Virus record (IMG/VR): IMGVR_UViG_3300027759_000003
Coordinates: 1 to 64,000 of that record
Reading direction: 5' to 3' (one strand)
Length of the DNA: 64,000 nucleotides
Source: a virus
The notes below the pieces were generated by a model. The model was not told where the DNA came from and made no database searches. It worked only from the letters and a program-made list of their open reading frames with translations. Positions 1-64,000 of this stretch are shown here, one piece after another. The first letter of the stretch is position 1; the number at the start of each line of letters is the position of its first letter. Both the position numbers and the translations under genes were made by a program.

Positions 1-1
1 A

Positions 2-1081
2 GGATCTTTATATGTTAACGGACAAAAAGTTCTTCAAACTGTCTCAGGTGACGTTATTATTACTGCCGATGCTAATGAAAACTTAGCATTAAGAACAAGC
101 GGAAGTGGTAATCTTGAACTAGATCCAACAGGAAGTGGTGTTGTAAGCATAAAAGGTGCACTTTCTATGGAAGCAGGCTCTAATATATCAAGTGCTGATG
201 GTAATGCAGTTACATTTGGCGGTGCAATTAATACCGACACAATTAGCAGCAAAACAACAAATACAGATTTATCTATAACTGCAAATGGAACAGGAAAAGT
301 TTATCTTAATGATAACGCAGAAGTAAGCGGAAACCTTGTAATCGGTGGAAACTTAACAGTAAGCGGAACAAGCACAACTGTTAACACTGAAACTATTAGT
401 TTGGCTGATAACATTATTGATTTAAACAGCAATTTTACTACTGGAACTCCAACAGAAAATGCAGGTCTAAGAATTATGCGTGGAGATTCTGCAAATGTAC
501 AAATTCGATGGAATGAATCCAGCGATGTGTGGGATTTTACAAATGATGGAACAAACTACTCTACTTTGTTATCAGCATCATCAACAGACACATTTACTAA
601 CAAATCAATTTCTCTTGCTACAAACACAATTACATCAACTCTTGCTCAGTTAAATACTGCAGTTAGTGATGCTGATGTAGCCTCTCTTGCTGGCACAGAA
701 ACTTTAACAAACAAGACAATCTCACTTGGTTCAAACACTGTTACATCAACTCTTGCTCAGTTAAATACTGCAGTTAGTGATGCTGACCTTGCGTCTTTAG
801 CGGGTAGTGAAACACTTACAAACAAAACACTTTCTAGCGCAGTAGCAACAACAGCACTTACTCTTAATGCTACAGCAGAACTTAGATTAGCAGATACAGA
901 CTCAACTCATTATGTTGGATTTAAGTCTCCAGGTACTGTTACTACAAATAAAATTTGGACACTTCCATCAGCAGACGGAACTGCTAATCAAGTTTTGTCA
1001 ACAAATGGATCTGCAACCCTATCATGGTCAACACCATCACAAGGTGCAGCATTTAGCGAATTCATGTTGATTGGTGCATAG
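2..1081 (+). CDS. Tail fibre / virion fibre-like protein (5'-truncated by window edge)
   Basis: Frame is open from position 2 (GSLYVNGQKVLQ...), upstream of the ORF-track Met at 167. Thr/Ser/Gly-rich beta-repeat sequence with ETLTNKT repeats and a C-terminal WTLPSADGTANQVLSTNG module typical of phage fibres. Confidence 0.7.
   Translation, partial: GSLYVNGQKVLQTVSGDVIITADANENLALRTSGSGNLELDPTGSGVVSIKGALSMEAGSNISSADGNAVTFGGAINTDTISSKTTNTDLSITANGTGKVYLNDNAEVSGNLVIGGNLTVSGTSTTVNTETISLADNIIDLNSNFTTGTPTENAGLRIMRGDSANVQIRWNESSDVWDFTNDGTNYSTLLSASSTDTFTNKSISLATNTITSTLAQLNTAVSDADVASLAGTETLTNKTISLGSNTVTSTLAQLNTAVSDADLASLAGSETLTNKTLSSAVATTALTLNATAELRLADTDSTHYVGFKSPGTVTTNKIWTLPSADGTANQVLSTNGSATLSWSTPSQGAAFSEFMLIGA
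630..786 (+). repeat. Intragenic tandem duplication, 111-bp period (37 aa)
   Basis: Identical 46-mer TTACATCAACTCTTGCTCAGTTAAATACTGCAGTTAGTGATGCTGA at 630-675 and 741-786. Confidence 0.95.
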
Positions 1082-1122
1082 TACTTTATAAAATACAAAG
1101 CACTAACTCTTAACTAGAGATT

Positions 1123-1154
1123 AACACGCCCTAAACAAGCGTGTTTTTCTTTTT
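1123..1154 (+). terminator. Intrinsic terminator after fibre gene
   Basis: AACACGC-(9 nt)-GCGTGTT stem followed by a T-tract. Confidence 0.7.
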
Positions 1155-1161
1155 AATTCTA

Positions 1162-1170
1162 TGATATACT
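1162..1170 (+). promoter_or_regulatory. Extended -10 promoter (TGATATACT) for RNR
   Basis: TGn-TATACT just downstream of the terminator and about 60 nt upstream of the ATG. Confidence 0.65.
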
Positions 1171-1229
1171 TAACACTACTTTGGATTTTACAAAGTGCCT
1201 ATAATATTTAATAGAAAGTTGGAACATAA

Positions 1230-3260
1230 ATGTCAGATATCTTTTCTTTTCGTTTGTCAGATGAGTTTGTAAATAAATATACTAACGTACCAGCCCCATT
1301 TGGCTTTTCAGATGCTGGATCAAACTCTTTAGGTGAGATTACTTTTATACGCACTTATTCTCGTATGAAAGAAGACGGTACAAAAGAAAGATGGCATGAG
1401 GTTTGTAAGCGGGTAATTGAAGGAATGTATTCAGTACAAAAGAATCACGCTAAAGACAATCGTCTGCCTTGGAATGATAATAAGGCTCAAAAGTCTGCTC
1501 AAGAAGCATATGAGCGTATGTTTAATTTAAAGTGGACTCCACCAGGTAGAGGTCTTTGGGCATTTGGAACTCCAATGACTATGGAAAAACGTAACTCTGC
1601 TTCGCTTCAAAACTGTGCAATGGTTTCTACTCGTGATATTGATCGTAATGATCCAGGAGCATTATTTGCTTGGGTTATGGATGCACTAATGCTTGGTATA
1701 GGAGTTGGTTTTGATACCGTTGGTCAAGACAAAGAAATGTCTATTTATGCCCCAACAGAACCAGAAAATGTGTGGGATATTCCAGATACTCGTGAGGGCT
1801 GGGTAGATTCTGTAAGAATGCTCTTAAACTCATACCTACGCCCTAATCAGGCTATACAGAAGTTTAACTATGACCTTATCCGTCCTCTAGGTGCCCCTAT
1901 AAAAGGCTTTGGAGGGGTCGCTAGCGGTCCAGCACCACTCATTGCACTACATGACAAGATAGATAGAGTAATTGGCGGTAGATCAGGAGAAAAACTTGAC
2001 TCTCGTGCAATAGTAGACATTGTAAATCTTATTGGTACATGTGTTGTTTCTGGGAATGTTCGTCGTTCTGCTACCTTGGCTTTAGGGTTATCAGGAGATG
2101 ATGATTTTATTAATCTTAAGAATCCAGAGGTTTTTCCAGATCGTAATTCATTTGATCCAGCAAAACCAGGATGGGCATGGATGTCAAACAACTCAATCTC
2201 TGCAGAAGTAGGAACAAAGTATGAAGATTATGTTGATTTAATTTCAAATAATGGAGAGCCAGGATTTATTTGGTTAGATGTTGCTAGAGATTATGGAAGG
2301 TTAGCAGATGCTGCAGACTACAAAGATTCTCGTGTTATGGGATTTAACCCTTGCGCTGAACAGCCATTAGAGAGTTATGAATTATGCACTCTTGTAGAAG
2401 TTCACTTAAATAGACATGATGATAAAGAAGACTTTCTTCGTACATTAAAGTTTGCCTACCTATATGGTAAAACTGTAACGCTTATGCCAACACATTGGCA
2501 AACCACAAATGGAATCATGCAACGTAATCGTCGTATTGGAACATCTCTTACTGGTATTGCATCTTTTGCAGATACTAAAGGTATGCCAACAATGCGTCAA
2601 TGGATGGATGAAGGGTATCAAAAGATTCGTTCATACGATCATACCTATTCAGAATGGTTATGTGTACGTGAGTCAATTCGTGTAACTACCGTCAAACCTT
2701 CAGGATCTGTTTCACTATTATCTGGTGCAACACCAGGAGTTCATTGGGGTCCAGGAGGAGAATTCTATCTTCGTGCTATAAGGTTTGGTAATACAGATCC
2801 AATGATGCATTTATTTAAAGCGGCAGGGTATAAAATTGAAGATGACGTAGTATCAGCAAACACTTCAGTAGTATATTTCCCAGTAGCATCTGGACATCCT
2901 CGTTCTGAAAAAGATGTAAGTCTTTTTGAAAAGATTGGTTTGGCTGCTACTGCTCAAAAGTATTGGTCTGATAATGGAGTATCTGTAACTTTATCATTTG
3001 ACAAGGAATCTGAGACTAAGCATATTGCTCCAGCATTACACATGTATGAAGGTCAATTAAAAGCAGTTTCATTTCTGCCGATGGGTAATAAAACTTATCC
3101 TCAACAACCATATACAAATATTACAAGAGAAGAATATAATTCTTACGTTGGCAAAATTGGTAAAATTGATTGGTCGGCTATCTATGATGGCAAGGATAAT
3201 CTTGACGCAGAGTCTGAAAAGTATTGCTCAACAGACGCTTGCGAAATTAAATTATACTAG
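1230..3260 (+). CDS. nrdJ: Class II adenosylcobalamin-dependent ribonucleotide (triphosphate) reductase, monomeric type
   Basis: PPGRGLW, LQNC, GNVRRSA, catalytic NPCAEQPL..ELCTL, TTVKPSGSVS and C-terminal redox pair CSTDAC. Confidence 0.95.
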   Translation: MSDIFSFRLSDEFVNKYTNVPAPFGFSDAGSNSLGEITFIRTYSRMKEDGTKERWHEVCKRVIEGMYSVQKNHAKDNRLPWNDNKAQKSAQEAYERMFNLKWTPPGRGLWAFGTPMTMEKRNSASLQNCAMVSTRDIDRNDPGALFAWVMDALMLGIGVGFDTVGQDKEMSIYAPTEPENVWDIPDTREGWVDSVRMLLNSYLRPNQAIQKFNYDLIRPLGAPIKGFGGVASGPAPLIALHDKIDRVIGGRSGEKLDSRAIVDIVNLIGTCVVSGNVRRSATLALGLSGDDDFINLKNPEVFPDRNSFDPAKPGWAWMSNNSISAEVGTKYEDYVDLISNNGEPGFIWLDVARDYGRLADAADYKDSRVMGFNPCAEQPLESYELCTLVEVHLNRHDDKEDFLRTLKFAYLYGKTVTLMPTHWQTTNGIMQRNRRIGTSLTGIASFADTKGMPTMRQWMDEGYQKIRSYDHTYSEWLCVRESIRVTTVKPSGSVSLLSGATPGVHWGPGGEFYLRAIRFGNTDPMMHLFKAAGYKIEDDVVSANTSVVYFPVASGHPRSEKDVSLFEKIGLAATAQKYWSDNGVSVTLSFDKESETKHIAPALHMYEGQLKAVSFLPMGNKTYPQQPYTNITREEYNSYVGKIGKIDWSAIYDGKDNLDAESEKYCSTDACEIKLY

Positions 3261-3269
3261 CCTTCATCC

Positions 3270-3278
3270 TGCTATAAT
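3270..3278 (+). promoter_or_regulatory. Extended -10 promoter (TGCTATAAT)
   Basis: Consensus TGn-TATAAT followed by SD AGGAGA and ATG at 3296. Confidence 0.7.
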
Positions 3279-3295
3279 AAGGGGATAGGAGAACT

Positions 3296-6200
3296 ATGGC
3301 CAACCCGTCTAACTTATATGCAGAAAAGATATTTTCTGAGCATCCTCTGGCGCTATGGGCTTTGGATCAAACTGTTGACTATATAAGTTTATTTGATTTA
3401 GATTATCAAGATATTCAAAATTTTTGGACGGTAAGTGGGGCAACCGCCTCTTTAGAAACATCAGATGTAGACGCACCATTTTCTACAGTAGAAGTAAATA
3501 AATTATTAGGAACTGTCCCTGCAGGAGCAACTGCAGATATTGTTTGCATCAGCCCAGAGTTAGTAAACTTTTCAGACTTAAATACAGATCTTGGTACATT
3601 TTGTGTAGGTGCTCACATATACGTTGACAGCGTACACATAAACTCTATATCTATTGGGTTTGAATACACAGACACAACAACAGCAAGTGTAGTTCAAAAA
3701 TTAAAAACTTATGAAAATCTTACAGAAAATTCTTGGGTTTTCGTTTCACAAACTTCAGAAATAGTCAGTGAGAATACAACACTTAGGGTTGTAATAAAAA
3801 TAACTTCTGAAACTGGTGGAGCAACATCTTCTGACTACTTGTACTATATAAATGGAATTAGTGTTGGTCAATGGTCTGAAGAATTTAACTATCAATCACT
3901 TGGGGTTGTCCCAATATCAATGCCAGCAACAATAGCATTAACTTCAGATCAAGTAATTCCTTCACCAGCCTACGGAGTGTCTGGAGAAAATGCCTATCAT
4001 ATAGTTTCAGACAATAGTCTTTTTGCAAAAAATACAAGCATACCTCTTGTTTATGGAGCATCAAATATAACAACTCTTAGAGCAAATCCTAGCGGAGAAC
4101 CATCTTTAATTGTTCCAGGAAAAGGTTTTTTAAATAAAGTTGGTCAATATAAAGACTATACCGTAGAGTTTTGGGCAAGAATAAACTCAGACTCTCCTAC
4201 ATCTAAAAAAATATTTGGTCCAATAGCATCAGAAGATGGGGTTTATGTTGATAACGGGTTTCTAACATTAGTAATAGGTAAAAACTTTTCATCTCATTTT
4301 GTTGGAGAGTGGTTTAGACCAATGCTTATTCAGATTAGATTAATTAGGAATGCTGCAAGTTTAATTTTAAATGGAGAAGAAATTATATCTTTAACAATTG
4401 AAACAGATAATCTTGAACTACCAGAAGAGTATAATCAATCAAATAAAAACCAGGACTGGCTAGGATTTTATGCATATGATGATATTACTCCAATTGATAT
4501 AGATTGTGTTGCTATTTATTCTTATCAGGTTCCTATAAATGTAGCAAAAAGAAGATGGGTTTATGGACAAGGAGTTATTTCTCCAGAGGGTATTAACTCT
4601 TCTTACGGAGGAACATCTGCATTTATTGATTATTCTTTTGCAGATTACACCGCCAACTACAGTTATCCAGATTTTGCTGAATGGCAACAAGGGTCTTTTG
4701 ATAATTTAACAACAACAGCAAAAGTTTTAAGAACTCCTGAATACGAACTTCCAGAAATTTTTTTATCAGATAAAACTTTAACCGAACTGTATGAAGATAA
4801 TAAATCAATTCAAAATAGTGTTTCTGGACCAATTGATGATGAAACCTTTATAACCTTTAGGCCTAATAGTTCTTGGAATACAAAAACTTGCTACCTTAAC
4901 TTTGATAATTTTAATATTCTAAATACTAAGGTCGATTGTTTTTACGGTGTATTTAGTAATCACAACCTTAACTCTAATCAAACTTTATTTAAAATTTATA
5001 ATTCTTTAAACAATAATTATTTTTCAATTCAGCAAAATCAAAATGTAATTACCTATAACCTATACTATAACGGTGTCAATCAAGTAATCTATACATCTGA
5101 AGTTATTGAATCCCATCAACTATTTTCTGCAGGTATTAATATAGAGTTATTAATAGAAACTTTTGGCGGAAATGTCTCTACGTTTTTTGGTAGTCGAAAT
5201 TCACTTAAAGTTTATATAGGTGGAGATGGTTCTTTAAGCAAAACCTTTTTAGGAAAAATGTATTCTGTTGGATTTGCTACAACAAAAAATACAACCCTTA
5301 TATCTGATTATTTTAATTCTGAAGGTATAGCAATTTTTGACGACATGTCTGTTTCTGGTATCACAGAAGAAGAGAATGCTATTGCATTATTCAATCATTT
5401 ATCAAGTTACACTCTACTACCTATAGAAAATTATGATTCTTACTTTTTAGATATAGGCGTCTCTGGATCTTGGCAAGACTATCTCCCGCTTTCTTATTTT
5501 GCTCAGTTTGTAACCAATGACGTTGGCAATCAATTTTATGATTTAGATTTTTTACAGTTTAACGTAGGCGTTCCGTCACCAACATCTTTAATAGAAAATG
5601 AAACTGTTTCAGCCTGGACTTACGCAGATTTATATCAAAATTATTTTCAACCAACTCAACAAACATACTATCAGTTTGACAATCAACTGCTAACTGGATG
5701 GAATAATTACGAAGATGCCAATCAAGAGGCTGTAAAAACTTATGAATATGACACCACAGACTCTGCAGTTAGATGTTATTTAACTTTTCAATATATTGAA
5801 GATGGTGCTAACTTATTAGATAGTGATTTTACCATTACTCAACCAGTTTTACGTGACTCCATTATTGATGTAAATGAATATGAAAATTGGGAAACAACAA
5901 AGTTTGAAGTTGTAAATAATGCAATAGTTTATCCAAGTAAAACTGTAGATTTTAATGATCTAGCAATTGTTTATCATTTAGAATTTAAAGTACGAGGAAT
6001 ATTACATAAACCAATTCTATTAAATAGACTTCAACTTGCTTCTCAAGCATTTAATGATAACTCGTTTAATCCTGTTGGAACAAGATTTGGGGTTGACTTA
6101 TTTCCTTACAAGCGTTCAGGAATCTATTATGACTATAAATCTAAAAATCCTTTTACTATTTATAAAGGCACTACGCCATATCTTTATTTAACAAAAGACT

Positions 6201-6931
6201 CTGGAATTCAAGTTCGTGGAGATATTCTTTCTTTAGAAGATCGTGGTATTTCTTTACCAATAAATCAGGCATTGTCTTCAGATTATCTTGTTAGTGCAGT
6301 ACAACTTTGGCTTAGATATTCAGAAGATGAATTTCCACCAGTTCCAACAGAATTGTTTGAGATTATTTACAAGGAAGATACCTTTAAATTTTACATAGTA
6401 GCAGATAGTGACACTGGATCAAGAGCAAGAGTTTTTGCAAAAAGTCTTTCAACTGGTCAAATAGTTGATGATTTTCAATATTATTGGAATGGTTTAGAAG
6501 TTAGAGAGCCAGTCTTTACTTCTAAAGAGTGGGGAGTCCTTGGAATATTTTTTTCTACCGCACTTAATTTTGATGAATTTTTAGGATCAATTAATATTAA
6601 TGGTCCCGTGCTGTTTAATAATGTGGCATACTATCAAGCAAATAATTTACAACAAATTCAGGGAACAGTTACAAGACCTTGGCTTAGGGTAAAAACAGAG
6701 GATGCCATTAACTTTACATGGTCTTATTGGCAAACAAATAAGACTTGGTATGAAACATTGGTCATAGGGTCATCAAACCTGTATGGAGTAAGTCCAGGAG
6801 ACATCTATCGAGCATACCTAGGCACTAATAAAATAATATTTGATGATGAAAGTGGTTTAAGTGTAGACTCAGACAAAATGCAAATATATCAAGATGTAAC
6901 TTGGTCAACGACTGTCGCTTCAGCCCTATAA
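3296..6931 (+). CDS. Large virion structural protein with LamG/concanavalin-like beta-sandwich domain(s)
   Basis: 1211 aa, aromatic and beta-rich; N-terminal HPLALWALD and YTVEFWARIN are LamG-like motifs; next to the head module. Confidence 0.6.
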   Translation: MANPSNLYAEKIFSEHPLALWALDQTVDYISLFDLDYQDIQNFWTVSGATASLETSDVDAPFSTVEVNKLLGTVPAGATADIVCISPELVNFSDLNTDLGTFCVGAHIYVDSVHINSISIGFEYTDTTTASVVQKLKTYENLTENSWVFVSQTSEIVSENTTLRVVIKITSETGGATSSDYLYYINGISVGQWSEEFNYQSLGVVPISMPATIALTSDQVIPSPAYGVSGENAYHIVSDNSLFAKNTSIPLVYGASNITTLRANPSGEPSLIVPGKGFLNKVGQYKDYTVEFWARINSDSPTSKKIFGPIASEDGVYVDNGFLTLVIGKNFSSHFVGEWFRPMLIQIRLIRNAASLILNGEEIISLTIETDNLELPEEYNQSNKNQDWLGFYAYDDITPIDIDCVAIYSYQVPINVAKRRWVYGQGVISPEGINSSYGGTSAFIDYSFADYTANYSYPDFAEWQQGSFDNLTTTAKVLRTPEYELPEIFLSDKTLTELYEDNKSIQNSVSGPIDDETFITFRPNSSWNTKTCYLNFDNFNILNTKVDCFYGVFSNHNLNSNQTLFKIYNSLNNNYFSIQQNQNVITYNLYYNGVNQVIYTSEVIESHQLFSAGINIELLIETFGGNVSTFFGSRNSLKVYIGGDGSLSKTFLGKMYSVGFATTKNTTLISDYFNSEGIAIFDDMSVSGITEEENAIALFNHLSSYTLLPIENYDSYFLDIGVSGSWQDYLPLSYFAQFVTNDVGNQFYDLDFLQFNVGVPSPTSLIENETVSAWTYADLYQNYFQPTQQTYYQFDNQLLTGWNNYEDANQEAVKTYEYDTTDSAVRCYLTFQYIEDGANLLDSDFTITQPVLRDSIIDVNEYENWETTKFEVVNNAIVYPSKTVDFNDLAIVYHLEFKVRGILHKPILLNRLQLASQAFNDNSFNPVGTRFGVDLFPYKRSGIYYDYKSKNPFTIYKGTTPYLYLTKDSGIQVRGDILSLEDRGISLPINQALSSDYLVSAVQLWLRYSEDEFPPVPTELFEIIYKEDTFKFYIVADSDTGSRARVFAKSLSTGQIVDDFQYYWNGLEVREPVFTSKEWGVLGIFFSTALNFDEFLGSININGPVLFNNVAYYQANNLQQIQGTVTRPWLRVKTEDAINFTWSYWQTNKTWYETLVIGSSNLYGVSPGDIYRAYLGTNKIIFDDESGLSVDSDKMQIYQDVTWSTTVASAL

Positions 6932-6933
6932 TA

Positions 6934-6942
6934 TGCTATACT
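6934..6942 (+). promoter_or_regulatory. Extended -10 promoter (TGCTATACT), leaderless
   Basis: ATG at 6950 lies 7 nt after the hexamer, with no SD. Confidence 0.65.
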
Positions 6943-6949
6943 GATGGTT

Positions 6950-7321
6950 ATGAATAACGATATTCTTAAAAAAGTTGGTAATGTCCGACGCAAAGTAATA
7001 GAAAAAGACTACAATTGGGGTCTTTACGTGTACAAAAAGTCAGATGGTTCATGGTTTACAGATGGCTCTGGCAGCATATTAAACATACCAGCAGAACGTG
7101 GTGATATTACAAAAATTTCAGAATTAAAAAAAGTTGCCATTCATTACGGTGATGACGGTGAAGGAAGTGCAGTATTTGTTCCTGGACTTACAAGAATTAG
7201 CGAGGAAGAGCATTCTGAACAACTAGATAGAATGAAGAATGGCTTAATTCCTTCCATGAATGATCATGGTGCTTGGGTAGCAGCACGACAAACCTATGAT
7301 AAGTATGGTAGCAATGAGTGA
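6950..7321 (+). CDS. Hypothetical protein immediately upstream of portal
   Basis: ORF track 6944..7321; start moved to 6950 to fit the promoter; overlaps the portal start. Confidence 0.75.
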   Translation: MNNDILKKVGNVRRKVIEKDYNWGLYVYKKSDGSWFTDGSGSILNIPAERGDITKISELKKVAIHYGDDGEGSAVFVPGLTRISEEEHSEQLDRMKNGLIPSMNDHGAWVAARQTYDKYGSNE

Positions 7322-8909
7322 AGAATTCGTAAGAGTTGGATTAAACACACAAGAAAAAGATGGCAATCCATTTTCACAACAAGATCCATTTAATAAAACT
7401 TGGGATGCATTAAAAGATTTTACAGGATTAGAACAAAATTTCCGTAGGAAAACCGCAAGGAATGTTACAAAGGCAATGACCTATGCAACAAATGAATATT
7501 TAGATTCTGCTAACTCTACACCATCTGGAGTAGATGCAGGATCAAAGGCTATTAATCCTGGCACGGTATATAGAAATGGTTACGGACTATTTGACGTAAT
7601 TACTCCTCCATATAACATGTATGAGTTAGCCAACTTCTATGACACATCATTTGCTAATCATGCTGCTATTGATGCTAAGGTAGAAAACGTAGTTGGTCTT
7701 GGATATCGTTTTGATATTGCAGATAGAACAATGCTTAGGTTTGAAATGAGTGAAGATCAGGCAGCAGTTGATCGTGCTCGTAACAGAATTGAAAGAATGA
7801 AACTTGAGTTAAAGGATTGGCTAGAAAACCTTAACGATGATGATTCATTTACTAAGACTATGGAAAAATTTTATACAGATGTTCAGGCAACTGGTAATGG
7901 GTTTATTGAAATTGGTAGAACTGTAACTGGTGAAATTGGCTACGTTGGTCATATACCTGCAACCACTGTTCGTGTTCGTCGTTTACATGATGGCTTTGTT
8001 CAGATTATTGGAAACTCAGTAGTTTATTTTAGAAACTTTGGTGCTAAAAATCCAAACCCAATGACTAATGATGCACGTCCAAATGAGATTATTCACTATA
8101 AAGAATACTCTCCATTAAATACATTTTATGGTATTCCAGACATTGTTGCTGCTATGCCATCACTTATTGGTGATCAATTAGCCTCACAATACAACATTGA
8201 CTATTTTGAAAACAAGGCAGTTCCTAGATACATCGTAACCTTAAAGGGTGCAAAATTATCATCTGATGGTGAAGATAAGATGTTTAGATTTTTACAAACA
8301 GGCCTGAAATCTCAATCACATAGAACTCTTTATATCCCACTTCCTGGAGATACCGAAAGTAACAAGGTTGAGTTTAAAATGGAGCCAATTGAGAATGGTA
8401 TACAAGAGGGGTCATTTAAAGAGTATCGCAAGCAAAATCGTGATGATATTCTAATTGCACATCAAGTTCCAATTTCTAAACTTGGTGGGGCAGATTCTGG
8501 AATTGCAGCAGCCTTATCACAGGATCGTACCTTTAAAGAGCAGGTATCTCGTCCAGCACAAAAGCATCTTGAAAAGGTTGTTAATAAGATTGTTCGTGAA
8601 AAGACAGATATTCTTGAACTTAAATTTAACGAACTAACCCTTACAGATGAGATTGCTCAATCTCAAATTATTGAGCGCTATGTAAAAACACAGGTTATGA
8701 CTCCAAACGAGGCTCGTGAAAAGTTAGATCTTCCACAAAGAGCCGATGGAGATGAGCCATTTGTTATGTCTGCAAGACAGGCAACTGACACAAGGGCTAA
8801 TTTGGCAGGGAATCGTCAAAGAGATGCAGAACGAACAAATAACAATTCTGACTCTACTACAACCATCTCTGGTCGTAATGCACAGGGTGAAGGTCGCTCA
8901 TCTCAATAA
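7314..8909 (+). CDS. Portal protein
   Basis: Portal-type motifs DVQATGNGFIEI, EIIHYKEYSPLNTFYGIP, YFENKAVP, MTPNEAREKLDLP; position before protease and capsid. Start taken as MSEEF at 7314. Confidence 0.9.
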   Translation: MSEEFVRVGLNTQEKDGNPFSQQDPFNKTWDALKDFTGLEQNFRRKTARNVTKAMTYATNEYLDSANSTPSGVDAGSKAINPGTVYRNGYGLFDVITPPYNMYELANFYDTSFANHAAIDAKVENVVGLGYRFDIADRTMLRFEMSEDQAAVDRARNRIERMKLELKDWLENLNDDDSFTKTMEKFYTDVQATGNGFIEIGRTVTGEIGYVGHIPATTVRVRRLHDGFVQIIGNSVVYFRNFGAKNPNPMTNDARPNEIIHYKEYSPLNTFYGIPDIVAAMPSLIGDQLASQYNIDYFENKAVPRYIVTLKGAKLSSDGEDKMFRFLQTGLKSQSHRTLYIPLPGDTESNKVEFKMEPIENGIQEGSFKEYRKQNRDDILIAHQVPISKLGGADSGIAAALSQDRTFKEQVSRPAQKHLEKVVNKIVREKTDILELKFNELTLTDEIAQSQIIERYVKTQVMTPNEAREKLDLPQRADGDEPFVMSARQATDTRANLAGNRQRDAERTNNNSDSTTTISGRNAQGEGRSSQ

Positions 8910-8931
8910 TTGAGATAAGTGTAATAATATT

Positions 8932-8940
8932 TGGTATAAT
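8932..8940 (+). promoter_or_regulatory. Extended -10 promoter (TGGTATAAT)
   Basis: Consensus match 10 nt upstream of ATG 8951. Confidence 0.65.
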
Positions 8941-8950
8941 GGATAACGAT

Positions 8951-10270
8951 ATGTTAATAAATAAGGCTCATTGGGAAACTACTGGCGACAGCGTTCGCCT
9001 ATCAATGCCTATTGGTAAAATAGACATAGAGCGTCGTATGGTTTCTGGTTTTGCTACTTTAGATAATATTGATAAGCAAGGCGACATCGTAACAACAGAG
9101 TCAAGCGTTGAAGCATTCAAAAATTTTAGAGGAAACTTGCGTGAGATGCACCAACCATCCGCAGTTGGAAAAATTGTATCATTTAAAGAAGATCGTTATT
9201 TTGATCCATCAGTTAAGAAGTTTTATAGTGGAGTATACGTTTCAGCATATGTTTCAAAAGGTGCACAAGATGCATGGGAAAAGGTTTTAGACGGAACATA
9301 CAAAGGTTTTTCTATTGGCGGTAACATTAAAAATTGGGACGATGCATACAACGAAGAACTAAGCAAAACTATACGTGTAATTAAAGAATATGATTTATTT
9401 GAGTTGTCGTTGGTTGATAATCCTGCAAACCAATTTGCAAACATTGTATCTATTGAAAAAGTAGATGGTAAAAATGTTGTTGGTGGATATCTTTCAAAGG
9501 CAGAAATTGAAAATGTGTTTTGGGATTCAGAAACTGGAATTGTTATGGTATCAGAGTCTGAAAACGAAACAAGCCCTACATCAGGAAAGGCAATGCAAAA
9601 CATTGGCTTTATTGAAAAGGGAGACAAGAATAATACAGAAACAATAAAGTTCTTAGTTGATAGTGCTAAAGGCATTAGTACAATTAAGATTACAAAGGAG
9701 GTTAGTCCTATGACTGAAACAACAGAAGCAGTGGTTGACACTGCAGTTGAAGAAGTACAGGTCGCTCCAGAGGCACAGCCAGTAGCAGTTGAAGAAACTG
9801 TTGCAGTTGCTGAGGAGGCACCAGCAGTTGAAGAACTTGCTCTTGCTAAATCTAGCGATGGTAGTGCAGATTCTTCTGTTGAAAAAACAGAAGAGGGAGA
9901 AGTTGTTGCAACTGAAACTGTTGTAGCAAAGTCTGATGAAGTAATTGTTGAGGCAGTTACAGAAATCAAAAATTCTCTTACAAATGCCTTTGGCGATTTA
10001 GCAACAACCGTTAAGTCTCTTCACGAGCAAATTGTTGCATTGAGTAAGTCTCTTGACACCGTATCAGGTGAGGTTAAGACCGTATCTGATGAAGTAAAAA
10101 ATGTAAAGGGAGTTTTTAATGAGTTTGGTAAGCGAGTAGATCTTGTAGAACAAGACACCGCTTTCCGCAAGTCTGGCGATCTAGGCGAGATCGTGCAGTT
10201 TGAACCGTCAAAAGTTCAGAAATCCCTATGGGGCGGTCGTTTCCTCACATCAACCGACCTATTTAACTAA
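8951..10270 (+). CDS. Prohead (capsid maturation) protease fused to acidic/coiled-coil scaffold
   Basis: VSGFATLDNIDKQGD, LREMH, YKGFSIGG and ELSLVDNPAN are HK97-type protease motifs; Glu/Ala/Val-rich linker then heptad region; C-terminal QKSLWGGRFL. Confidence 0.9.
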   Translation: MLINKAHWETTGDSVRLSMPIGKIDIERRMVSGFATLDNIDKQGDIVTTESSVEAFKNFRGNLREMHQPSAVGKIVSFKEDRYFDPSVKKFYSGVYVSAYVSKGAQDAWEKVLDGTYKGFSIGGNIKNWDDAYNEELSKTIRVIKEYDLFELSLVDNPANQFANIVSIEKVDGKNVVGGYLSKAEIENVFWDSETGIVMVSESENETSPTSGKAMQNIGFIEKGDKNNTETIKFLVDSAKGISTIKITKEVSPMTETTEAVVDTAVEEVQVAPEAQPVAVEETVAVAEEAPAVEELALAKSSDGSADSSVEKTEEGEVVATETVVAKSDEVIVEAVTEIKNSLTNAFGDLATTVKSLHEQIVALSKSLDTVSGEVKTVSDEVKNVKGVFNEFGKRVDLVEQDTAFRKSGDLGEIVQFEPSKVQKSLWGGRFLTSTDLFN

Positions 10271-10298
10271 AGTAAAAAATCACTAGGAGGTGAAAATA

Positions 10299-11450
10299 AT
10301 GTCGGAACAAAATAAAGACCTAGAAAAGAACTACCCAGGATCAGGCGGAGCAGGCAATGAGATTAACTCTCAAGGCGGATTCGTATCTGGTGGCGTAGGT
10401 AGTGCTACTGGTTTAAACTCTGCAGCAGCGTCTGTAGGATCACAACTTGGTAACACTGCAACTGCAGCATTCGGATCAACATCTGGAGACAATGCAGTAA
10501 ACCCAACAGGCGTCGCAGGTGGTATTCTAGCACCAGAACAAGCACGTCGCTTCATCGACTATGTGTGGGATGCAACAGTTCTCGCTAAAGATGGTCGTAG
10601 AGTTACAATGCGTGCCAATACAATGGAGATCGAAAAGGTCAACGTTGGAGAGCGTGTTATCCGTGCAGCCGCACAAGGCGCACCAGATTACACAAACATT
10701 GGTGCAACATTCTCAAAGGTTGAATTAACTACCAAAAAGATTCGTCTTGATTGGGAAGTATCAACTGAAGCACTAGAAGACAATATTGAAGGTGGAGCAC
10801 TTGAAGATCATTTAGTTCGCTTAATGACCAATGCATTCGCTAACGATATTGAAGACCTTGCAATTAATGGTCTAGGAACAGGCGCAGATGCCTTCCTTTC
10901 CATCATGCCTGGCTTTGTTAAGCAAACTCGTTTGACAGCAGGAAATGCTGCTCACGAATATGCTGCAACAGTTGCAGACAACAACTACACCACATCAGTA
11001 ATGCAAGGCTTGCTATTAGCAATGCCTCGTAAGTACCGTGCACTTAAGAGCAATCTTAAGTTCTATGCAGGTACTGATGCTTTTGCTGGTATTGTTCGCA
11101 ACAACGGTACACTAGCAGATGCTATTTCATCAGCGTTCTCAGATCGCACTGGTAGCACTCAAGCAAATCGTCAAGATTATCTTGATGGCACAGCACAAAC
11201 ACTAGGTAATACACGTACAACTCGTGTACTTGGTGTAGATGTTCTAGAAGTTCCTTACTACCCTGCAGGTTATGTTGATTTAACATTCCCTCAGAACCGT
11301 GTATGGGGTTTCCAAAGAGACATCACTGTAAACCGTGAATACAAGCCAAAGAAAGATACAATTGAGTACACAGTATTTGTACGCTTTGGTATCCAATGGG
11401 AAGAACTAGATGCAGTCGCTTATGTTGACTCAGATAGCGCTGATTCCTAA
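10299..11450 (+). CDS. Major capsid protein (HK97 fold)
   Basis: Strong SD AGGAGGTG; GGILAPEQARRFID, EALEDNIEG, FANDIEDLAING; followed by a terminator. Confidence 0.92.
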   Translation: MSEQNKDLEKNYPGSGGAGNEINSQGGFVSGGVGSATGLNSAAASVGSQLGNTATAAFGSTSGDNAVNPTGVAGGILAPEQARRFIDYVWDATVLAKDGRRVTMRANTMEIEKVNVGERVIRAAAQGAPDYTNIGATFSKVELTTKKIRLDWEVSTEALEDNIEGGALEDHLVRLMTNAFANDIEDLAINGLGTGADAFLSIMPGFVKQTRLTAGNAAHEYAATVADNNYTTSVMQGLLLAMPRKYRALKSNLKFYAGTDAFAGIVRNNGTLADAISSAFSDRTGSTQANRQDYLDGTAQTLGNTRTTRVLGVDVLEVPYYPAGYVDLTFPQNRVWGFQRDITVNREYKPKKDTIEYTVFVRFGIQWEELDAVAYVDSDSADS

Positions 11451-11470
11451 GATCTAAAAGATCAAATATT

Positions 11471-11506
11471 AGGGCGGGTAGCGTAAAAACTACCCGCCTT
11501 ATTCTT
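11471..11506 (+). terminator. Intrinsic terminator after MCP
   Basis: GGCGGGTAG/CTACCCGCC perfect 9-bp stem with T-rich tail. Confidence 0.85.
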
Positions 11507-11510
11507 ATTC

Positions 11511-11519
11511 TGGTATAAT
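11511..11519 (+). promoter_or_regulatory. Extended -10 promoter (TGGTATAAT)
   Basis: Directly after the MCP terminator; SD AGGAGA before 11542. Confidence 0.7.
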
Positions 11520-11541
11520 TACAAATAAGCATAGGAGAATT

Positions 11542-11895
11542 ATGAATTTAACAATAGAAGAATTATCTACTAAAACTGTAATGGCACTTAAAGCATATGC
11601 AAAGAAAAATAAAATAGAATTATTTGAAGCAAACACTAAACTTGAAATTTTAGAAATTTTGGCTAGTTGGATTCCACCAGAAAAAACAGAAGAGCAAGTG
11701 CAAGAAGCAGATAAAGCGAAAAGTATGATAAATAAAATAGCGTTATACTCAGAAAGAAACCTACACATGGATAACCTAGGTGCTCTTAAGGTAGGATACA
11801 ACATAGTCTCAAAGGAGGCATCGGAAAAGTGGCTAACCCACAGGTTGGTAAGAGTTGCACCACCTGAAGAGGTAGCCGCATACTACGGTAAATAA
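11542..11895 (+). CDS. Head-associated hypothetical protein with Rho-N-like helical N-terminus
   Basis: IEELSTKTVMALKAYAKKNKI resembles the Rho N-terminal helical motif; located between MCP and neck genes. Confidence 0.55.
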   Translation: MNLTIEELSTKTVMALKAYAKKNKIELFEANTKLEILEILASWIPPEKTEEQVQEADKAKSMINKIALYSERNLHMDNLGALKVGYNIVSKEASEKWLTHRLVRVAPPEEVAAYYGK

Positions 11896-11897
11896 AA

Positions 11898-12884
11898 ATG
11901 CAGATATTACGTCTTCCCCCATACCCACTTTCTGTTACTTACACAGTTCCAGATGCTAATGCTGACTATATTATTGTTATTGAAAACGTTGCAGAATTAA
12001 CAGAAATTGAAGAGACCATTGAGTCTAATGCTACTAAAAAAATAACTTATTCTTTAGATGATGACTTTGTTAAATACGATAAATCATATGCTTTAACAAT
12101 TTATGAAGATGGCGGATCCTCTGGAGCAAACATTGTACGTGGTGATGTTGTAGTACAAGATAATCTAGAAATTATGAGACCATACGTAGATCCAACATCT
12201 TTGGCTACATCTGGTACAGCAACTGACATAGCACTTTATACAGGTTATGAAAATTTAGCAAGAGCAATTATTGATGCTGCTGTCGGTGGATTTTATTATG
12301 ATAGAACATACTTAGAAGTTGTTGGACAAGGAAATGATTATTTACCACTTTGGAAAAAAACTCACAAAATTTTAAAGGTATATGAAAATGCACAACTAGT
12401 TTATGATATAAACAACGCAGACGGACCAGAACTGTTGGACTATACTTTTTTAATTACTAAAGATAAAACAGCAATTACTAAAGATCCATTAGAAGAAATT
12501 GACTCTATTAATCGGGCAGAACGAAGATATGCACGTATTCCACTAGGATACTCAGATTCTATTAGCATGTTTGATACAGAAGATAGTGGACACACCCAAA
12601 CTGTTGTTCCTGGAGTTGCATTTCCAGAAGGAGCAGATTATATTATGTTGCTAGAAACTGGGTATAAGGTTGTTCCTTATGACATCCAAGATGCAACATT
12701 AATGTTAATTGATGACATTAAGTGTGGAAAATTAGATTACTATAAGAGATATATTAAAAACTATAGCACCGATCAATTTAAAATTCAATACGATAAACGT
12801 TTAATTGATGGTACTGGAAACATCCTAGTAGATAAAATTTTAGAAAAATATAAAGAGAATATCATCCGTCCAGGAGTATTATAA
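11898..12884 (+). CDS. Head-to-tail adaptor (connector)
   Basis: Synteny, plus C-terminal GYKVVPYDIQDATLMLI and VDKILEKY typical of gp6/gp15-like adaptors. Confidence 0.7.
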   Translation: MQILRLPPYPLSVTYTVPDANADYIIVIENVAELTEIEETIESNATKKITYSLDDDFVKYDKSYALTIYEDGGSSGANIVRGDVVVQDNLEIMRPYVDPTSLATSGTATDIALYTGYENLARAIIDAAVGGFYYDRTYLEVVGQGNDYLPLWKKTHKILKVYENAQLVYDINNADGPELLDYTFLITKDKTAITKDPLEEIDSINRAERRYARIPLGYSDSISMFDTEDSGHTQTVVPGVAFPEGADYIMLLETGYKVVPYDIQDATLMLIDDIKCGKLDYYKRYIKNYSTDQFKIQYDKRLIDGTGNILVDKILEKYKENIIRPGVL

Positions 12885-13333
12885 TGGAAGACTGTACAAC
12901 AACAGACTTTCTTTATCCAATGAAGGCTGACCTATATTATCCAGTAATAAACCAAACACAATACGGACAAGCAAGTAGAACCTGGTTTTATGATAGAACA
13001 ATTATATGCAATGCTACCTCTATAGGAGGAGCGGGTACTGAACAAATTAAACCAGAAGCATTTTTACAACATGAAAACAAACTAATAGCAAGAGTAAAAG
13101 CAGATCCTAGAATGTCTTCAACTGAAACAGAAAATGCAATTAACAATATTTTAATTACAAATATCCGTAATGCCAACGACCAACTCATTTATAGAGAAAC
13201 AGGAGGCTCAAGGTCTGGACGTGGAACAATCTATGAGGTAGCAACTGTAGACCCTTTTACTGGACCATTTGGATCAATTGAGTATTTTAAAATATTATTA
13301 CGCAGAACAGAAAATCAAACAATAACAGACTAA
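12884..13333 (+). CDS. Head-to-tail stopper / head closure protein
   Basis: Synteny, size and beta-rich pattern; TAATG coupling. Confidence 0.6.
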   Translation: MEDCTTTDFLYPMKADLYYPVINQTQYGQASRTWFYDRTIICNATSIGGAGTEQIKPEAFLQHENKLIARVKADPRMSSTETENAINNILITNIRNANDQLIYRETGGSRSGRGTIYEVATVDPFTGPFGSIEYFKILLRRTENQTITD

Positions 13334-14010
13334 TGATAATTACAACAAATACTAAAAGTTTTGACAAACAGATGAACAACATTGTCCAATATGCTTTTGG
13401 ATTTTTAGATGGTGCTCAAAAAGGTAAAACTGTTTTTTTAAAAAACTTAGGTGCAGGAACAATAGATGCAATGGCTAGATATGTAGATGTTTCTGCAAGG
13501 GGAAATCCCGCAGCACTTCAACATGTATATGAGTGGTATCAAACGGGTAGTCCAAGTTCAAGACTATTTAACATTACATATACTGTTAGTAACTTAGGGT
13601 TAAGCATTAATTCAACATTTACTCAATCAAGAGGTATAAAAAAAGAATCAAATATCCCATTTTACAATAAGGCTAAAATTATGGAAGAAGGAATTCCAGT
13701 TGTAATTAAACCAATAAAGTCTCCAGTTCTTGTTTTTAATGAAGGCGGTCAAACCATCTTTACTAAAAATCCTGTAACAGTTAGAAACCCTGGAGGAAGT
13801 CAGGCTCAAGGATCTTTTGAAAAAACTATGGATGAATTTATTTTAAGATATTTTAAACAATCATTTTTACGTGCTAGTGGTATATATAATTACATTAAAA
13901 AACCAATAATATTTAAAAAAGAAATAAAAACTGGAGCAAGAATGGGCAGATCAAAAGGTATCAATACTGGCTTTAAATGGATTGCTAATGCAAAGATTAG
14001 TGTAGAATAG
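13333..14010 (+). CDS. Neck / tail completion protein
   Basis: Synteny in the neck module; basic protein; TAATG coupling. Confidence 0.5.
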   Translation: MIITTNTKSFDKQMNNIVQYAFGFLDGAQKGKTVFLKNLGAGTIDAMARYVDVSARGNPAALQHVYEWYQTGSPSSRLFNITYTVSNLGLSINSTFTQSRGIKKESNIPFYNKAKIMEEGIPVVIKPIKSPVLVFNEGGQTIFTKNPVTVRNPGGSQAQGSFEKTMDEFILRYFKQSFLRASGIYNYIKKPIIFKKEIKTGARMGRSKGINTGFKWIANAKISVE

Positions 14011-14014
14011 TATT

Positions 14015-14593
14015 ATGGTATCAATAGTATCAGCAGAAACTGGATTCCCGCCACTCTTTGTTAATGCCTTTGTTAACAGCGAACTTAAAGAGTTTGAGTT
14101 AATGCCAACTGGACCAGAACCGTTTCAACCATTTTTTCCTGCCCAAGTGCCCGATAGCGTAGAGGGTATTTATAATGACATTCCCTTTATTAGAAATAAT
14201 CCTGATACTACCGTAATTATATTTGACAGACTTATGAGGTTTAGACCTACCCCATTTTATAAGCATAAAAGAGAACAATTAATATATTTTATTTACAGCC
14301 CCAACCTTTCTAAATTATTTGACACTACCAGAGTAATAATAGAATGTCTTGATCGAGAAGATGTTGCAGCGCAGGCTTTAAACTCTTGGATAGCAGAAAA
14401 TGATATAGAAGATGAAAATGGTAACGTAATCCCTAAAAATGTATTTTTTCACAATTTAAAAGTATATCAAGCAGATGAAAGTAGAGATATAATAGAGTTA
14501 GCCTCAGCCAGAACTTTGGGGCTAAACAAGTTAGTCATAGAGTATGACTATCACACGGTAAGCGTAGAAGGCTCAAATCAAAGGTACTCCTAA
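14015..14593 (+). CDS. Tail terminator-like protein
   Basis: Directly precedes the major tail gene; TAGAAT hexamer 6 nt upstream of the ATG (leaderless). Confidence 0.55.
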   Translation: MVSIVSAETGFPPLFVNAFVNSELKEFELMPTGPEPFQPFFPAQVPDSVEGIYNDIPFIRNNPDTTVIIFDRLMRFRPTPFYKHKREQLIYFIYSPNLSKLFDTTRVIIECLDREDVAAQALNSWIAENDIEDENGNVIPKNVFFHNLKVYQADESRDIIELASARTLGLNKLVIEYDYHTVSVEGSNQRYS

Positions 14594-14598
14594 AACGG

Positions 14599-14607
14599 TG
14601 ATATAAT
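14599..14607 (+). promoter_or_regulatory. Extended -10 promoter (TGATATAAT) for major tail gene
   Basis: Consensus match in an intergenic gap. Confidence 0.7.
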
Positions 14608-14668
14608 TATATCGAGGAAACAACGCCATACAACTTAATATCTACTATTATGAAAAGAGGTAAAATAC

Positions 14669-15301
14669 ATGCCATATAGCCGTGGTACGTCGAACAACAT
14701 TATCGTTGGTGCAGCAGCACTTTTTGTTTGCGACACAACTTTAACTCCAGCAACCCTGGAAGCATTTGATGCAAGTGAGTCTTTTAAAGATACACTTACA
14801 GCAGACGCTGCATACGACAACGTAGGTTATACAATGAACGGTCTTGAATTACAGTTCCAACCAGATTTCGGTGAAGTCCAGGTAGATCAGGTTCTTGACG
14901 TTGCTAGACTATTTAAGCAAGGCATGCAAGTAAATCTTGCAACAGCCTTTGCCGAAGCAACTTTAGAAAACTTGCTTCTTGCTCTAGCGTATACTAGCGA
15001 CAAAATCTCAGGAAACAAAGCAGCATCTACAGGAAGAACATTAAACCTTTCTGCAGGCGATATTGGAGAAGTTCCAGTAGAGCGTGGATTAGTTGCTGTT
15101 GGCCCAGGAACTGGAAACCCAGTAACTGCAGCCGATGTTGAAAGAGTTTACACAGCATACCGTGCTTTGTCAATTGAAAACGTAACTGTATCAGCAAAGC
15201 GTGATGAGGCTTCAATGTTTGAAGTATCATTCCGTTTATTGCCAGAAGATACATCAGGATCTTACGGTAAAATCGTAGATCGCACATACGGTCAATCATA
15301 A
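14669..15301 (+). CDS. Major tail (tube) protein
   Basis: NIIVGAAALF, VGYTMNGLELQFQPDFGEVQVDQ, FAEATLENL; followed by a terminator and the chaperones. Confidence 0.85.
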   Translation: MPYSRGTSNNIIVGAAALFVCDTTLTPATLEAFDASESFKDTLTADAAYDNVGYTMNGLELQFQPDFGEVQVDQVLDVARLFKQGMQVNLATAFAEATLENLLLALAYTSDKISGNKAASTGRTLNLSAGDIGEVPVERGLVAVGPGTGNPVTAADVERVYTAYRALSIENVTVSAKRDEASMFEVSFRLLPEDTSGSYGKIVDRTYGQS

Positions 15302-15323
15302 TCTAAATTCAGATTAAACAAAT

Positions 15324-15350
15324 ACCCACTTCTTCGGAGGTGGGTTTTTT
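15324..15350 (+). terminator. Intrinsic terminator with cUUCGg tetraloop
   Basis: ACCCACTTC-TTCG-GAGGTGGGT followed by a T-run. Confidence 0.9.
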
Positions 15351-15360
15351 GTTGTGTCTG

Positions 15361-15369
15361 TGATAGAAT
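15361..15369 (+). promoter_or_regulatory. Extended -10 promoter (TGATAGAAT), leaderless/near-leaderless
   Basis: ATG 15378 is 8 nt after the hexamer; no SD. Confidence 0.6.
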
Positions 15370-15377
15370 AGAATTCT

Positions 15378-16073
15378 ATGGCAACTACAATATATAAAAG
15401 TGATATAGTCTATTTATTTGATGGGACAGAACTAGAAATAATACCATTAAAAATAAAGTATCTTCGTGAGTTTATGTTGACATTTAATAATATTAAAAAC
15501 ACAAAAAATGATGATGACGCAATTGGTATATTAATAGAATGTGTTAGAATCTGTATGAAACAATACTATCCTAAAATTTCAGGTACTGTTAAGAATGTTG
15601 AGGACAGTGTAGATATGCCCACTGTCTATAAAATACTAGATGCCGCCGCTGGCATTAAGATTAACAAAAAGTCAGAAGAACCAGTAAAGGATCAAGCAGT
15701 TGGTAGTGGTCAAACCTGGGAAACCCTAGACCTTGCAAAACTAGAAGCAGAGGTATTTTTGCTCGGTATTTGGAAAGACTACCAAGAGTTAGAAACTTCC
15801 TTATCAATGCCAGAGTTAATGGCAACCTTAGAGGTAATTAGAGAATTAGATTATACAGAAAAAAAATTCTTGGCAGCAATTCAAGGGGTGGACCTAGACA
15901 AAGAATCAAATAAAGATAAAGGTCAAAAGGAGTGGGAAGATATGAAAGCAAGAGTTTTTAGCAAAGGAAAAACTGTTGACGGCAACGATATTTTAGCATT
16001 ACAAGGACCTAATGCACAGAAAGCAGGGTTTGGTATAGGTATGGGTTTGGATTACGAAGATCTAACAAAATAA
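15378..16073 (+). CDS. Tail assembly chaperone, long (GT-like) form
   Basis: Lies between major tail and tape measure genes; N-terminal ~100 aa paralogous to 16120..16452, plus a ~130-aa C-terminal extension. Confidence 0.75.
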   Translation: MATTIYKSDIVYLFDGTELEIIPLKIKYLREFMLTFNNIKNTKNDDDAIGILIECVRICMKQYYPKISGTVKNVEDSVDMPTVYKILDAAAGIKINKKSEEPVKDQAVGSGQTWETLDLAKLEAEVFLLGIWKDYQELETSLSMPELMATLEVIRELDYTEKKFLAAIQGVDLDKESNKDKGQKEWEDMKARVFSKGKTVDGNDILALQGPNAQKAGFGIGMGLDYEDLTK

Positions 16074-16081
16074 CTTCCCTA

Positions 16082-16090
16082 TGCTATAAT
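16082..16090 (+). promoter_or_regulatory. Extended -10 promoter (TGCTATAAT)
   Basis: Consensus match; strong SD AGGAGG before 16120. Confidence 0.7.
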
Positions 16091-16119
16091 TGACATAGCC
16101 TATATAGGAGGATACACAA

Positions 16120-16452
16120 ATGGCAACAACAGTACACGAGGGTGAAGAACTTGTTCTCATGGACGGCACAAAAATTAAGGTACGCTCACTTAAGATTTCT
16201 TTGCTTCGTCCATTTATGAAAAAGTTTGAGCAGGTAGCAGGGGTAGCAGAAGATAACGATAAGTCAATGACTCTTCTTATTGAGTGCGTACAAATTGCTA
16301 TGGAGCAGTACAATCCAGACCTGTCTAAAGATATTAGTAAACTAGAAGAGGTCTTAGACCTTCCAACAGTTTATAAAATTATTGAAGCCGCTTCTGGAGT
16401 TAAGTTAGCAGATGCAAACGCTCTTTTAAATACAGTGCTTGCAAACAACTAA
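16120..16452 (+). CDS. Tail assembly chaperone, short (G-like) form
   Basis: Immediately upstream of the tape measure; paralog of the preceding gene's N-terminus. Confidence 0.75.
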   Translation: MATTVHEGEELVLMDGTKIKVRSLKISLLRPFMKKFEQVAGVAEDNDKSMTLLIECVQIAMEQYNPDLSKDISKLEEVLDLPTVYKIIEAASGVKLADANALLNTVLANN

Positions 16453-16474
16453 ATAATAAAAGAGGTGTAAATGA

Positions 16475-19400
16475 ATGGCTGATGTAAATGCTAATATTGG
16501 CGTACATATTGATACGTCGGCGGCACTGGCAGAACTTAAAAATCTCCAACGTCAATTAGCAACCTTCCATTCATCTGTAGCAAAAAGTAGCGCTGCCGCA
16601 GCAGCCGCTCAAAAAGGCTTACAGACCAATCTTTTAAATTCAATAAATGCAACGGGTAAATTCCGTGCACAAATGGGGTTAGTAAGAACCTCAACAGAAT
16701 CATTTACTCACGCACTGGAGACTAATAAACTCTCTATGCGTGAGTATTTCCGTTATGCAGGCGGATCTACAAAAACATTTGGCAGATTATTTAAACAAGA
16801 ATTTAACACAATTGGCAAAGTAGCCGAAGAGCGTGTTAAGAAAATGCAGACCCAGTATATAAAGATGGGTCGTGATGCTTCTGGAGCAATGAAAGCAATT
16901 TCAATAACTCCAAATACAGTTAACATGAAAGACTACTCTACAAAATTAGCGGTAGCAGCACAAAAACAAGCACTATTAAATCAACTATTAAAGCAAGGAT
17001 CTACCAACCTTTTAAATTTTGGTAAAAATACACAATGGGCAGGACGCCAACTTATGGTTGGTTTTACAATTCCTCTTGCTTATTTTGGTACCGCCGCTGC
17101 TAAAACATTTATGGATCTTGAAAAACAAGCCATTAGATTTAAACGTGTTTATGGAGACATGTTTACTACCAGTGATCAAACAAATAAAGCATTGGCTGAA
17201 GTACAATTACTTGCCGAAGAATTTACAAAGTATGGTGTTGCGGTTGCTAAAACAATGGAGATGGCAGCATCTGCTGCAGCAATGGGTAAAACAGGAGCAG
17301 ACCTTACAGCCCAAGTAGCACAAGCAACTCGACTTGCAGTGCTTGGTGGGGTAGAACAAGAACAAGCATTAGAAACAACAATATCAGTAACAAATGCTTT
17401 TGGTATAGCAGCAGAAGATTTAGCAAGCAAAATAAACTTCCTTAACGCAGTTGAAAACCAAACTGTAGTATCTATTGAAGACTTAACAGAGGCTATTCCT
17501 AAAGCAGGTCCAGTTGTTAAACAATTAGGCGGTACAGTAGAAGACTTAGCCTTCTTCTTAACAGCAATGAAAGAAGGCGGAATTAATGCATCAGAAGGTG
17601 CAAACGCCCTTAAGTCAGGTCTTGCCTCTTTAATTAATCCAAGTGAAAAAGCAAGCAAAATGCTTGCTAGCATGGGCATTAATATTAAAGCAATTGTTGA
17701 GGGTAATGCTGGAAACATTAAAGAAACAGTTATAGATTTTGCCCAAGCCCTAGACACTTTAGATCCCCTTAATCGTGCTCGTGCAATTGAGCAATTGTTT
17801 GGTAAGTTTCAATTTTCACGTCTATCAACACTATTTCAAAACGTAACAAAAGACGGAACACAGGCTGCCAGAGTATTAGAACTTGCAGGGGCTTCAATTG
17901 AAGAACTTGCAATATTATCTGAGCGAGAATTAGGCGTATTAGAAGATGCAATTGGCACAGACTTTAAAGAATCTATAGAAAAACTTAAACTTGCAATAGC
18001 CCCAATAGGTAAAGAATTTTTAAAAGCAGTTACACCAATTGCAAAAGCCCTTGGAGGATTTTTAGAAAAATTTAATAATCTTGGAGACGGCACTAAAAAG
18101 TTTATTGTTGTAGCAACAACTCTTGTTGGTGTAATTGGACCAGTGTTATTGATGACCTTTGGTTTGCTTGCCAACGGTGTTGCAAACATAATAAAACTAT
18201 TTATAACAATGCGCTCTGGATTTTTAAGGGCTGGAACAAATAGTAATCTTCTTGCACAGCAAACCCAATATTTAAATAGCGAACAACTAGAAGCAGCCAC
18301 AGTAGCGGCATCTTTAAATCAGGCTCATACACGTCTAACGCAATCATTTGCAGTAGAAACAACGGCAGTTAGATTATTACGTCAAGCCTATATTGATGCA
18401 ACCGTAGCAGCAACAAGATTTGCTATGGCAAATCCAGGTATGATGATGCCAGGTGGAAAGTTTACTCCTAAAAAGTTTGCAAGTGGTGTAGCCGAAGTTC
18501 CAGGAACTGGAAATAAAGATACTGTTCCTGCTTTATTGATGCCAGGCGAAGCGGTAATTCCAAAGAAAATTGCACAAGACAATAAATATGCACCAATTAT
18601 TAATGCAATGGTTAATGGAACAATACAAGCATTTGGTGATGGAACTACTGGGGCTGAAAGGTTTAGATCCTTACCCGCAGGCACCAACCTAGATGAAGCA
18701 ATCAACAGAATAAGAGAAAAAACAGCAGGTACTGGTGGCGGTGCAAACATGGTTGCTGGAGTAAGAGCAGGACAACAAGCACAATATAATAGAGAAGACT
18801 CTTCTGTTTTACAAGCACTAAGTGGAAAAACTTCAGGAACACCAAATCAAACATTGCAAAAAGAAATAGAGTTAAAGTATGGCCGCAACTTAGGAGTAGA
18901 TACTGAAGCACAACAAGCATACAAAAAGAACAGAAAAGGATTCCAAGAAATTCTTTCAAGAATTACTTATGATGAAAAATCTGGAAAATATATTTACAGT
19001 GATAAAAAAGGTATTATACAATCTACTTTTACTAAAGAACAACTTGACCGTCAAATAAAATATGCCTTTAAAGAAGCACCTAGCCAAAATGGAACGATGT
19101 CTAAGAGAAAAACTATTCCAGAGACACTTAATAGATATATTGGTAGACTTGGAAAAGCAGGAAGTGGTGCTCCACGAGAAGTAAGAGAATTAAGACAAAA
19201 ATACAATCAAAAAACTGCTGGACTTGGTTTAGATAGAGAAAACCTTGCTCTTACTAAAGAACTAAGAAAACAGGGTTTGACAACAAATGAAATTAACAAA
19301 TTTATGGGAAAGAAATCAGAATCCCATATATTTAAACCATTAGATCCAAAAACTAAATGGCAAAGTGGGCTTACAATTTCTGATCATGAAGGCATTGGTC

Positions 19401-22400
19401 AATATTTAAACCGTGCTGGTAAAAAATCTGTTGGAAAACTTATTAATGATCCTAGAATATTAAAAGAACTAGGATATACAGATAGAGATATTTCAAAATT
19501 AAAACAAAGTTATGCTTTTGCACAACAAGAAAGACAACCAACAAATGCAAAACAATTAGGACATCTTGCAAGAATAGCAGATCTTGAGGTTAGAGCCCAC
19601 AATTCAGGTAAGGTAAATATTCCAAATATTTATCAGGCAAAAGGTATTCTTGGTGTATCAGCAGTAAGAACTCCACAAATTTGGAAAGAACTTTCACAAT
19701 CAATTATTAGACTTGGAAACAATCCAAATTTTGTAAATAAAAAAGCATATGCCGTTATGCAAAACAAAGAAGGAATTCTTAATAATAAAGGCTTTACTCA
19801 ATTTAGTTCTCAAAACACAGAACCAAGAAGTAGCAAAACGCCAACTAAAAATCCATCTCTTGACAACAGAGTTACAAATCTTAATCCAGCACAAGTAGCA
19901 AGTGTTCGTAAATTTGGAAAATTTGGACCAACACCAAAGGTTGCAGGGCTATCAGATGCTCCAAAAATTGATGCTAGAACATCACCAGGAATGGCTATTT
20001 CAGCAATAGAGAAACAATTCCGTTCTGAACAAAAATCATTAAGACGTCAAATTGAAAAGGTAGAGCAAAGAAGACTTGTTGCATTAAAACAAGAATTAAA
20101 AATAGTTGAAGACAAAAACAAACTTGCTACACAGGCAGCCCCATTAACAAAAGAAGACCTAAAAAATCAAAAACGTGAAGCAAGAGCACAAAGAGCACAA
20201 AGAGTTGGATCGGTTGCAGGTCCTGTTGCTGGAATTGCGGGTATTGGAGCAATGGCAGGATTTATGACTGGCAATACTGGAGTTGGCACTGCAATGATGG
20301 GTGTTTCTGCTCTTGCAACAATTGCCCCTATGCTTACTAATCCACTTGGAATAGCAGTTGCAGCAGCAGCCACACTTGCTGGAGGATTTTTCTTATTAAA
20401 TAAACGAATGGCTGATGCAAGGAAAAAACAAATAGAGTATATTGACTCTGTAACATCAGGAACTAAACAAATGCAAAAGGTTGGTGAATTAACTGGCAAG
20501 GTTGGAGCATCACAAATTGCACAAAAACAAAGAGAAACTGGTGCAAGAGTAAATGAATTTAGAACTGGATATGATCGGGGTGGAAATCAATTTGGCACTA
20601 ACTTCTTGGCATCTGATATTGGCAAACAAATATTTAAAGGATTTAATGATACTGTAGCAAAAGATGGACCAAAGGCTGCTAAATTATTAGCAACACAACT
20701 TTCAACTTATATTTCTGATGGAGTCATGTCGGCAGAACAAGCAAACAGTGTAGCAAGAGTAATTGGTATTAATCTTGGAGATATGTCTATAACTTCACAA
20801 ATAAATGGTACATTAAGAGAACTTGTTGGTCCAGACGGGCAAGACTTATTAAAAGATCCACTTAAGGTAAGAGTAAATATTATTACTCAACAAAATGAAA
20901 ATACTCAAGATATAGTAAATGCAGCAAAGATAGATGGCGGGGATAATCGAGACAATTTAATTGCTGCTGCTGCAGTCTCGGCAACAAGAAATTTACAAAT
21001 AACCCAGGCACAAAGAGATGCCCAATATCAAACCAACCAAGCGATTATTGATGGTTTAGAAAAACAAAAAGCAGCAACCACAGACAAAACAAAACAATTA
21101 CAATTAGAGAATCAAATTGTTGCTGCAAAAACAAAACAAAAATCAGAAGATGCACTTCTTGCAGAAAAAAATAAACAAAACCTTAAAAATGCAGGAACCG
21201 ATGCTAAATCAATTGGACCTGAAACTTATATAAAAACTTTACGTGATAGTATTAAAATAAGTCAAAAGGATAATCCATTTAAACAAACATTCCTTGACGC
21301 AATGTCAGATCTGAAAGATGAATCACTAGAACTTAAAATAACAACAGCAGTAGAGGGTGGACTATTAGGTCCAAAAACAGCAATAGACTTGGTAAAAATA
21401 TTTGCGGGGGAAAAAGATTCCGAAGCAAAAATTAATAAAATTATAGATACAACATTAACATCACAAGATCCAGGAGTTTTTGCTACGTTTGTGAGTATTA
21501 TAACTGGCAAAGATATAACACCTAAAATAAAATTAGATATTTTAACAGATCAAGAAAATTTTGAAGACATTACTAATGTATTAAATAAATTAAAAGATTT
21601 TGATGGAGATGCCTTAAACCTTGAAGTTTTAGTAAACAAAGAGGGAGCAAATGGATTAGCGACACTTGCAAAACAATTTAAGACAATAGAAAAAATTAAA
21701 AGTCCAATAACCTTAAAGACTGTAAATGAAATAGCAACAATTACCAGCGACCCTAATTTAGATATGTCTGGCTTAGTTTCTATTTGGGAGAAATATGCAA
21801 ATTCAACTAATGAAATAAAGAAAACCGTAATACAAGAATATATTGCTGTTTATAAAAGTATTGGTGATAAAGAAGCAAAAGATTTAATAAATAGTCAACT
21901 TTCAGCAAGTGGATCACCAGACAATATGGATCGAAAAAGAGCAGCACTAGAGGCAAAATATTTTAATAAAGATGGCACAGTAAATGCTCCAGCGGTAGCA
22001 GCCGCATTAGTTTCACAACGTGCTGCTGTAGGACCAAATACAATTCCAGAAGGTGGGCTTGGCGGTAAGGGCGGTAGTGGATCAAGAGACACCACACTTG
22101 ATGATCTTTTAAGACAACTAAAATTAACAAGAGATGCAAGCATTGATGCACAAGGTGGATTAAAAGAACTTAAAAGAGTGTTTAATGATGCAGGTGGGGA
22201 TGTGGTAAAATTTTCGGGAGTTATAGAACAACTCAACGCTATGGGTGCTGACACAGGGTTTATTGACTTTGTTTCTGGCTTAGATAATAAAACTCAGGCA
22301 ACATACCTTAATGTTGACCTTCTTAAAAAAGGAATTGTAGAACTTACCGATGAAGGTAAAAAAGCAATGGCCTTATATAAAGAAGCAGCGCTAGGTGCTT

Positions 22401-23950
22401 TTTATGCTAGTTCAGATTCAGAAATTGCAGATTTAAATGCACAAATTGATGGTTTTAAGAGATTGACTAAGGCTGGAGTTGGTGTTGCAGATAGTTTAAA
22501 GTTAATTGCAAATGCAGAACAAATGAGAGCGCTTGCTCAAGCAAAAACTCCTACTGAACTTAATAATTTAATTAAAAAATATAAAGATTTAACAACAGCA
22601 CAACTTGCTTATTTAATTCAAACTGATCCAGCACAAGCGTTTAAAAATAGAATGGAAGAAACCTTAAAGTATTATGATTTTCTTGAAAGAGAAGCAAGGG
22701 CTTCTGTTAAATTAGAAATTGATAGAATCAATGATCTTATTGATGCAAATGATAGATTAATTGAAACACAAGAAAGGGCTATTGAAGAAAGTATTAATAG
22801 ACCAATTGATAAATTTAATCAAGACTTGGCTGTAATTGACAGGTCTATTGCAAAAATTAATGACAAATATGATGCACAGGAAAAGGCTCTTCAAACAATA
22901 TCAGATATTAATGATGATATTGCTAATAGAGAATCATCAAGAATTACAATTGCCGATGCCTTAACTAGGGGAGATATCTCTGCTGCAGCAAAAGCAATAC
23001 AAGAGCGAAGAGCAGAAGAAGCAAGAAAGGCAAAAGAAAAAAGTTCAAACTTATTACAAATTGCAAAAGAAAAAGAAATTGCTAAACTAACAAATTCCAA
23101 CGGTTTAACAAAAGTACAGATTGAAGAAAAAATATATTCTCTTGAACAACAAAGAATACCTCTTGTTGCCGCAATTGTAGCACTACAAGATAAAAATTAC
23201 ACACTTCAAAATGTTACATTACGTGCACAGGAAGACTCTTTAAAGGCAACACTTAAAGGTATTGATGCTGCAAGGTTTGCATATGAGCAACAGTCAATTG
23301 CTATAGAGGGGGCAAACTGGAAAGCAAAAGGCTTTAATGATATTTTATTAGTTGCTGAAGCCACTCTTTTAAGAATGAAAGCCATTTGGGATTCAATGAA
23401 CCAAGCAAATGCAAAACAAATTGAAAAAAGTACATTTGACAATATTGGTACTACGGTTAAAGCCCCAAACTCTGTTAGCGGAGTAAGCAATATAGCAACT
23501 GAAATTTCTAAGTATGTTAGTGAACTGTCTGCAGAAACTATTAGTAAAAAATATATTAACGCAGCACAAGCCGAACAATATATTATTGATCAAAAGATAA
23601 ACTCTTTGGGTCTTGGTCCAAAATATGCAGGAATGCTAAAAGGATCTTTTGGTATGTCTGTAGGAGGAATGGTTCCAAAATATTTTGCTTCAGGTGGTTA
23701 TTCTAAAGGTACCGACACAATTCCAACAATGCTTACTCCTGGAGAATTTATTGTTCGTAAAAATGCTGTTGATTCTTTTGGGGTAAATAATCTCAATAAA
23801 ATAAATGACGGCTCTTACGGTGGATCTTCAGTGTATAATTATAGTCTAAACGTTAATGTTAAGTCTGACTCAAGTCCCGACGATATTGCAAGGACCGTTA
23901 TGACACAAATTAGACGAATAGACAATCAAAGAATTAAGGGGCAAAAATAA
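16475..23950 (+). CDS. Tape measure protein (TP901-type core), 2491 aa
   Basis: Longest ORF; Ala-rich helical; core motifs AFGIAAEDL..NFLNAVEN, GINASEGANALKSGL; hydrophobic segments; C-terminal GTDTIPTMLTPGEFIV. Confidence 0.95.
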   Translation: MADVNANIGVHIDTSAALAELKNLQRQLATFHSSVAKSSAAAAAAQKGLQTNLLNSINATGKFRAQMGLVRTSTESFTHALETNKLSMREYFRYAGGSTKTFGRLFKQEFNTIGKVAEERVKKMQTQYIKMGRDASGAMKAISITPNTVNMKDYSTKLAVAAQKQALLNQLLKQGSTNLLNFGKNTQWAGRQLMVGFTIPLAYFGTAAAKTFMDLEKQAIRFKRVYGDMFTTSDQTNKALAEVQLLAEEFTKYGVAVAKTMEMAASAAAMGKTGADLTAQVAQATRLAVLGGVEQEQALETTISVTNAFGIAAEDLASKINFLNAVENQTVVSIEDLTEAIPKAGPVVKQLGGTVEDLAFFLTAMKEGGINASEGANALKSGLASLINPSEKASKMLASMGINIKAIVEGNAGNIKETVIDFAQALDTLDPLNRARAIEQLFGKFQFSRLSTLFQNVTKDGTQAARVLELAGASIEELAILSERELGVLEDAIGTDFKESIEKLKLAIAPIGKEFLKAVTPIAKALGGFLEKFNNLGDGTKKFIVVATTLVGVIGPVLLMTFGLLANGVANIIKLFITMRSGFLRAGTNSNLLAQQTQYLNSEQLEAATVAASLNQAHTRLTQSFAVETTAVRLLRQAYIDATVAATRFAMANPGMMMPGGKFTPKKFASGVAEVPGTGNKDTVPALLMPGEAVIPKKIAQDNKYAPIINAMVNGTIQAFGDGTTGAERFRSLPAGTNLDEAINRIREKTAGTGGGANMVAGVRAGQQAQYNREDSSVLQALSGKTSGTPNQTLQKEIELKYGRNLGVDTEAQQAYKKNRKGFQEILSRITYDEKSGKYIYSDKKGIIQSTFTKEQLDRQIKYAFKEAPSQNGTMSKRKTIPETLNRYIGRLGKAGSGAPREVRELRQKYNQKTAGLGLDRENLALTKELRKQGLTTNEINKFMGKKSESHIFKPLDPKTKWQSGLTISDHEGIGQYLNRAGKKSVGKLINDPRILKELGYTDRDISKLKQSYAFAQQERQPTNAKQLGHLARIADLEVRAHNSGKVNIPNIYQAKGILGVSAVRTPQIWKELSQSIIRLGNNPNFVNKKAYAVMQNKEGILNNKGFTQFSSQNTEPRSSKTPTKNPSLDNRVTNLNPAQVASVRKFGKFGPTPKVAGLSDAPKIDARTSPGMAISAIEKQFRSEQKSLRRQIEKVEQRRLVALKQELKIVEDKNKLATQAAPLTKEDLKNQKREARAQRAQRVGSVAGPVAGIAGIGAMAGFMTGNTGVGTAMMGVSALATIAPMLTNPLGIAVAAAATLAGGFFLLNKRMADARKKQIEYIDSVTSGTKQMQKVGELTGKVGASQIAQKQRETGARVNEFRTGYDRGGNQFGTNFLASDIGKQIFKGFNDTVAKDGPKAAKLLATQLSTYISDGVMSAEQANSVARVIGINLGDMSITSQINGTLRELVGPDGQDLLKDPLKVRVNIITQQNENTQDIVNAAKIDGGDNRDNLIAAAAVSATRNLQITQAQRDAQYQTNQAIIDGLEKQKAATTDKTKQLQLENQIVAAKTKQKSEDALLAEKNKQNLKNAGTDAKSIGPETYIKTLRDSIKISQKDNPFKQTFLDAMSDLKDESLELKITTAVEGGLLGPKTAIDLVKIFAGEKDSEAKINKIIDTTLTSQDPGVFATFVSIITGKDITPKIKLDILTDQENFEDITNVLNKLKDFDGDALNLEVLVNKEGANGLATLAKQFKTIEKIKSPITLKTVNEIATITSDPNLDMSGLVSIWEKYANSTNEIKKTVIQEYIAVYKSIGDKEAKDLINSQLSASGSPDNMDRKRAALEAKYFNKDGTVNAPAVAAALVSQRAAVGPNTIPEGGLGGKGGSGSRDTTLDDLLRQLKLTRDASIDAQGGLKELKRVFNDAGGDVVKFSGVIEQLNAMGADTGFIDFVSGLDNKTQATYLNVDLLKKGIVELTDEGKKAMALYKEAALGAFYASSDSEIADLNAQIDGFKRLTKAGVGVADSLKLIANAEQMRALAQAKTPTELNNLIKKYKDLTTAQLAYLIQTDPAQAFKNRMEETLKYYDFLEREARASVKLEIDRINDLIDANDRLIETQERAIEESINRPIDKFNQDLAVIDRSIAKINDKYDAQEKALQTISDINDDIANRESSRITIADALTRGDISAAAKAIQERRAEEARKAKEKSSNLLQIAKEKEIAKLTNSNGLTKVQIEEKIYSLEQQRIPLVAAIVALQDKNYTLQNVTLRAQEDSLKATLKGIDAARFAYEQQSIAIEGANWKAKGFNDILLVAEATLLRMKAIWDSMNQANAKQIEKSTFDNIGTTVKAPNSVSGVSNIATEISKYVSELSAETISKKYINAAQAEQYIIDQKINSLGLGPKYAGMLKGSFGMSVGGMVPKYFASGGYSKGTDTIPTMLTPGEFIVRKNAVDSFGVNNLNKINDGSYGGSSVYNYSLNVNVKSDSSPDDIARTVMTQIRRIDNQRIKGQK

Positions 23951-24591
23951 TGGCAACCTCAGCGTATATTTCGGGTAGAAAGAGGTATCAAAGACCACAA
24001 TCAATTCTATGGTCAGAGAATGCGGGAACCCTGAGTAATGGCCTTTACGTGCCAACTGGACAAGAAATAGGGGCTAATTCAAGCCTTACCACAGGCGGTA
24101 TTAATCAATTTTTAATATTATCAGATCACAACAGAGAAGACATGTCCTTTAACTCAGAAAGAATTGAAAAACGAGAAAGAACTATCAATGGTAGGATGAG
24201 GTCTTATCATATTGCAGATAAACTTACCATGAATGTATCTTGGAATAATTTGCCATCCCGTGCATATTCTGACAAAGCAGATTTTGCTTCAACTGGATTA
24301 TCTCCTAATAAAGGAACAAGTTCGGAGTTTACTGCAGATGGTGGAGCAGGAGGAGTTGAGGTTTTAGATTGGTATGAGAATCATCAAGGTCCTTTTTGGA
24401 TGTATTTAGCATATGATAAATATACTAATTTTCCAGTTAATGGAGAAACCACAGATGCATCTTTTGGACACCTAGGTAAATACAATCAAATTGTAGAAGT
24501 TTATTTTTCTGATTTTAACTACAGCGTTGTCAAACGTGGCGGAACAAATCACGACCTTTGGAATATTTCGGTATCTCTGGAAGAGGTTTAA
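23950..24591 (+). CDS. Distal tail (Dit-like) protein
   Basis: First gene after TMP; RERTINGRMRSY and WNISVSLEEV tube-like strands. Confidence 0.6.
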   Translation: MATSAYISGRKRYQRPQSILWSENAGTLSNGLYVPTGQEIGANSSLTTGGINQFLILSDHNREDMSFNSERIEKRERTINGRMRSYHIADKLTMNVSWNNLPSRAYSDKADFASTGLSPNKGTSSEFTADGGAGGVEVLDWYENHQGPFWMYLAYDKYTNFPVNGETTDASFGHLGKYNQIVEVYFSDFNYSVVKRGGTNHDLWNISVSLEEV

Positions 24592-24592
24592 A

Positions 24593-27500
24593 TTGTTTGT
24601 AAGTCAAGAATTAAAAACTCATTTTGAAACATCTCCAACAATTCAAACAAGATCTTTAGTTCTTGCTGAATGGAACATGAACATGCCAGATAATATTTTT
24701 TATGTTGGAAACTATAGATATAGACCTACTGGGGATGAGATTAAATTTCAAACACTACCGTCATCTTTTGACTCACTAGATGCTGGAGATTACTACACAG
24801 ATGCTACAGATTCTGAAATATCTATAAATGGTGGGGTAGATGATCAAGACCTTCCACAACTATTTACATCAATAGAGCAAAAAAGAAAACTATTGTACTC
24901 ATTAGAAGATTGTTTAAAACCATTTAGACCAAGGTCTGGAATTAACAAGCCTTTGTTTTTTGATAGAAGCAATCAATATCTTTCAAACTCTGGAGTGTTT
25001 ATGGCACAAAGACCTAGATACTACATGTCCTCTAGGTATGATGAATTTAAATATTGGAACTCTTACAGAAAAGAAAACAATGTAGAACGTGGTATTGCAA
25101 AAAATATTTTAAATGGTTTTTATTACATTGATGATGCTGTGCCGTTTGTGGTCTATAAAGAGCAAGTACCAACAAATAGAATTGTAATTAAAATGCAAAC
25201 AAACATTGGCAATGTAGACTTACAAGATTTTATTAATTTTTCTTCAGTAAATGCAGATCCTTTTTTTGGAGAATTAAACAAGACTACTCCTAAAAGATGG
25301 AAAGTTCAATATTTAAAAAATAATAATTGGGTAGATGCATATTCATTTAATGAAAACTCTACAAGGTCAGACGGTAGCCCTATAATTGGATCAGACGGAT
25401 ATGTAGAACTAGAGTATGGGTTAATAATTCCAAGTGAGTATGCCGATACTTTTGTTTTTGCAGAGACGTATTCTTCAACTACCCTGCTTCCTGAATCTTC
25501 AATAAACGGCTACGCTTATCTTGTTTTAGAAACAAGCAACGGTATAGGAACATATCATGTCTGGAATAGTACAAGTCAGGCCTATGAAACATTTACTCCT
25601 ACCTACGGATGGACAATTGGATCTGAGTCCATAAATCCAAAAACTAATTTTGTAAAAGATCTTGTATCGCCAGGACTTTTTGTAGATCCAACAAGTGGAG
25701 AGTCTAGATACAGGGAGTTTGCATACATTCGTGGTATTAGAATTGTTGCAGAAATAATGAATAAAAAAGATTCAACCTTTGATTTAATTGAGATGTCTCC
25801 AAGACTAGTTGTTGATGTTTCTGATGAAGTTATAAGTTACAACATAAAAAAATCTCTTTCAGATCTTGGAAACACCGCTTTGCCAGTTGGACAACTTTTA
25901 GCATCTACTGGATCTATTTCTATTTTTGATGCAGAGCAAGCGTTTAATCCAATTAACACAAATAGTATTATTAGCGACTATTTAAGAAAAAATATTAAGT
26001 TTACTTTTTATGAAAAAATTCTTAATGTAGAAAACTATGATTATTGCGTACCCATAAAAACCTTGTACTCAGAAGGCATGCCCCAGTCTGATGTAACTGG
26101 AGGTAGTTTATCTTTAGAGTTAAGAGATTTTTATTTCTTTTTAGAGTCTATGCCAGCACCAAGAATGCTTGTTACAAATGTATCACTTAGTTATGCTATT
26201 TGTTTATTGCTAGATTATATTGGATTTGCTAATTATTCTTTTAAGAGAGTTATCGACGAACAAGACCCCATAATTCCTTATTTATTTATAGCACCAGATC
26301 AAAATGTTGCTGAAGTTTTAAACCAACTTGCAGTAGCAACACAAACATCAATGTTTTTTGATGAATATAATAATTTTATTGTAATGAGCAAAGACTATTT
26401 AATGCCAACAGAATCTCAAAGAAGTACAAATATCCAGTTGCTTGGAAACAATAATCAGTCAGTTTCTGGCATTATTGAAAATCAAACAACATCAAATATA
26501 CCAAACATTATTGCAATAACTGCTGAAGATAAAACAATATTTAATGATGGCAAAATAAATTATACAACAAGATATATTCAAAGATCTTATGGATCTATTA
26601 ATCAAGCAAATGTTCTTGATCAAGACAAAACTTGGGTCTATAAACCGTCTTTGCTTTGGGAAGTTTCTGGAACTAATGAAACAAAAACAATAAATGAATC
26701 AGTATCTAAATCAGATAATTATATTTTAGCAGCAATGCCATTAAATTCAAATTTATCTAGCGCATTGCCAACTGTTTTTGGTAATTCAGTTATTAATAAC
26801 ACAATTGATATTGGAGAAAATGTATACTTTTTAACAAGAAATCAGGGGTATTTTTATTCAAATGGAGAAATTATAAGATATGATGCCGTGCAATACAGCA
26901 TTACTGGAGTTGGAAACGTATACATTTCTAATAACCAAGAGTATCAAAAATATTTTGCAACCCTTCCTTTTAACGGTAAAATATATCCAACTGGCCTTAT
27001 TCGTATTTTTTCAACACCATATTACGAGTCAATTGGTTCTTTAACAAGGTTGCAAGCAGGAGAAGTTTATGAACACGGTCGTGGTCAATTTGGAACTCAA
27101 ATAACTTCTCATTTTGCAGGAATAAATCCTTATTGGTCTGATAAAGACAACGTTCGTGGAATAGAGATGCAGTCTCAATATTTATTTACAACAGAACTTA
27201 ATCCTACAATACCCGCAACATCTGTAGGTGCTGCAGGAATTAGTAATGACTTAGCAAAACAAGCATCTAGAAATGGAATTATTAAAAATTCAAATGCTAC
27301 AAATTTTTTAACAGAAACAGAAGTAAATCAATTATCATCAACTAAGGCTGGAGTTGTTCAGGCTTCTGCTTTAATTATTAATGGCCCATCATTTAAAACC
27401 ACAGAAACCCCTATTAATTTTGTTTCTTATGTTTATAAGAACTTAAATAGTGCTTTTAAAGCATTTGGAACTAGGGTTAGAATTGTTGGTAAAATAGAAA

Positions 27501-28909
27501 ACAATGAAGTAAGAGGGCAAACCCCAATTGGAAGCATGCCCTACTATCAACTTGGTGCAATACAGCCAAATCAAAACATCAGCATTGGTGGAGGTTCTGG
27601 AGGTCTAGGTGTGCTAGTTAATCCTGAAACAAACAATGGCTATTATTTTGAAATTATTGCATTAACAGAAAACAATGTTGAATCATATTTAAATTTAAAT
27701 GAACGAGGTCAATCAAACATTTCTATTAACAATGTTGTATTTTACAAAATTAAAAAAGAAACCGCATCAGATAAAGCAATTCCAATTAAGTTATACGGTG
27801 GACTCACTCAAATAAATATTGATAGCGGAACTTTTGCGGGGTATCAAAGAGCATCAGCAGAAGAAGACACAACGGTATATGATCTAACGGTAGAATATCA
27901 AGACATTGGTAATACTAGAAGGTTTTTCCTATATATTAATAATCAGTTAATTCAAGTTGTTGACGATACCGACCCACTTCCAATATACAACAACATGGCA
28001 TTATTTTCTCGTGGTTCTTCAAGATGCATGTTTGAACACGTCTACGCTTTATCTGGAAATTATTCTGAAAGTTTTGACTCTTCCGCAACAGAAACATTAT
28101 CTTCTGCATTTAAAAATAAAGAGGTTGGTACTAATGAATCATTTAGAAAATACGCAATGAGTGGGGTTGTTCAATCAACTTACCTCTCTGGAATAAGTGC
28201 ACAACAGCCACCAAAATATAACATATACTTTGAAGAGTTTGGATCTATAATGCGTGAGTGCGCCTATTTTAATATTAGATATGATCGTGCATATCCAGCC
28301 TTGTATTCTAAACTAGCCCCTCCAATTAACAAAAACCTTGCATATACAGTTTCTGGGTTTTACTCAGACTCGTATGGTGCTGAGTTTTTAATATTTAATT
28401 CAACGGATAATTTTTTAGTATTAGATGAAACAAGTGGAAACTATTTAAGAATTCAAGGTATTGCTTTTACACAAAACACAACTCACGAACTAACAGTAGA
28501 CGAATATTTCAAGAAAAAAGGAAATCTTTCAGACCCACCATTTAAAGGAAATACCTTAACTTATTCTCCATTAGTTCAAAAAAACAAATATGATGAAATT
28601 AAATTAAGCAGGTTAATTTATGGCAAAAATGAATTTTCCATAAGCACTGATTATATTCAAACACAAGATGATGCAGAAGCCCTAATGGGATGGATTATTA
28701 GTAAAATTATGACTCCTAAAAAATCAGTAGGCGTAAAGATATTTGCTACACCAACAATACAACTAGGAGATATTGTAACAATTGATTATAAAAATCCTAA
28801 TGATTTAGATTTAGTTGCTACAGAAAATGATAGGTTTGTAGTATACAATATAGAGTATTCAAGAAATGTAGATGGTCCAGATATGACTATCTATTTAAGT
28901 GAGGTATAA
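24593..28909 (+). CDS. Tail tip / baseplate hub (Tal-like) protein
   Basis: About 1440 aa after Dit; VAEVLNQLAVATQTSMFFDEYNNF and PTIQLGDIVTI hub motifs; TTG start after GAGG. Confidence 0.7.
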   Translation: MFVSQELKTHFETSPTIQTRSLVLAEWNMNMPDNIFYVGNYRYRPTGDEIKFQTLPSSFDSLDAGDYYTDATDSEISINGGVDDQDLPQLFTSIEQKRKLLYSLEDCLKPFRPRSGINKPLFFDRSNQYLSNSGVFMAQRPRYYMSSRYDEFKYWNSYRKENNVERGIAKNILNGFYYIDDAVPFVVYKEQVPTNRIVIKMQTNIGNVDLQDFINFSSVNADPFFGELNKTTPKRWKVQYLKNNNWVDAYSFNENSTRSDGSPIIGSDGYVELEYGLIIPSEYADTFVFAETYSSTTLLPESSINGYAYLVLETSNGIGTYHVWNSTSQAYETFTPTYGWTIGSESINPKTNFVKDLVSPGLFVDPTSGESRYREFAYIRGIRIVAEIMNKKDSTFDLIEMSPRLVVDVSDEVISYNIKKSLSDLGNTALPVGQLLASTGSISIFDAEQAFNPINTNSIISDYLRKNIKFTFYEKILNVENYDYCVPIKTLYSEGMPQSDVTGGSLSLELRDFYFFLESMPAPRMLVTNVSLSYAICLLLDYIGFANYSFKRVIDEQDPIIPYLFIAPDQNVAEVLNQLAVATQTSMFFDEYNNFIVMSKDYLMPTESQRSTNIQLLGNNNQSVSGIIENQTTSNIPNIIAITAEDKTIFNDGKINYTTRYIQRSYGSINQANVLDQDKTWVYKPSLLWEVSGTNETKTINESVSKSDNYILAAMPLNSNLSSALPTVFGNSVINNTIDIGENVYFLTRNQGYFYSNGEIIRYDAVQYSITGVGNVYISNNQEYQKYFATLPFNGKIYPTGLIRIFSTPYYESIGSLTRLQAGEVYEHGRGQFGTQITSHFAGINPYWSDKDNVRGIEMQSQYLFTTELNPTIPATSVGAAGISNDLAKQASRNGIIKNSNATNFLTETEVNQLSSTKAGVVQASALIINGPSFKTTETPINFVSYVYKNLNSAFKAFGTRVRIVGKIENNEVRGQTPIGSMPYYQLGAIQPNQNISIGGGSGGLGVLVNPETNNGYYFEIIALTENNVESYLNLNERGQSNISINNVVFYKIKKETASDKAIPIKLYGGLTQINIDSGTFAGYQRASAEEDTTVYDLTVEYQDIGNTRRFFLYINNQLIQVVDDTDPLPIYNNMALFSRGSSRCMFEHVYALSGNYSESFDSSATETLSSAFKNKEVGTNESFRKYAMSGVVQSTYLSGISAQQPPKYNIYFEEFGSIMRECAYFNIRYDRAYPALYSKLAPPINKNLAYTVSGFYSDSYGAEFLIFNSTDNFLVLDETSGNYLRIQGIAFTQNTTHELTVDEYFKKKGNLSDPPFKGNTLTYSPLVQKNKYDEIKLSRLIYGKNEFSISTDYIQTQDDAEALMGWIISKIMTPKKSVGVKIFATPTIQLGDIVTIDYKNPNDLDLVATENDRFVVYNIEYSRNVDGPDMTIYLSEV

Positions 28910-28910
28910 A

Positions 28911-29420
28911 ATGTCAATTAGTTTATCTGCAACACCGCAAACCCCTACAACTTTAAATCAAATACTATCAGCCTCAAATGTTAATCAAATAAAGGCAGCC
29001 ACACCAGATATTATTTTGTTTGAAGATGATTATGTTTCAATAAGTGAAATGTCAACTTTATATTTTGAAGACATTGGCGCTCAAGAATTAATAAGCATAT
29101 CAAGAAATGACACAATTAATGGACAAAACATATCTTATCAACCAATAAAAAATATTAAATCTTTACAACAATCATATAATCCAAACAATATTCTTGGTTT
29201 GCAAAAAACATCAGATAAATATTTTGCTGGATTTTCTATTAGATTTGATCAAAAATTTCCAAACGTTGGTAACGGGTTAGATGGAGAGAATATTTATGTT
29301 GATGAAGAGGGCAATCTAGTTATAGAAGCAATAGGCTTAAACAATGATGAGCAAATTGAGGTTGAACTAAGCACTAGTGGTACAATATATAATATACAAT
29401 TTGACGGGAACGAATCGTGA
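28911..29420 (+). CDS. Minor tail protein
   Basis: SD GAGG then ATG 28911; in the tail-tip module. Confidence 0.55.
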   Translation: MSISLSATPQTPTTLNQILSASNVNQIKAATPDIILFEDDYVSISEMSTLYFEDIGAQELISISRNDTINGQNISYQPIKNIKSLQQSYNPNNILGLQKTSDKYFAGFSIRFDQKFPNVGNGLDGENIYVDEEGNLVIEAIGLNNDEQIEVELSTSGTIYNIQFDGNES

Positions 29421-30580
29421 TAACTAATACTGGAAAAGGTATTATTGGCAAATACCTGCTTGGACAGGCCCCAGCCTATGCATCATATATTGCAATTGGG
29501 TGTGGCCCAACACCACTAAATACCAATGATACTTCTGAAGATTTTTCTTCAAAAAAGAATTTAGACTTTGAAATGTTTAGGGTACCAATTTCTTCTAGAG
29601 GATTTGTAAACGAAAACGGTACAGATAAAATTGTTCTTACTGCAGAATTACCAACAGAAGAAAGATATGAAATATCAGAAATAGGGCTATACTCTGCTGG
29701 ATCAAATCCTTCTGCTGGAGTTTATGATAGTAAAACAATCTTTGCATTTACAGCAACAGAAAGTTGGCAGTATACCACTAGCGCTGCAACAACAGCAATT
29801 CAAACTTTTCCCGAACCGCTTGATAATGGCAATGGCAATATTATTCTTGTTGCAGATCCAGTGTTTAAAACAAATGCTGATAATACTATTTTCTTTAATC
29901 CATCTCGTGCAAACAGGTATGAAAGGTGTAGGTTTTTAAATAACATAATTTTAATTAGGGGTGATCAGGCAGACTTAACCCTTAGTTCTGAAAGCGATGA
30001 AACCCTTGATCATTTTGTAATTGAATCAGGATCAAATCATATAAAATTAACAGGTGCTAACATTGATCTATCAAGAAACTCTCCAAAAGATGAATTAAAA
30101 TTAGCGTTTTCTTTAGTAAGCAGAGATGGAAACTCAGCCTCAATACCTGAAACAATTAGAATTCTTGTTGAATTTTCTTCTCCTGACGGAACACAGTATG
30201 CAAGGTTTGAAGCAGAACTAGACCAAGGGAGTTCTGGAAATTTAGAAAATTCAATTGCAGATTTTGAGACTAATAGATATTTTGTAATATCAAAAGAATT
30301 GCAGGACTTGTACAAAACAGAAAATTTTAGTTGGGAAATAGCAACTATAGTAAAAATTTATGCCTGTGTTATTACAGATGAAAGTGGAGAATTTAATGTT
30401 CCTTCTAATAACTATTATATTGCATTAGACGCTTTAAGATTAGAAAATACTCAAACAGTTAATCCACTTTATGGACTAACGGGGTATTCTATTGTAAAAA
30501 ATGAAAATGAAGAAACTGTTATAAAGTCTCCTAATACTAGCAACTATGTTGAATTTAGATTTTCTGTTGGTGTGTCGTAA
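29417..30580 (+). CDS. Baseplate / fibre-attachment protein
   Basis: MITNTGKGIIGKYL..YIAIGCG and ISEIGLYS motifs typical of fibre-attachment domains. Confidence 0.6.
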   Translation: MITNTGKGIIGKYLLGQAPAYASYIAIGCGPTPLNTNDTSEDFSSKKNLDFEMFRVPISSRGFVNENGTDKIVLTAELPTEERYEISEIGLYSAGSNPSAGVYDSKTIFAFTATESWQYTTSAATTAIQTFPEPLDNGNGNIILVADPVFKTNADNTIFFNPSRANRYERCRFLNNIILIRGDQADLTLSSESDETLDHFVIESGSNHIKLTGANIDLSRNSPKDELKLAFSLVSRDGNSASIPETIRILVEFSSPDGTQYARFEAELDQGSSGNLENSIADFETNRYFVISKELQDLYKTENFSWEIATIVKIYACVITDESGEFNVPSNNYYIALDALRLENTQTVNPLYGLTGYSIVKNENEETVIKSPNTSNYVEFRFSVGVS

Positions 30581-31005
30581 TGGCTGATGCAGGGATTAAA
30601 AAATTAGTTATTCCAAAGAGTCAATTGCCACCAGTAAATGACGACAATGAGTATGTTTTAAGATACAGGATTGTATCTGATGATAAAAACAGAACTTCTC
30701 ACTATTCTCCAATCTTTACAGCAGTAGCAAATACCATTGAGCCTGTAAGCGGAAACCTTTCGAGAAACGGAAATAGTTTAGTTGCAGTCTGGGGCGATGA
30801 AAATAATAGACCTAAATATGATATTTTTGTAAAATTTGATAATGGGACCTATGAATATCACGGAACATCGCCAATACATACATATGGGTTTCTTAAAGGA
30901 AATGCTACAATAAATGTTAGAGTTGCAGTCCAGGTTGAAGGAATTAACAAAGAAAGAAATGCTGGATTAACTATATTTGAATCAAGCATAGTTTCTTTGG
31001 TATAA
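30580..31005 (+). CDS. Minor tail protein (FN3/Ig-like)
   Basis: YVLRYRIVSDDKNRTSHYSP beta-sandwich-like pattern; synteny. Confidence 0.45.
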   Translation: MADAGIKKLVIPKSQLPPVNDDNEYVLRYRIVSDDKNRTSHYSPIFTAVANTIEPVSGNLSRNGNSLVAVWGDENNRPKYDIFVKFDNGTYEYHGTSPIHTYGFLKGNATINVRVAVQVEGINKERNAGLTIFESSIVSLV

Positions 31006-31006
31006 T
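30998..31006 (+). promoter_or_regulatory. Extended -10 promoter (TGGTATAAT)
   Basis: Overlaps the upstream stop codon; SD AGGAGG before 31022. Confidence 0.65.
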
Positions 31007-31021
31007 TAAATAGGAGGATAA

Positions 31022-31465
31022 ATGTCAAAAATACCACTACCAGAACGTGGGCAACCATTAGATGTTACTTACATTTATGAATTAGCCAAAGCAATAAACG
31101 ACCTGTCTACGCAGATCTCTTCTGCAAGTTATAATTTTACAACTATTGATAACGGATCGTCAAACAAAGAAACAATAAAAACTTCAAATGCAAAAATAGC
31201 AGGCGGATACATACCAGTTTTCACAAATAGCACAGTTAGTGCTGGCAACGAAAGAGCATTTACTTATTCTTTTCAAAGTGAATTTAAGTTTCCACCAATA
31301 GTTACAGCAACGCCATTAAATATTGGAAACACAGAGGCAGGACAAAATGTTACAGTTGTTTTACAAACAATAACAACATCTAAAGTAGACGGCTTTGTAA
31401 GGTTTGGAGCATCTGGTAATTTATCTTTGGCTGTTAACTTAATTGCCGTTGGCATACCAAACTAA
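31022..31465 (+). CDS. Minor tail protein with H-type-lectin-like C-terminal domain
   Basis: FTYSFQSEFKFPPIVTAT...VNLIAVG pattern. Confidence 0.5.
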   Translation: MSKIPLPERGQPLDVTYIYELAKAINDLSTQISSASYNFTTIDNGSSNKETIKTSNAKIAGGYIPVFTNSTVSAGNERAFTYSFQSEFKFPPIVTATPLNIGNTEAGQNVTVVLQTITTSKVDGFVRFGASGNLSLAVNLIAVGIPN

Positions 31466-31479
31466 AAGATAGCAGCATA

Positions 31480-31671
31480 ATGATTTTTTGTAATAAATGT
31501 AATGGTCGTTTGTTTATTGATAGACAATATACAAGCGTACAGCATATGGAAACGTATTGTATTCGGTGTGGATCAAGAAGGTTTTATCATCCACCAACTG
31601 AAAGCGGAGAGGGCAGATGGTTACTGGCAAAGGAATTATCGAGAGCCAAACTTACAATAACGAATCTATAA
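31480..31671 (+). CDS. Small zinc-ribbon protein
   Basis: CNKC...CIRC. Confidence 0.65.
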   Translation: MIFCNKCNGRLFIDRQYTSVQHMETYCIRCGSRRFYHPPTESGEGRWLLAKELSRAKLTITNL

Positions 31672-32159
31672 TAAAAGGAAGTAAGAAAATTTGGTTTCTT
31701 AATGGAGACCTTGTAAGGCTTTACCATAGTTCAAGATCTACTGGTTTGGTGTCTGTATACAACATTAATAAAGATAGAGTTGAAACTTGCCTAAGAACTG
31801 ATTTTAGAAAAAATAGAGAAAAGGCTTATACGGTTGCTGAGACTGCTAGATTAATTAATCGTCATAGAAAGTATATGCCAACATTAATTAAAAAAGGAGT
31901 TATTCCGCCACCAGTAGGATCTACCATTAATGGAAGGACTGGATGGCAAATAAGATCATACTATTCAGAAAGCGCAGTTAAGGTGATTCGTGATATACTG
32001 GCATCTATACATATGGGGCAACCAAGAAAAGACGGGTTAATAACAAATAATATGACGCCTACGAACCAAGAGTTGACACGACGAATGGGAAAAGGTATAC
32101 TTACATATACAAAGACAGATGACGGAAGGTATATTCCAATCTGGTCTGAAAACATTTAA
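31617..32159 (+). CDS. Helix-turn-helix (MerR/excisionase-like) DNA-binding protein
   Basis: AYTVAETARLINRHRKYMPTLIKKGVIP..RSYYSE. Confidence 0.65.
   Translation: MVTGKGIIESQTYNNESIIKGSKKIWFLNGDLVRLYHSSRSTGLVSVYNINKDRVETCLRTDFRKNREKAYTVAETARLINRHRKYMPTLIKKGVIPPPVGSTINGRTGWQIRSYYSESAVKVIRDILASIHMGQPRKDGLITNNMTPTNQELTRRMGKGILTYTKTDDGRYIPIWSENI
32073..32101 (+). promoter_or_regulatory. SigA-type promoter TTGACA-17-TATACT embedded in coding sequence
   Basis: Near-perfect -35/-10 with exact 17-nt spacer, upstream of the replication genes. Confidence 0.75.
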
Positions 32160-32178
32160 AATAGAGAAAAGGTGGGGT

Positions 32179-32391
32179 ATGGAAAACGATAATACAAAAG
32201 TATCAGTAACTCTAGGATATACACTTAATCTGGGTAACTTCCAGTCTTTAAGAATTGATCTAGGGGTTGTTGACTCTAAGCGTGATGGTGAAAACTCAGA
32301 TCAGGCTTTTGATAGAGTCTATAAGTTTGTTGAAGACAAACTAACTGAAAAAATTCAAGAGGCACAATTAGAGGCTGATAGCAAAGACTAA
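32179..32391 (+). CDS. Conserved hypothetical protein
   Basis: KVSVTLGYTLNLGNFQSLRIDLG; SD GGTGGGG before ATG 32179. Confidence 0.7.
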   Translation: MENDNTKVSVTLGYTLNLGNFQSLRIDLGVVDSKRDGENSDQAFDRVYKFVEDKLTEKIQEAQLEADSKD

Positions 32392-32699
32392 TGGCTGAAC
32401 GCAAAGACCGCATGGCTTTGCTTAGTAGGTACAGCAAGTTACATACAGCAAAGTATGAGCAAAAGCCATCTTTAAATTTAAATGTAGAGCAATGGTCTGC
32501 TGATGCCTTAGTAGAGTCCTATGGTATTTCTGGTTGTTATGATTTGCTAGAATATTATTTTAGTATTGCACAAGAACCAAGTTGGAATTACTTTGCATAT
32601 AATGCAGAAAAGATTATTAACGGTAAACTAGATTTTGAAAAAGATACATTAGAACGAATAGAGCGAAGAAAGTTAGCAAGGAGGTGGCTCAGTGAATAA
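32391..32699 (+). CDS. Hypothetical protein (possible helicase loader)
   Basis: Translationally coupled directly upstream of DnaB; function inferred from position only. Confidence 0.5.
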   Translation: MAERKDRMALLSRYSKLHTAKYEQKPSLNLNVEQWSADALVESYGISGCYDLLEYYFSIAQEPSWNYFAYNAEKIINGKLDFEKDTLERIERRKLARRWLSE

Positions 32700-33915
32700 T
32701 ACAGAAGCAAGAGTTATCTCAGCATTATTACAAGACAAACAAATGCACGTACTTCTACAGGCTAATGTTGAAAACCTTCTTAGGACTCATAATGATGTTT
32801 GGAATTTTATAAGGTTGTATTTTGAAAATAATAGTGTAGTTCCTCCAACCTCTTTGGTTGTAGAAAAGTTTAGAGACTTCCAGCCAGTAGAGAATGTTGG
32901 TGCAACTAAACACCATCTTGAAGAGTTACAGACTGAATACTTAAACGATAGCCTAAAGGATATTTTAAGATCTGCAGCAGGAGAAGTTCAAACTGGTAAT
33001 GGCACAGAAGCCCTTAATGGTCTTATTACAAAAACATCTGAACTAAAAAAGAATGCATCTGCCATACGTGATATTGATGCAACAGACCTAGAGTCTGCCG
33101 TTGCATATTTTGAAAAGATTAAAGAACAAAAAGAGACTGGTCAAATTGGAATTAAAACAGGTTTACCAGGATTTGATAACTACCTACCTTCTGGAATTAT
33201 GCCAGGACAACTAGGTGTCTTTTTGGCTTATCCTGGAATTGGTAAATCATGGCTAGCACTTTACTTTGCAGTCCAAGCATGGAAACAAGGTAAGTCTCCA
33301 TTAGTTATTTCTTTAGAAATGTCTGAGACAGAAGTTCGTAATCGTGTGTTTGCTATTATGGGTGAAGGTCTTTGGTCTCATCGCAAACTTAGCAATGGTG
33401 AAGTTGAAATTGATATGTTAAAGAATTGGCATAAAAATAAAATAGAAGGCAAACCAGAGTTTCATATTATATCTAATGATAGTGGTGGAGAAGTAAGCCC
33501 ATCTGTTATTCGTGGAAAGATTGATCAGTATAAACCAGACTTTATAATTGTAGACTATTTACAACTTATGGCTCCAAACCAAAAATCTGAGAATGAGACA
33601 GTTAGAATGAAAAACCTTTCTCGTGAATTAAAGTTAATGGCTATATCAGAAGAGGTTCCAATTATTGCTATTTCATCTGCTACGCCTGACGATGTAAAAG
33701 ATTTAAGCAGCGCACCAACACTTGGTCAGACTGCATGGTCTAGACAAATTGCTTACGATGCTGACTGGGTTATGGCATTAGGTCGTGCTACAAACAGTGA
33801 TATTATTGAATGTGTATTTAGAAAAAATCGTAACGGTTTTATGGGAGACTTTTTAGTACAAGTAGATTTTGACAAAGGTTATTACAGATATAAGGATTAC
33901 GAAGATGGTAAATAA
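32692..33915 (+). CDS. dnaB: DnaB-like replicative helicase
   Basis: Walker A AYPGIGKS, SLEMS, IIVDYLQLM, IAYDAD, KNRNG. Confidence 0.93.
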   Translation: MNNTEARVISALLQDKQMHVLLQANVENLLRTHNDVWNFIRLYFENNSVVPPTSLVVEKFRDFQPVENVGATKHHLEELQTEYLNDSLKDILRSAAGEVQTGNGTEALNGLITKTSELKKNASAIRDIDATDLESAVAYFEKIKEQKETGQIGIKTGLPGFDNYLPSGIMPGQLGVFLAYPGIGKSWLALYFAVQAWKQGKSPLVISLEMSETEVRNRVFAIMGEGLWSHRKLSNGEVEIDMLKNWHKNKIEGKPEFHIISNDSGGEVSPSVIRGKIDQYKPDFIIVDYLQLMAPNQKSENETVRMKNLSRELKLMAISEEVPIIAISSATPDDVKDLSSAPTLGQTAWSRQIAYDADWVMALGRATNSDIIECVFRKNRNGFMGDFLVQVDFDKGYYRYKDYEDGK

Positions 33916-34828
33916 CATTTATAGTAAAGAACAAATACAAAGAGTGCTTAGTGGTGCAGGTATTGATGTTGAAGCAGAGTTTGGCAATGATTACATAATC
34001 TATTGTCCATATCATAATAACACTAGAACTCCTGCTGCCGAAGTTGCAAAAGATAGTGGATTGTTTTTTTGTTTTGGATGTCAAACAACTAAAAACCTTG
34101 AAGAATTTATCATGTTTGTAACTGGTAGAACTTATTTTGAAGCAGCACGGTATATAAAAAGCAAACAAACAGAAACTAATATTGAGAGTGTAATTAATAA
34201 AGCAATGTATGCTCCACCAGATTTTGTTCAGTATGACGAGGTGTTAATTAAAAGATTAAATAATCAGGCTCTAGAGTCTCCAAGAGCAATGAGATATTAT
34301 GCTGGAAGATACATAACAGAAGATTCAGTTAAAAAATTTGGACTTGGCTATTCAGAAAAACAAGATATGTTGACTATACCAGTTCACTCTCCAGATGGAT
34401 TAACACTTGGCTTTGTTGGTCGATCTGTAGAAGGTAAAGAGTTTAAAAATACTCCAGGACTTCCAAAAGGTAAAATATTGTTTAACTTACACAGGATTAA
34501 AGCATCCAGTATTGTGTATGTAGTTGAATCATCTTTTGATGCTATAAGGCTAGACCAAGTAGGATTCCCAGCAGTGGCAACTCTGGGGGCTAACGTATCT
34601 GCATCACAGATCAAACTGTTAGCAAAATACTTCAACAATGTTGTTCTTGTTGCAGACAATGACGAGGCTGGTTCAATAATGAAAGATAAGTTAATTGAAA
34701 AACTTGGCTCATTAGTGACCGTAATAAACATAGATAAAAAATATAAAGATATAGGCGATATGGATGATGAGGCAATTCGAAGCATAGAGTTTCAATTTGA
34801 CAAATCTATATCAACTATGTTAAACTAA
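33905..34828 (+). CDS. dnaG: DNA primase (CHC2 zinc finger + TOPRIM)
   Basis: CPYH..CFGC; VVESSFDA, ATLGA, DNDEAG, KDIGD. Confidence 0.92.
   Translation: MVNNIYSKEQIQRVLSGAGIDVEAEFGNDYIIYCPYHNNTRTPAAEVAKDSGLFFCFGCQTTKNLEEFIMFVTGRTYFEAARYIKSKQTETNIESVINKAMYAPPDFVQYDEVLIKRLNNQALESPRAMRYYAGRYITEDSVKKFGLGYSEKQDMLTIPVHSPDGLTLGFVGRSVEGKEFKNTPGLPKGKILFNLHRIKASSIVYVVESSFDAIRLDQVGFPAVATLGANVSASQIKLLAKYFNNVVLVADNDEAGSIMKDKLIEKLGSLVTVINIDKKYKDIGDMDDEAIRSIEFQFDKSISTMLN
34797..34826 (+). promoter_or_regulatory. Promoter TTGACA-18-(TGT)TAAACT upstream of SSB
   Basis: Perfect -35 plus extended -10 inside the end of the primase gene. Confidence 0.6.
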
Positions 34829-34850
34829 TATAACAAACGAAGGAGAATAT

Positions 34851-35507
34851 ATGAGCGTAGTAAAGGGACTAAAAAATATAAATGCCCTGCTCGAAAAACC
34901 AAAATATGATGAAAACTCTCCAAAGGTAAGATGGTTAAAAATTGCCGATGGACAAGCAGTAAAAATCCGTTTCATTGAAGAACTAGATGAAGACTCTGCA
35001 AATTATAATGCAGACCGTGGTCTTGCTCTAGTCGTTAAGGAACATACAAATCCAAAAGACTACAAGCGCAAGGCTGTAGACACAATGGAATCAGAAGGTC
35101 GTGACTGGGCAGAAGAAATGCATCGCAAAGATGTAAAGGCTGGCTGGAGAGCACGTCTTCGTTTCTATTGCAATGTTTTAGTCGACGATGGCATTGAAGC
35201 ACCGTATGTGGCTATTTGGTCAATGGGTGTTAGCAAGCAATCAGCATTTAATACAATTCGTGAGTATGCACTTGAAACAGGTAGCATCTCAAACGTAGTC
35301 TGGAAAGTAAAGCGAAATGGTCAGGGTACTGAAACAAGTTACACAACCATTCCAGGTGCACCAGATACAGAACCATTTGACTGGTCAGCATTTAAGCCTT
35401 ATCCTCTTGAGTTAGCATTAAAGAAAATTCCTTATGCTGAACAAGAAGCATTCTACTTAGGCTTTGACGGTCCAACAACTTCATCTGCTACCAACGTAGA
35501 CTGGTAA
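34851..35507 (+). CDS. Single-stranded DNA-binding protein (gp32-like)
   Basis: Between primase and polymerase; VKIRFIEEL, WKVKRNGQGTETSY; C-terminal aromatic (NVDW). Confidence 0.7.
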   Translation: MSVVKGLKNINALLEKPKYDENSPKVRWLKIADGQAVKIRFIEELDEDSANYNADRGLALVVKEHTNPKDYKRKAVDTMESEGRDWAEEMHRKDVKAGWRARLRFYCNVLVDDGIEAPYVAIWSMGVSKQSAFNTIREYALETGSISNVVWKVKRNGQGTETSYTTIPGAPDTEPFDWSAFKPYPLELALKKIPYAEQEAFYLGFDGPTTSSATNVDW

Positions 35508-35510
35508 TAG

Positions 35511-38500
35511 ATGAACTATGTAGGCTTACATGTTCATACTCACTACTCCCTATTTGACGGCATAGCAACTCCACAAGAGTATGTAGACCGTGCTAGCAAG
35601 TTGGGTATGAACGCTCTTGCAATTACAGATCACGGTACACTTTCTGGTCACAGAGAGTTGTATCGTGCTGCAAAAGAAAAGGGTATTAAGCCAATCCTTG
35701 GTTTAGAAGGATACATGTGTGCAGATATATCTGATAAAAGAGATAAGTCTGAAAGAGAAGGTCAACAAGATCTTGTCTATAACCACATTGTCCTTCTAGC
35801 CAAGAACCAAAAAGGTTTGGAAAACCTTAACAAGATTAGTGAAATTGCATGGACAGATGGGTTTTTTAAAAAACCAAGGTTTGACTTTGAGATTCTTAAA
35901 AAGTATAAAGAAGGAATTATTGTAACCTCTGCTTGTCCTAGTAGCGTTATTGTTAAAGCACTGGAAGAGCAAGAGTTTGCAATTGCTAAAAAGAACATTA
36001 ACTGGTTTAAAGATAACTTTGGTAGCGATTACTATATTGAGGTTATGCCACACAACACACCAGAAATAAATAAATATCTTATTGAACTTGCTGATGAGTT
36101 TGATATAAAGGTTGTTGTTACACCAGACTGTCATCATTCAGATACATTGCAAAAAGAAATACAAGAATTTAAGTTAATTTTAAATACACATGGAAAAATA
36201 AACAAAGAAGCAACATACGAAAAGTCTAAAAAGAAAACAGATATGATGGAAAGACTTGACTATTTATACGGAGAAGACCGCCAAATAACATTTAATAAAT
36301 TTGATATCCATCTATTATCTTATGAAGAAATTAAGGCAGCAATGGAACTGCAGGGTATTGATCGACCAGACATATACTCAAACACAATACTTTTAGCAGA
36401 TACAGTAGAAGACTATGACATTAAAGATGGGCTAAATCTTTTACCAGTTCAATATAAAAACCCAGATCAAGAGTTAGCAAACTTAGCGTTTGCAGGACTT
36501 GAAAAATATCGGCTTACCGACAACTGGCTTGGAAATGATATTTATGAACAAAGACTTGACGAAGAGTTAGAAATTATTCGTAATAAAAAATTTGCACCAT
36601 ATTTTCTTGTAGTAAGCAATATGATTAATTGGGCTAAGAAAGAAGGTGTTTTAGTTGGTCCAGGTCGTGGATCATCTGCTGGTTCTTTAGTTTGTTATTT
36701 ACTTGGTATTACAACAATTGATCCAATAGAACATGGTCTTTTGTTTTTCCGTTTTATTAATCCAGAACGTAACGACTTTCCTGATATCGATACGGACATT
36801 CAAGATACTCGTCGTGATGAAGTAAAAGATTATTTAGTTAGACAGTATAGACACGTAGCATCTATTGCTACATTCCTTGAGTTTAAAGATAAAGGTGTTG
36901 TAAGAGATGTTGCACGAGTTTTAGATATACCATTAACAGATGTTAACAAAGTATTAAAGTTAGTCGATACTTGGGATGAATATTGTACCTCTAAAACTAC
37001 ACTGTGGTTTAGAGAAAAATATCCAGAGGTGGAGATTTATGGAGAACAATTACGTGGTCGTATTAGAGGTACTGGCATTCATGCTGCTGGTGTGGTTACT
37101 AGTAAGGATCCAATATTTAGGTATGCGCCATTGGAAACTCGCTCTTCTCCTGGATCCGATGATCGCATTCCTGTGGTTGGTGTTGATATGGAAGAGGCTG
37201 AAAAGATTGGTCTTATTAAAATTGACGCATTAGGTCTTAAAACTTTAAGCGTAGTAAAAGATGCTATTGATATGATTAAACAAAATCACTACAAAGACAT
37301 CGATCTTTTATCAATTGATATGGCAGATCCCAAAGTATATGAGATGCTTTCAGACGGGTATACAAAAGGTGTATTCCAGTGTGAAGCAACACCATATACA
37401 AACCTCTTAGTAAAAATGGGAGTAAAGAACTTTAATGAGTTGGCAGCATCAAATGCTTTAGTTCGTCCAGGTGCTATGAATACTATTGGTAAAGACTATA
37501 TTGCTCGTAAGCATGGTAAGCAGAATGTTTCCTATACCCACCAAATTATGAAAGAATTCACAGATGATACATATGGGTGTATCCTGTATCAAGAGCAAGT
37601 TATGCAGGCTTGTGTTCACCTAGGTGGAATGTCAATGTCTGATGCTGACAAGGTACGTAAAATTATTGGAAAGAAGAAAGATGCAAAAGAGTTCGATATT
37701 TATAAAGAACGTTTTATTACTGGCGCTTCTGCCTATATTGCTCCCAATCAGGCTCGTGATCTATGGCATGACTTTGAGGCGCATGCGGGATACTCGTTCA
37801 ACAAGTCTCATGCGGTTGCTTACTCTACGCTCTCGTATTGGACGGCGTGGTTAAAATACTACTATCCACTTGAGTTTATGTTTGCCCTTCTTAAAAATGA
37901 GAAGGATAAAGACGGTAGAACAGAATATCTAATTGAAGCAAAACGTATGGGCATATCAGTTAAACTACCTCATATAAATGATTCAGATCTTGATTTTAAA
38001 ATTGAAGGTAAGGGCATAAGGTTTGGGCTAACAGGAATTAAGTTTATTTCTAATAACATTGCTGAAAAATATATTGCTGCTCGTCCATTTAAAACATACA
38101 AAGAACTTGAAGAATTTACCTTTACAAAAGGTAATGGCGTAAACAGTAGAGCGCTTAACGCTCTTAGACTTATTGGTGCAGCAACCTTTGCCGATAATGA
38201 AAGAAACGATAGTGAGATTAAAGAAAATATTTATGAATACTTAAATTTACCAGAGTTTAACATAACAATTCCCTCACACTATTATGCATTTATTCAAGAC
38301 GTTGATTCATTTGAAGAAAAGGGATCATACATTTTAATGGGTATGGTTAAAACAATTAAACGAGGAAAGGGATGGTCACGAATTGAAATTCTTGACAAAA
38401 CTGGGAGTGTTGGTATATTTGATGAAGAAGCAACGACTATTGAGACGGGTCGTACTTATTTGGTTCTTGCTAATGATAATCGGATTGTCTCTGCAATTCC

Positions 38501-38798
38501 TGTTGATGAAATAAAAGAATCTTCAAATGCACTTGTTAAGTTTTTAGGTTACAAACAATTACCATATAGTGAAGAAGAAATGTTTGTAGTTTCTTTTAAA
38601 CCAAGAATTACAAAGGCTGGAAAGAAAATGGCTTCTTTAACTTTAGCAGATACGGCTAGAGACTTACACTCTGTTACAGTATTTCCTACTGCATTTCCTA
38701 AAGCATATATGCATATTGAAGAAGGTAAATCGTATAAATTTAGTTTTGGTAAAACCAAAGATGGAACCGTTATAATGGAGGATGTAAATGTCAGTTAG
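35511..38798 (+). CDS. dnaE: DNA polymerase III alpha subunit (DnaE) with PHP domain
   Basis: LHVHTHYS, ITDHG, GPGRGSSAGSL, PDIDTD, GIHAAGVV, KIDALGL, GVFQ, YSFNKSH; no intein visible. Confidence 0.96.
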   Translation: MNYVGLHVHTHYSLFDGIATPQEYVDRASKLGMNALAITDHGTLSGHRELYRAAKEKGIKPILGLEGYMCADISDKRDKSEREGQQDLVYNHIVLLAKNQKGLENLNKISEIAWTDGFFKKPRFDFEILKKYKEGIIVTSACPSSVIVKALEEQEFAIAKKNINWFKDNFGSDYYIEVMPHNTPEINKYLIELADEFDIKVVVTPDCHHSDTLQKEIQEFKLILNTHGKINKEATYEKSKKKTDMMERLDYLYGEDRQITFNKFDIHLLSYEEIKAAMELQGIDRPDIYSNTILLADTVEDYDIKDGLNLLPVQYKNPDQELANLAFAGLEKYRLTDNWLGNDIYEQRLDEELEIIRNKKFAPYFLVVSNMINWAKKEGVLVGPGRGSSAGSLVCYLLGITTIDPIEHGLLFFRFINPERNDFPDIDTDIQDTRRDEVKDYLVRQYRHVASIATFLEFKDKGVVRDVARVLDIPLTDVNKVLKLVDTWDEYCTSKTTLWFREKYPEVEIYGEQLRGRIRGTGIHAAGVVTSKDPIFRYAPLETRSSPGSDDRIPVVGVDMEEAEKIGLIKIDALGLKTLSVVKDAIDMIKQNHYKDIDLLSIDMADPKVYEMLSDGYTKGVFQCEATPYTNLLVKMGVKNFNELAASNALVRPGAMNTIGKDYIARKHGKQNVSYTHQIMKEFTDDTYGCILYQEQVMQACVHLGGMSMSDADKVRKIIGKKKDAKEFDIYKERFITGASAYIAPNQARDLWHDFEAHAGYSFNKSHAVAYSTLSYWTAWLKYYYPLEFMFALLKNEKDKDGRTEYLIEAKRMGISVKLPHINDSDLDFKIEGKGIRFGLTGIKFISNNIAEKYIAARPFKTYKELEEFTFTKGNGVNSRALNALRLIGAATFADNERNDSEIKENIYEYLNLPEFNITIPSHYYAFIQDVDSFEEKGSYILMGMVKTIKRGKGWSRIEILDKTGSVGIFDEEATTIETGRTYLVLANDNRIVSAIPVDEIKESSNALVKFLGYKQLPYSEEEMFVVSFKPRITKAGKKMASLTLADTARDLHSVTVFPTAFPKAYMHIEEGKSYKFSFGKTKDGTVIMEDVNVS

Positions 38799-39801
38799 TG
38801 TAGAAGATGTATTATCTCAATTAGATCCAAGACTTAGAAAACGACTTGGAACTGGCGAAGGTATTAGTTTTGATTATCAACCAACACCAAGTTTTGGATT
38901 AAACCGTGCCCTAGGCGGTGGACTACCATACGGTAGACAAGTCCTGGTATGGGGAAGTAAGTCATCGGCTAAGTCATCTATGTGTTTACAGATGATTGCT
39001 TTGGCGCAAGCAGAAGGCAAAGTTTGTGCATGGATTGATTCTGAAATGTCATACTCTGAGGATTGGGCAAAGAAATTAGGGGTTGATCCAACAAAATTAA
39101 TTTACTCTCAAGCAAGAACTATTAGCGATATGGTAGATGTTGGTGTTGGACTTATAAATGCTGGAGTGGATTTAATTGTCATTGACTCTATTACTTCTAT
39201 GCTTCCTGCTATATATTTTGAAAAAGATACAGATGAAATGAAGGCTTTAGAAAATACAAAACAGATTGGAGCGGAGTCTCGTGATTTTAGTAACGCTTGG
39301 AAAATGCTTAATTATGCAAATAATAAAGTTAAGCCAACTCTTTTGGTTCTTATTAGTCAAAGCCGTAACAATATTAGTGCTATGTATACTAGCCAGCAGC
39401 CTTCTGGTGGGCAGGCTACTAAATTCTATTCATCTTGTGTTATCAAGTTATTTTCCTCTGAGTCCGACAATCAGGCTATCAAAGGTAAGATTAAGGTTGG
39501 CGATAAACTCATTGAAGAAAAGATTGGTAGAAAGATTCGTTGGGAGTTACAATTTTCTAAAACGTCTCCTGGATTCCAATCTGGGGAATACGATTTCTAT
39601 TTCCGTGGAGATAATATTGGCATTGACGCTATTGGTGATCTTGTTGATACGGCTGAGTCAGTTGGTCTATTAAAAAGAACTGGAGCCTGGTATCAATTAG
39701 ATGACGGTACAAAGGTACAAGGAAGAGAAGGAATTATTAATAGAATAAAAGAAGATTTAGACTTACAACAACAATTAAGGACTAAACTAAGTAATGTCTA
39801 A
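38788..39801 (+). CDS. recA: RecA/UvsX-like recombinase
   Basis: LNRALGGGLPYGR, WIDSE, VIDSI, GGQATKFYSS, GAWY; atypical P-loop GSKSSAKS. Confidence 0.9.
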   Translation: MSVSVEDVLSQLDPRLRKRLGTGEGISFDYQPTPSFGLNRALGGGLPYGRQVLVWGSKSSAKSSMCLQMIALAQAEGKVCAWIDSEMSYSEDWAKKLGVDPTKLIYSQARTISDMVDVGVGLINAGVDLIVIDSITSMLPAIYFEKDTDEMKALENTKQIGAESRDFSNAWKMLNYANNKVKPTLLVLISQSRNNISAMYTSQQPSGGQATKFYSSCVIKLFSSESDNQAIKGKIKVGDKLIEEKIGRKIRWELQFSKTSPGFQSGEYDFYFRGDNIGIDAIGDLVDTAESVGLLKRTGAWYQLDDGTKVQGREGIINRIKEDLDLQQQLRTKLSNV

Positions 39802-39976
39802 CAATTTTACAATATATCCAGGCAAGTTTCCATGCAAAACTTGTCAAGAAGAAGTTAATTCTTTAAGGTATTGGAGAGAAACTGGTGATGCAACCTGGAT
39901 GTGTTCTAAAAAACATATATCTAAAGTTGGGTTAATTCCACCAAAAAGAAAAAAGAAAGACTTTGCTAATGAGTGA
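39794..39976 (+). CDS. Small zinc-binding protein
   Basis: CKTC...CSKKH. Confidence 0.6.
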   Translation: MSNNFTIYPGKFPCKTCQEEVNSLRYWRETGDATWMCSKKHISKVGLIPPKRKKKDFANE

Positions 39977-40259
39977 AAAAAGCGAGTCTAAAAGAATTGG
40001 GGCTAAACAACATAAAAACTCTGGTCGTAATAATAAAAAAGGCGATGCAACTTGGAGAAATTTTATAGTTGATTTTAAAGAAGTTGGAAAATCTTTTACA
40101 TTAAATAAAGATGTATGGGCTAAGGCTGTTACTGATTCAATAAAGTCGGGGATTGATAAGTCTCCAGCAATTGTTGTAATACTTGGAGAAGGTAATACAA
40201 AGGTAAGGCTTGCTATAATTGAAATGGATCTTTTAGAACAACTAACGGAGGGTAAGTAA
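39969..40259 (+). CDS. PD-(D/E)xK Holliday-junction resolvase-like nuclease
   Basis: E..E..NSGR...KGDA...IVDFKE pattern. Confidence 0.65.
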   Translation: MSEKSESKRIGAKQHKNSGRNNKKGDATWRNFIVDFKEVGKSFTLNKDVWAKAVTDSIKSGIDKSPAIVVILGEGNTKVRLAIIEMDLLEQLTEGK

Positions 40260-40260
40260 A

Positions 40261-40578
40261 ATGATAGAGCAAGTTAAACAAACAGGAACAACTATAGATA
40301 TGGTCAATGGTTTGACTGAGATTGCTGACTATATGAATGACGAAGAGTTAACAACCGCCTTAACAATGATTGCTAAATTAATCATTAAACCAGATGTTCC
40401 GTTTAATGTTGCTACTGTTGAAATTGTAAGACTTCAGGCAATTGCAGCAAAGATGTCATTCAAGGCAACCTGGATGGCTAATGTAGATAAAGGCGATAGG
40501 GCAAAGAAAAACATATATTTCACGGCAGCAGAATCAATTAACAACTTAGTGTCAGCACTTAAATACATAATACGCTAA
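40261..40578 (+). CDS. Hypothetical helical protein
   Basis: ORF track; coupled with neighbours; SD GGAGG. Confidence 0.7.
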   Translation: MIEQVKQTGTTIDMVNGLTEIADYMNDEELTTALTMIAKLIIKPDVPFNVATVEIVRLQAIAAKMSFKATWMANVDKGDRAKKNIYFTAAESINNLVSALKYIIR

Positions 40579-40580
40579 CC

Positions 40581-40589
40581 TGGTATACT
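40581..40589 (+). promoter_or_regulatory. Extended -10 promoter (TGGTATACT)
   Basis: Intergenic, upstream of the Cas4-like gene. Confidence 0.65.
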
Positions 40590-40609
40590 TATATAAACAA
40601 AGGATAAAA

Positions 40610-41455
40610 ATGAGTAAAAACTTACTAAAACAAATTATGATTAAAACAGATGAACCAAAACATAACGAAGATATTGGGTATACAGAAGGATTAGTAGACG
40701 CTATTCAACAAGGATATGTAGCAGATATTAAACCAAAGTTTACTAAGAAATATTCTTTTTCTCCATCAACACTTACTTATGGTGCTGGAGAGTGTGCAAG
40801 GTTTTGGTATCTTGCTTTTGATGGCGCAGTGTTTTATGATAATGCTGACCCATATGGTGTAGCAAATAGGACAAGTGGTTCTTTAAGCCATGATCGAATT
40901 CAAGATGCAATGATTAAAGCAGATATCTTAGATAAAAATATGGAGTTTGAAACAGAGCGTAAATATGGCAAACAAAAACATCCAGCATTAGAGTTTACAG
41001 TTAAGGTAGATGATCCTCCTATCTTTGGCTATGGAGATGTAATGCTTGACTATAAAGGTGAATCAATTCTTGGTGAAATTAAAACAATGCCAAACGATGG
41101 ATTTGAATATAAAAAAGCAAATAGAAAAGCAAAAGGCAAACACCTTATGCAATTACTAATGTATATGAAGGTATTAAAAAAAGATAAAGGTGTTTTAATT
41201 TATGAAAATAAAAATAATCATGAATTATTAACTTTGCCAGTATTAGTAAATGATGAATATCGTAACTGGGTTAATTACGCTTTTGACTGGATGAAACAAG
41301 TTCGCAAGGCTTGGACAGATAGAGATATTCCAGTAAAAACATATAGAGCAAACTCAAAAATTTGTAAAGTTTGTCCTATCCAAAAAGCCTGTGCAGAGGC
41401 AGAAGTAGGGGTTTTAAAAATTAAACCTCTTGAGGAATTAAGTGAAACTATGTGA
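40610..41455 (+). CDS. Cas4-like / RecB-family PD-(D/E)xK exonuclease with Fe-S cysteines
   Basis: SPS..ECAR, G..SH, GYGD, GEIKT, QLLMY and C-terminal CKVCPIQKAC. Confidence 0.85.
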   Translation: MSKNLLKQIMIKTDEPKHNEDIGYTEGLVDAIQQGYVADIKPKFTKKYSFSPSTLTYGAGECARFWYLAFDGAVFYDNADPYGVANRTSGSLSHDRIQDAMIKADILDKNMEFETERKYGKQKHPALEFTVKVDDPPIFGYGDVMLDYKGESILGEIKTMPNDGFEYKKANRKAKGKHLMQLLMYMKVLKKDKGVLIYENKNNHELLTLPVLVNDEYRNWVNYAFDWMKQVRKAWTDRDIPVKTYRANSKICKVCPIQKACAEAEVGVLKIKPLEELSETM

Positions 41456-41732
41456 TCGATGTGATAAGGCATTTAATCCCAAAGTAAGTTATCAAATTTA
41501 CTGCGGGATTGAGTGTAGAGACATTGCAACAAAAGATAAAATTGTGCAACGCTACCACATAACTCGTAGACAAAAAAGAATTGGCAAGGTAAGAAGATGC
41601 CTTGGTGGTTGTGGCGTAGACCTATCAATTTATAACGACTCTGGATTTTGTTCAAATTGTAATGTAAGTAAAAAAAATGTTGATAAAATGTTAAAACAAA
41701 TAAAGGGATTTTTTGATTATGAACAAGACTAA
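41442..41732 (+). CDS. Cys-rich zinc-finger protein
   Basis: CDRC..YCGIEC..CLGGC..CSNC. Confidence 0.7.
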   Translation: MKLCDRCDKAFNPKVSYQIYCGIECRDIATKDKIVQRYHITRRQKRIGKVRRCLGGCGVDLSIYNDSGFCSNCNVSKKNVDKMLKQIKGFFDYEQD

Positions 41733-42309
41733 ATGGGGTGCAGCAGTGGAACCAAATAAAATATGTGCCATTGATGCTAGTACTAACAGTCTTGCTTTTG
41801 CGTTATTTGAAAATAAAAAACTTGGGACTATTGGAAAAATAAAATTTGAAGGTAATACTAATTATGAAAAAGTAATGGACGCTTGTGCTAAAACAAAAGC
41901 ATTTTTTGAATACTCTGGTGGATTTGAAGCAATAGTAATTGAACACACAGTCTTTATGAATAGTCCTAAGACTGCTGCAGATCTTGCATTGGTTCAAGGT
42001 GCACTGCTTGGTGCAGCAGGGCTAACTGGAACAAAACAAATAGGAACCGTAGCCCCAATTACCTGGCAAAACTATTTAGGAAATAAAAAATTAAGTAAAG
42101 AAGAACAACTAGAAATTAGATTAAAAAATCCTGGAAAATCAATCTCTTGGTATAAAACATTTGAACGGCAGATAAGAAAAGAAAGGACAATGAAATTAAT
42201 TGAAATCAACTATGATAAAATCATTAACGATAATGACGTTGCTGACGCTTGTGGTATCGGTCACTGGGCTATTAATAATTGGAATAAAGCAGTAGGAGGA
42301 ATAGAATAA
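41719..42309 (+). CDS. RuvC-like resolvase
   Basis: ICAIDAS, IVIE, NDVADACGIG acidic catalytic pattern. Confidence 0.8.
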   Translation: MNKTKWGAAVEPNKICAIDASTNSLAFALFENKKLGTIGKIKFEGNTNYEKVMDACAKTKAFFEYSGGFEAIVIEHTVFMNSPKTAADLALVQGALLGAAGLTGTKQIGTVAPITWQNYLGNKKLSKEEQLEIRLKNPGKSISWYKTFERQIRKERTMKLIEINYDKIINDNDVADACGIGHWAINNWNKAVGGIE

Positions 42310-42953
42310 TGCCAGAGTTAAATGCAAACATACCTCCCATAGAATGTTATGTGCGTGGAAACTATTTAAGGAATCAGTTAGATAGTCATGATAAGTATTT
42401 TCCATGTGTTATATTTGGTGTTGCTAGTATAAAAAGCAGAAGCCCTTTATTTCACATAATGATGGAAGATGGTGGGTTGTGGTGGAGATTACCAATTAGT
42501 GCATTTTGTACAAAACCTGGAGTTCCTGAAATAGACTTACACAATTTAGTTTTATGGAACGCTTTTAGTCATCACATATCTGTGACTAAATTTGAAAACC
42601 TTACAAACCTTAGAATGTCATACATCGATAGAACAAAAACAATGCATAAAGGTACTTACTTGTTTACTCTTGATTGGCATAACCCAGATAACAACGTAAT
42701 AGATGATGGATACTCTGAGAGTCCTTCTGAACATAAATGTGGACATGTAATACAAAGAGATGATGGAAACTTTGCTATTCAACCTAACAACAGAGTTCGC
42801 ATATACGAACCTTCTTTTACTTTAAAAAAGGACTATGTCATAGATAGAATAATTAATGATTATAAGTGGGACGTAGAAAATCAAGACAAGTGGACCTTAG
42901 AAGACAGTGATAGGTTTAATTATGATATTAATGAGACTGAGGTTGACAAATAA
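42309..42953 (+). CDS. Conserved phage protein of unknown function
   Basis: LNANIPP..., YLFTLDW, SEHKCGHV, GNFAIQPNNR; SD AGGAGG. Confidence 0.75.
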   Translation: MPELNANIPPIECYVRGNYLRNQLDSHDKYFPCVIFGVASIKSRSPLFHIMMEDGGLWWRLPISAFCTKPGVPEIDLHNLVLWNAFSHHISVTKFENLTNLRMSYIDRTKTMHKGTYLFTLDWHNPDNNVIDDGYSESPSEHKCGHVIQRDDGNFAIQPNNRVRIYEPSFTLKKDYVIDRIINDYKWDVENQDKWTLEDSDRFNYDINETEVDK

Positions 42954-42971
42954 TCTTATGACTGGTAAACT
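42943..42971 (+). promoter_or_regulatory. SigA-type promoter TTGACA-17-(TGG)TAAACT straddling the HTH start codon
   Basis: -35 at 42943-42948, -10 at 42966-42971, with extended TG. Confidence 0.7.
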
Positions 42972-43113
42972 ATATACAAGCGAGGTTTGGCTTCGTAAGA
43001 GATATCTTATAGATAAAAAATCTCCACAAGACATTGCCAAGGAGTGTGGGGCAAGCATAGAAACAATCTATGTATACCTTGCAAAATTTGGATTAAGGAA
43101 ATCAAAACGATGA
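42958..43113 (+). CDS. Small helix-turn-helix protein
   Basis: WLRKRYLIDKKSPQDIAKECGASIETIYVYLAKFGL. Confidence 0.75.
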   Translation: MTGKLYTSEVWLRKRYLIDKKSPQDIAKECGASIETIYVYLAKFGLRKSKR

Positions 43114-43355
43114 GTAATAATTTAAACATTACGGTTGATCAAGTCAACCATCCTTTACACTACACGACTGATCCTAGTGGGGTTGAGTGTATACAAATTA
43201 CACGTCACCGCAATTTTAATATTGGAAATGCCTTTAAGTATTTGTGGAGAGCAGGACTTAAAGATGAACAAAAAACAATCCAAGATTTAGAAAAAGCAAT
43301 TTTTTATATTAAAGATGAGATTAATCGTTTAGAAGGAAAATATCATGTCAACTGA
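43110..43355 (+). CDS. DUF3310 / SaV-like protein (T7 gp1.7-like nucleotide kinase family)
   Basis: DQVNHPLHY..ECI..FNIGNAFKYLWRAGLK..QDLEKA.FY. Confidence 0.85.
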   Translation: MSNNLNITVDQVNHPLHYTTDPSGVECIQITRHRNFNIGNAFKYLWRAGLKDEQKTIQDLEKAIFYIKDEINRLEGKYHVN

Positions 43356-43878
43356 AACAGAATTGGTTCAACATTTAGATGAAGTAAACAAAGTAGTTAC
43401 AGAATATTTAAAGGGTCAAGACCCAACAAAAATATCTAAAGAACTAGACATGCCTAGAACTCGTGTTGTTGCATTAATTAATGAGTGGAAAGTTATGGCA
43501 TCTGCTAATGATGCAATTCGTGCACGGGCTAAAGAAGCCCTTGCTGGAGCAGACACACACTATAGCAAACTTATTACAAAGGCTTATGAGGTTATTGATG
43601 AATCAAGTATGACAAATAACCTTAGTGCAAAGACTCAGGCTATCAAACTTGTTATGGATATTGAAAAATCTAGAATTGAAATGCTTCAAAAGGCTGGTTT
43701 GTTAGAAAATAAAGAACTTGCCGAAGAGATGGTTCAAATTGAAAGACGACAAGAAGTCCTTGTTGAAATACTTAGAGAGATTGCTTCTACGCATCCAGAA
43801 GTTCGTGATTTAATTATGCACAGACTTTCACAAATTGCAAAAGAAGGCGAAGTGATTACGATTGTCCAAGATGTTTAA
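43345..43878 (+). CDS. Terminase small subunit (probable)
   Basis: N-terminal HTH, helical body; directly upstream of and overlapping TerL. Confidence 0.65.
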   Translation: MSTETELVQHLDEVNKVVTEYLKGQDPTKISKELDMPRTRVVALINEWKVMASANDAIRARAKEALAGADTHYSKLITKAYEVIDESSMTNNLSAKTQAIKLVMDIEKSRIEMLQKAGLLENKELAEEMVQIERRQEVLVEILREIASTHPEVRDLIMHRLSQIAKEGEVITIVQDV

Positions 43879-45646
43879 TGATTTTTTAGATGTACTAAAA
43901 GAAAATCAGTTTGATGAAAAACCAGTAGATGTTAAAACATTTGTTGAGTCATCTGACTATCTTGGTCAACCAACCTTGTCAGCAATCCAGTATGACATAG
44001 TTGAAGCAATGAGTCAGATATACAAGAAAGAAGATTTACAAGAACTTTATGGGTCTGTAGAAGGGGCTAGATACTATGACAAATATACAAAAAACGAAAT
44101 CATATTACAGTTGGGGAAGGGTAGCGGTAAAGATTTTACTTCCACTGTTGCTTGTGCTTACATTGTTTATAAGTTACTTTGTCTCAAAGACCCCGCAAGA
44201 TACTTCGGAAAACCAAGCGGGGATGCGATAGATTTAATTAACGTTGCCATTAACGCACAACAGGCTAAGAACGTTTTCTTTAAAGGTTTTAAAACAAAAA
44301 TTGAAAAATCTCCTTGGTTTGCAGGTAAGTATAATGCTAAGGCTGATAGTGTTGAGTTTGATAAATCAATCACTGTCTACTCTGGGCACTCAGAAAGAGA
44401 ATCTCATGAAGGTTTAAACTTGTTGCTTGCAGTACTTGATGAAATTTCTGGATTTGCTTCTGAGGTTGGAACTGGTAATGAACAAGGTAAGACTGCAGAA
44501 AATATTTATAAAGCATTTCGTGGATCGGTAGACTCTCGTTTTCCAGATCTTGGTAAGGTTGTTCTTCTTTCATTCCCTCGTTATCAAGGTGACTTTATTT
44601 CAAAACGGTATGAAGATGTAATTATGGAAAAAGAATCAATAGAAAAAAAACATACTTTTATTATGAATGAAGACTTACCACATAATGACCCAAACAATCA
44701 ATTTGAAATTACATGGGAAGAAGATCAAATTATTTCCTACAAAGTTCCAAGGGTATTAGCATTTAAAAGACCTACATGGGAAGTAAATCCAACAAGAAAG
44801 ATAGATGATTTTAAACTAGCATTTTATACAGACCTTGGTGATGCTATGATGCGTTTTGCATGTGTCCCAACGTATGCCTCAGATGCCTTCTTTAAACAAA
44901 AAGAAAAGTTAGAAAAATGTATGAATACAAGAAATCCAATAGATTCGTTTAAAAGGTTTGAAGAAACATTTAAACCAGATCCAGAAAAAATGTATTATAT
45001 CCATGCTGACCTTGCACAAAAACATGACAAGTGTGCTGTTGCTATTGCACATGTTGATAAATGGGTTAACATTCAAGTTATTAAAGATTATGAGCAGGTA
45101 GCCCCTATAGTTGTTGTTGACGCTGTTGTGTGGTGGGAACCAAGATCAGAAGGTCCAGTTAATTTATCTGAAGTAAAACAATGGATAATTAATTTACGCA
45201 GAGAAGGATTTAATATTGGCATGGTTTCTTTTGACCGCTGGCAATCATTTGATATTCAAAATGAACTACAGGCTGTTGGTATTAGAACAGAAACTGTTTC
45301 AGTTGCCAAAAAACATTATGAAGATTTAGCAATGATGATTTATGAAGAGCGAGTAGCAATTCCTATGATTCCATTATTGTTGGAAGAAATGTCAGAATTA
45401 AAAATTATGAAGGGCAACAAAGTAGATCACCCTCGTAAAAAATCCAAGGACTTAGCGGATGCGGTCTGCGGAGCGGTATTTGGGGCAATATCTCATACCC
45501 CAAAGAATAATAATACAGAAATTGAGGTCCATACCTGGAGTTCTGCAACTCGACTTGCAGAAAAACAGCAACGTATGGTAGAATTAGATAATCGGGAAAT
45601 GCCTAACGATGTTAAGGATTTTCTAGATAATTTAAACTTAATATAA
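43862..45646 (+). CDS. terL: Terminase large subunit
   Basis: Walker A LGKGSGKD, Walker B LAVLDE, nuclease HADLA, FDRW, DHP..SKDLADA. Confidence 0.93.
   Translation: MSKMFNDFLDVLKENQFDEKPVDVKTFVESSDYLGQPTLSAIQYDIVEAMSQIYKKEDLQELYGSVEGARYYDKYTKNEIILQLGKGSGKDFTSTVACAYIVYKLLCLKDPARYFGKPSGDAIDLINVAINAQQAKNVFFKGFKTKIEKSPWFAGKYNAKADSVEFDKSITVYSGHSERESHEGLNLLLAVLDEISGFASEVGTGNEQGKTAENIYKAFRGSVDSRFPDLGKVVLLSFPRYQGDFISKRYEDVIMEKESIEKKHTFIMNEDLPHNDPNNQFEITWEEDQIISYKVPRVLAFKRPTWEVNPTRKIDDFKLAFYTDLGDAMMRFACVPTYASDAFFKQKEKLEKCMNTRNPIDSFKRFEETFKPDPEKMYYIHADLAQKHDKCAVAIAHVDKWVNIQVIKDYEQVAPIVVVDAVVWWEPRSEGPVNLSEVKQWIINLRREGFNIGMVSFDRWQSFDIQNELQAVGIRTETVSVAKKHYEDLAMMIYEERVAIPMIPLLLEEMSELKIMKGNKVDHPRKKSKDLADAVCGAVFGAISHTPKNNNTEIEVHTWSSATRLAEKQQRMVELDNREMPNDVKDFLDNLNLI
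45576..45584 (+). promoter_or_regulatory. Extended -10 promoter (TGGTAGAAT) inside terL 3' end
   Basis: TGn-TAGAAT with TTGCAG 18 nt upstream; would drive the surface-protein gene. Confidence 0.5.
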
Positions 45647-45662
45647 ACTAACAAGGAGAATA

Positions 45663-47261
45663 ATGAATTCATTTAAGAAACTTGCCACAGTCTTGGCTGC
45701 AGCCTTGACACTTGGCGTGATGTCGGCACTTCCGACACAGGCTACAGTATATGCTGACGTTGTCACCATTGATGCCGTAGCAGATACAATTAATCCTGGT
45801 GAGACTGCAACAGCAGTAGTATCAGTATCATTTTTGGGAACAAGTATTGGAGATACCGTTTCGGTAATATCTGCAGTACTATCTGCCCCATCTACTGCTA
45901 GCGTTCCACAGTTTGCCGTTACAGAAACATCTAGCGCAACAGTGGCACTATCAGCAGACACAAAAACAGCAGCAGTATCTCCAGCAACTAATACTTCTGG
46001 TTATGTTACTGCAAAGTTGACATCATCATTTTATGTGCCTACCGTCGCTGGATCATATGTAGTTAGATTTATTCCTACATTGACTAGCGCATCTGGTTCA
46101 GTTACATCTGCTGCCATTACATGGACAGTTACTGTTACCGCTCCAGACCTTAAGGCATCAACTGCTTATACAACATCTTTTATTAATACTGGAGAAACAA
46201 TTTCAGCAACAACAGATGCTACTGTATATGCTTCAAAGACAGTCTCATCTGATGCAGCAGCAGTTATTGTTTTAACTCAAAAGAATGCTGTTAATGCTTC
46301 TGCTTCAGAATCTGTTACAGCAACAATTTCAGGAGCGGGTATGTTGGGGTATGGTACAAACCATACAACAATTAACGGTCTTGGTAGATCATTAGTTGTA
46401 CCTGCAGGAAACTACATTGGAGTATTCTCTGATGGAACATCTGGAGTAGGAACAATTACACTTACTTCACAGTCTGGAGCATTATTAGCAACAGAGAAAG
46501 TAACATTTTATGGTGACATTGCCAAAGTTGTTACAACTGTAAAGAAGCCAGCAATTGCTGTAGGTTCTAACGCAGACGCAATTTCTGCCGTAGCATATGA
46601 TGCTGCTGGCGTAGTTGTAGGAGCAGGAACACTAACAGTTACTTCAAATGATCTTACAGTAATCAGCAACTCAGCAACAACTGCTTCTATCTCTAATGGT
46701 GCAGCGTTGTTTTCTTTGGCTGGTGTTAAGACTGGTTCAGTAGGTGTAGTAGTAAAGAGTGGAACAATCTCTGCAGACACAGTTACTGTGCGTGTAGAGG
46801 CTGCCGTTGCTTCTATTAAGTTGGCTTTTGATAAAGCAAACTATGTAGCAGGAGAGCAAGCCACAATTACTCTTTCACCAGTTGATGCAACAGGTGCCGT
46901 ATTGTCTGGAAAGACATATGCTAGCCTACTTGCTTCTACAGGAATTACTACAAGTTATTCCTTTGGTGGATCAAGCGATACCATTACTGCAACATCTATT
47001 ACAACTGACGCAAATGGTGTAAAAACTTACAAAGTTTATATGCCATTATCTGCAGGAGCAGTTACTATCAGCGCAACTGGTGGAACTGATTTACCAGCAG
47101 CAGGTCAAGTAAAGGTGTCAGCATCTGCAACAGTAACTGATTCAGCATCACAAGCACTTGCTGCTGTGGCTGCATTAACTGTAACCGTTGCACAACTTAA
47201 GACATTAATCACAACCTTGACTAATCTTGTATTAAAGATTCAGAAAAAGGTTAAGGCTTAA
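45663..47261 (+). CDS. Secreted Ala/Thr/Ser/Val-rich Ig-like surface (S-layer-like) protein
   Basis: Signal peptide MNSFKKLATVLAAALTLGVMSALPTQA; beta-rich Ig-type repeats; amphipathic C-terminal helix LKTLITTLTNLVLKIQKKVKA. Confidence 0.75.
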   Translation: MNSFKKLATVLAAALTLGVMSALPTQATVYADVVTIDAVADTINPGETATAVVSVSFLGTSIGDTVSVISAVLSAPSTASVPQFAVTETSSATVALSADTKTAAVSPATNTSGYVTAKLTSSFYVPTVAGSYVVRFIPTLTSASGSVTSAAITWTVTVTAPDLKASTAYTTSFINTGETISATTDATVYASKTVSSDAAAVIVLTQKNAVNASASESVTATISGAGMLGYGTNHTTINGLGRSLVVPAGNYIGVFSDGTSGVGTITLTSQSGALLATEKVTFYGDIAKVVTTVKKPAIAVGSNADAISAVAYDAAGVVVGAGTLTVTSNDLTVISNSATTASISNGAALFSLAGVKTGSVGVVVKSGTISADTVTVRVEAAVASIKLAFDKANYVAGEQATITLSPVDATGAVLSGKTYASLLASTGITTSYSFGGSSDTITATSITTDANGVKTYKVYMPLSAGAVTISATGGTDLPAAGQVKVSASATVTDSASQALAAVAALTVTVAQLKTLITTLTNLVLKIQKKVKA

Positions 47262-47279
47262 CAACTCCTTATAAAAATT

Positions 47280-47309
47280 GAGGGTAGATTAATTTCTACC
47301 CTCTTTTTT
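47280..47309 (+). terminator. Intrinsic terminator
   Basis: GAGGGTAGA/TCTACCCTC 9-bp stem plus T-run. Confidence 0.85.
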
Positions 47310-47321
47310 ATTGCATAAAAA

Positions 47322-47330
47322 TGGTATAAT
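47322..47330 (+). promoter_or_regulatory. Extended -10 promoter (TGGTATAAT)
   Basis: Right after the terminator; SD GGAGAG before TTG 47365. Confidence 0.7.
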
Positions 47331-47364
47331 TACTAATATAATTACACATTGGAGAGCCTTATAA

Positions 47365-49971
47365 TTGACTAACCTTAAACGAAGACTAGTATTAGCCTTT
47401 GGGGTAGGGTTGTGTTTAACAATTTTTGGGATAATGGCTCCTGATCGTGCCCATGCTACAGAAAATCAAGAACAAGTTGTTGTAAGTCCCGCTCAACAAG
47501 CAGTTAATACAGCCCTTGCAACAGCCACTACAGAGGTTCAACAGGCTATTACAGCCACAGATACTGCCACTGCCACCATAGCCGTAGCAGTTTCTGAAAG
47601 AGTAGAGGCTCAGGCAGCGGTAGATACAGTAACAGCCACAATAGCAGTAGCACAATCAAATGTAGCCTTAGTAGACACAGCAACAGCCACAATTAGTTCT
47701 GTAGATTTATCTGTTACACCAATAGATCAAAGTTCTCAAATAGTTATAGATGCAAAAAATACAATTACAACAGCACAAACCTCCATAAATAATATTGACA
47801 CATTAACTGCACAGGTACAAATATCTGAAGCCGTTGCAGCAAAAACAACAGCAACAACAGCACAAGCCACCGCACAAACCGAACTAACTCAAGCCAACAT
47901 TGCAATTGATAATGCTCAAACAGCAGTAAATAATTTACAAGCCACCATTGGAACTAGCACTAATGTTCTTGCTGGCGTAGACGATGCTGGCGTTAAAATG
48001 AATCTTCCATTCGGAATGCAAATGGGTGGAACTTTATATAACAATGTATTTGTTGGGTCTAATGCAACCATAACATTTGGTGTTAACGAAGGTCCTAATT
48101 ATTATTCTACTCCAAGTGCACCATCCGTATCTATTGCTGGCTGGGACTGGACAACTTGGAGCACAGGAACTGGAATTACATATGCAACTACTGGAACAAG
48201 TTTAGATATTGCATGGGACCTTCGCCCTTATCCACAACAAGATGCTTCAACACAAATGGTTCAAGTAAGATTTAATGCTGATGTGAATCCCAATGATGGT
48301 GCTTGGATGGCAACTGTTAGTGCTAATGGACCAATACCTAATGGAGCAAGATTTAATTATAGAGAAACTACAAATGGAAATGTAAATAATATTGAGGATA
48401 TAAATTCTGGGTCAGGATTCAACGGACAAATAAGTCAAGGTGCAGCATTTACTCCATATGTAGACCCAAATACTTCAACAATTCAAGCAGCAGTAGATTC
48501 TGCAAATGCTACAATTGCACAGTTAAACTCAAGTCTTACTCCAGTAGTTGCTCAAAATACTACAAACACATCAGCAATAAATGCTATTAATACAACATCT
48601 TTAACTAATGCCGTAAACTCAGCGGTATCTAGTAAAACAAACTTACAAACACAATTAAATACAAATGCTCAAGAGTTAATTACAGCAATTAATACTCATA
48701 TTCCTACTCCAGCCCCAGTGTTATCAGAACCAGTAATTGAAGGAACGACAGTTGTTATTACGCCTGAATTGCCAGAAGGATACACAGCCAATACTTGGTT
48801 TTATCAAGTAATAACGAATGATCCAGATGCAGAAAACCCATATGAAGGTGGAACATATAATACAACTGGTGCTCCAGAATCTATTGAATTAACTGGTTTG
48901 ACAGAAGGCTCTACCTATACTGTTAGAGTTGCTAACTGGTCTGGACCTGTAAGTGAGTATACAGAGGTTGTTATTTCTATACCCGCACCAGAAGAAATTA
49001 TTATAGCCCCAGCCCCAGAGCCAGTTTTTATTTATGCGCCTGAACAAACCTTACCAGACGAGACCATTCCAACTGAAGAGGAGAATACAGAAACAGAAGA
49101 GATTCCTGTAGAGGAAATTCCTGTGGAAGAAATCCCTGTTGAAGAAGTGCCTTCTGAAGAAACTGAATCTCCCGAAACGGATACACCTGAATTTGATGAA
49201 TCTTCATCCAACGATGAACTAGAAAATATTCTTGAAGAAAATCAGGATTTTTTTGAAGAAATAGCACAAGATAATGATACCTTATCTGTAGAACAAATAC
49301 AAGACATAGTTAGTGATTTAGTTGCAGATAGTGGTTTAAATGCATCTGAAGTTGCAGAAGTATTAGAGGCAATTGCTCAGGGCGGAGAGGTATCTGAAGA
49401 AGTTGCTGCAGAAGTTTCATCTGTATTATCAGAGGGCGGACTAACAGAATCAGAAGCAGATTTTATTACAGAAATGCTTTCTGCAGATGGAGAAATAACA
49501 ACTGCAGAAGTTGTTAATTTGTCAGAGGCATTAAACGAAGACGGTAAGTTTACTTTAGTAGAAAAAGATTTAGTTGCAGACGTATTAGTATCATCAGCAG
49601 AGGGAGCACCAGTAACTGCTGCAAACATAGAATCGGCGGGACTTGAATATCGTGATCTTCCTCCTACAATTCCAGTAGAAGTAAGAGAAGATGCTAGCGG
49701 TAACCCTGTGGTTATTACTGCAGAGGTGGCTTCAGCATTGCTTGTATTAGAAAGTCCAGCAGCATTATTAGATGCGGTTGCTACTTGTTTTAATCCAGAT
49801 GAAGCAATTGAAGGTTTGACAGAAGAGCAAAAATGTGAGTTAGGTAAAGCCTTACTCAGCATGGGTGCTGACATGTCTATACCAGAACGTGAAAAAGCAG
49901 AAGATATTGTAGTTGTAACAATTATTGCTGGTCAATTAATTGTTGCTACTGCACCTAGAAGAAGGAGATAA
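47365..49971 (+). CDS. Large secreted, C-terminally anchored surface protein (coiled coil, NIDO-like domain, FN3, acidic stalk)
   Basis: Signal peptide ending AHA; A/T/Q heptads; DDAGVKMNLPFGMQMGG..VGSNATITFG (nidogen-like); LTGLTEGSTYTVRVAN (FN3); EEIPV repeats; hydrophobic tail plus RRRR. Confidence 0.75.
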   Translation: MTNLKRRLVLAFGVGLCLTIFGIMAPDRAHATENQEQVVVSPAQQAVNTALATATTEVQQAITATDTATATIAVAVSERVEAQAAVDTVTATIAVAQSNVALVDTATATISSVDLSVTPIDQSSQIVIDAKNTITTAQTSINNIDTLTAQVQISEAVAAKTTATTAQATAQTELTQANIAIDNAQTAVNNLQATIGTSTNVLAGVDDAGVKMNLPFGMQMGGTLYNNVFVGSNATITFGVNEGPNYYSTPSAPSVSIAGWDWTTWSTGTGITYATTGTSLDIAWDLRPYPQQDASTQMVQVRFNADVNPNDGAWMATVSANGPIPNGARFNYRETTNGNVNNIEDINSGSGFNGQISQGAAFTPYVDPNTSTIQAAVDSANATIAQLNSSLTPVVAQNTTNTSAINAINTTSLTNAVNSAVSSKTNLQTQLNTNAQELITAINTHIPTPAPVLSEPVIEGTTVVITPELPEGYTANTWFYQVITNDPDAENPYEGGTYNTTGAPESIELTGLTEGSTYTVRVANWSGPVSEYTEVVISIPAPEEIIIAPAPEPVFIYAPEQTLPDETIPTEEENTETEEIPVEEIPVEEIPVEEVPSEETESPETDTPEFDESSSNDELENILEENQDFFEEIAQDNDTLSVEQIQDIVSDLVADSGLNASEVAEVLEAIAQGGEVSEEVAAEVSSVLSEGGLTESEADFITEMLSADGEITTAEVVNLSEALNEDGKFTLVEKDLVADVLVSSAEGAPVTAANIESAGLEYRDLPPTIPVEVREDASGNPVVITAEVASALLVLESPAALLDAVATCFNPDEAIEGLTEEQKCELGKALLSMGADMSIPEREKAEDIVVVTIIAGQLIVATAPRRRR

Positions 49972-49972
49972 A

Positions 49973-50149
49973 ATGAAAAAGTTAAAACAATGGGGTATGG
50001 CAGCCCTAAATGAGAACTTTACATTCCTGGGCTTCTTTGTAGCATGGGTGGTTTTAGAGGGCAGCGCAAAGACGGTAGTAGGGTATGTAACCCTAGCATC
50101 GGTAGCCATATGGTTTGCAACCATAGGAATTCGTAAAGAAGACGAATAA
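49973..50149 (+). CDS. Small two-helix membrane protein
   Basis: FTFLGFFVAWVVLEGSAKTVVGYVTLASVAIWF; SD AGGAG; starts 1 nt after the upstream stop. Confidence 0.75.
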   Translation: MKKLKQWGMAALNENFTFLGFFVAWVVLEGSAKTVVGYVTLASVAIWFATIGIRKEDE

Positions 50150-50152
50150 GTT

Positions 50153-50161
50153 TGATATAAT
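50153..50161 (+). promoter_or_regulatory. Extended -10 promoter (TGATATAAT), leaderless
   Basis: ATG 50168 lies 6 nt after the hexamer. Confidence 0.65.
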
Positions 50162-50167
50162 GGGAGT

Positions 50168-50374
50168 ATGTTAAAATTACGCATACTCCTACTATCAAGC
50201 ATCCTAGCATTAGGATTGTCTGGTTGTGGATATGATGGTCACTATAGATACCCATGCCAAAACCCAACAAACTGGGAATCAGCAGAATGCAAACCACCAA
50301 TTTGTACTGCTAACGGAGCATGTCCAGAAGACTTAACACAACTAGAAAAGGTGGAGGGAACACAGAATGGCTAA
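50168..50374 (+). CDS. Small Cys/Pro-rich lipoprotein
   Basis: Lipobox LSGC after a hydrophobic core; four further Cys. Confidence 0.8.
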   Translation: MLKLRILLLSSILALGLSGCGYDGHYRYPCQNPTNWESAECKPPICTANGACPEDLTQLEKVEGTQNG

Positions 50375-50774
50375 AGAAAGATTAACTCCTCAAGAGTTAG
50401 ATGCAAGATTAAAGTTTATCCTAGGAATTACTTTAGGATCAATTTTATTTATAACTGCAACAGGAATTATGTATGCTCTTATATTTGTTACACAACCGAT
50501 TACAGGACAATCAGAAAACGATAAAATGTTTTTTAACGTTCTTGGTAGCGTAGCAACATTTATTACAGGAACACTTGCTGGTCTTCTTATAGGATCATCT
50601 GGCGCTAAAGATGTTATGGCAGCACAGATTGCAAACAAAGAGGTTGATGCCAAAAATACAATGGCAGATAAAAAACTTGAATCAGAAATTGATGATGCTA
50701 AAGCACGTAGACTAAACAAGCCTGATGGAGCAATGCCAGAGGAACAACCTGTTGACGCAAATTGGGATAAATAA
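50367..50774 (+). CDS. Two-TM membrane protein with charged C-terminal tail (holin/spanin-like)
   Basis: Two hydrophobic helices; overlaps the lipoprotein gene; directly upstream of the endolysin. Confidence 0.65.
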   Translation: MAKERLTPQELDARLKFILGITLGSILFITATGIMYALIFVTQPITGQSENDKMFFNVLGSVATFITGTLAGLLIGSSGAKDVMAAQIANKEVDAKNTMADKKLESEIDDAKARRLNKPDGAMPEEQPVDANWDK

Positions 50775-50776
50775 TA

Positions 50777-51352
50777 ATGGCGGAGCAAGGTACAGCAGCC
50801 CGTCTTATTGAAGTTGCTACTGCAGAAGTAGGAACTGTTGAAGGTCCTAAAGATAATGAAACCAAGTATGGTAAGTTTACTAAAGCAGACTTCCAACCAT
50901 GGTGCGGATCATTTGTTAATTGGTGTGGCAATGAGGCTGGAGTAAAAATTCCAAATACCGTCTATACTCCTGGTGGCGCACAAGCATTTAAAAAAGCAAA
51001 CTCATGGATTGACGGAGACTTAGCAGATCCAGAGCCAGGAGACATTGCATACTTTGATTTTCCATCTGACGGGGTAGATAGAATTAGTCACGTAGCAATA
51101 GTAGTAGCAGACAATGGGGATGGAACAGTTTGGTGTGTTGAAGGTAACACTTCTGGAGATCCTAAAGGTAGCCAACGTAATGGTGGAGAGGTTTGTAAAA
51201 AACTTCGTGCTTTTAAGAAAAATAAAAAAGGAATTATGGTTTCTATTGTAGGGTTTGGCAGACCTAAGTTTGGCTCTGCGCCTGCAGGTACTGCTAAAAA
51301 GGCTGCGGCTAAGCCTAAAACATGCTCAGCATGTGGTCAAATCATTAAATAA
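50777..51352 (+). CDS. Endolysin, CHAP-domain amidase/peptidase
   Basis: PWCGSFVNWC (catalytic Cys), PGDIAYF, SHVAIV (His), VEGNTS. Confidence 0.9.
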   Translation: MAEQGTAARLIEVATAEVGTVEGPKDNETKYGKFTKADFQPWCGSFVNWCGNEAGVKIPNTVYTPGGAQAFKKANSWIDGDLADPEPGDIAYFDFPSDGVDRISHVAIVVADNGDGTVWCVEGNTSGDPKGSQRNGGEVCKKLRAFKKNKKGIMVSIVGFGRPKFGSAPAGTAKKAAAKPKTCSACGQIIK

Positions 51353-51358
51353 AGGTGT

Positions 51359-51387
51359 TTGACTAAGCAATAATCATTTGCTATACT
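51359..51387 (+). promoter_or_regulatory. SigA-type promoter TTGACT-17-(TGC)TATACT
   Basis: -35, extended -10 and 17-nt spacer, intergenic. Confidence 0.8.
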
Positions 51388-51417
51388 TAAAGGGTATACT
51401 CTGAGGGGATTTTCTAT

Positions 51418-51942
51418 ATGACAGTCTTGGCTGTAGTTCGTCATGAAAATAAAATCTACATGGCTGGTGATCGTGGTGCCTCAGACGATAACACCATCCT
51501 TTCATTAACCTCTCCAAAAGTTTGGAAACTTGGTCCATATTTAATTGGATATGCTGGAGCGCTAGATGGTGAACGTATTCGTTATAATTTTAATCCATAT
51601 GTTCCAGATATAAAAGATTTAGATAAGTTTATGCAAACTAAGTTTATTAAACAACTTAGAGATTTTTATAATAACTGGTGGGTAGATACTACTAAAGAAG
51701 GTGATTTAGGTCTTATTATTTGTGTTAAAGGTCAAATATATGAACACAATGCTATTGATATGTCTTTATCTAAATATAATTTAGATTATTTAGCAATGGG
51801 TTCAGGTGCAGAATACGCTTACGGATATTTAAATGCTACAGAAAAATCTAAGGATCCTCGCAAAAGAGTTGTTGGAGCGGTAAATGCAGCAATAAAATTT
51901 AGTCCATCTTGCATGGGTCCAGTTGACGTGGTAAACATTTAA
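51418..51942 (+). CDS. Ntn-hydrolase, proteasome-beta/HslV-like threonine protease
   Basis: N-terminal M-T nucleophile, MAGDR, PKV, IGYAG, AMGSG, AVNAAIKFSPSCMGPV. Confidence 0.8.
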   Translation: MTVLAVVRHENKIYMAGDRGASDDNTILSLTSPKVWKLGPYLIGYAGALDGERIRYNFNPYVPDIKDLDKFMQTKFIKQLRDFYNNWWVDTTKEGDLGLIICVKGQIYEHNAIDMSLSKYNLDYLAMGSGAEYAYGYLNATEKSKDPRKRVVGAVNAAIKFSPSCMGPVDVVNI

Positions 51943-51951
51943 GGGTATAAT
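51923..51951 (+). promoter_or_regulatory. SigA-type promoter TTGACG-17-TATAAT, leaderless
   Basis: ATG 51958 is 6 nt after the -10. Confidence 0.8.
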
Positions 51952-51957
51952 TTATAT

Positions 51958-52176
51958 ATGGCAAACTTTGACGATATATTAAAAGATTTACAAGATGAGT
52001 CATCAAGTCTTGATGAGTTTGAGATTTGGTTAACTAACGGAATTGAGCGGGGCTGGGTAACAGAACCGTTTTGCAACACTCATGAAGGAGATCCTTATAT
52101 GAGTGATGAAGAAGCACAAGAATGGGAAGAGGGCGGAGACCCTTGTCAAGTAGTAATTAAAATAAATAACAACTAA
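51958..52176 (+). CDS. Small acidic protein
   Basis: Strongly Asp/Glu-rich 72 aa with FCNTH and DPC. Confidence 0.75.
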   Translation: MANFDDILKDLQDESSSLDEFEIWLTNGIERGWVTEPFCNTHEGDPYMSDEEAQEWEEGGDPCQVVIKINNN

Positions 52177-52189
52177 TAAAAGGGGTAAA

Positions 52190-53191
52190 ATGAAAAAAAT
52201 AGTGGTGGGAATTATAACTGTATTAGGTTTAACATTAATTCAATCACCTGCACATGCAGAGGTTTGTTCTACTGGAACTATTACCGTTTCTGGTATTAAT
52301 ACTTTTGGTCAACTTCCATGTACAGATCCTGGAACTGAGATTAATGTAACCGTTCGTGGTTTACATGATTATGGAGTTTCTGGTGGATTAACTGCCTATT
52401 GCTCATTTAATTACGTAAGGAGAAATTTAGGTACAGTTGAAAAACCTAATTGGTCAGCATCTACAAATACTGTTTGTGATCCAAAACCAACTCCTCCTGC
52501 ACCAACTCCTACGCCAGTGCCTACGCCAACTCCTACGCCAGTGCCTACGCCAACTCCTACGCCAGTGCCTACGCCAGTGCCAAGTGTTGAAACTAGGACG
52601 GTATCAACAGGTACATCGTCAACTTCATCAACAACTACAACTAATAACAATACAACAACCAATCAATTAAATGGTTATGCAGTAGTACATCCTACTGGAT
52701 ATGTATGTGGAGTTATTGTTGGTGGCTCATACTTTGCAGGAAATGATAAAACTATGACATCAGAGTATATGGGTTGTCCAGTAGGTAGTAAAATAATTTC
52801 ACAAACAAACGCATCTCCAGAAGGAAATGTTGCTGGATGGCATGGTCAAAATGTAACATATAATCAAAATCAATTTGCAATCAAAAATGATTCTGGAACT
52901 GTTACAACTACTATTCAAAATGGAGTAGCAACAGATTTGAACGGTAGAACTTGGGATACTGGTTCAGGTGCTTGTATTAGTCAATGTACTACAACAAGTA
53001 TTTCTGATACAACTACTGCAACTACTGATACTTCAACTGCTCAGTTAAGATCTTTTAATGCGGGTGAAGTTATTACTACAGAAAGTAAAGTTTTAGCACT
53101 TATTAAAAGTTATTTAGCAAATAATTCTTATAGTTCTGTATTAAATAGGCTTGGTAGAATTACAAGACAAATAGGTAATTTGTTCTTGTAA
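52190..53191 (+). CDS. Secreted Thr/Pro-rich, Cys-containing protein
   Basis: Signal peptide ending AHA; PT-repeat linker; several Cys pairs; amphipathic C-terminal helix. Confidence 0.75.
   Translation: MKKIVVGIITVLGLTLIQSPAHAEVCSTGTITVSGINTFGQLPCTDPGTEINVTVRGLHDYGVSGGLTAYCSFNYVRRNLGTVEKPNWSASTNTVCDPKPTPPAPTPTPVPTPTPTPVPTPTPTPVPTPVPSVETRTVSTGTSSTSSTTTTNNNTTTNQLNGYAVVHPTGYVCGVIVGGSYFAGNDKTMTSEYMGCPVGSKIISQTNASPEGNVAGWHGQNVTYNQNQFAIKNDSGTVTTTIQNGVATDLNGRTWDTGSGACISQCTTTSISDTTTATTDTSTAQLRSFNAGEVITTESKVLALIKSYLANNSYSSVLNRLGRITRQIGNLFL
52502..52582 (+). repeat. 3 exact copies of 24-bp unit CCAACTCCTACGCCAGTGCCTACG (PTPTPVPT linker) plus partial copy
   Basis: Copies at 52502, 52526 and 52550. 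Confidence 0.95.
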
Positions 53192-53198
53192 TAGGCTT

Positions 53199-53274
53199 TG
53201 GGTTGTAACTCAGTTGGCAGAGTGAGGAACTGTTAATTCCTAAGTCGTAGGTTCGAATCCTACCAACCCAGCCA
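53199..53274 (+). tRNA. tRNA-Asn (GTT), encoded CCA
   Basis: TGGGTTG/CAACCCA acceptor, AGGAA-CTGTTAA-TTCCT anticodon arm, GTAGG-TTCGAAT-CCTAC T arm. Confidence 0.95.
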
Positions 53275-53275
53275 A

Positions 53276-53346
53276 GCGAATATTGCATAGTGGTAGTGCG
53301 TAACCTTGCCAAGGTTAATGTGCGAGTTCGATTCTCGCTATTCGCT
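53276..53346 (+). tRNA. tRNA-Gly (GCC)
   Basis: GCGAATA/TATTCGC acceptor, TAACC-TTGCCAA-GGTTA, GCGAG-TTCGATT-CTCGC. Confidence 0.95.
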
Positions 53347-53350
53347 CTCT

Positions 53351-53422
53351 GTCCCTATCGTCTAGTGGTTAGGACAACACCCTTTCACGGTGTAAACGAG
53401 AGTTCAATTCTCTCTAGGGATA
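53351..53422 (+). tRNA. tRNA-Glu (TTC)
   Basis: GTCCCTA/TAGGGAT acceptor, ACACC-CTTTCAC-GGTGT, GAGAG-TTCAATT-CTCTC. Confidence 0.93.
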
Positions 53423-53423
53423 C

Positions 53424-53495
53424 GCCTCCTTAACTCAGGGGTAGAGTACCCGCCTTGTAAGCGGGTTGTCGTAGGTTCAAATCCTACAGGAGGCT
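53424..53495 (+). tRNA. tRNA-Thr (TGT)
   Basis: GCCTCCT/AGGAGGC acceptor, CCCGC-CTTGTAA-GCGGG, GTAGG-TTCAAAT-CCTAC. Confidence 0.95.
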
Positions 53496-53502
53496 CAATA
53501 AA

Positions 53503-53511
53503 TGGTATAAT
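53503..53511 (+). promoter_or_regulatory. Extended -10 promoter (TGGTATAAT) for hsp20
   Basis: Consensus match immediately after the tRNA cluster. Confidence 0.7.
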
Positions 53512-53516
53512 AGGAT

Positions 53517-53563
53517 TGTATCTGCCTACGGGGGATACATAAACTAACTCGCTGAAAAGGAGA
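53517..53563 (+). promoter_or_regulatory. Structured 5' leader of hsp20 (cUACGg-capped hairpin + CTCGCTGAAAAGGAG)
   Basis: TGTATC/GATACA stem topped by CC-TACG-GG at the predicted transcript start. Confidence 0.5.
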
Positions 53564-53567
53564 AAAA

Positions 53568-53987
53568 ATGGTAAGTTCGTTTGCATTGGATCTTTTTAAG
53601 GATCCATTTTTTATTGGTTTCAATCGTGAATTGGACCGTTTAAGTACAGTACACAATCTAGCAACTCGTCAGGCATATCCGCCATACGATATCTTAAAAT
53701 TAGACGAAGATACATACAGATTATCTTTGGCTGTTGCTGGATTTTCAAAAACAGATATTAATGTTTCAGTAGATAATGGAACATTAATAATTAAAGGTGA
53801 AATAGTAGAAGTAACAGATGCTGAAGTTGTTCATAAGGGAATCGCTGCTCGTAAATTTACTCGCACATTTGCTCTTGGTGAATACATGGAAGTATCTAGT
53901 GCTGAACTTAAGGATGGCATGCTTACAGTTAATATTGTTCGTATTGTTCCTGAAGACAAGAAACCTAAAGTAATTAAAATAAAATAA
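53568..53987 (+). CDS. Small heat-shock protein (Hsp20/IbpA family)
   Basis: YPPYDI, LAVAGF, HKGIAARKFTRTF, AELKDGML, PEDKKPKVIKI. Confidence 0.95.
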   Translation: MVSSFALDLFKDPFFIGFNRELDRLSTVHNLATRQAYPPYDILKLDEDTYRLSLAVAGFSKTDINVSVDNGTLIIKGEIVEVTDAEVVHKGIAARKFTRTFALGEYMEVSSAELKDGMLTVNIVRIVPEDKKPKVIKIK

Positions 53988-53991
53988 ATAA

Positions 53992-54020
53992 ACAACCTAG
54001 GCATGTTGTAAAACTGCCTA
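53992..54020 (+). ncRNA. Candidate H-type RNA pseudoknot 3' of hsp20
   Basis: P1 ACAAC/GTTGT; loop CTAGGCAT pairs via TAGGCA with downstream TGCCTA; A-rich linker. Confidence 0.5.
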
Positions 54021-54025
54021 TTATT

Positions 54026-54034
54026 TGATATACT
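54026..54034 (+). promoter_or_regulatory. Extended -10 promoter (TGATATACT)
   Basis: TTGTAA lies 17 nt upstream of the hexamer; SD AGGAG before 54058. Confidence 0.6.
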
Positions 54035-54057
54035 TAGATATAACTATAGGAGAATTA

Positions 54058-54231
54058 ATGCCAAGATATGATTACAAATGCTCTGTTTGTTCTTCACAAA
54101 TTGAGTTTGAAAAAAAATTTGATGAAGAAAAATATCCAGTATGCTGTAATCAATCTATGCAAAGACTTTGGAGTGCTCCTACTGCAATTTTTAACGGTAG
54201 TGGATTTTATTCAACAGACAATAGAAAGTAG
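54058..54231 (+). CDS. FmdB-family zinc-ribbon protein
   Basis: MPRYDYKCSVC...PVCC...FNGSGFYSTD. Confidence 0.85.
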   Translation: MPRYDYKCSVCSSQIEFEKKFDEEKYPVCCNQSMQRLWSAPTAIFNGSGFYSTDNRK

Positions 54232-54246
54232 CGATATAATAGTACT

Positions 54247-54504
54247 ATGACAAACATATTAAAAGATCATCCAAGCGTAAAGCCAAAACAATGGGTTTTA
54301 GATGCAAAAGATCGTTGTGATACATGCCAAGCACAAGCCTTAGTCAAAGTCAAAGGGGCTTCTGGAGAATTAATGTTTTGTAGTCATCACTACGATAAGA
54401 TAATGAATAACTCTGAGTCATATGCAAAGATGATGTCTTTCATGTTAGAGGTTCTTGATGAGCGTGAAAAGTTAGTTGAAAATAGAGCGATTGGGGCAGT
54501 GTAA
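54247..54504 (+). CDS. Actinobacterial-type small Zn-binding protein
   Basis: DRCDTC..ELMFCSHH; leaderless (TATAAT 6 nt upstream). Confidence 0.7.
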   Translation: MTNILKDHPSVKPKQWVLDAKDRCDTCQAQALVKVKGASGELMFCSHHYDKIMNNSESYAKMMSFMLEVLDEREKLVENRAIGAV

Positions 54505-54911
54505 TGTATGAGTATTTTGTTAGAGAAGTAAAAAGTGTTGTTGATGGAGATACCATTGACGTAATTATTGATTTAGGGTTTGATATTTTATTTTCATCCC
54601 GTGTTCGTTTGGCTGGCATCGATACGCCAGAGTCACGTACAACAGACAAGGCTGAAAAGGCTCTTGGTCTTGAGGCTAAAGAATATTTAAAGAAACAGTT
54701 AAAGGATGCTAAGTCAGTTGTTATTCGTACAGAAAAAATGAATTCTTCTGAAAAATATGGACGTATTCTTGGTTGGATATATATTAATGGAGAATCAGAG
54801 TCTATTAATAATAAAATGATTAATGATGGATATGCTTGGGGATACCTTGGCGAAACCAAAATTAAAGATTTTGAAGTATTAAAAAAGGCTAGAGTAAAGT
54901 CTGGCAAATGA
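54504..54911 (+). CDS. Thermonuclease (SNase-like)
   Basis: VVDGDT, RLAGIDTPE, KYGRILG, GYA. Confidence 0.9.
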   Translation: MYEYFVREVKSVVDGDTIDVIIDLGFDILFSSRVRLAGIDTPESRTTDKAEKALGLEAKEYLKKQLKDAKSVVIRTEKMNSSEKYGRILGWIYINGESESINNKMINDGYAWGYLGETKIKDFEVLKKARVKSGK

Positions 54912-55165
54912 AATCAATACTTTACTTTACGGCAGACTGGTGTCAGCCTTGTAAGAAAGTAAAGCCAATTGTTGAAGAATTAAATAGAGAATATTTTCCT
55001 GGTATTTTTCAAATAGTTGATGTAGATATAGAAAGTGAAATGGCTAAAACTTTTGAAATTCGTTCTGTGCCAACATTTATTTTATTTAAAGACGGTAAAG
55101 AAATTAATAAAATAATTGGATCACAGACCAAACAATCATTATTGGAGTTTATTGGAAATGAATAA
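54908..55165 (+). CDS. Thioredoxin
   Basis: FTADWCQPCK and IRSVPTF. Confidence 0.93.
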   Translation: MKSILYFTADWCQPCKKVKPIVEELNREYFPGIFQIVDVDIESEMAKTFEIRSVPTFILFKDGKEINKIIGSQTKQSLLEFIGNE

Positions 55166-55493
55166 CGAAGAAGAAAAAATAATTGAAAAACTTATTCTTG
55201 ATGGTGGATTAGAAACTGTAGGGGTTGACCAAGAAACTGGAGAACTTTTATACTCTTTTACTCCTAAGATTAAAAATCTTATGCCTAATTTATATAATGA
55301 GCACATAACAGATGTTAATTCTTGTGTTATGAAATTATGGGAAAAGGGGTTTTTAGAAATAGATTTCTTTGCTTCAGAACCCATTATTACCCTATCTGAA
55401 AAAGCCTTTGATCGTGATGCAGTAGAGGGTTTATCTAAAAAAGACAGGTGGAATCTTTTTGAAATCATACGGCTTTTGAATCCTAAAACCTGA
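55158..55493 (+). CDS. Hypothetical protein
   Basis: ORF track; start at MNNEEE overlapping the thioredoxin stop. Confidence 0.7.
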   Translation: MNNEEEKIIEKLILDGGLETVGVDQETGELLYSFTPKIKNLMPNLYNEHITDVNSCVMKLWEKGFLEIDFFASEPIITLSEKAFDRDAVEGLSKKDRWNLFEIIRLLNPKT

Positions 55494-55499
55494 TATAAT
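55491..55499 (+). promoter_or_regulatory. Extended -10 promoter (TGATATAAT), no -35
   Basis: Same class as the structural-gene promoters; SD AGGAGG before 55523. Confidence 0.7.
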
Positions 55500-55522
55500 C
55501 TATATATAGCCTAGGAGGTTTT

Positions 55523-56326
55523 ATGTCAGTAAACGAAGATAAAAATGTGCCAATCTCAAAATCAATGGTAGCAGAGGGTGACTTTGTTATGTTTGTTCAT
55601 GAGGATGATGGCATTATGGCTGGTCGTATTGAATATGTTATGACTAATCCTGGTTTACTTGGTCTTCCTGGTTCTGAATACTCAATGGAATATGCTGAAG
55701 ATGACAAACCAGTTATTGTTCGTGCTTATAAAGAAGAAGATGGCGCATGGGAAGAACAGGCATATGTTTTTTATCATCGCATGTCAGAAGTTATAAAAAT
55801 TGAATCACTATCTGTTTCAGTTGACATGGTTGTAGAAATGGGATCAAATGGAACTGGTATTCCAACAATCCCATCGCAATCTGATATGGAAAACATGTAT
55901 GCTGTTCAGGTAAGCAAATCCTACAACTCAGATAATGAAGATGAAGACAAGTGGGACAATATGACAAAAGCATGTTGGGTTGGATATGAACAACGTGGCA
56001 TGAAAGAAAAAGGTGGACGCATGGTTCCTAATTGTGTTCCTGTTAACAAACTAAAAGAAATGGAAAATGAAATGGCAAAAGCAAAACCTAATTATGGAGA
56101 TTTTATTAAACCACGTAGGGGTGGATCAACACCATCAGATCCTAAACTATATGCAAGAGTTGTGCAAGCAGCAAAAGATAAGTTTGACGTTTATCCGTCT
56201 GCAGTAGCAAATTCTTGGGTAGTACAAGAATATAAGCGTCGTGGCGGTACATACAAATCAGAGTCACAATCTACAACAAAAAGTATTTGGGATGGATCTT
56301 TTAATCCTTTAAGGTTTGAAAAATAA
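55523..56326 (+). CDS. Modular hypothetical protein, candidate internal head (cargo) polyprotein
   Basis: Modules separated by xxK-S/A sites; CWVGYEQRGMKEKGGRMVPNCVP and YPSAVANSWVVQEYKRRGG modules; C-terminal KSIWDGSF. Confidence 0.65.
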   Translation: MSVNEDKNVPISKSMVAEGDFVMFVHEDDGIMAGRIEYVMTNPGLLGLPGSEYSMEYAEDDKPVIVRAYKEEDGAWEEQAYVFYHRMSEVIKIESLSVSVDMVVEMGSNGTGIPTIPSQSDMENMYAVQVSKSYNSDNEDEDKWDNMTKACWVGYEQRGMKEKGGRMVPNCVPVNKLKEMENEMAKAKPNYGDFIKPRRGGSTPSDPKLYARVVQAAKDKFDVYPSAVANSWVVQEYKRRGGTYKSESQSTTKSIWDGSFNPLRFEK

Positions 56327-56466
56327 TGACAAAGAAAAAAACAACAGCATTCAATCCTACACAAATAAAAAATGGTAGGATTGTTCGTTTAAGAAAAGAC
56401 GGTACCATAAAAACAGATCTTGGTCCGTATCCAAAAACAAAGGCAGGGGTAACTAATGGCAAATAA
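56326..56466 (+). CDS. Small basic protein (46 aa, not in ORF track)
   Basis: MTKKKTTAFNPTQIKNGRIVRLRKDGTIKTDLGPYPK...; TAATG-coupled. Confidence 0.65.
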   Translation: MTKKKTTAFNPTQIKNGRIVRLRKDGTIKTDLGPYPKTKAGVTNGK

Positions 56467-56566
56467 AGAACAAAAAGGTAATGCTAATACAAAAAAAGAG
56501 CCTAAGATGACTCTTAAAGAAAAACGTGTTGCTAAACAACAAAAACGGGATAAGAAAAATGGCTGA
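56456..56566 (+). CDS. Lys-rich peptide (36 aa, not in ORF track)
   Basis: MANKEQKGNANTKKEPKMTLKEKRVAKQQKRDKKNG; SD AGGGG; overlaps both neighbours. Confidence 0.6.
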   Translation: MANKEQKGNANTKKEPKMTLKEKRVAKQQKRDKKNG

Positions 56567-56930
56567 TACATACACTCCTACTTCTGGTATGAAGGCTGCT
56601 GCTCGTCGTGCATTGAAGTGGAAAGAAGATGGTAAGGCAACTGGCGCAGGAACTCCAGTAGGCTGGGGTCGTGCAACTGATATTGTAAATGGATCAGCAA
56701 TGTCTCTTAGTACTGTTAAAAGAATGTTTTCTTTCTTTTCCCGTCACGAAGTAGATAAAAAAGGCAAAGGTTTTTATGATGGTCCAGAGTTCCCTTCTAA
56801 CGGCAGAATTATGTGGGATGCTTGGGGTGGTGATGCAGGATTTTCATGGAGCCGTGCAATTGTGGAAAGAGAAAAAAAACAAGTAGAAAAGGTTTGGGCA
56901 GATAGCCCATTTAATTTAAGGAAGGGGTAA
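56559..56930 (+). CDS. Basic hypothetical protein, candidate internal head protein
   Basis: PTSGMKAAARRALKW..SLSTVKRMFSFFSRH..WDAWGGDAG; C-terminal EKVWADSPF. Confidence 0.7.
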   Translation: MADTYTPTSGMKAAARRALKWKEDGKATGAGTPVGWGRATDIVNGSAMSLSTVKRMFSFFSRHEVDKKGKGFYDGPEFPSNGRIMWDAWGGDAGFSWSRAIVEREKKQVEKVWADSPFNLRKG

Positions 56931-56933
56931 AAA

Positions 56934-57092
56934 GTGGAGGACTTAACCATTGAAGAAGTAAAACAATTAGTTGTATTTTATAAACAAAAATCTTCAGATC
57001 TTGAGTTTAATTTATTGCAAATGCAAATAAAGTTAAATAGGACTATGTCTGTTGAAAATTCAGTAGAAGCAAAACCAGTAATTAAAAAGTAG
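56934..57092 (+). CDS. Small coiled-coil protein (52 aa, GTG start, not in ORF track)
   Basis: VEDLTIEEVKQLVVFYKQKSSDLEFNLLQMQIKLN; SD AGGGG. Confidence 0.6.
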   Translation: MEDLTIEEVKQLVVFYKQKSSDLEFNLLQMQIKLNRTMSVENSVEAKPVIKK

Positions 57093-57105
57093 ATTGGTCT
57101 GAATA

Positions 57106-57525
57106 ATGCAAGAGTTAATAGTCTTAGGCTTGACATTGGCTCTTGCTTGGTTTATACTTAGAGTAGGTAAAAGAAATAAAGAAAAACCTTTTTCTAGAAC
57201 TTTGCATAAACAAAGTGATACGCATAGGTTAATGAAATTATTTTTTTCCATGCCTATATCAAATAACCAGCAAAACCTTTCTCAATTGACAAAACATAAA
57301 GAAAAGGGTATGATTAAGGTTATTGTTTTAGGCAACGAAGCATATTGGATATCTAATCATATTTTTTATGTTGCAGAGGCTGTAGACGGTGAGGTACAAC
57401 GCCACACCGCTAAACCAATAGATACTAGTACTTTATCAAAAGGTGACTTAGATAAAATGCTTTTTATATTAGATAGTTTAAGGGATGGAAAAAGAGATGA
57501 TCGTGGCAGTTCAGGGCACAAGTGA
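57106..57525 (+). CDS. Hypothetical protein with N-terminal TM anchor
   Basis: LIVLGLTLALAWFIL followed by basic residues. Confidence 0.7.
   Translation: MQELIVLGLTLALAWFILRVGKRNKEKPFSRTLHKQSDTHRLMKLFFSMPISNNQQNLSQLTKHKEKGMIKVIVLGNEAYWISNHIFYVAEAVDGEVQRHTAKPIDTSTLSKGDLDKMLFILDSLRDGKRDDRGSSGHK
57286..57314 (+). promoter_or_regulatory. SigA-type promoter TTGACA-17-TATGAT embedded in coding sequence
   Basis: Exact 17-nt spacer; upstream of the SLOG-like and WhiB genes. Confidence 0.65.
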
Positions 57526-57847
57526 GTTTAATGATTACAACGTATTCATTCGCTCTATGGGTGTTGCCATGTCAAACATGCATAAAGACGATACAGAGTT
57601 TGTAATTTACTCTGCTGGTCCTGCTAAAATAAATTCTTTTGTTTCTGAGTTTTCTAATTTATCTGAAAGAGGAATGAAAGCAAGAGGAAAAAAGATTAAA
57701 TTTTATAAAGTTGCTCCAGTTTGGATGCAAGAAAATTTAGATCAAATTAACTACTTTGCTTTCTTAAGTAAGCCTAATGAAAAAACTTCAAAATTAGTTT
57801 CAGAGGCACAGTTAAAAAATGTAGAAGTTGGTATATTTAAATACTAG
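57497..57847 (+). CDS. SLOG (YspA-like) family protein, divergent
   Basis: MIVAVQGTSEFNDY start, VIYSAG and C-terminal VEVGIFKY fit the YspA/SLOG layout. Confidence 0.55.
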   Translation: MIVAVQGTSEFNDYNVFIRSMGVAMSNMHKDDTEFVIYSAGPAKINSFVSEFSNLSERGMKARGKKIKFYKVAPVWMQENLDQINYFAFLSKPNEKTSKLVSEAQLKNVEVGIFKY

Positions 57848-57856
57848 GGGGTATTT

Positions 57857-58066
57857 ATGTTTATTAGAAGTTTGAATACTATGGAAAAAATTATTTCCAA
57901 AAATAATAATTTACTTTGGAATGGTTGGGATGTTATTGATTTAAAAGAATCTGACATTGCAAAAACATCTCCAATGGGTATTAGAGTTAAAGATAAGTGG
58001 TACATCCACAAAGTTTATTCTCCTGGTCGTAATGGGTGGGATATACCAAACAAGTATCGAGAGTAA
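57857..58066 (+). CDS. Hypothetical Trp-rich protein
   Basis: ORF track; SD GGGGG. Confidence 0.7.
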   Translation: MFIRSLNTMEKIISKNNNLLWNGWDVIDLKESDIAKTSPMGIRVKDKWYIHKVYSPGRNGWDIPNKYRE

Positions 58067-58068
58067 TT

Positions 58069-58353
58069 ATGAAACAGCATTTATGGAAAGATGACGCAAT
58101 TTGTTTAGGTCTTGATACAAATATTTATTTTGATAAATATGAAGACAACGAATCTGGTAGGGCAATTGTTGATTCAATGTGCCAGCAATGTCCAGTAGCA
58201 AAAACATGCTTTGCAGTAGGCATCTCTGGTAAAGAGTGGGGTGTTTGGGGTGGAGTATATCTAGAAGGTGGAGAAGTATCTAGAGAGTTTAACAAGCATA
58301 AGACTAAAGAAGATTGGTCCAATACCTGGCAATCTTTAACAATGGAAAAATAA
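58069..58353 (+). CDS. whiB: WhiB-family Fe-S transcription factor
   Basis: W...A.C...D...F...C..CPV...C...E.GVWGG signature. Confidence 0.93.
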   Translation: MKQHLWKDDAICLGLDTNIYFDKYEDNESGRAIVDSMCQQCPVAKTCFAVGISGKEWGVWGGVYLEGGEVSREFNKHKTKEDWSNTWQSLTMEK

Positions 58354-58586
58354 TGTATACAGATAAAATGAAAATGGCATTTCATTCTATTCCAGCCCCT
58401 AAAAATTTCAAGGTAGAAATTATTGATAACGAACATTTTATAACCATTAAGGCTAATGAGGATATGTTTATGCGTCTATTTGACACAGAGAAGCGACATG
58501 CTGTAGAATATATGGTAAGAGTAAAAAAGGCTTTAGAGGATAATGGGGCAATTGTAATGATTACTAGGGAGGCTATTAAAAAATGA
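58353..58586 (+). CDS. Hypothetical protein
   Basis: MYTDKMKMAFHSI; TAATG-coupled to whiB. Confidence 0.7.
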   Translation: MYTDKMKMAFHSIPAPKNFKVEIIDNEHFITIKANEDMFMRLFDTEKRHAVEYMVRVKKALEDNGAIVMITREAIKK

Positions 58587-59005
58587 AAGATGCTATTTTA
58601 ATATTTTCTATAGTGCTATCAGTGTCATTTGCTATATCCTATATGGCGGTTTTGCATCAATTAAGAAACCTTAAACTATCATTTGCTAAATTATTCTTAG
58701 AGAATATAACGCTAATTGATAATGCTGAAAAGTTACAATCTTCAAGAGAGTTATCTGAAAATGATATACATAGAGAAAATTTTATAAAGTTTTTATCTGA
58801 TTCTAGAGACTGGGCTTTTACTTATATAGAAGATGTTCAAAATGGTTTAACTAAGTTTGTTGAAGAAATTGATCCAAGCATTAACTATTTCTCAGATTTT
58901 AGTACAATGTCAGAAGGCAATCCATTACATAATGAGATGAAAATAATATCTAATGCCTATAAAGATTTAAAAAAGTTTTTACCAGAAAATGTAGAAGATA
59001 AATGA
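58583..59005 (+). CDS. Hypothetical protein with N-terminal TM
   Basis: Hydrophobic N-terminus; ENFIKFLSDSRDWAFTYIE. Confidence 0.7.
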   Translation: MKDAILIFSIVLSVSFAISYMAVLHQLRNLKLSFAKLFLENITLIDNAEKLQSSRELSENDIHRENFIKFLSDSRDWAFTYIEDVQNGLTKFVEEIDPSINYFSDFSTMSEGNPLHNEMKIISNAYKDLKKFLPENVEDK

Positions 59006-59160
59006 AAACTATACTTCTATCAACACTAACAGGTTTTGGGTGCGGTCTCGTGTTTGCTGCATTCAAATTGCCAGTACCAGCACCACCAGTTTTTGCGGGA
59101 GTCGCAGGAATTATTGGGATTTGGATTGGCTTTACAACAATGACACAAATTATATCCTAG
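59002..59160 (+). CDS. XapX-domain (DUF1427-like) small membrane protein (52 aa, not in ORF track)
   Basis: GLVFAAFKLPVPAPPVFAGVAGIIGIWIG signature; ATGA-coupled. Confidence 0.8.
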   Translation: MKTILLSTLTGFGCGLVFAAFKLPVPAPPVFAGVAGIIGIWIGFTTMTQIIS

Positions 59161-59168
59161 GAGGAATA

Positions 59169-59435
59169 ATGAATAACTTAATTAATGATAAGACAAAGGC
59201 AATGCTAGCGTCATATGGTCGCTCAGTTCTTGCATCAGGTCTTGCACTATACATGGCAGGCGTAACAGATCCAAAGGATCTATGGGCTGCACTAGTTGCT
59301 GCTATAGCACCCGTTGCATTGAGAGCGCTCAATCCAAATGATAAAGCGTTTGGTATTTTACCTGATGCTGCTGAGGTTGCAAAGGCTTTAAAGGCTGCAA
59401 AAGCACCTTTAAAAAAGGCTGCTAAAAAGAAGTAA
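59169..59435 (+). CDS. Holin-like membrane protein (actinophage type)
   Basis: SD AGGAGG; ASYGRSVLA..TM..PVALRALNPND.AFG; Lys/Ala-rich tail. The ORF-track start at 59040 is over-extended. Confidence 0.65.
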   Translation: MNNLINDKTKAMLASYGRSVLASGLALYMAGVTDPKDLWAALVAAIAPVALRALNPNDKAFGILPDAAEVAKALKAAKAPLKKAAKKK

Positions 59436-59452
59436 ACAATCTTCTATAAGAT

Positions 59453-59484
59453 AGCCAGTCTAGAAATAGGCTGGCTTTTCTTTT
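59453..59484. terminator. Terminator between convergent transcription units
   Basis: AGCCAGTCTA-GAAA-TAGGCTGGCT followed by TTTCTTTT. Confidence 0.85.
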
Positions 59485-60520
59485 ATTTGTTTATAATTTC
59501 TAAGTATTTTTGTTTTAATTTATCTATAGAAAAGTTTTCTAAACCAATTGATAATGCTTTTTCTTTAAATTCTTTTTTATTATTATTTTTAATATATCTA
59601 TCAACTATGTTTGCAAATTTATCTGGAACAATATTATAAATATCAACCATTGACTTTGTTCTAAATGATCCTATCTTTGTTGATTCTACTAACCAATCTT
59701 CAGGCAATATTGTATTATTTGGAGATACATTAGTCATAAAAACTGGCAGGGCACTCATAAGAGCCTCATTCATAGGTAAACAAAGACCAGCATACCTTCT
59801 AGGCAGAATCATTGCATCAAAGCCATCATACATGTCTTCCCTACTGGCTGGATTACCTATTTCAATCTTTACCCTAGAATCTTTACAGTTTGTATCAATT
59901 GGGGTTTGGGATTTAATTACTAATTCGTAATCTTCTTTAGAATGCTTGACCATCTCAAAAATACTTTCAGTTCCATTTCTATCTTTTGCAGCCTTTTTAC
60001 CAGCAATATGAAGTATACGGTTGTGATCTTTTGAAAGATTATTGTCTTTTGCTTTATTAAATAAAGACTCATTTGTTGGTGGTGGTAAATGAATTACATC
60101 ACATGCAGAGCCAAACCTTTCTTTTACTATGTCTATATTCCAAAGACTAGGAGATAGCAATACATCTGGTAATGACCAGTTAGGGTTTGTTAAGTTACCA
60201 AAAAGTTCGTAGTTGTATTGAAGAATAGTCTTTGTTCCTTGTTGCCTAGCAAGATCTACAAGGTCTAAATGATAAAAGGTTTCACAACTAATTACTACAT
60301 CAACATCTTTTAAAAACCAAATAATTTCTTTTGTTGTTGGCATACCTCCCCTAGTTGAGTAAAAATTATAACCTTCATACCATTCAGGATGCTGTTTATT
60401 TTTATTAAACGGGGCAGAGTCAATTAAAAGAATCTTATCAGGATTAAGCATATTAACTAACTCTCTAGTCTGATTGCCAAGACCAGTGTTGTCTGATCTT
60501 GCTATGATTCCTAGTCTCAT
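59483..60520 (-). CDS. Glycosyltransferase, GT-B (GT4-like)
   Basis: N-terminal GLG motif; DAMILPRRYAGLCLPMNEALMSALPV. Confidence 0.85.
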   Translation of the reverse strand: MRLGIIARSDNTGLGNQTRELVNMLNPDKILLIDSAPFNKNKQHPEWYEGYNFYSTRGGMPTTKEIIWFLKDVDVVISCETFYHLDLVDLARQQGTKTILQYNYELFGNLTNPNWSLPDVLLSPSLWNIDIVKERFGSACDVIHLPPPTNESLFNKAKDNNLSKDHNRILHIAGKKAAKDRNGTESIFEMVKHSKEDYELVIKSQTPIDTNCKDSRVKIEIGNPASREDMYDGFDAMILPRRYAGLCLPMNEALMSALPVFMTNVSPNNTILPEDWLVESTKIGSFRTKSMVDIYNIVPDKFANIVDRYIKNNNKKEFKEKALSIGLENFSIDKLKQKYLEIINK

Positions 60521-61278
60521 TCTTTATACCCCCAAGTTTCATCGTCTACCGTAAATTTGCGGGTACCTTGACGACCATCTAAATGATAAGAACGTTTAAT
60601 GTTTTCTTCAGGATGATAAATCCAAAGTTTATGAGTCTCCCAACCTTCTTGATTAAACTCCCCATATGGAGATATATCATCTTGAATTGCTCCATGAAAT
60701 GTATCTTCTATAAAAAATTTATCTTTACATCTTGGAAGCACAATGTCTTTATAATATTGTTTTCTACTTAGATGTGGTCGTTGACTCCATTGTATAGTTT
60801 TCATAAACCCATCTTCTAAACCAAACATAAGGTGTTCGTGATCTTTTGGTATAAATGCTTCAAAATGAAAACGAATAGTATTTGCTTTATTGTATTCAAA
60901 CATGTCCAAACATTTATCCCAGTCTATAGGTGTGTCTGGAGTTAATGGAGCGTCTCCTTCAACATAAAGCAATAGTGGTGTTTTAATTTCATTAATTGTT
61001 TTACGCATCATGTTGGTTTGATGGCTATGCTCTTTAAATATAAAAGGTAATATGTTTTTATCTTCATGTAAACATTTCCACAAAATACGATTTTTGTATT
61101 CATCGTAATCTTTTTTACGATCTTGTTGTTCTTCCCTAAGACCATCTATTTGCATAATAATTTCGTTGTCTGGAAAATGAGCACGAACATCACTAATAGT
61201 TTGATCTATCATTTTTGTGCTTGGATGATCTGTAATTACAGAAGTAGCCATGACAATTGTTATATCTTTTTTATGCAT
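60517..61278 (-). CDS. Glycosyltransferase, GT-A (GT2-like)
   Basis: ITIVMAT, IIMQID, LLYVEGD (DxD-like), WSQRPHL. Confidence 0.7.
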   Translation of the reverse strand: MHKKDITIVMATSVITDHPSTKMIDQTISDVRAHFPDNEIIMQIDGLREEQQDRKKDYDEYKNRILWKCLHEDKNILPFIFKEHSHQTNMMRKTINEIKTPLLLYVEGDAPLTPDTPIDWDKCLDMFEYNKANTIRFHFEAFIPKDHEHLMFGLEDGFMKTIQWSQRPHLSRKQYYKDIVLPRCKDKFFIEDTFHGAIQDDISPYGEFNQEGWETHKLWIYHPEENIKRSYHLDGRQGTRKFTVDDETWGYKE

Positions 61279-62125
61279 TTACTTGCCTCATTAATTTAAT
61301 AAAAAGATCTCTTTTATATTTAATCCACCAACAAACAATCTGATGCATTTCAGATGTATAATTATTTAATAGTTCAGGTAACAAGTCAACCAAGTGATTC
61401 CAATTATCAACAGTTTTTACTGAATGATTATCTTCAAATACAAAATTAAAAAAATCTGTATTTTGCATTTTTGAGTCTAACTTATCTCCTATAGGCAAGC
61501 AAAGCATTTCAATTGCTTCATAAAATCTAAATGAATCAATAACCATCGCCCCGCTAGGGCAAGGAACAATCTTTGATAAAGACATTTTGTCATAGTATTG
61601 TTTTGGTTTTAGTCCTTCTGCAAAACCAGTAGTTGGATTATAAAAAGAATTAGGTATGTTAGGCATAACAGTTGCAAGTTCTTGTCTTCGTTGATGAGTT
61701 ATTTGTCCTGAAAAAAATACATCATATGATTTATCTTGATATTTTGGTAAATGTTTATGCAAATCTCTTGGCACACCCAACGCTAATTTATTATATTGCG
61801 AATGTTTTCTGTGCGGGTATTGAACCCAAATCTCAATATTTTTATGTTTTATTTTATCAACTTTAAATGTAGCACTTTCATCTCCAGTAATAAACAAAAT
61901 AACTCTATCTATCTTGTTTAACTCTTCAGATATTTGATCTTCATAGTCTACATTTTGTGGTCCAGGAATAACAACAAAGGCTCTATCTGTGTTAGGTAAG
62001 GTTGTTACCTTATCTGGTTTAATATTATTTTTATTAAAAAATTGTTTTAATAAACCGTAATCCCATTTATCAGCAGCACAGTCTTCTTGTTTAACTGAAT
62101 AAAGATATGCTTTAAGATCGCTCAT
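61271..62125 (-). CDS. Exostosin (GT47)-like glycosyltransferase
   Basis: YDVFFSG..RR, YYDKMSLSKIVPCPSG, SFRFYEAIEMLCLPI; leaderless start MSDLKAY at 62125 (TACACT 6 nt upstream). Confidence 0.7.
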   Translation of the reverse strand: MSDLKAYLYSVKQEDCAADKWDYGLLKQFFNKNNIKPDKVTTLPNTDRAFVVIPGPQNVDYEDQISEELNKIDRVILFITGDESATFKVDKIKHKNIEIWVQYPHRKHSQYNKLALGVPRDLHKHLPKYQDKSYDVFFSGQITHQRRQELATVMPNIPNSFYNPTTGFAEGLKPKQYYDKMSLSKIVPCPSGAMVIDSFRFYEAIEMLCLPIGDKLDSKMQNTDFFNFVFEDNHSVKTVDNWNHLVDLLPELLNNYTSEMHQIVCWWIKYKRDLFIKLMRQVNA

Positions 62126-62825
62126 AATATAAGTGTACTTCATGTTGATAGTCAAGCAATGTTTCTTTGTAGCCAATACCCTTAATAAACTGTCTTAAAT
62201 CATGCAAATATTCTTTCCAATACATCATCATAAATTCTGGGTGTCCAGATAGCCAAATCTTAGGTTTGTGCTCTCTAAGGACCCTTTCAGCCCCTCCTAG
62301 GACCCTCCATTCACTACCCTCAACATCAAGAGAAATTGCAGTAGGCGGCTTCATTCCTTTTTCATATACAAGCGTATCAATTTTTGTTTGACCATATTTA
62401 TCTGCTTCATACTGCAGTTCTTTAAATCCATGAGCAGCCTCAATAGGAGCATCTGCTTCTGGTGGAAACTCGCCATAATAAATACGTGCAAGTTTATTAT
62501 CTTTATCTGATGCAAACCCAGGAATACATGCAATTGGTTTTTCTAAATTATTAGCACTCCAAAGCAAAGGAAAGTGTGACCAAACCTTTGGATTAGGTTC
62601 AAATAAAACAACTTCTGCTCCCCACATTTGACATAGGGCAGGCATTTCTCCTTCTTCTGCTCCAACATAGTAAACAACATCGCCTTTACCAATATTTTCA
62701 TGCATTGATTTTAATCTAATTTTTTCCCAACCATGTGGTTGATACCATTCTGGTCTATCTGCACGATGCTTTGGTAACATTATTTCAAATTCCCCGTTAA
62801 CAGTAGCCTTAATCATTTCAGTCAT
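62112..62825 (-). CDS. FkbM-family SAM-dependent methyltransferase
   Basis: VVYYVGAEEG, FEPNP, ISLDVEGSEWRVLGG. Confidence 0.85.
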   Translation of the reverse strand: MTEMIKATVNGEFEIMLPKHRADRPEWYQPHGWEKIRLKSMHENIGKGDVVYYVGAEEGEMPALCQMWGAEVVLFEPNPKVWSHFPLLWSANNLEKPIACIPGFASDKDNKLARIYYGEFPPEADAPIEAAHGFKELQYEADKYGQTKIDTLVYEKGMKPPTAISLDVEGSEWRVLGGAERVLREHKPKIWLSGHPEFMMMYWKEYLHDLRQFIKGIGYKETLLDYQHEVHLYYERS

Positions 62826-63705
62826 TTTGTATCCACTCTACTAATGATACCTTTGGTATCCATCCAGTTAGATCTTTAAACTTGGCGTTAGAGGCAAGAG
62901 TTTCTTGCACTTCACCAATTCTTGGCGGTATAAATTTAATATCATTTGAAATCATATTAGCAATATCAAGTATAGCGTAGTTACTTCCATACCCAATGTT
63001 ATATACTTCACCAAACCCACTTTTAACTTCAGATGCAAGTATGTTTGCTTGTACTACGTCTGATATATGGGTAAAATCTCTACGCTGAGAACCATCTCCA
63101 ACTACTGTTAGTGGCTTTGACTCATGATGTTGTTTAAAAAATAGTCCTATTACTGGTGCATACTGCCCCTTTAATGGTTGTCTATCTCCGTAAACATTAA
63201 AATATCTAAGCGATATAGTCTTTAATCCGTAAAGGTTGTGATAAACTCTTGCAAGGTTTTCACCAAAGACTTTAGCAGCAGAATATGGGGTTAATGGATC
63301 AGGTGATTGTGTTTCTTGGTTTGGAAGCAAAGCCTTTTTGCCATAAGAAGAGGATGTGCTTGAATAGATTAGTCTATCTACCTTGTTAACCCTGCAAAGT
63401 TCAAGAACATTGGCTGTTCCTACTGCGTTTGATTGAATAGATTTTTTTGGATTTAATATTGCTGGCTGTATTCTTGCATCAGATGCTACGTGAAATACGC
63501 AGTCAACATCTTTAAAGAGTGGTGCAATTAGGTCATAATCACAAATGTCATGCTTATAATTTTGTGCTTTATCATTCCAATAGAACTGCTCATGACATTC
63601 TGCAGACTCATCATCAATGCAAATAACATCGTGACCAAGACTAATTAACTTATCAACAAGGTTTGATCCAATAAAACCAGCACCACCAGTAACTAAATAT
63701 TTCAT
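62818..63705 (-). CDS. NAD-dependent nucleotide-sugar epimerase/dehydratase (extended SDR)
   Basis: VTGGAGFIGS, SSTSSSYG, YSAAK, RYFNVYG, GDGSQRRDF; start MKYLV at 63705. Confidence 0.93.
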   Translation of the reverse strand: MKYLVTGGAGFIGSNLVDKLISLGHDVICIDDESAECHEQFYWNDKAQNYKHDICDYDLIAPLFKDVDCVFHVASDARIQPAILNPKKSIQSNAVGTANVLELCRVNKVDRLIYSSTSSSYGKKALLPNQETQSPDPLTPYSAAKVFGENLARVYHNLYGLKTISLRYFNVYGDRQPLKGQYAPVIGLFFKQHHESKPLTVVGDGSQRRDFTHISDVVQANILASEVKSGFGEVYNIGYGSNYAILDIANMISNDIKFIPPRIGEVQETLASNAKFKDLTGWIPKVSLVEWIQND

Positions 63706-63999
63706 TTTATGTTTAGAGTTTCTAATATGCTTGCCCATCTATGAACATATGTATGTTCTTTTTTAGTCCGCTCATGACCAGCAATCCTTATTTCTTCTCT
63801 GGTTAATCCATCTAAGATGTAGTAATCTATTTTTTGTTTAAGGTCTTCAAGATTACCATGCTCATAAAATATAATTTCTTTACCATCTTCAAAATATTTA
63901 TCAAGTCCTTTGATGCGGGGATAGATAGTAAAACCACCACGACCAGTGCTTTCAAATAGTCTATCGCTTGTATAGTATGGATAGTTAAAGTTTATGTTT
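63702..63999 (-). CDS. CgeB/YkvP-like glycosyltransferase, C-terminal part (truncated by window edge)
   Basis: Reads ...YTSDRLFESTGRGGF..YFEDGKEIIFY..KIDYY..REEIRIAGHER..HTYVHRW; TGA overlaps the epimerase ATG. Confidence 0.8.
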   Translation of the reverse strand, partial: NINFNYPYYTSDRLFESTGRGGFTIYPRIKGLDKYFEDGKEIIFYEHGNLEDLKQKIDYYILDGLTREEIRIAGHERTKKEHTYVHRWASILETLNIK

Positions 64000-64000
64000 A

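Follow-up and report, generated by a model that had tools for sequence, protein, structure and literature searches.

A phage gene downstream of terL encodes a putative secreted homologue of a hypervariable Nanopelagicaceae envelope-locus protein

The window analyzed here, a stretch of 64 kb of DNA, comes from a record that is a 109.8-kb phage genome with direct terminal repeats. Beginning 16 nt past the terL stop codon is an open reading frame for a protein of 532 amino acids, referred to as X532, with the strong ribosome-binding site that the original prediction had described (Table 1). Its neighbors support the X532 gene as a phage gene, also as predicted, with terL upstream and a gene for a CHAP endolysin downstream, and portal, protease, and capsid genes elsewhere. 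The head and tail genes (portal at 7296, protease at 8939, capsid at 10290, and tail genes up to approximately 30.6 kb) lie far from the X532 gene, which is outside this virion structural module and instead sits between terL and a lysis cassette composed of a holin-like gene at 50367 and the CHAP gene at 50777. A search of five complete host genomes for the neighboring 868-amino-acid protein gave no homologue. Among the phage genes is one for WhiB, a marker of actinophages (PMC10202952), and we infer that the host of the phage belongs to the acI/Nanopelagicaceae; judging from host titles, the phage contigs are from freshwater. The GC content of the phage (35%) is below that of the host (42 to 47%), and the X532 gene has a phage-like GC3 (0.20), suggesting that it was acquired long ago. 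Neither the DNA nor the protein had a match among INPHARED phages.

Table 1. Features at the X532 locus, in positions of the 64-kb window
Feature	Position	Strand	Remark
terL (large terminase)	43862..45646	+	phrog_2, E 1e-16; conserved 3' end bounds the slot on the left
Candidate extended -10 promoter TGGTAGAAT	45576..45584	+	Within terL coding sequence (M-V-E-L)
Shine-Dalgarno sequence AAGGAGA, strong	45653..45659	+	Read directly; AGGAGA kept in relatives
X532 coding sequence, 532 aa, ATG start, stop included	45663..47261	+	Secreted coat-protein homologue (putative)
Sec signal peptide, aa 1-27	45663..45743	+	Predicted cleavage after T-Q-A27
Four to five tandem Ig-like beta domains, aa 32-492	45756..47138	+	AlphaFold2, Pfam, Foldseek
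C-terminal heptad (coiled-coil type) helix, 39 residues	47142..47258	+	Basic tail, KIQKKVKA end
Intrinsic terminator, 9-bp stem (47280-47303), 6-nt loop, T-run	47280..47309	+	Right flank of the cassette
Extended -10 promoter TGGTATAAT of the next gene (868-aa protein)	47322..47330	+	Marks the end of the unit

The gene was originally proposed to be a stand-alone transcription unit with a candidate promoter and its own terminator. The terminator held up: in each of the relatives inspected, the slot gene is followed by a hairpin and a T-run, the stems having at least four distinct sequences, and a self-contained cassette with its own terminator is supported. The candidate promoter, TGGTAGAAT, matches the motif TGNTATAAT with one mismatch, and this motif has 11 matches in the window, 11 of 11 on the plus strand and mostly just 5' of genes. 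In all relatives whose slot adjoins terL, TGGTAGAAT or a near variant is located approximately 80 to 118 nt 5' of the slot gene; in L012, which has a different terL tail, TGATACAAT stands in its place. Because the motif lies inside terL codons, coding constraint alone could account for its conservation, and its function as the promoter of the X532 gene is unproven. A generic sigma-70 scan gave promoter counts at chance level and placed none before the X532 gene. Since no terminator separates terL from X532, a stand-alone unit is plausible but unproven, and X532 may be a late gene.

The predicted signal peptide has a complete n/h/c layout, with K5 and K6, a hydrophobic core at residues 7 to 23 (mean Kyte-Doolittle value of 2.1), and a cleavage-type c-region ending in T-Q-A27. 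The pattern of K-(K/R), hydrophobic core, and P-x-x-A is present, and in an alignment of phage and host copies (A1), L15 and A27 are invariant and K5, A8, G18, S21, and P24 are conserved at 90% or more. AlphaFold leaves residues 1 to 29 unstructured or as a lone helix, with a pLDDT below 50 for the signal peptide. X532 contains no Cys and therefore has no lipobox. The predicted Ig-like strands were recovered by AlphaFold2 as an all-beta body with a pLDDT of 86 and strands spanning residues 33 to 492, in which Pfam gave only a weak, subthreshold match to Big_1 (residues 290 to 377). Ala, Thr, Ser, Val, and Gly make up approximately 65% of the mature protein (approximately 58% without Gly), and its pI is 5.5, versus 4.3 to 4.9 in host copies. 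The C terminus is modeled as a single helix (residues 494 to 531), and its amphipathic and basic character agrees with the original prediction: its hydrophobic moment of 0.50 is the highest in X532 (mean, 0.16; standard deviation, 0.10), all 11 of the 11 a/d positions of its heptad core are hydrophobic, and its pI is 10.6. This helix is presumed to be an anchoring and oligomerization module.

Searches of PHROGs, NCBIfam, and PADLOC assigned X532 to no family, including no structural PHROG and none of the defense or exclusion families in PADLOC, and a PDB sequence profile search gave no meaningful match. The nearest clusters in the ESM Atlas are viral, none of them named. Foldseek comparisons with the PDB and BFVD returned only generic tandem-Ig similarity; the PDB matches included Sap, SbsB, SbsC, and an archaeal S-layer protein at TM-scores of 0.15 to 0.25, and invasin, PrgB, complement C3, and similar tandem-Ig proteins scored equally well. 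With matches this generic, the fold cannot decide between an S-layer protein, an adhesin, and a virion decoration.

The termini of X532 had been described as similar to abundant surface proteins of small freshwater Actinobacteria, and database searches did find homologues in such bacteria. Although a first search of genome contigs with the single X532 protein gave no match, a profile search identified 56 host loci, nearly all in Nanopelagicaceae and some in complete chromosomes, and the profile of this family, hereafter the coat family, matched 76 of the 201 genomes of the host family. The best host match (L128) aligns with residues 4 to 532 at 43% identity (tblastn; E value, 5e-98), and the Ig-like body alone matches host proteins at 45% over 491 columns (BLASTP; E value, 2e-90). 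The C-terminal helix is 84% identical over 37 amino acids to two host copies (L091 and L094), which match the last 22 amino acids at 95%, and 81% identical to the copy of a "Ca. Nanopelagicus" MAG (L086); X532 and the host copies share the ending ...LTNLV(L/I)KIQKKV(K/R)A. The proposed comparison with cellular proteomes thus yielded full-length homologues, and in the accompanying phylogeny of host and phage copies, the phage copies group as a single clade (100 SH-aLRT) set among those of the host. By sequence comparison, X532 is a full-length homologue of a chromosomal secreted Nanopelagicaceae protein.

In complete Nanopelagicaceae genomes, the host copies occupy one syntenic chromosomal locus and are mostly single copy. 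The locus is ordered as an ECF-sigma-like gene, a conserved, structured 140-nt 5' leader, the coat gene, and then a Wzy_C O-antigen-ligase-like gene and sugar genes. Its surroundings contain no phage genes, and the leader had no match in Rfam. Across the family, the termini are nearly invariant and the middle is variable, to the point that host bodies cannot be aligned between species. X532 resembles the acI coat protein in its type of signal peptide, its KIQKKVKA heptad helix, its Ig-like plan, and its conserved ends with a variable middle, but it is shorter (532 amino acids versus approximately 580 to 950) and starts with a phage-specific MNSFKK... variant of the host MSTKTTFKR... signal peptide. 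It also lacks the ECF-sigma gene, the leader, and the Wzy_C and sugar neighbors of the host locus, lying instead between terL and the gene for the 868-amino-acid protein. X532 is a member of the family by descent that is found outside the native locus. We also considered an origin of the phage glycan genes (59.5 to 63.7 kb) in the host coat locus and dropped it; only a generic epimerase matched, at approximately 32%. In the literature searched, we found nothing on an acI S-layer, a phage-borne acI coat gene, or the X532 family, and no paper linking Nanopelagicales or Planktophila to an S-layer.

Among related phages, the X532 gene is one allele of a universal, hypervariable slot, a feature that the original prediction did not contain. 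Of 80 relatives sampled by terL, 79 contain an open reading frame starting with MNSFK(K/R), and all 21 slots that were read begin 15 to 51 nt past terL. Relatives with terL identities of 78 to 100% have the slot immediately 3' of terL; several relatives (L034, L053, L057, and L069) carry the gene elsewhere, kilobases past the lysis genes. The slot alleles have bodies of 310 to 575 amino acids and at least four types of C-terminal helix, and both bodies and helix types are swapped between related phages. The cassette flanks are conserved, on the left as the terL 3' end and the signal peptide codons and on the right as the terminator. A second type of allele (L161) aligns with another host coat protein (G038) at 32% over 432 amino acids (E value, 6e-30), and the C-terminal helices of the two are nearly identical. 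A third allele is predicted to fold on the same plan, with a signal helix, Ig-like domains, and a helix of 105 residues. At least two slot allele types, and at least two helix types, mirror host coat types. None of the 201 host genomes searched contained the commonest allele (L202 type, with a ...KWNxKNPKAKV... ending), and hence not every allele can be tied to a host anchor. A dN/dS of approximately 0.15 among 32 phage alleles, with 0.11 to 0.18 in every region and 0.165 in the signal peptide, indicates that the signal peptide and the host-type C-terminal helix are kept under purifying selection. Only one truncated copy (L047) was seen.

X532 shares several properties with S-layer proteins such as Sap of B. 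anthracis and SbsB and SbsC of Geobacillus, being acidic, free of Cys, rich in Ala, Thr, Ser, and Val, and predicted to be exported by Sec, with tandem Ig-like domains and a conserved anchoring module attached to a variable remainder. The position of the host coat gene beside O-antigen-ligase-like and sugar genes likewise recalls S-layer glycoprotein loci. The strong Shine-Dalgarno sequence and terminator, and the conserved leader in hosts, are indirect hints of the high expression typical of S-layer proteins. However, Pfam, NCBIfam, and the PDB sequence profile detected no SLH, CWB2, or other known anchoring domain in X532, and in contrast to the SLH and CWB2 domains of S-layer proteins, its presumed anchor is a coiled-coil-type C-terminal helix. 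T5 Llp, Cor, and S. thermophilus Ltp are small phage-encoded envelope lipoproteins that block superinfection. As proposed for X532, these are products of phage genes with an export signal that work against other phages from the surface of the cell, but they carry a lipobox Cys, which X532 does not. In the OM43 phage Melnitz, a protein is annotated as a putative S-layer-type protein, and its role is no more than postulated (PMC9004378). None of these proteins is a cassette of alleles mirroring host coat types, as the X532 slot appears to be. Phages of more than 200 kb, mostly from the gut, encode proteins that, according to predictions, reach the host surface by a sorting pathway of the host itself, as suggested here, but the means are sortase B and LPXTG-type signals, or beta-barrels, rather than a helix-type anchor, and the X532 phage is smaller (110 kb) and presumably infects a freshwater actinobacterium. 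Virion decorations of the Hoc, Big_2, and FN3 types are also phage-encoded Ig-like folds, but they have no signal peptide and are part of or bound to structural proteins, whereas X532 has a selected signal peptide and is set apart by its chromosomal envelope homologues.

Taken with its host homologues, X532 very probably functions at the envelope of the host, exported like the coat protein to which it is homologous, and its attachment there by the host's own anchoring module is well supported. The more specific reading, that the phage carries in X532 an allele of the hypervariable, secreted acI/Nanopelagicaceae coat family and with it alters the surface of the infected cell, has about an even chance of being correct. 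In an infected cell, X532 would be exported by Sec, and its signal peptide would be cleaved near A27. The C-terminal helix would then plug the protein into the anchoring or oligomerization system by which the host retains its coat protein, so that the cell would display a phage-specified coat subunit. The most likely benefit would be that the surface recognized by phages is masked or altered, which could lead to superinfection exclusion and keep progeny from sticking to infected cells and debris. We consider the odds that exclusion or masking is the purpose to be a little short of even, and the terms "S-layer" and "re-coating for exclusion" in the original prediction are what we infer. Two points count against the reading as a whole: the gene may be expressed late, which is unusual for exclusion functions, and virions commonly carry Ig-like domains.

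Other purposes at the envelope seem improbable to differing degrees. Slow-growing acI cells undergo a long infection under one such premise, and the phage could supply coat protein in the manner of a psbA-type auxiliary gene, keeping the envelope intact and grazing resistant after host transcription fails. Host homology and intact export signals fit this idea, and the dedicated sigma factor and structured leader of the host gene suggest a tight, high expression that would be open to disruption. It is nevertheless improbable, because no host body found is more than 45% identical to the phage copies, host bodies cannot be aligned between species, and so diverged a subunit is unlikely to suit the resident lattice; we know of grazer protection by such a coat only from other freshwater Actinobacteria. 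Slightly less probable still is a role in egress, in which a "poison" subunit on the host anchor, unable to form a lattice, would loosen the coat before lysis and allow virions to escape. The location of the gene before the lysis cassette, possible late cotranscription with terL, and the joining of a foreign body to a host-type anchor would all suit such a role, but the relatives with the gene past their lysis genes would not, and fast, massive export and incorporation would be needed. To our knowledge, no such mechanism exists in bacteria.

A role in the virion is less likely than either. X532 would then be an Ig-like capsid or tail decoration or an adhesin, and its N-terminal hydrophobic segment would not be a working signal. 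Phage structural proteins often contain tandem Ig-like folds, the gene adjoins terL, and its closest ESM Atlas clusters are viral. Against these points, the signal peptide is canonical, conserved from hosts to phages, and under purifying selection, the homologues are chromosomal genes of an envelope locus, and the gene lies a long way from those for head and tail and belongs to no structural PHROG family; the original argument that a signal peptide speaks against a virion part is in line with these results. That X532 is a captured host gene that hitchhikes neutrally and does nothing for the phage is scarcely credible given the dN/dS among the 32 alleles, a slot filled in nearly all relatives, and conserved regulatory flanks; the selection data in particular disfavor it.

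Returning to X532 as a coat-family allele displayed by the infected cell, a broader and rather doubtful extension is that a widespread group of acI phages of approximately 100 to 130 kb keeps a dedicated "coat-mimic" slot. Recombination at the conserved flanks would load host coat alleles into it, the type of C-terminal anchor would track the coat type of the host strain, and the phage's own subunits would be inserted into the surface layer of the host to hide the receptor from competing phages or open the layer for egress. If true, the main locus of the host's arms race would exist a second time, in mirror image, in the phage genome. Members of the acI/Nanopelagicaceae are dominant lake bacterioplankton whose microdiversity is widely attributed to phage pressure, and their surface and phage receptors are essentially unknown (PMC10202952). 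The host family pointed to here is single copy, hypervariable, and located in an envelope-glycan locus, and a common phage group holds matching alleles of it in a universal, swappable slot, making it a concrete candidate for the main phage-host interface. X532 would also add a case in which a virus copies the main surface protein of its host, as opposed to a small dedicated exclusion factor. The universality of the slot, the swapping of alleles and helix types, and at least two helix types that match host coat types are new, and whether phage allele types pair with host coat types is testable now.

X532, the 532-aa secreted protein encoded directly after the large terminase gene (terL) in the window, is of host-coat ancestry: it is homologous to the chromosomal, hypervariable secreted protein of acI/Nanopelagicaceae and retains intact, selected export and C-terminal modules. 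Searching species-representative genomes with a 29-homologue profile matched 56 loci, nearly all titled Nanopelagicaceae, Planktophila, Nanopelagicus, or unnamed freshwater Actinomycetota, which bears out the original prediction of freshwater actinobacterial relatives. These matches include complete 1.3- to 1.5-Mb chromosomes (e.g., IMCC26103 and IMCC25003) and many isolates, and the top host match (L128) has 43% identity over residues 4-532 (E 5e-98). A few lake MAGs with the coat gene bear the titles "Bifidobacterium breve" or "Streptomycetaceae," apparently through mislabeling. The WhiB-like gene of the phage also supports an actinobacterial host, as WhiB is considered an actinophage marker (PMC10202952).

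Features of the phage genome (positions in the window)
Feature	Position	Strand	Details
TGNTATAAT sites	3270, 8932, 11511, 14599, 16082, 30998, 40211, 47322, 50153, 53503, 55491	+	exact matches
terL	43862-45646		phrog_2
Candidate promoter	45576		TGGTAGAAT
X532	45663-47261	+	532 aa
Hairpin and T-run	47280-47309		9 bp; 3' of X532
868-aa protein gene	47365-49971		signal peptide; C-terminal hydrophobic tail ending RRRR
333-aa protein gene	52190-53191		
WhiB-like gene	58036-58353		PF02467, E 2.8e-12, above cut-off
Sugar-modifying cluster	59483-63738	-	
Epimerase gene	62818-63738		within the sugar-modifying cluster

In the hosts, the coat gene is mostly single copy and holds a conserved position, ~45 to 125 kb from one chromosome end, between an upstream ECF-sigma-like gene and downstream genes for a Wzy_C (O-antigen-ligase-like) membrane protein, UDP-glucose dehydrogenase, epimerase, methyltransferases, and WavE; no phage genes were found near host coat loci. 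The signal peptide MSTKTTFKRIALVAV... and the C-terminal end ...LTNLVIKIQKKVKA are common to all host copies, whose bodies are so variable that the profile missed some, among them the 836-aa LanE-43 copy. Profile matches occurred in 76 of 201 host-family genomes, a lower bound because many lie at contig ends. Host coat proteins are acidic and rich in Ala/Thr/Ser/Val, and most of the nine checked lack Cys. A conserved 5' leader of ~140 nt (L128:7850-7988; leader alignment A2) precedes the host genes and contains the invariant blocks ATCAGCACGTGCGAT and TCGACTATCGAAAGGAAACAAATG, several hairpins, and compensatory changes at 12 of 49 predicted pairs (10 sequences), with no match in Rfam. Gene callers often render this leader as a false N-terminal extension. 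X532 has no host-type leader.

The predicted anatomy of the phage protein held up. A classical Sec signal occupies residues 1-27, with K5 K6 ahead of a hydrophobic core and then T-Q-A27; it is not of the lipoprotein type since X532 has no Cys. An AlphaFold2 model built on a 29-sequence alignment (pLDDT 86) places a lone helix or unstructured segment at residues 1-29, four to five Ig-like beta domains at 33-492, and one helix at 494-531. This helix carries the peak hydrophobic moment of the whole protein and a perfect heptad a/d core (11/11 hydrophobic), and the basic tail has a pI of 10.6 versus 4.75 for the acidic body. X532 is covered by no curated family in the databases searched, and Foldseek returned only generic tandem-Ig proteins at low TM-scores, including the S-layer proteins Sap, SbsB, and SbsC as well as invasin, PrgB, complement C3, and phage Big_1 proteins. 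Several homologues carry the JGI label "trimeric autotransporter adhesin," probably owing to an Ala-rich coiled-coil tail.

Comparing host and phage copies, as had been proposed, grouped every phage copy with four metagenomic copies in one clade (100 SH-aLRT; IQ-TREE quick mode, 61 sequences), nested within host diversity under the midpoint root, with L083 and L123 as closest hosts. The direction of transfer in this tree hinges on the root; we infer host to phage because the host locus is universal and syntenic. Judged by sequence identity, the window allele is a mosaic: its body is nearest L128 (45%), which has a long-stalk C terminus, and over the last 37 aa it matches the short-type hosts L091 and L094 at 84% identity and L086, a "Candidatus Nanopelagicus" MAG, at 81%. 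GC3 is phage-like (0.20). The 32 distinct phage alleles of 532 aa have an overall dN/dS of 0.15, with values of 0.165 for the signal peptide and 0.11 for the C-terminal helix.

X532 occupies a universal hypervariable cassette. Among 80 loci sampled by terL (84 to 99% identity), 79 have an ORF beginning MNSFK(K/R), starting 15 to 51 nt past terL in the 21 loci with the slot read. The 57 complete ORFs encode 310 to 575 aa; 25 of them end in ...KWNxKNPKAKV..L.K, 14 in ...KIQKKVKA (the window type), 8 plus one variant in ...INKQIAALQKLILSRK, and 2 in ...IAKIMKKLGIK; the remainder are singletons. Both flanks are kept across alleles, on the left TGGTAGAAT within terL and the signal-peptide codons, and on the right the terminator, often an identical GAGGGTAGA...TCTACCCTC hairpin, followed by TGGTATAAT of the next gene, a pattern that would be expected from cassette exchange by recombination at those flanks. 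At least two allele types mirror host coat types. For example, the LILSRK type has a counterpart in host genome G038 (32% identity over 432 aa, E 6e-30) with a host signal peptide, a nearly identical terminal helix, and an adjoining epimerase gene. The KWN type was not found among the 201 host genomes searched; its model (pLDDT 76) has the same plan as X532, with two Ig-like domains between a signal helix and a 105-residue helix, and in some phages (L072-L079) it is joined to an X532-like body. In some relatives (L034, L053, L057, L069, and L070) the X532-type gene is not beside terL; it follows another gene several kb past the lysis cassette, at position ~8001 in most, with its own ~100-nt spacer and terminator, and so moves as a unit. 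One X532 allele (L047:3233-4624) is cut to 464 aa by a premature stop after ...VYMPLLI and loses the C-terminal helix, so that either the gene is broken or the sequence is misassembled.

The proposed stand-alone transcription unit is plausible. X532 starts 16 nt past the terL stop, preceded by the strong Shine-Dalgarno sequence AAGGAGA, and the predicted terminator is well supported, as differences among relatives preserve the stem. The proposed promoter at 45576 is conserved in relatives, and L012, with a different terL tail, has TGATACAAT at equal distance, but the motif lies inside terL coding sequence, so that its conservation is only suggestive; read-through from terL is a possible rival source of X532 transcripts. 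The 11 exact TGNTATAAT sites are probably phage extended -10 promoters: they are all on the plus strand and mostly just 5' of gene starts, a bias and placement that are striking, unlike their total, which chance could explain (11 sites were reached in 10 of 100 shuffles).

X532 would be exported by Sec with cleavage of its signal, anchored via the host's own system, and would remodel the surface of the infected cell, with masking or exclusion as the likeliest purpose. Alternatively, X532 could maintain the coat, assist egress (the next genes encode, in order, the 868-aa signal-peptide protein, a holin-like membrane protein, and a CHAP endolysin), or be a virion protein, against which speaks its distance from the portal, protease, capsid, and tail genes (7.3 to 30.6 kb). 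An "S-layer-type" protein has been annotated in the OM43 phage Melnitz and postulated to act in exclusion (PMC9004378), and a 2026 preprint describes envelope proteins of huge phages (10.64898/2026.10.24.761521); phage-encoded S-layer homologues go unmentioned in a 2026 review on S-layers and viruses. The term S-layer remains an analogy for X532, backed by composition, architecture, and glycan-locus context, but a search for one defining feature, a known cell-wall anchoring domain, found none. The sole isolated acI phages have 39-kb genomes, with no such gene mentioned (PMC10202952); the full IMG/VR virus record here is 109,757 bp with direct terminal repeats, of which the window covers the first 64 kb.

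The neighboring 868-aa protein has no homologue among five complete host genomes and no family in Pfam, PHROG, or NCBIfam, and its absence from some relatives (L024 and L071) makes it a separate cassette. Comparison with the host coat locus gave no evidence that the sugar-modifying cluster arrived together with the coat gene; its epimerase alone resembles a coat-locus neighbor (~32%, of a generic kind). The 333-aa phage protein contains a ~100-aa stretch 59% identical to L123:7579-7869, which closely follows the coat gene of a "Candidatus Planktophila" MAG, and may be another envelope module common to phage and host.

Follow-up and report, generated by a model that had tools for sequence, protein, structure and literature searches.

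A scaffold-like C-terminal peptide on two modular proteins of an IMG/VR phage as a candidate capsid-addressing tag

To our knowledge, the way in which tailed phages choose the non-structural proteins carried in their heads has been clarified for very few of them, namely through the T4 targeting sequence, P1 Dar and the covalent MuF and portal fusions. Among shells of the HK97 fold, encapsulins use consensus loading peptides that are rich in Gly, Ser and Leu, such as ..GSLKG. C-terminal fragments of the P22 scaffold have been used to load foreign proteins into capsids, and Duda et al., in J Mol Biol in 2013, are said to have found the C-terminal tail of the HK97 gp4 prohead protease to be enough for encapsidation. 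The HK97-type protease cuts after Lys, as between K103 and S104 in gp5.

In phage 80alpha the last 16-21 residues of the scaffolding protein dock on the coat protein, and the SaPI1 mimic CpmB uses the same site (PMC5644958). The T4 internal proteins IPI-III and Alt are directed into the prohead by a short peptide that is removed by the protease, and the cargo is then injected with the DNA (PMC5512222). Domains fused to MuF or portal proteins are also generally regarded as packaged and injected (PMC5512222). A full-text search of the literature returned no description of the tail motif reported here, or of the domains of the two proteins carrying it, ORF A and ORF B, as capsid cargo.

The stretch of DNA analysed (the window) comprises the initial 64 kb of a virus record of 109,757 bp (IMGVR_UViG_3300027759_000003), which has hundreds of related contigs in IMG/VR. 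Its head module comprises the following features.

7296-8909: portal (PF04860 at 1.9e-28)
8939-10270, plus strand: prohead protease (S78)-scaffold fusion, 443 aa (Pfam Peptidase_S78, phrog_9427)
10220-10246: scaffold tail KSLWGGRFL, C-terminal in the protease-scaffold and followed by TSTDLFN
10290-11450, plus strand: major capsid protein (MCP), 386 aa (phrog_1623 'virion structural protein' at 3.6e-71; phrog_10 'major head protein')

The order portal, protease-scaffold, MCP is that of HK97-type heads. The protease-scaffold matched Peptidase_S78 (PF04586) with 25.8 bits, above the curated cut-off of 21, and phrog_9427 'head maturation protease' with an E-value of 6e-112 over residues 6-440; it is this protein, and neither ORF A nor ORF B, that has the S78 domain of an HK97-type protease with a fused scaffold. 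The MCP gene lies directly 3' of it, as in the Streptomyces BE-type phages, and the portal, protease-scaffold and MCP (7296-11450) resemble their counterparts in these phages and in Rhodococcus phages. ORF A and ORF B are encoded about 45 kb away from the head module, with nuclease and thioredoxin genes as neighbours, in an operon with the following features.

55491-55499, plus strand: extended -10 promoter word TGATATAAT, ahead of ORF A
55513-55518, plus strand: Shine-Dalgarno sequence AGGAGG, ahead of ORF A
55523-56326, plus strand: ORF A, 267 aa, a beads-on-a-string protein (Pfam DUF5872 at 5.8e-6; several PHROGs on the Cys-Trp module)
ORF A, about residues 15-96: N-terminal beta domain
ORF A, between the beta domain and the Cys-Trp module: acidic linker
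ORF A, about residues 145-176: Cys-Trp (CW) module CWVGY..PNCVP
ORF A, residues 204-249: DUF5872, a helical pair (the Pfam match at 5.8e-6)
56326-56466, plus strand: very basic ORF of 46 aa, start overlapping the ORF A stop, no tail
56456-56566, plus strand: very basic ORF of 36 aa, overlapping both neighbours, no tail
56559-56930, plus strand: ORF B, 123 aa, a five-helix domain plus tail (phrog_2859 at 5.4e-33)
56934-57092, plus strand: coiled-coil ORF of 52 aa, in the same frame as ORF B with TAA and one codon between

The first-pass annotation had described a K..W..F peptide at the C-ends of the protease-scaffold, ORF A and ORF B and on no other protein of the window, and both statements held. 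The protease-scaffold ends with ..VQKSLWGGRFLTSTDLFN, K428 beginning at position 10220, while ORF A ends with ..TTKSIWDGSFNPLRFEK (tail KSIWDGSF at 56279-56302) and ORF B with ..VEKVWADSPFNLRKG (tail KVWADSPF at 56889-56912). The Trp sits 10-12 residues from the C-end in all three tails. A six-frame search with the expression K[ST]?[ILVM]W.[GDS].{1,2}F returned only the three tail sites, both in the window and in the entire genome of 109,757 bp, each genomic match ending 5-8 residues before the C-end, and the pattern K-x(0-1)-[ILV]-W-x-[GD]-x(1-2)-F likewise occurs three times in the whole 109.8-kb genome, in these same proteins. An extra candidate at 75730-75912 on the minus strand, ending with ..SFWADDFLNQAYL, was rejected as a 60-codon stop-to-stop segment of the early region that is devoid of the Gly. 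Each of the 952 ORF segments with 40 aa or more was shuffled by residue 300 times, a post hoc test since the pattern had been defined on the data. On average the shuffles gave 0.32 matches at any position and 0.05 that lay no more than 10 residues from an end, and three terminal matches occurred in 0 of the 300. The resemblance of the three tails is far beyond chance. Since the pattern was chosen after the data had been seen, the independent check is its conservation in related phages.

The relatives sampled for this purpose were 240 IMG/VR loci, in which 76 scaffold, 143 ORF A and 155 ORF B homologues retain the tail; the distinct IMG/VR homologues that retain it number 50, 74 and 89 respectively. 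Loss of the motif in homologues had been named beforehand as a result that would refute the proposed cargo loading; instead, the Trp does not vary in any of these distinct homologues, which number more than 200, and its distance from the end is 9-12 residues in almost every one, while the Gly and Phe are nearly invariant and the flanks vary. The consensus anchored on Trp is K-S-L-W-G-G-R-F-L for the scaffold, nearly invariant in its 50 distinct homologues even at 60% identity within the family, K-[SNT]-I-W-[DGN]-G-[SA]-F for ORF A and K-[VAI]-W-x-G-[ST]-[AP]-F for ORF B. The suggestion that the proteins of related phages be searched for this C-terminal motif led to the same three families: a loose tail pattern was terminal 367 times in the 12,008 ORF segments of the 240 loci, and 362 of these matches belong to homologues of the scaffold, ORF A or ORF B. 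Three further near-complete genomes, whose scaffolds are 61-85% identical, contain the same trio of tails and nothing else credible.

At the fixed residues of the tails the codons have turned over, with four codons used for Gly, two for Lys and both the AGY and TCN sets for Ser, which shows that selection acts on the peptide. The codons also differ among the tails of the scaffold, ORF A and ORF B, so that none of the three is a recent DNA copy of another; the idea of a copied scaffold peptide was not borne out in this literal sense.

The AlphaFold2 model of ORF A showed two folded parts joined by linkers which, like the tail, have pLDDT values below 50, and the Cys-Trp module lies inside a long linker of low confidence. 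ORF B returned a pLDDT of 89.5, falling from 55 to 43 in the tail, where no helix was predicted. Both tails are thus modelled as disordered. The description of ORF A as a string of small modules with K-S and K-A dipeptides at their borders proved accurate, and the modules are gained and lost as clean indels among 28 homologues. The ORF B domain, with 3,623 homologous clusters, is a widespread mobile module. Foldseek against the PDB gave no fold relative for it (best E 1.9), the best VIA-align wide hit had a Z of 5.0, within the noise range for helical models, and a sequence search of the PDB gave no match; Pfam and NCBIfam returned sub-threshold matches only and the ESM Atlas just unnamed viral clusters.

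The ORF A modules and the ORF B domain recombine in many metagenomic proteins. Of 149 diverse representatives containing B, about 30 terminate in the tail, and the module ahead of it is of at least six kinds, so that the portability proposed for the tag was supported; this module may be B itself, DUF5872, the CW module, DUF5824, Cys-rich segments or a module of the type RRARALG..LP..W. Polypeptides that join ORF A modules with B have a single tail, always C-terminal, whichever module is last, and an internal B domain is followed by K[AS]LF..FGKDY in place of the tail. In the phage of the window two genes share out the modules, and each product ends in a tail. A position-dependent address signal would be expected to give just this pattern of a single terminal tail on every polypeptide. 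There are departures from this arrangement: in some metagenomic relatives (P0002 and P0105) B is fused in frame to the downstream 52-aa ORF, leaving the tail internal, and in some others (P0067, P0118 and P0119) the internal K[AS]LF..FGKDY replaces the tail and the protein ends without one, showing that the tail is not obligatory for every family member.

The partners of the ORF B domain within the same polypeptide point to its destination. Among 126 diverse proteins these were Hva1_TUDOR in 17, Peptidase_S78 in 11, DUF5872 in 8, Phage_Mu_F in 7, ADP-ribosyltransferase in 4, Ferritin in 3, and Phage_portal, Phage_capsid and zeta toxin in 2 each. In cultured viruses five kinds of head-module protein contain the domain: it stands at the N-end of the protease-scaffold of Vibrio phage 1.122.A, on protease-like proteins adjoining the MCP in Vibrio phage 1.270.A and Limnohabitans phage DC31, within a portal-MuF protein in HRTV-4, in a large protein immediately upstream of the protease in DSL-LC01, and under 'capsid' annotations in S-CBS1, S-CBS3 and the Roseobacter CRP phages. 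Its being built into prohead protease, MuF, portal and capsid proteins elsewhere suggests the capsid interior as its destination. The ORF B domain thus shows the recurrent fusion to MuF, portal and protease in head modules that marks packaged accessory domains; for the ORF A modules this evidence is indirect, through their fusion with ORF B in the same polypeptides.

The scaffold tail was also followed into cultured phages. The scaffolds of the Streptomyces phages Tomas and Wakanda end with ..SKWGGHFL.. and ..SKWGGRFL.. (common form WGG[RH]FL), and that of Rhodococcus phage Trina ends with ..KSKFQGLFSG.., a weaker form (KFQGLF) in which Phe replaces Trp. Identity to the window phage in the protease domain is about 50-55% for Tomas and Wakanda and about 42% for Trina (overall about 40-55%). 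On the strength of these related ends, the scaffold tail is an old feature. At greater distance the protein search for scaffold tails gave only near-identical proteins, and no S78 match was obtained on the contig of a distant tail-bearing protein (a relative of P0232, L296), a 30%-complete fragment. Despite their related scaffold tails, Tomas, Wakanda and Trina have no ORF B homologue and no convincing tail-bearing cargo ORF. The ends of a HIT protein of Tomas (..PWSGQHFK) and of an endolysin-like protein of Trina (..QWSGYAFD, phrog_102) were considered as such and look like chance. S-CBS4 has a free-standing ORF B-type protein whose end is unlike the tail of its own scaffold.

Among the described systems, the locus has its nearest precedents in SaPI1, the encapsulins and T4. 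In SaPI1, CpmB is a second protein with a C-terminal peptide homologous to that of the scaffold and shares its site on the HK97-fold coat (PMC5644958). However, CpmB is encoded by a parasite of the phage and alters the choice of capsid size, whereas here the mimics belong to the phage itself and have cargo-like bodies; moreover, W-x-G-x-F is unrelated to the helix-and-hook of the 80alpha scaffolding protein and CpmB, in which an amphipathic helix is joined to an RIIK hook. The tails contain no RIIK, and the model of ORF B has no helix in its tail. With encapsulin cargo the locus shares a short, disordered and portable C-terminal peptide on otherwise unrelated proteins, a functional analogy only, and ferritin-like domains occur among the partners of the ORF B domain. 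An encapsulin shell is an HK97-fold protein that has neither portal nor tail nor a packaged genome, whereas the MCP gene belongs to a complete phage head/tail module with portal and protease; the sequence motif differs as well, and the tag is the scaffold's own tail.

The T4 targeting sequence is N-terminal, about 10 residues long, binds the scaffolding core and is cut off by a protease of the gp21 type that acts at an L/I-x-E site; the signal considered here is C-terminal and of another sequence, and the protease is of the S78 type. Cleavage and injection are proven in T4 and conjectural for the present phage. The effectors fused to MuF, portal or protease, i.e. the 'polyvalent proteins' and MuF toxins, have the same kind of accessory domains, including that of ORF B (PMC5512222; PMC5576092), and the difference is that here the domains are free-standing and a peptide tag replaces the covalent link. 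As for the HK97 gp4 tail and the P22 fusions, those are a protease's own tail or laboratory constructs, while in the present phage natural, unrelated proteins seem to exploit the same device. The system would work like encapsulin loading and like CpmB mimicry, and it belongs to neither family.

Taken together, we consider it fairly probable that the tail is a portable C-terminal capsid-addressing tag copying the coat-docking tail of the scaffold. This is the best explanation of the data because of the logic of the domain fusions, the portability and disorder of the tail, the selection acting on it and the scaffold precedent. Against it stand the relatives in which the tail is internal or absent, the free-standing protein of S-CBS4, the lack of convincing cargo in the Streptomyces and Rhodococcus phages, and the distance of 45 kb between the two genes and the head module. 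In its main part, the loading of these proteins into proheads, the original proposal has partial support from indirect observations that converge: a tail that is conserved, selected, terminal, disordered and portable, the presence of the B domain in head proteins, and a promoter word shared with structural genes; the part that fell was the recent DNA copy.

According to the mechanism we propose, K-x(0-1)-[ILVA]-W-x-G-x(1-2)-F, with the Trp 10-12 residues from the end, would be a short linear docking motif, and the scaffold tail would anchor the protease-scaffold on the inside of the HK97-fold shell during assembly. By analogy with the 80alpha scaffold we infer that the tail binds the coat protein, the MCP (10290-11450) being the presumed docking partner. 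In other phages, domains of the kinds present in ORF A and ORF B appear to enter the capsid as covalent parts of protease, MuF, portal or coat proteins. With the scaffold's tail at their ends, ORF A and ORF B would take up places on the coat that the scaffold otherwise uses, and so come to lie within the prohead. The S78 protease might then free the cargo, perhaps by cutting at the Lys that precedes the motif and at the K-S and K-A borders, a cleavage suggested by these positions together with the specificity of the HK97 protease. More speculatively, the pieces may stay with the DNA and be ejected into the host.

Chances appear about even that a widespread lineage of lake phages follows a general rule, by which any polypeptide ending in a copy of about 12 residues of the scaffold tail (K-x-Phi-W-x-G-x-F) is loaded into the prohead, with cargo domains shuffled behind one tag that could be transferred to foreign proteins, as a phage counterpart of encapsulin loading possibly related to the origin of encapsulins. 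If true, it would provide a simple predictive rule by which packaged proteins could be read from the genomes of a very abundant group of freshwater phages, connect the scaffolds of phages with the cargo loading of encapsulins through their common HK97 fold, and supply a natural peptide with which proteins could be brought into capsids derived from phages. It would also assign a likely location, the capsid interior, to domains of unknown function, namely phrog_2859, DUF5872, the CW..PNCVP module and the Hva1_TUDOR-like domain.

The same features may be read in other ways. Instead of binding the coat, the tail might mark its carriers for recognition or cleavage by the prohead protease, or might form a scaffold-scaffold contact, ORF A and ORF B being protease substrates or scaffold partners. 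The Lys found 2-3 residues ahead of the Trp in all three protein families, the fusion of the tail-bearing scaffold itself to the S78 protease and the dipeptides at the module borders of ORF A agree with such a role. However, the Lys directly adjoins the Trp in the Streptomyces phages (SKWGG), so its position is not fixed; we regard this reading as unlikely, and it would still put ORF A and ORF B inside proheads.

ORF A and ORF B might instead be assembly modulators that compete for coat sites as CpmB does, tuning scaffold occupancy or capsid geometry, rather than delivered passengers. CpmB, the only scaffold-tail mimic proven experimentally, acts in this way (PMC5644958), both proteins are small, and where B is fused to the downstream coiled-coil ORF it may form oligomers by this means. 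Against this, the B domain elsewhere shares a chain with MuF, portal and toxin-like enzymes of the sort that is characteristic of packaged and injected proteins (PMC5512222), and the modules are very diverse and freely shuffled, unlike a dedicated scaffold, so that a modulator role seems to us quite improbable.

That the tail binds a partner outside the capsid (a host chaperone, protease or export factor, for example), for whose sake the scaffold would also carry it, is equally doubtful. The W-x-G is reminiscent of the WXG motif in type VII substrates of actinobacteria, and the two genes are remote from the head module, with metabolic genes around them; yet the motif is terminal and not in a helical hairpin, we know of no reason to export a protease-scaffold, the scaffolds of distant phages keep the tail, and the B-domain fusions point to the capsid. 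Finally, chance, or a relic of shared descent without function, can be set aside as extremely improbable, short as the motif is and defined after being seen, because the shuffles never gave three terminal matches, the Trp is invariant amid synonymous turnover at the conserved residues, and each polypeptide has one terminal tail behind any last module.

ORF A, the two tiny basic ORFs, ORF B and the coiled-coil ORF are packed into one operon in which stops and starts overlap. This operon is conserved in relatives: the 46-aa ORF was found in 150 of 160 related loci, the 36-aa ORF in 93 and the 52-aa ORF in 91. The annotation had also assigned to this operon a promoter of the structural-gene class and a strong Shine-Dalgarno sequence, and both are in place ahead of ORF A, the extended -10 word (55491) being shared with structural genes. 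The word TGNTATAAT occurs 11 times on the plus strand of the window and 0 times on the minus strand, and 23 versus 4 times in the genome, in many cases just ahead of structural genes; co-expression of the ORF A operon with the head genes is plausible on these signals.

The B domain, the five-helix domain (phrog_2859) of ORF B, was found fused in metagenomic proteins to Ferritin (3), ADP-ribosyltransferase (4), Zeta toxin (2), NUDIX and HAD phosphatase partners (alignment A1). These partners are candidates for packaged enzymes, and the ferritin fusions echo the cargo of encapsulin.

A second module, HI.RRA.ALG....LP..W(K), recurs at or near the C-terminal end of the B-containing metagenomic proteins P0121, P0135, P0140, P0161, P0169 and P0210, and is also present, internally, in the protease-scaffold of phage DSL-LC01 (locus L003, 5575-8130). 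In several proteins the module is directly followed by the W-x-G-x-F tail, the C-terminal peptide proposed as a capsid-addressing tag. The same DSL-LC01 protease ends with a four-Cys module, VW[GI]GYE..C..C......C......C, which in this protease opens with a WGG motif resembling the scaffold tail; the module is also found at the N-terminal end of P0142 and P0208. The four-Cys module is a member of the same shuffling pool as the B-associated modules. A similar Cys-rich segment occurs in the DSL-LC01 gene adjoining the protease, a gene whose annotation reads high-potential iron-sulfur protein.

Among the complete relatives, the most divergent one has a B homologue that bears a tandem pair of tails (..SAFSL..KSLWDGSAFRFTKH):

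IMGVR_UViG_3300009161_000003, 35035-35469, minus strand: B homologue

Three small ORFs accompany ORF A and ORF B in the operon, two between them and one downstream of ORF B:

56326-56466, plus strand: very basic ORF, 46 aa
56456-56566, plus strand: very basic ORF, 36 aa
56934-57092, plus strand: coiled-coil ORF, 52 aa, in frame with ORF B

Start and stop codons overlap at both basic ORFs, which are conserved in 150 (46 aa) and 93 (36 aa) of 160 related loci. Neither carries the tail or showed a family match, and both could be DNA-binding or condensing peptides. Just the TAA stop and one codon separate ORF B from the coiled-coil ORF. In some metagenomic relatives (P0002, P0105) a sense codon replaces the stop and the two form a single protein of about 180 aa. 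The fusion in these relatives, together with the shared frame, raises the question of whether stop-codon read-through might occur in this phage.

The extended -10 word TGNTATAAT showed a strong strand bias in the whole genome, with 23 occurrences on the plus strand versus 4 on the minus strand. It frequently lies 10-30 nt before the Shine-Dalgarno site of plus-strand genes and is mostly missing from the minus-strand blocks (59.5-64 kb and 75-88 kb). A large ORF located two genes upstream of the portal is preceded by its own TGCTATAAT word:

3296-6931, plus strand: 1211-aa ORF

Comparison with Pfam and PHROG returned no match for this ORF, which could encode a large head-associated protein.
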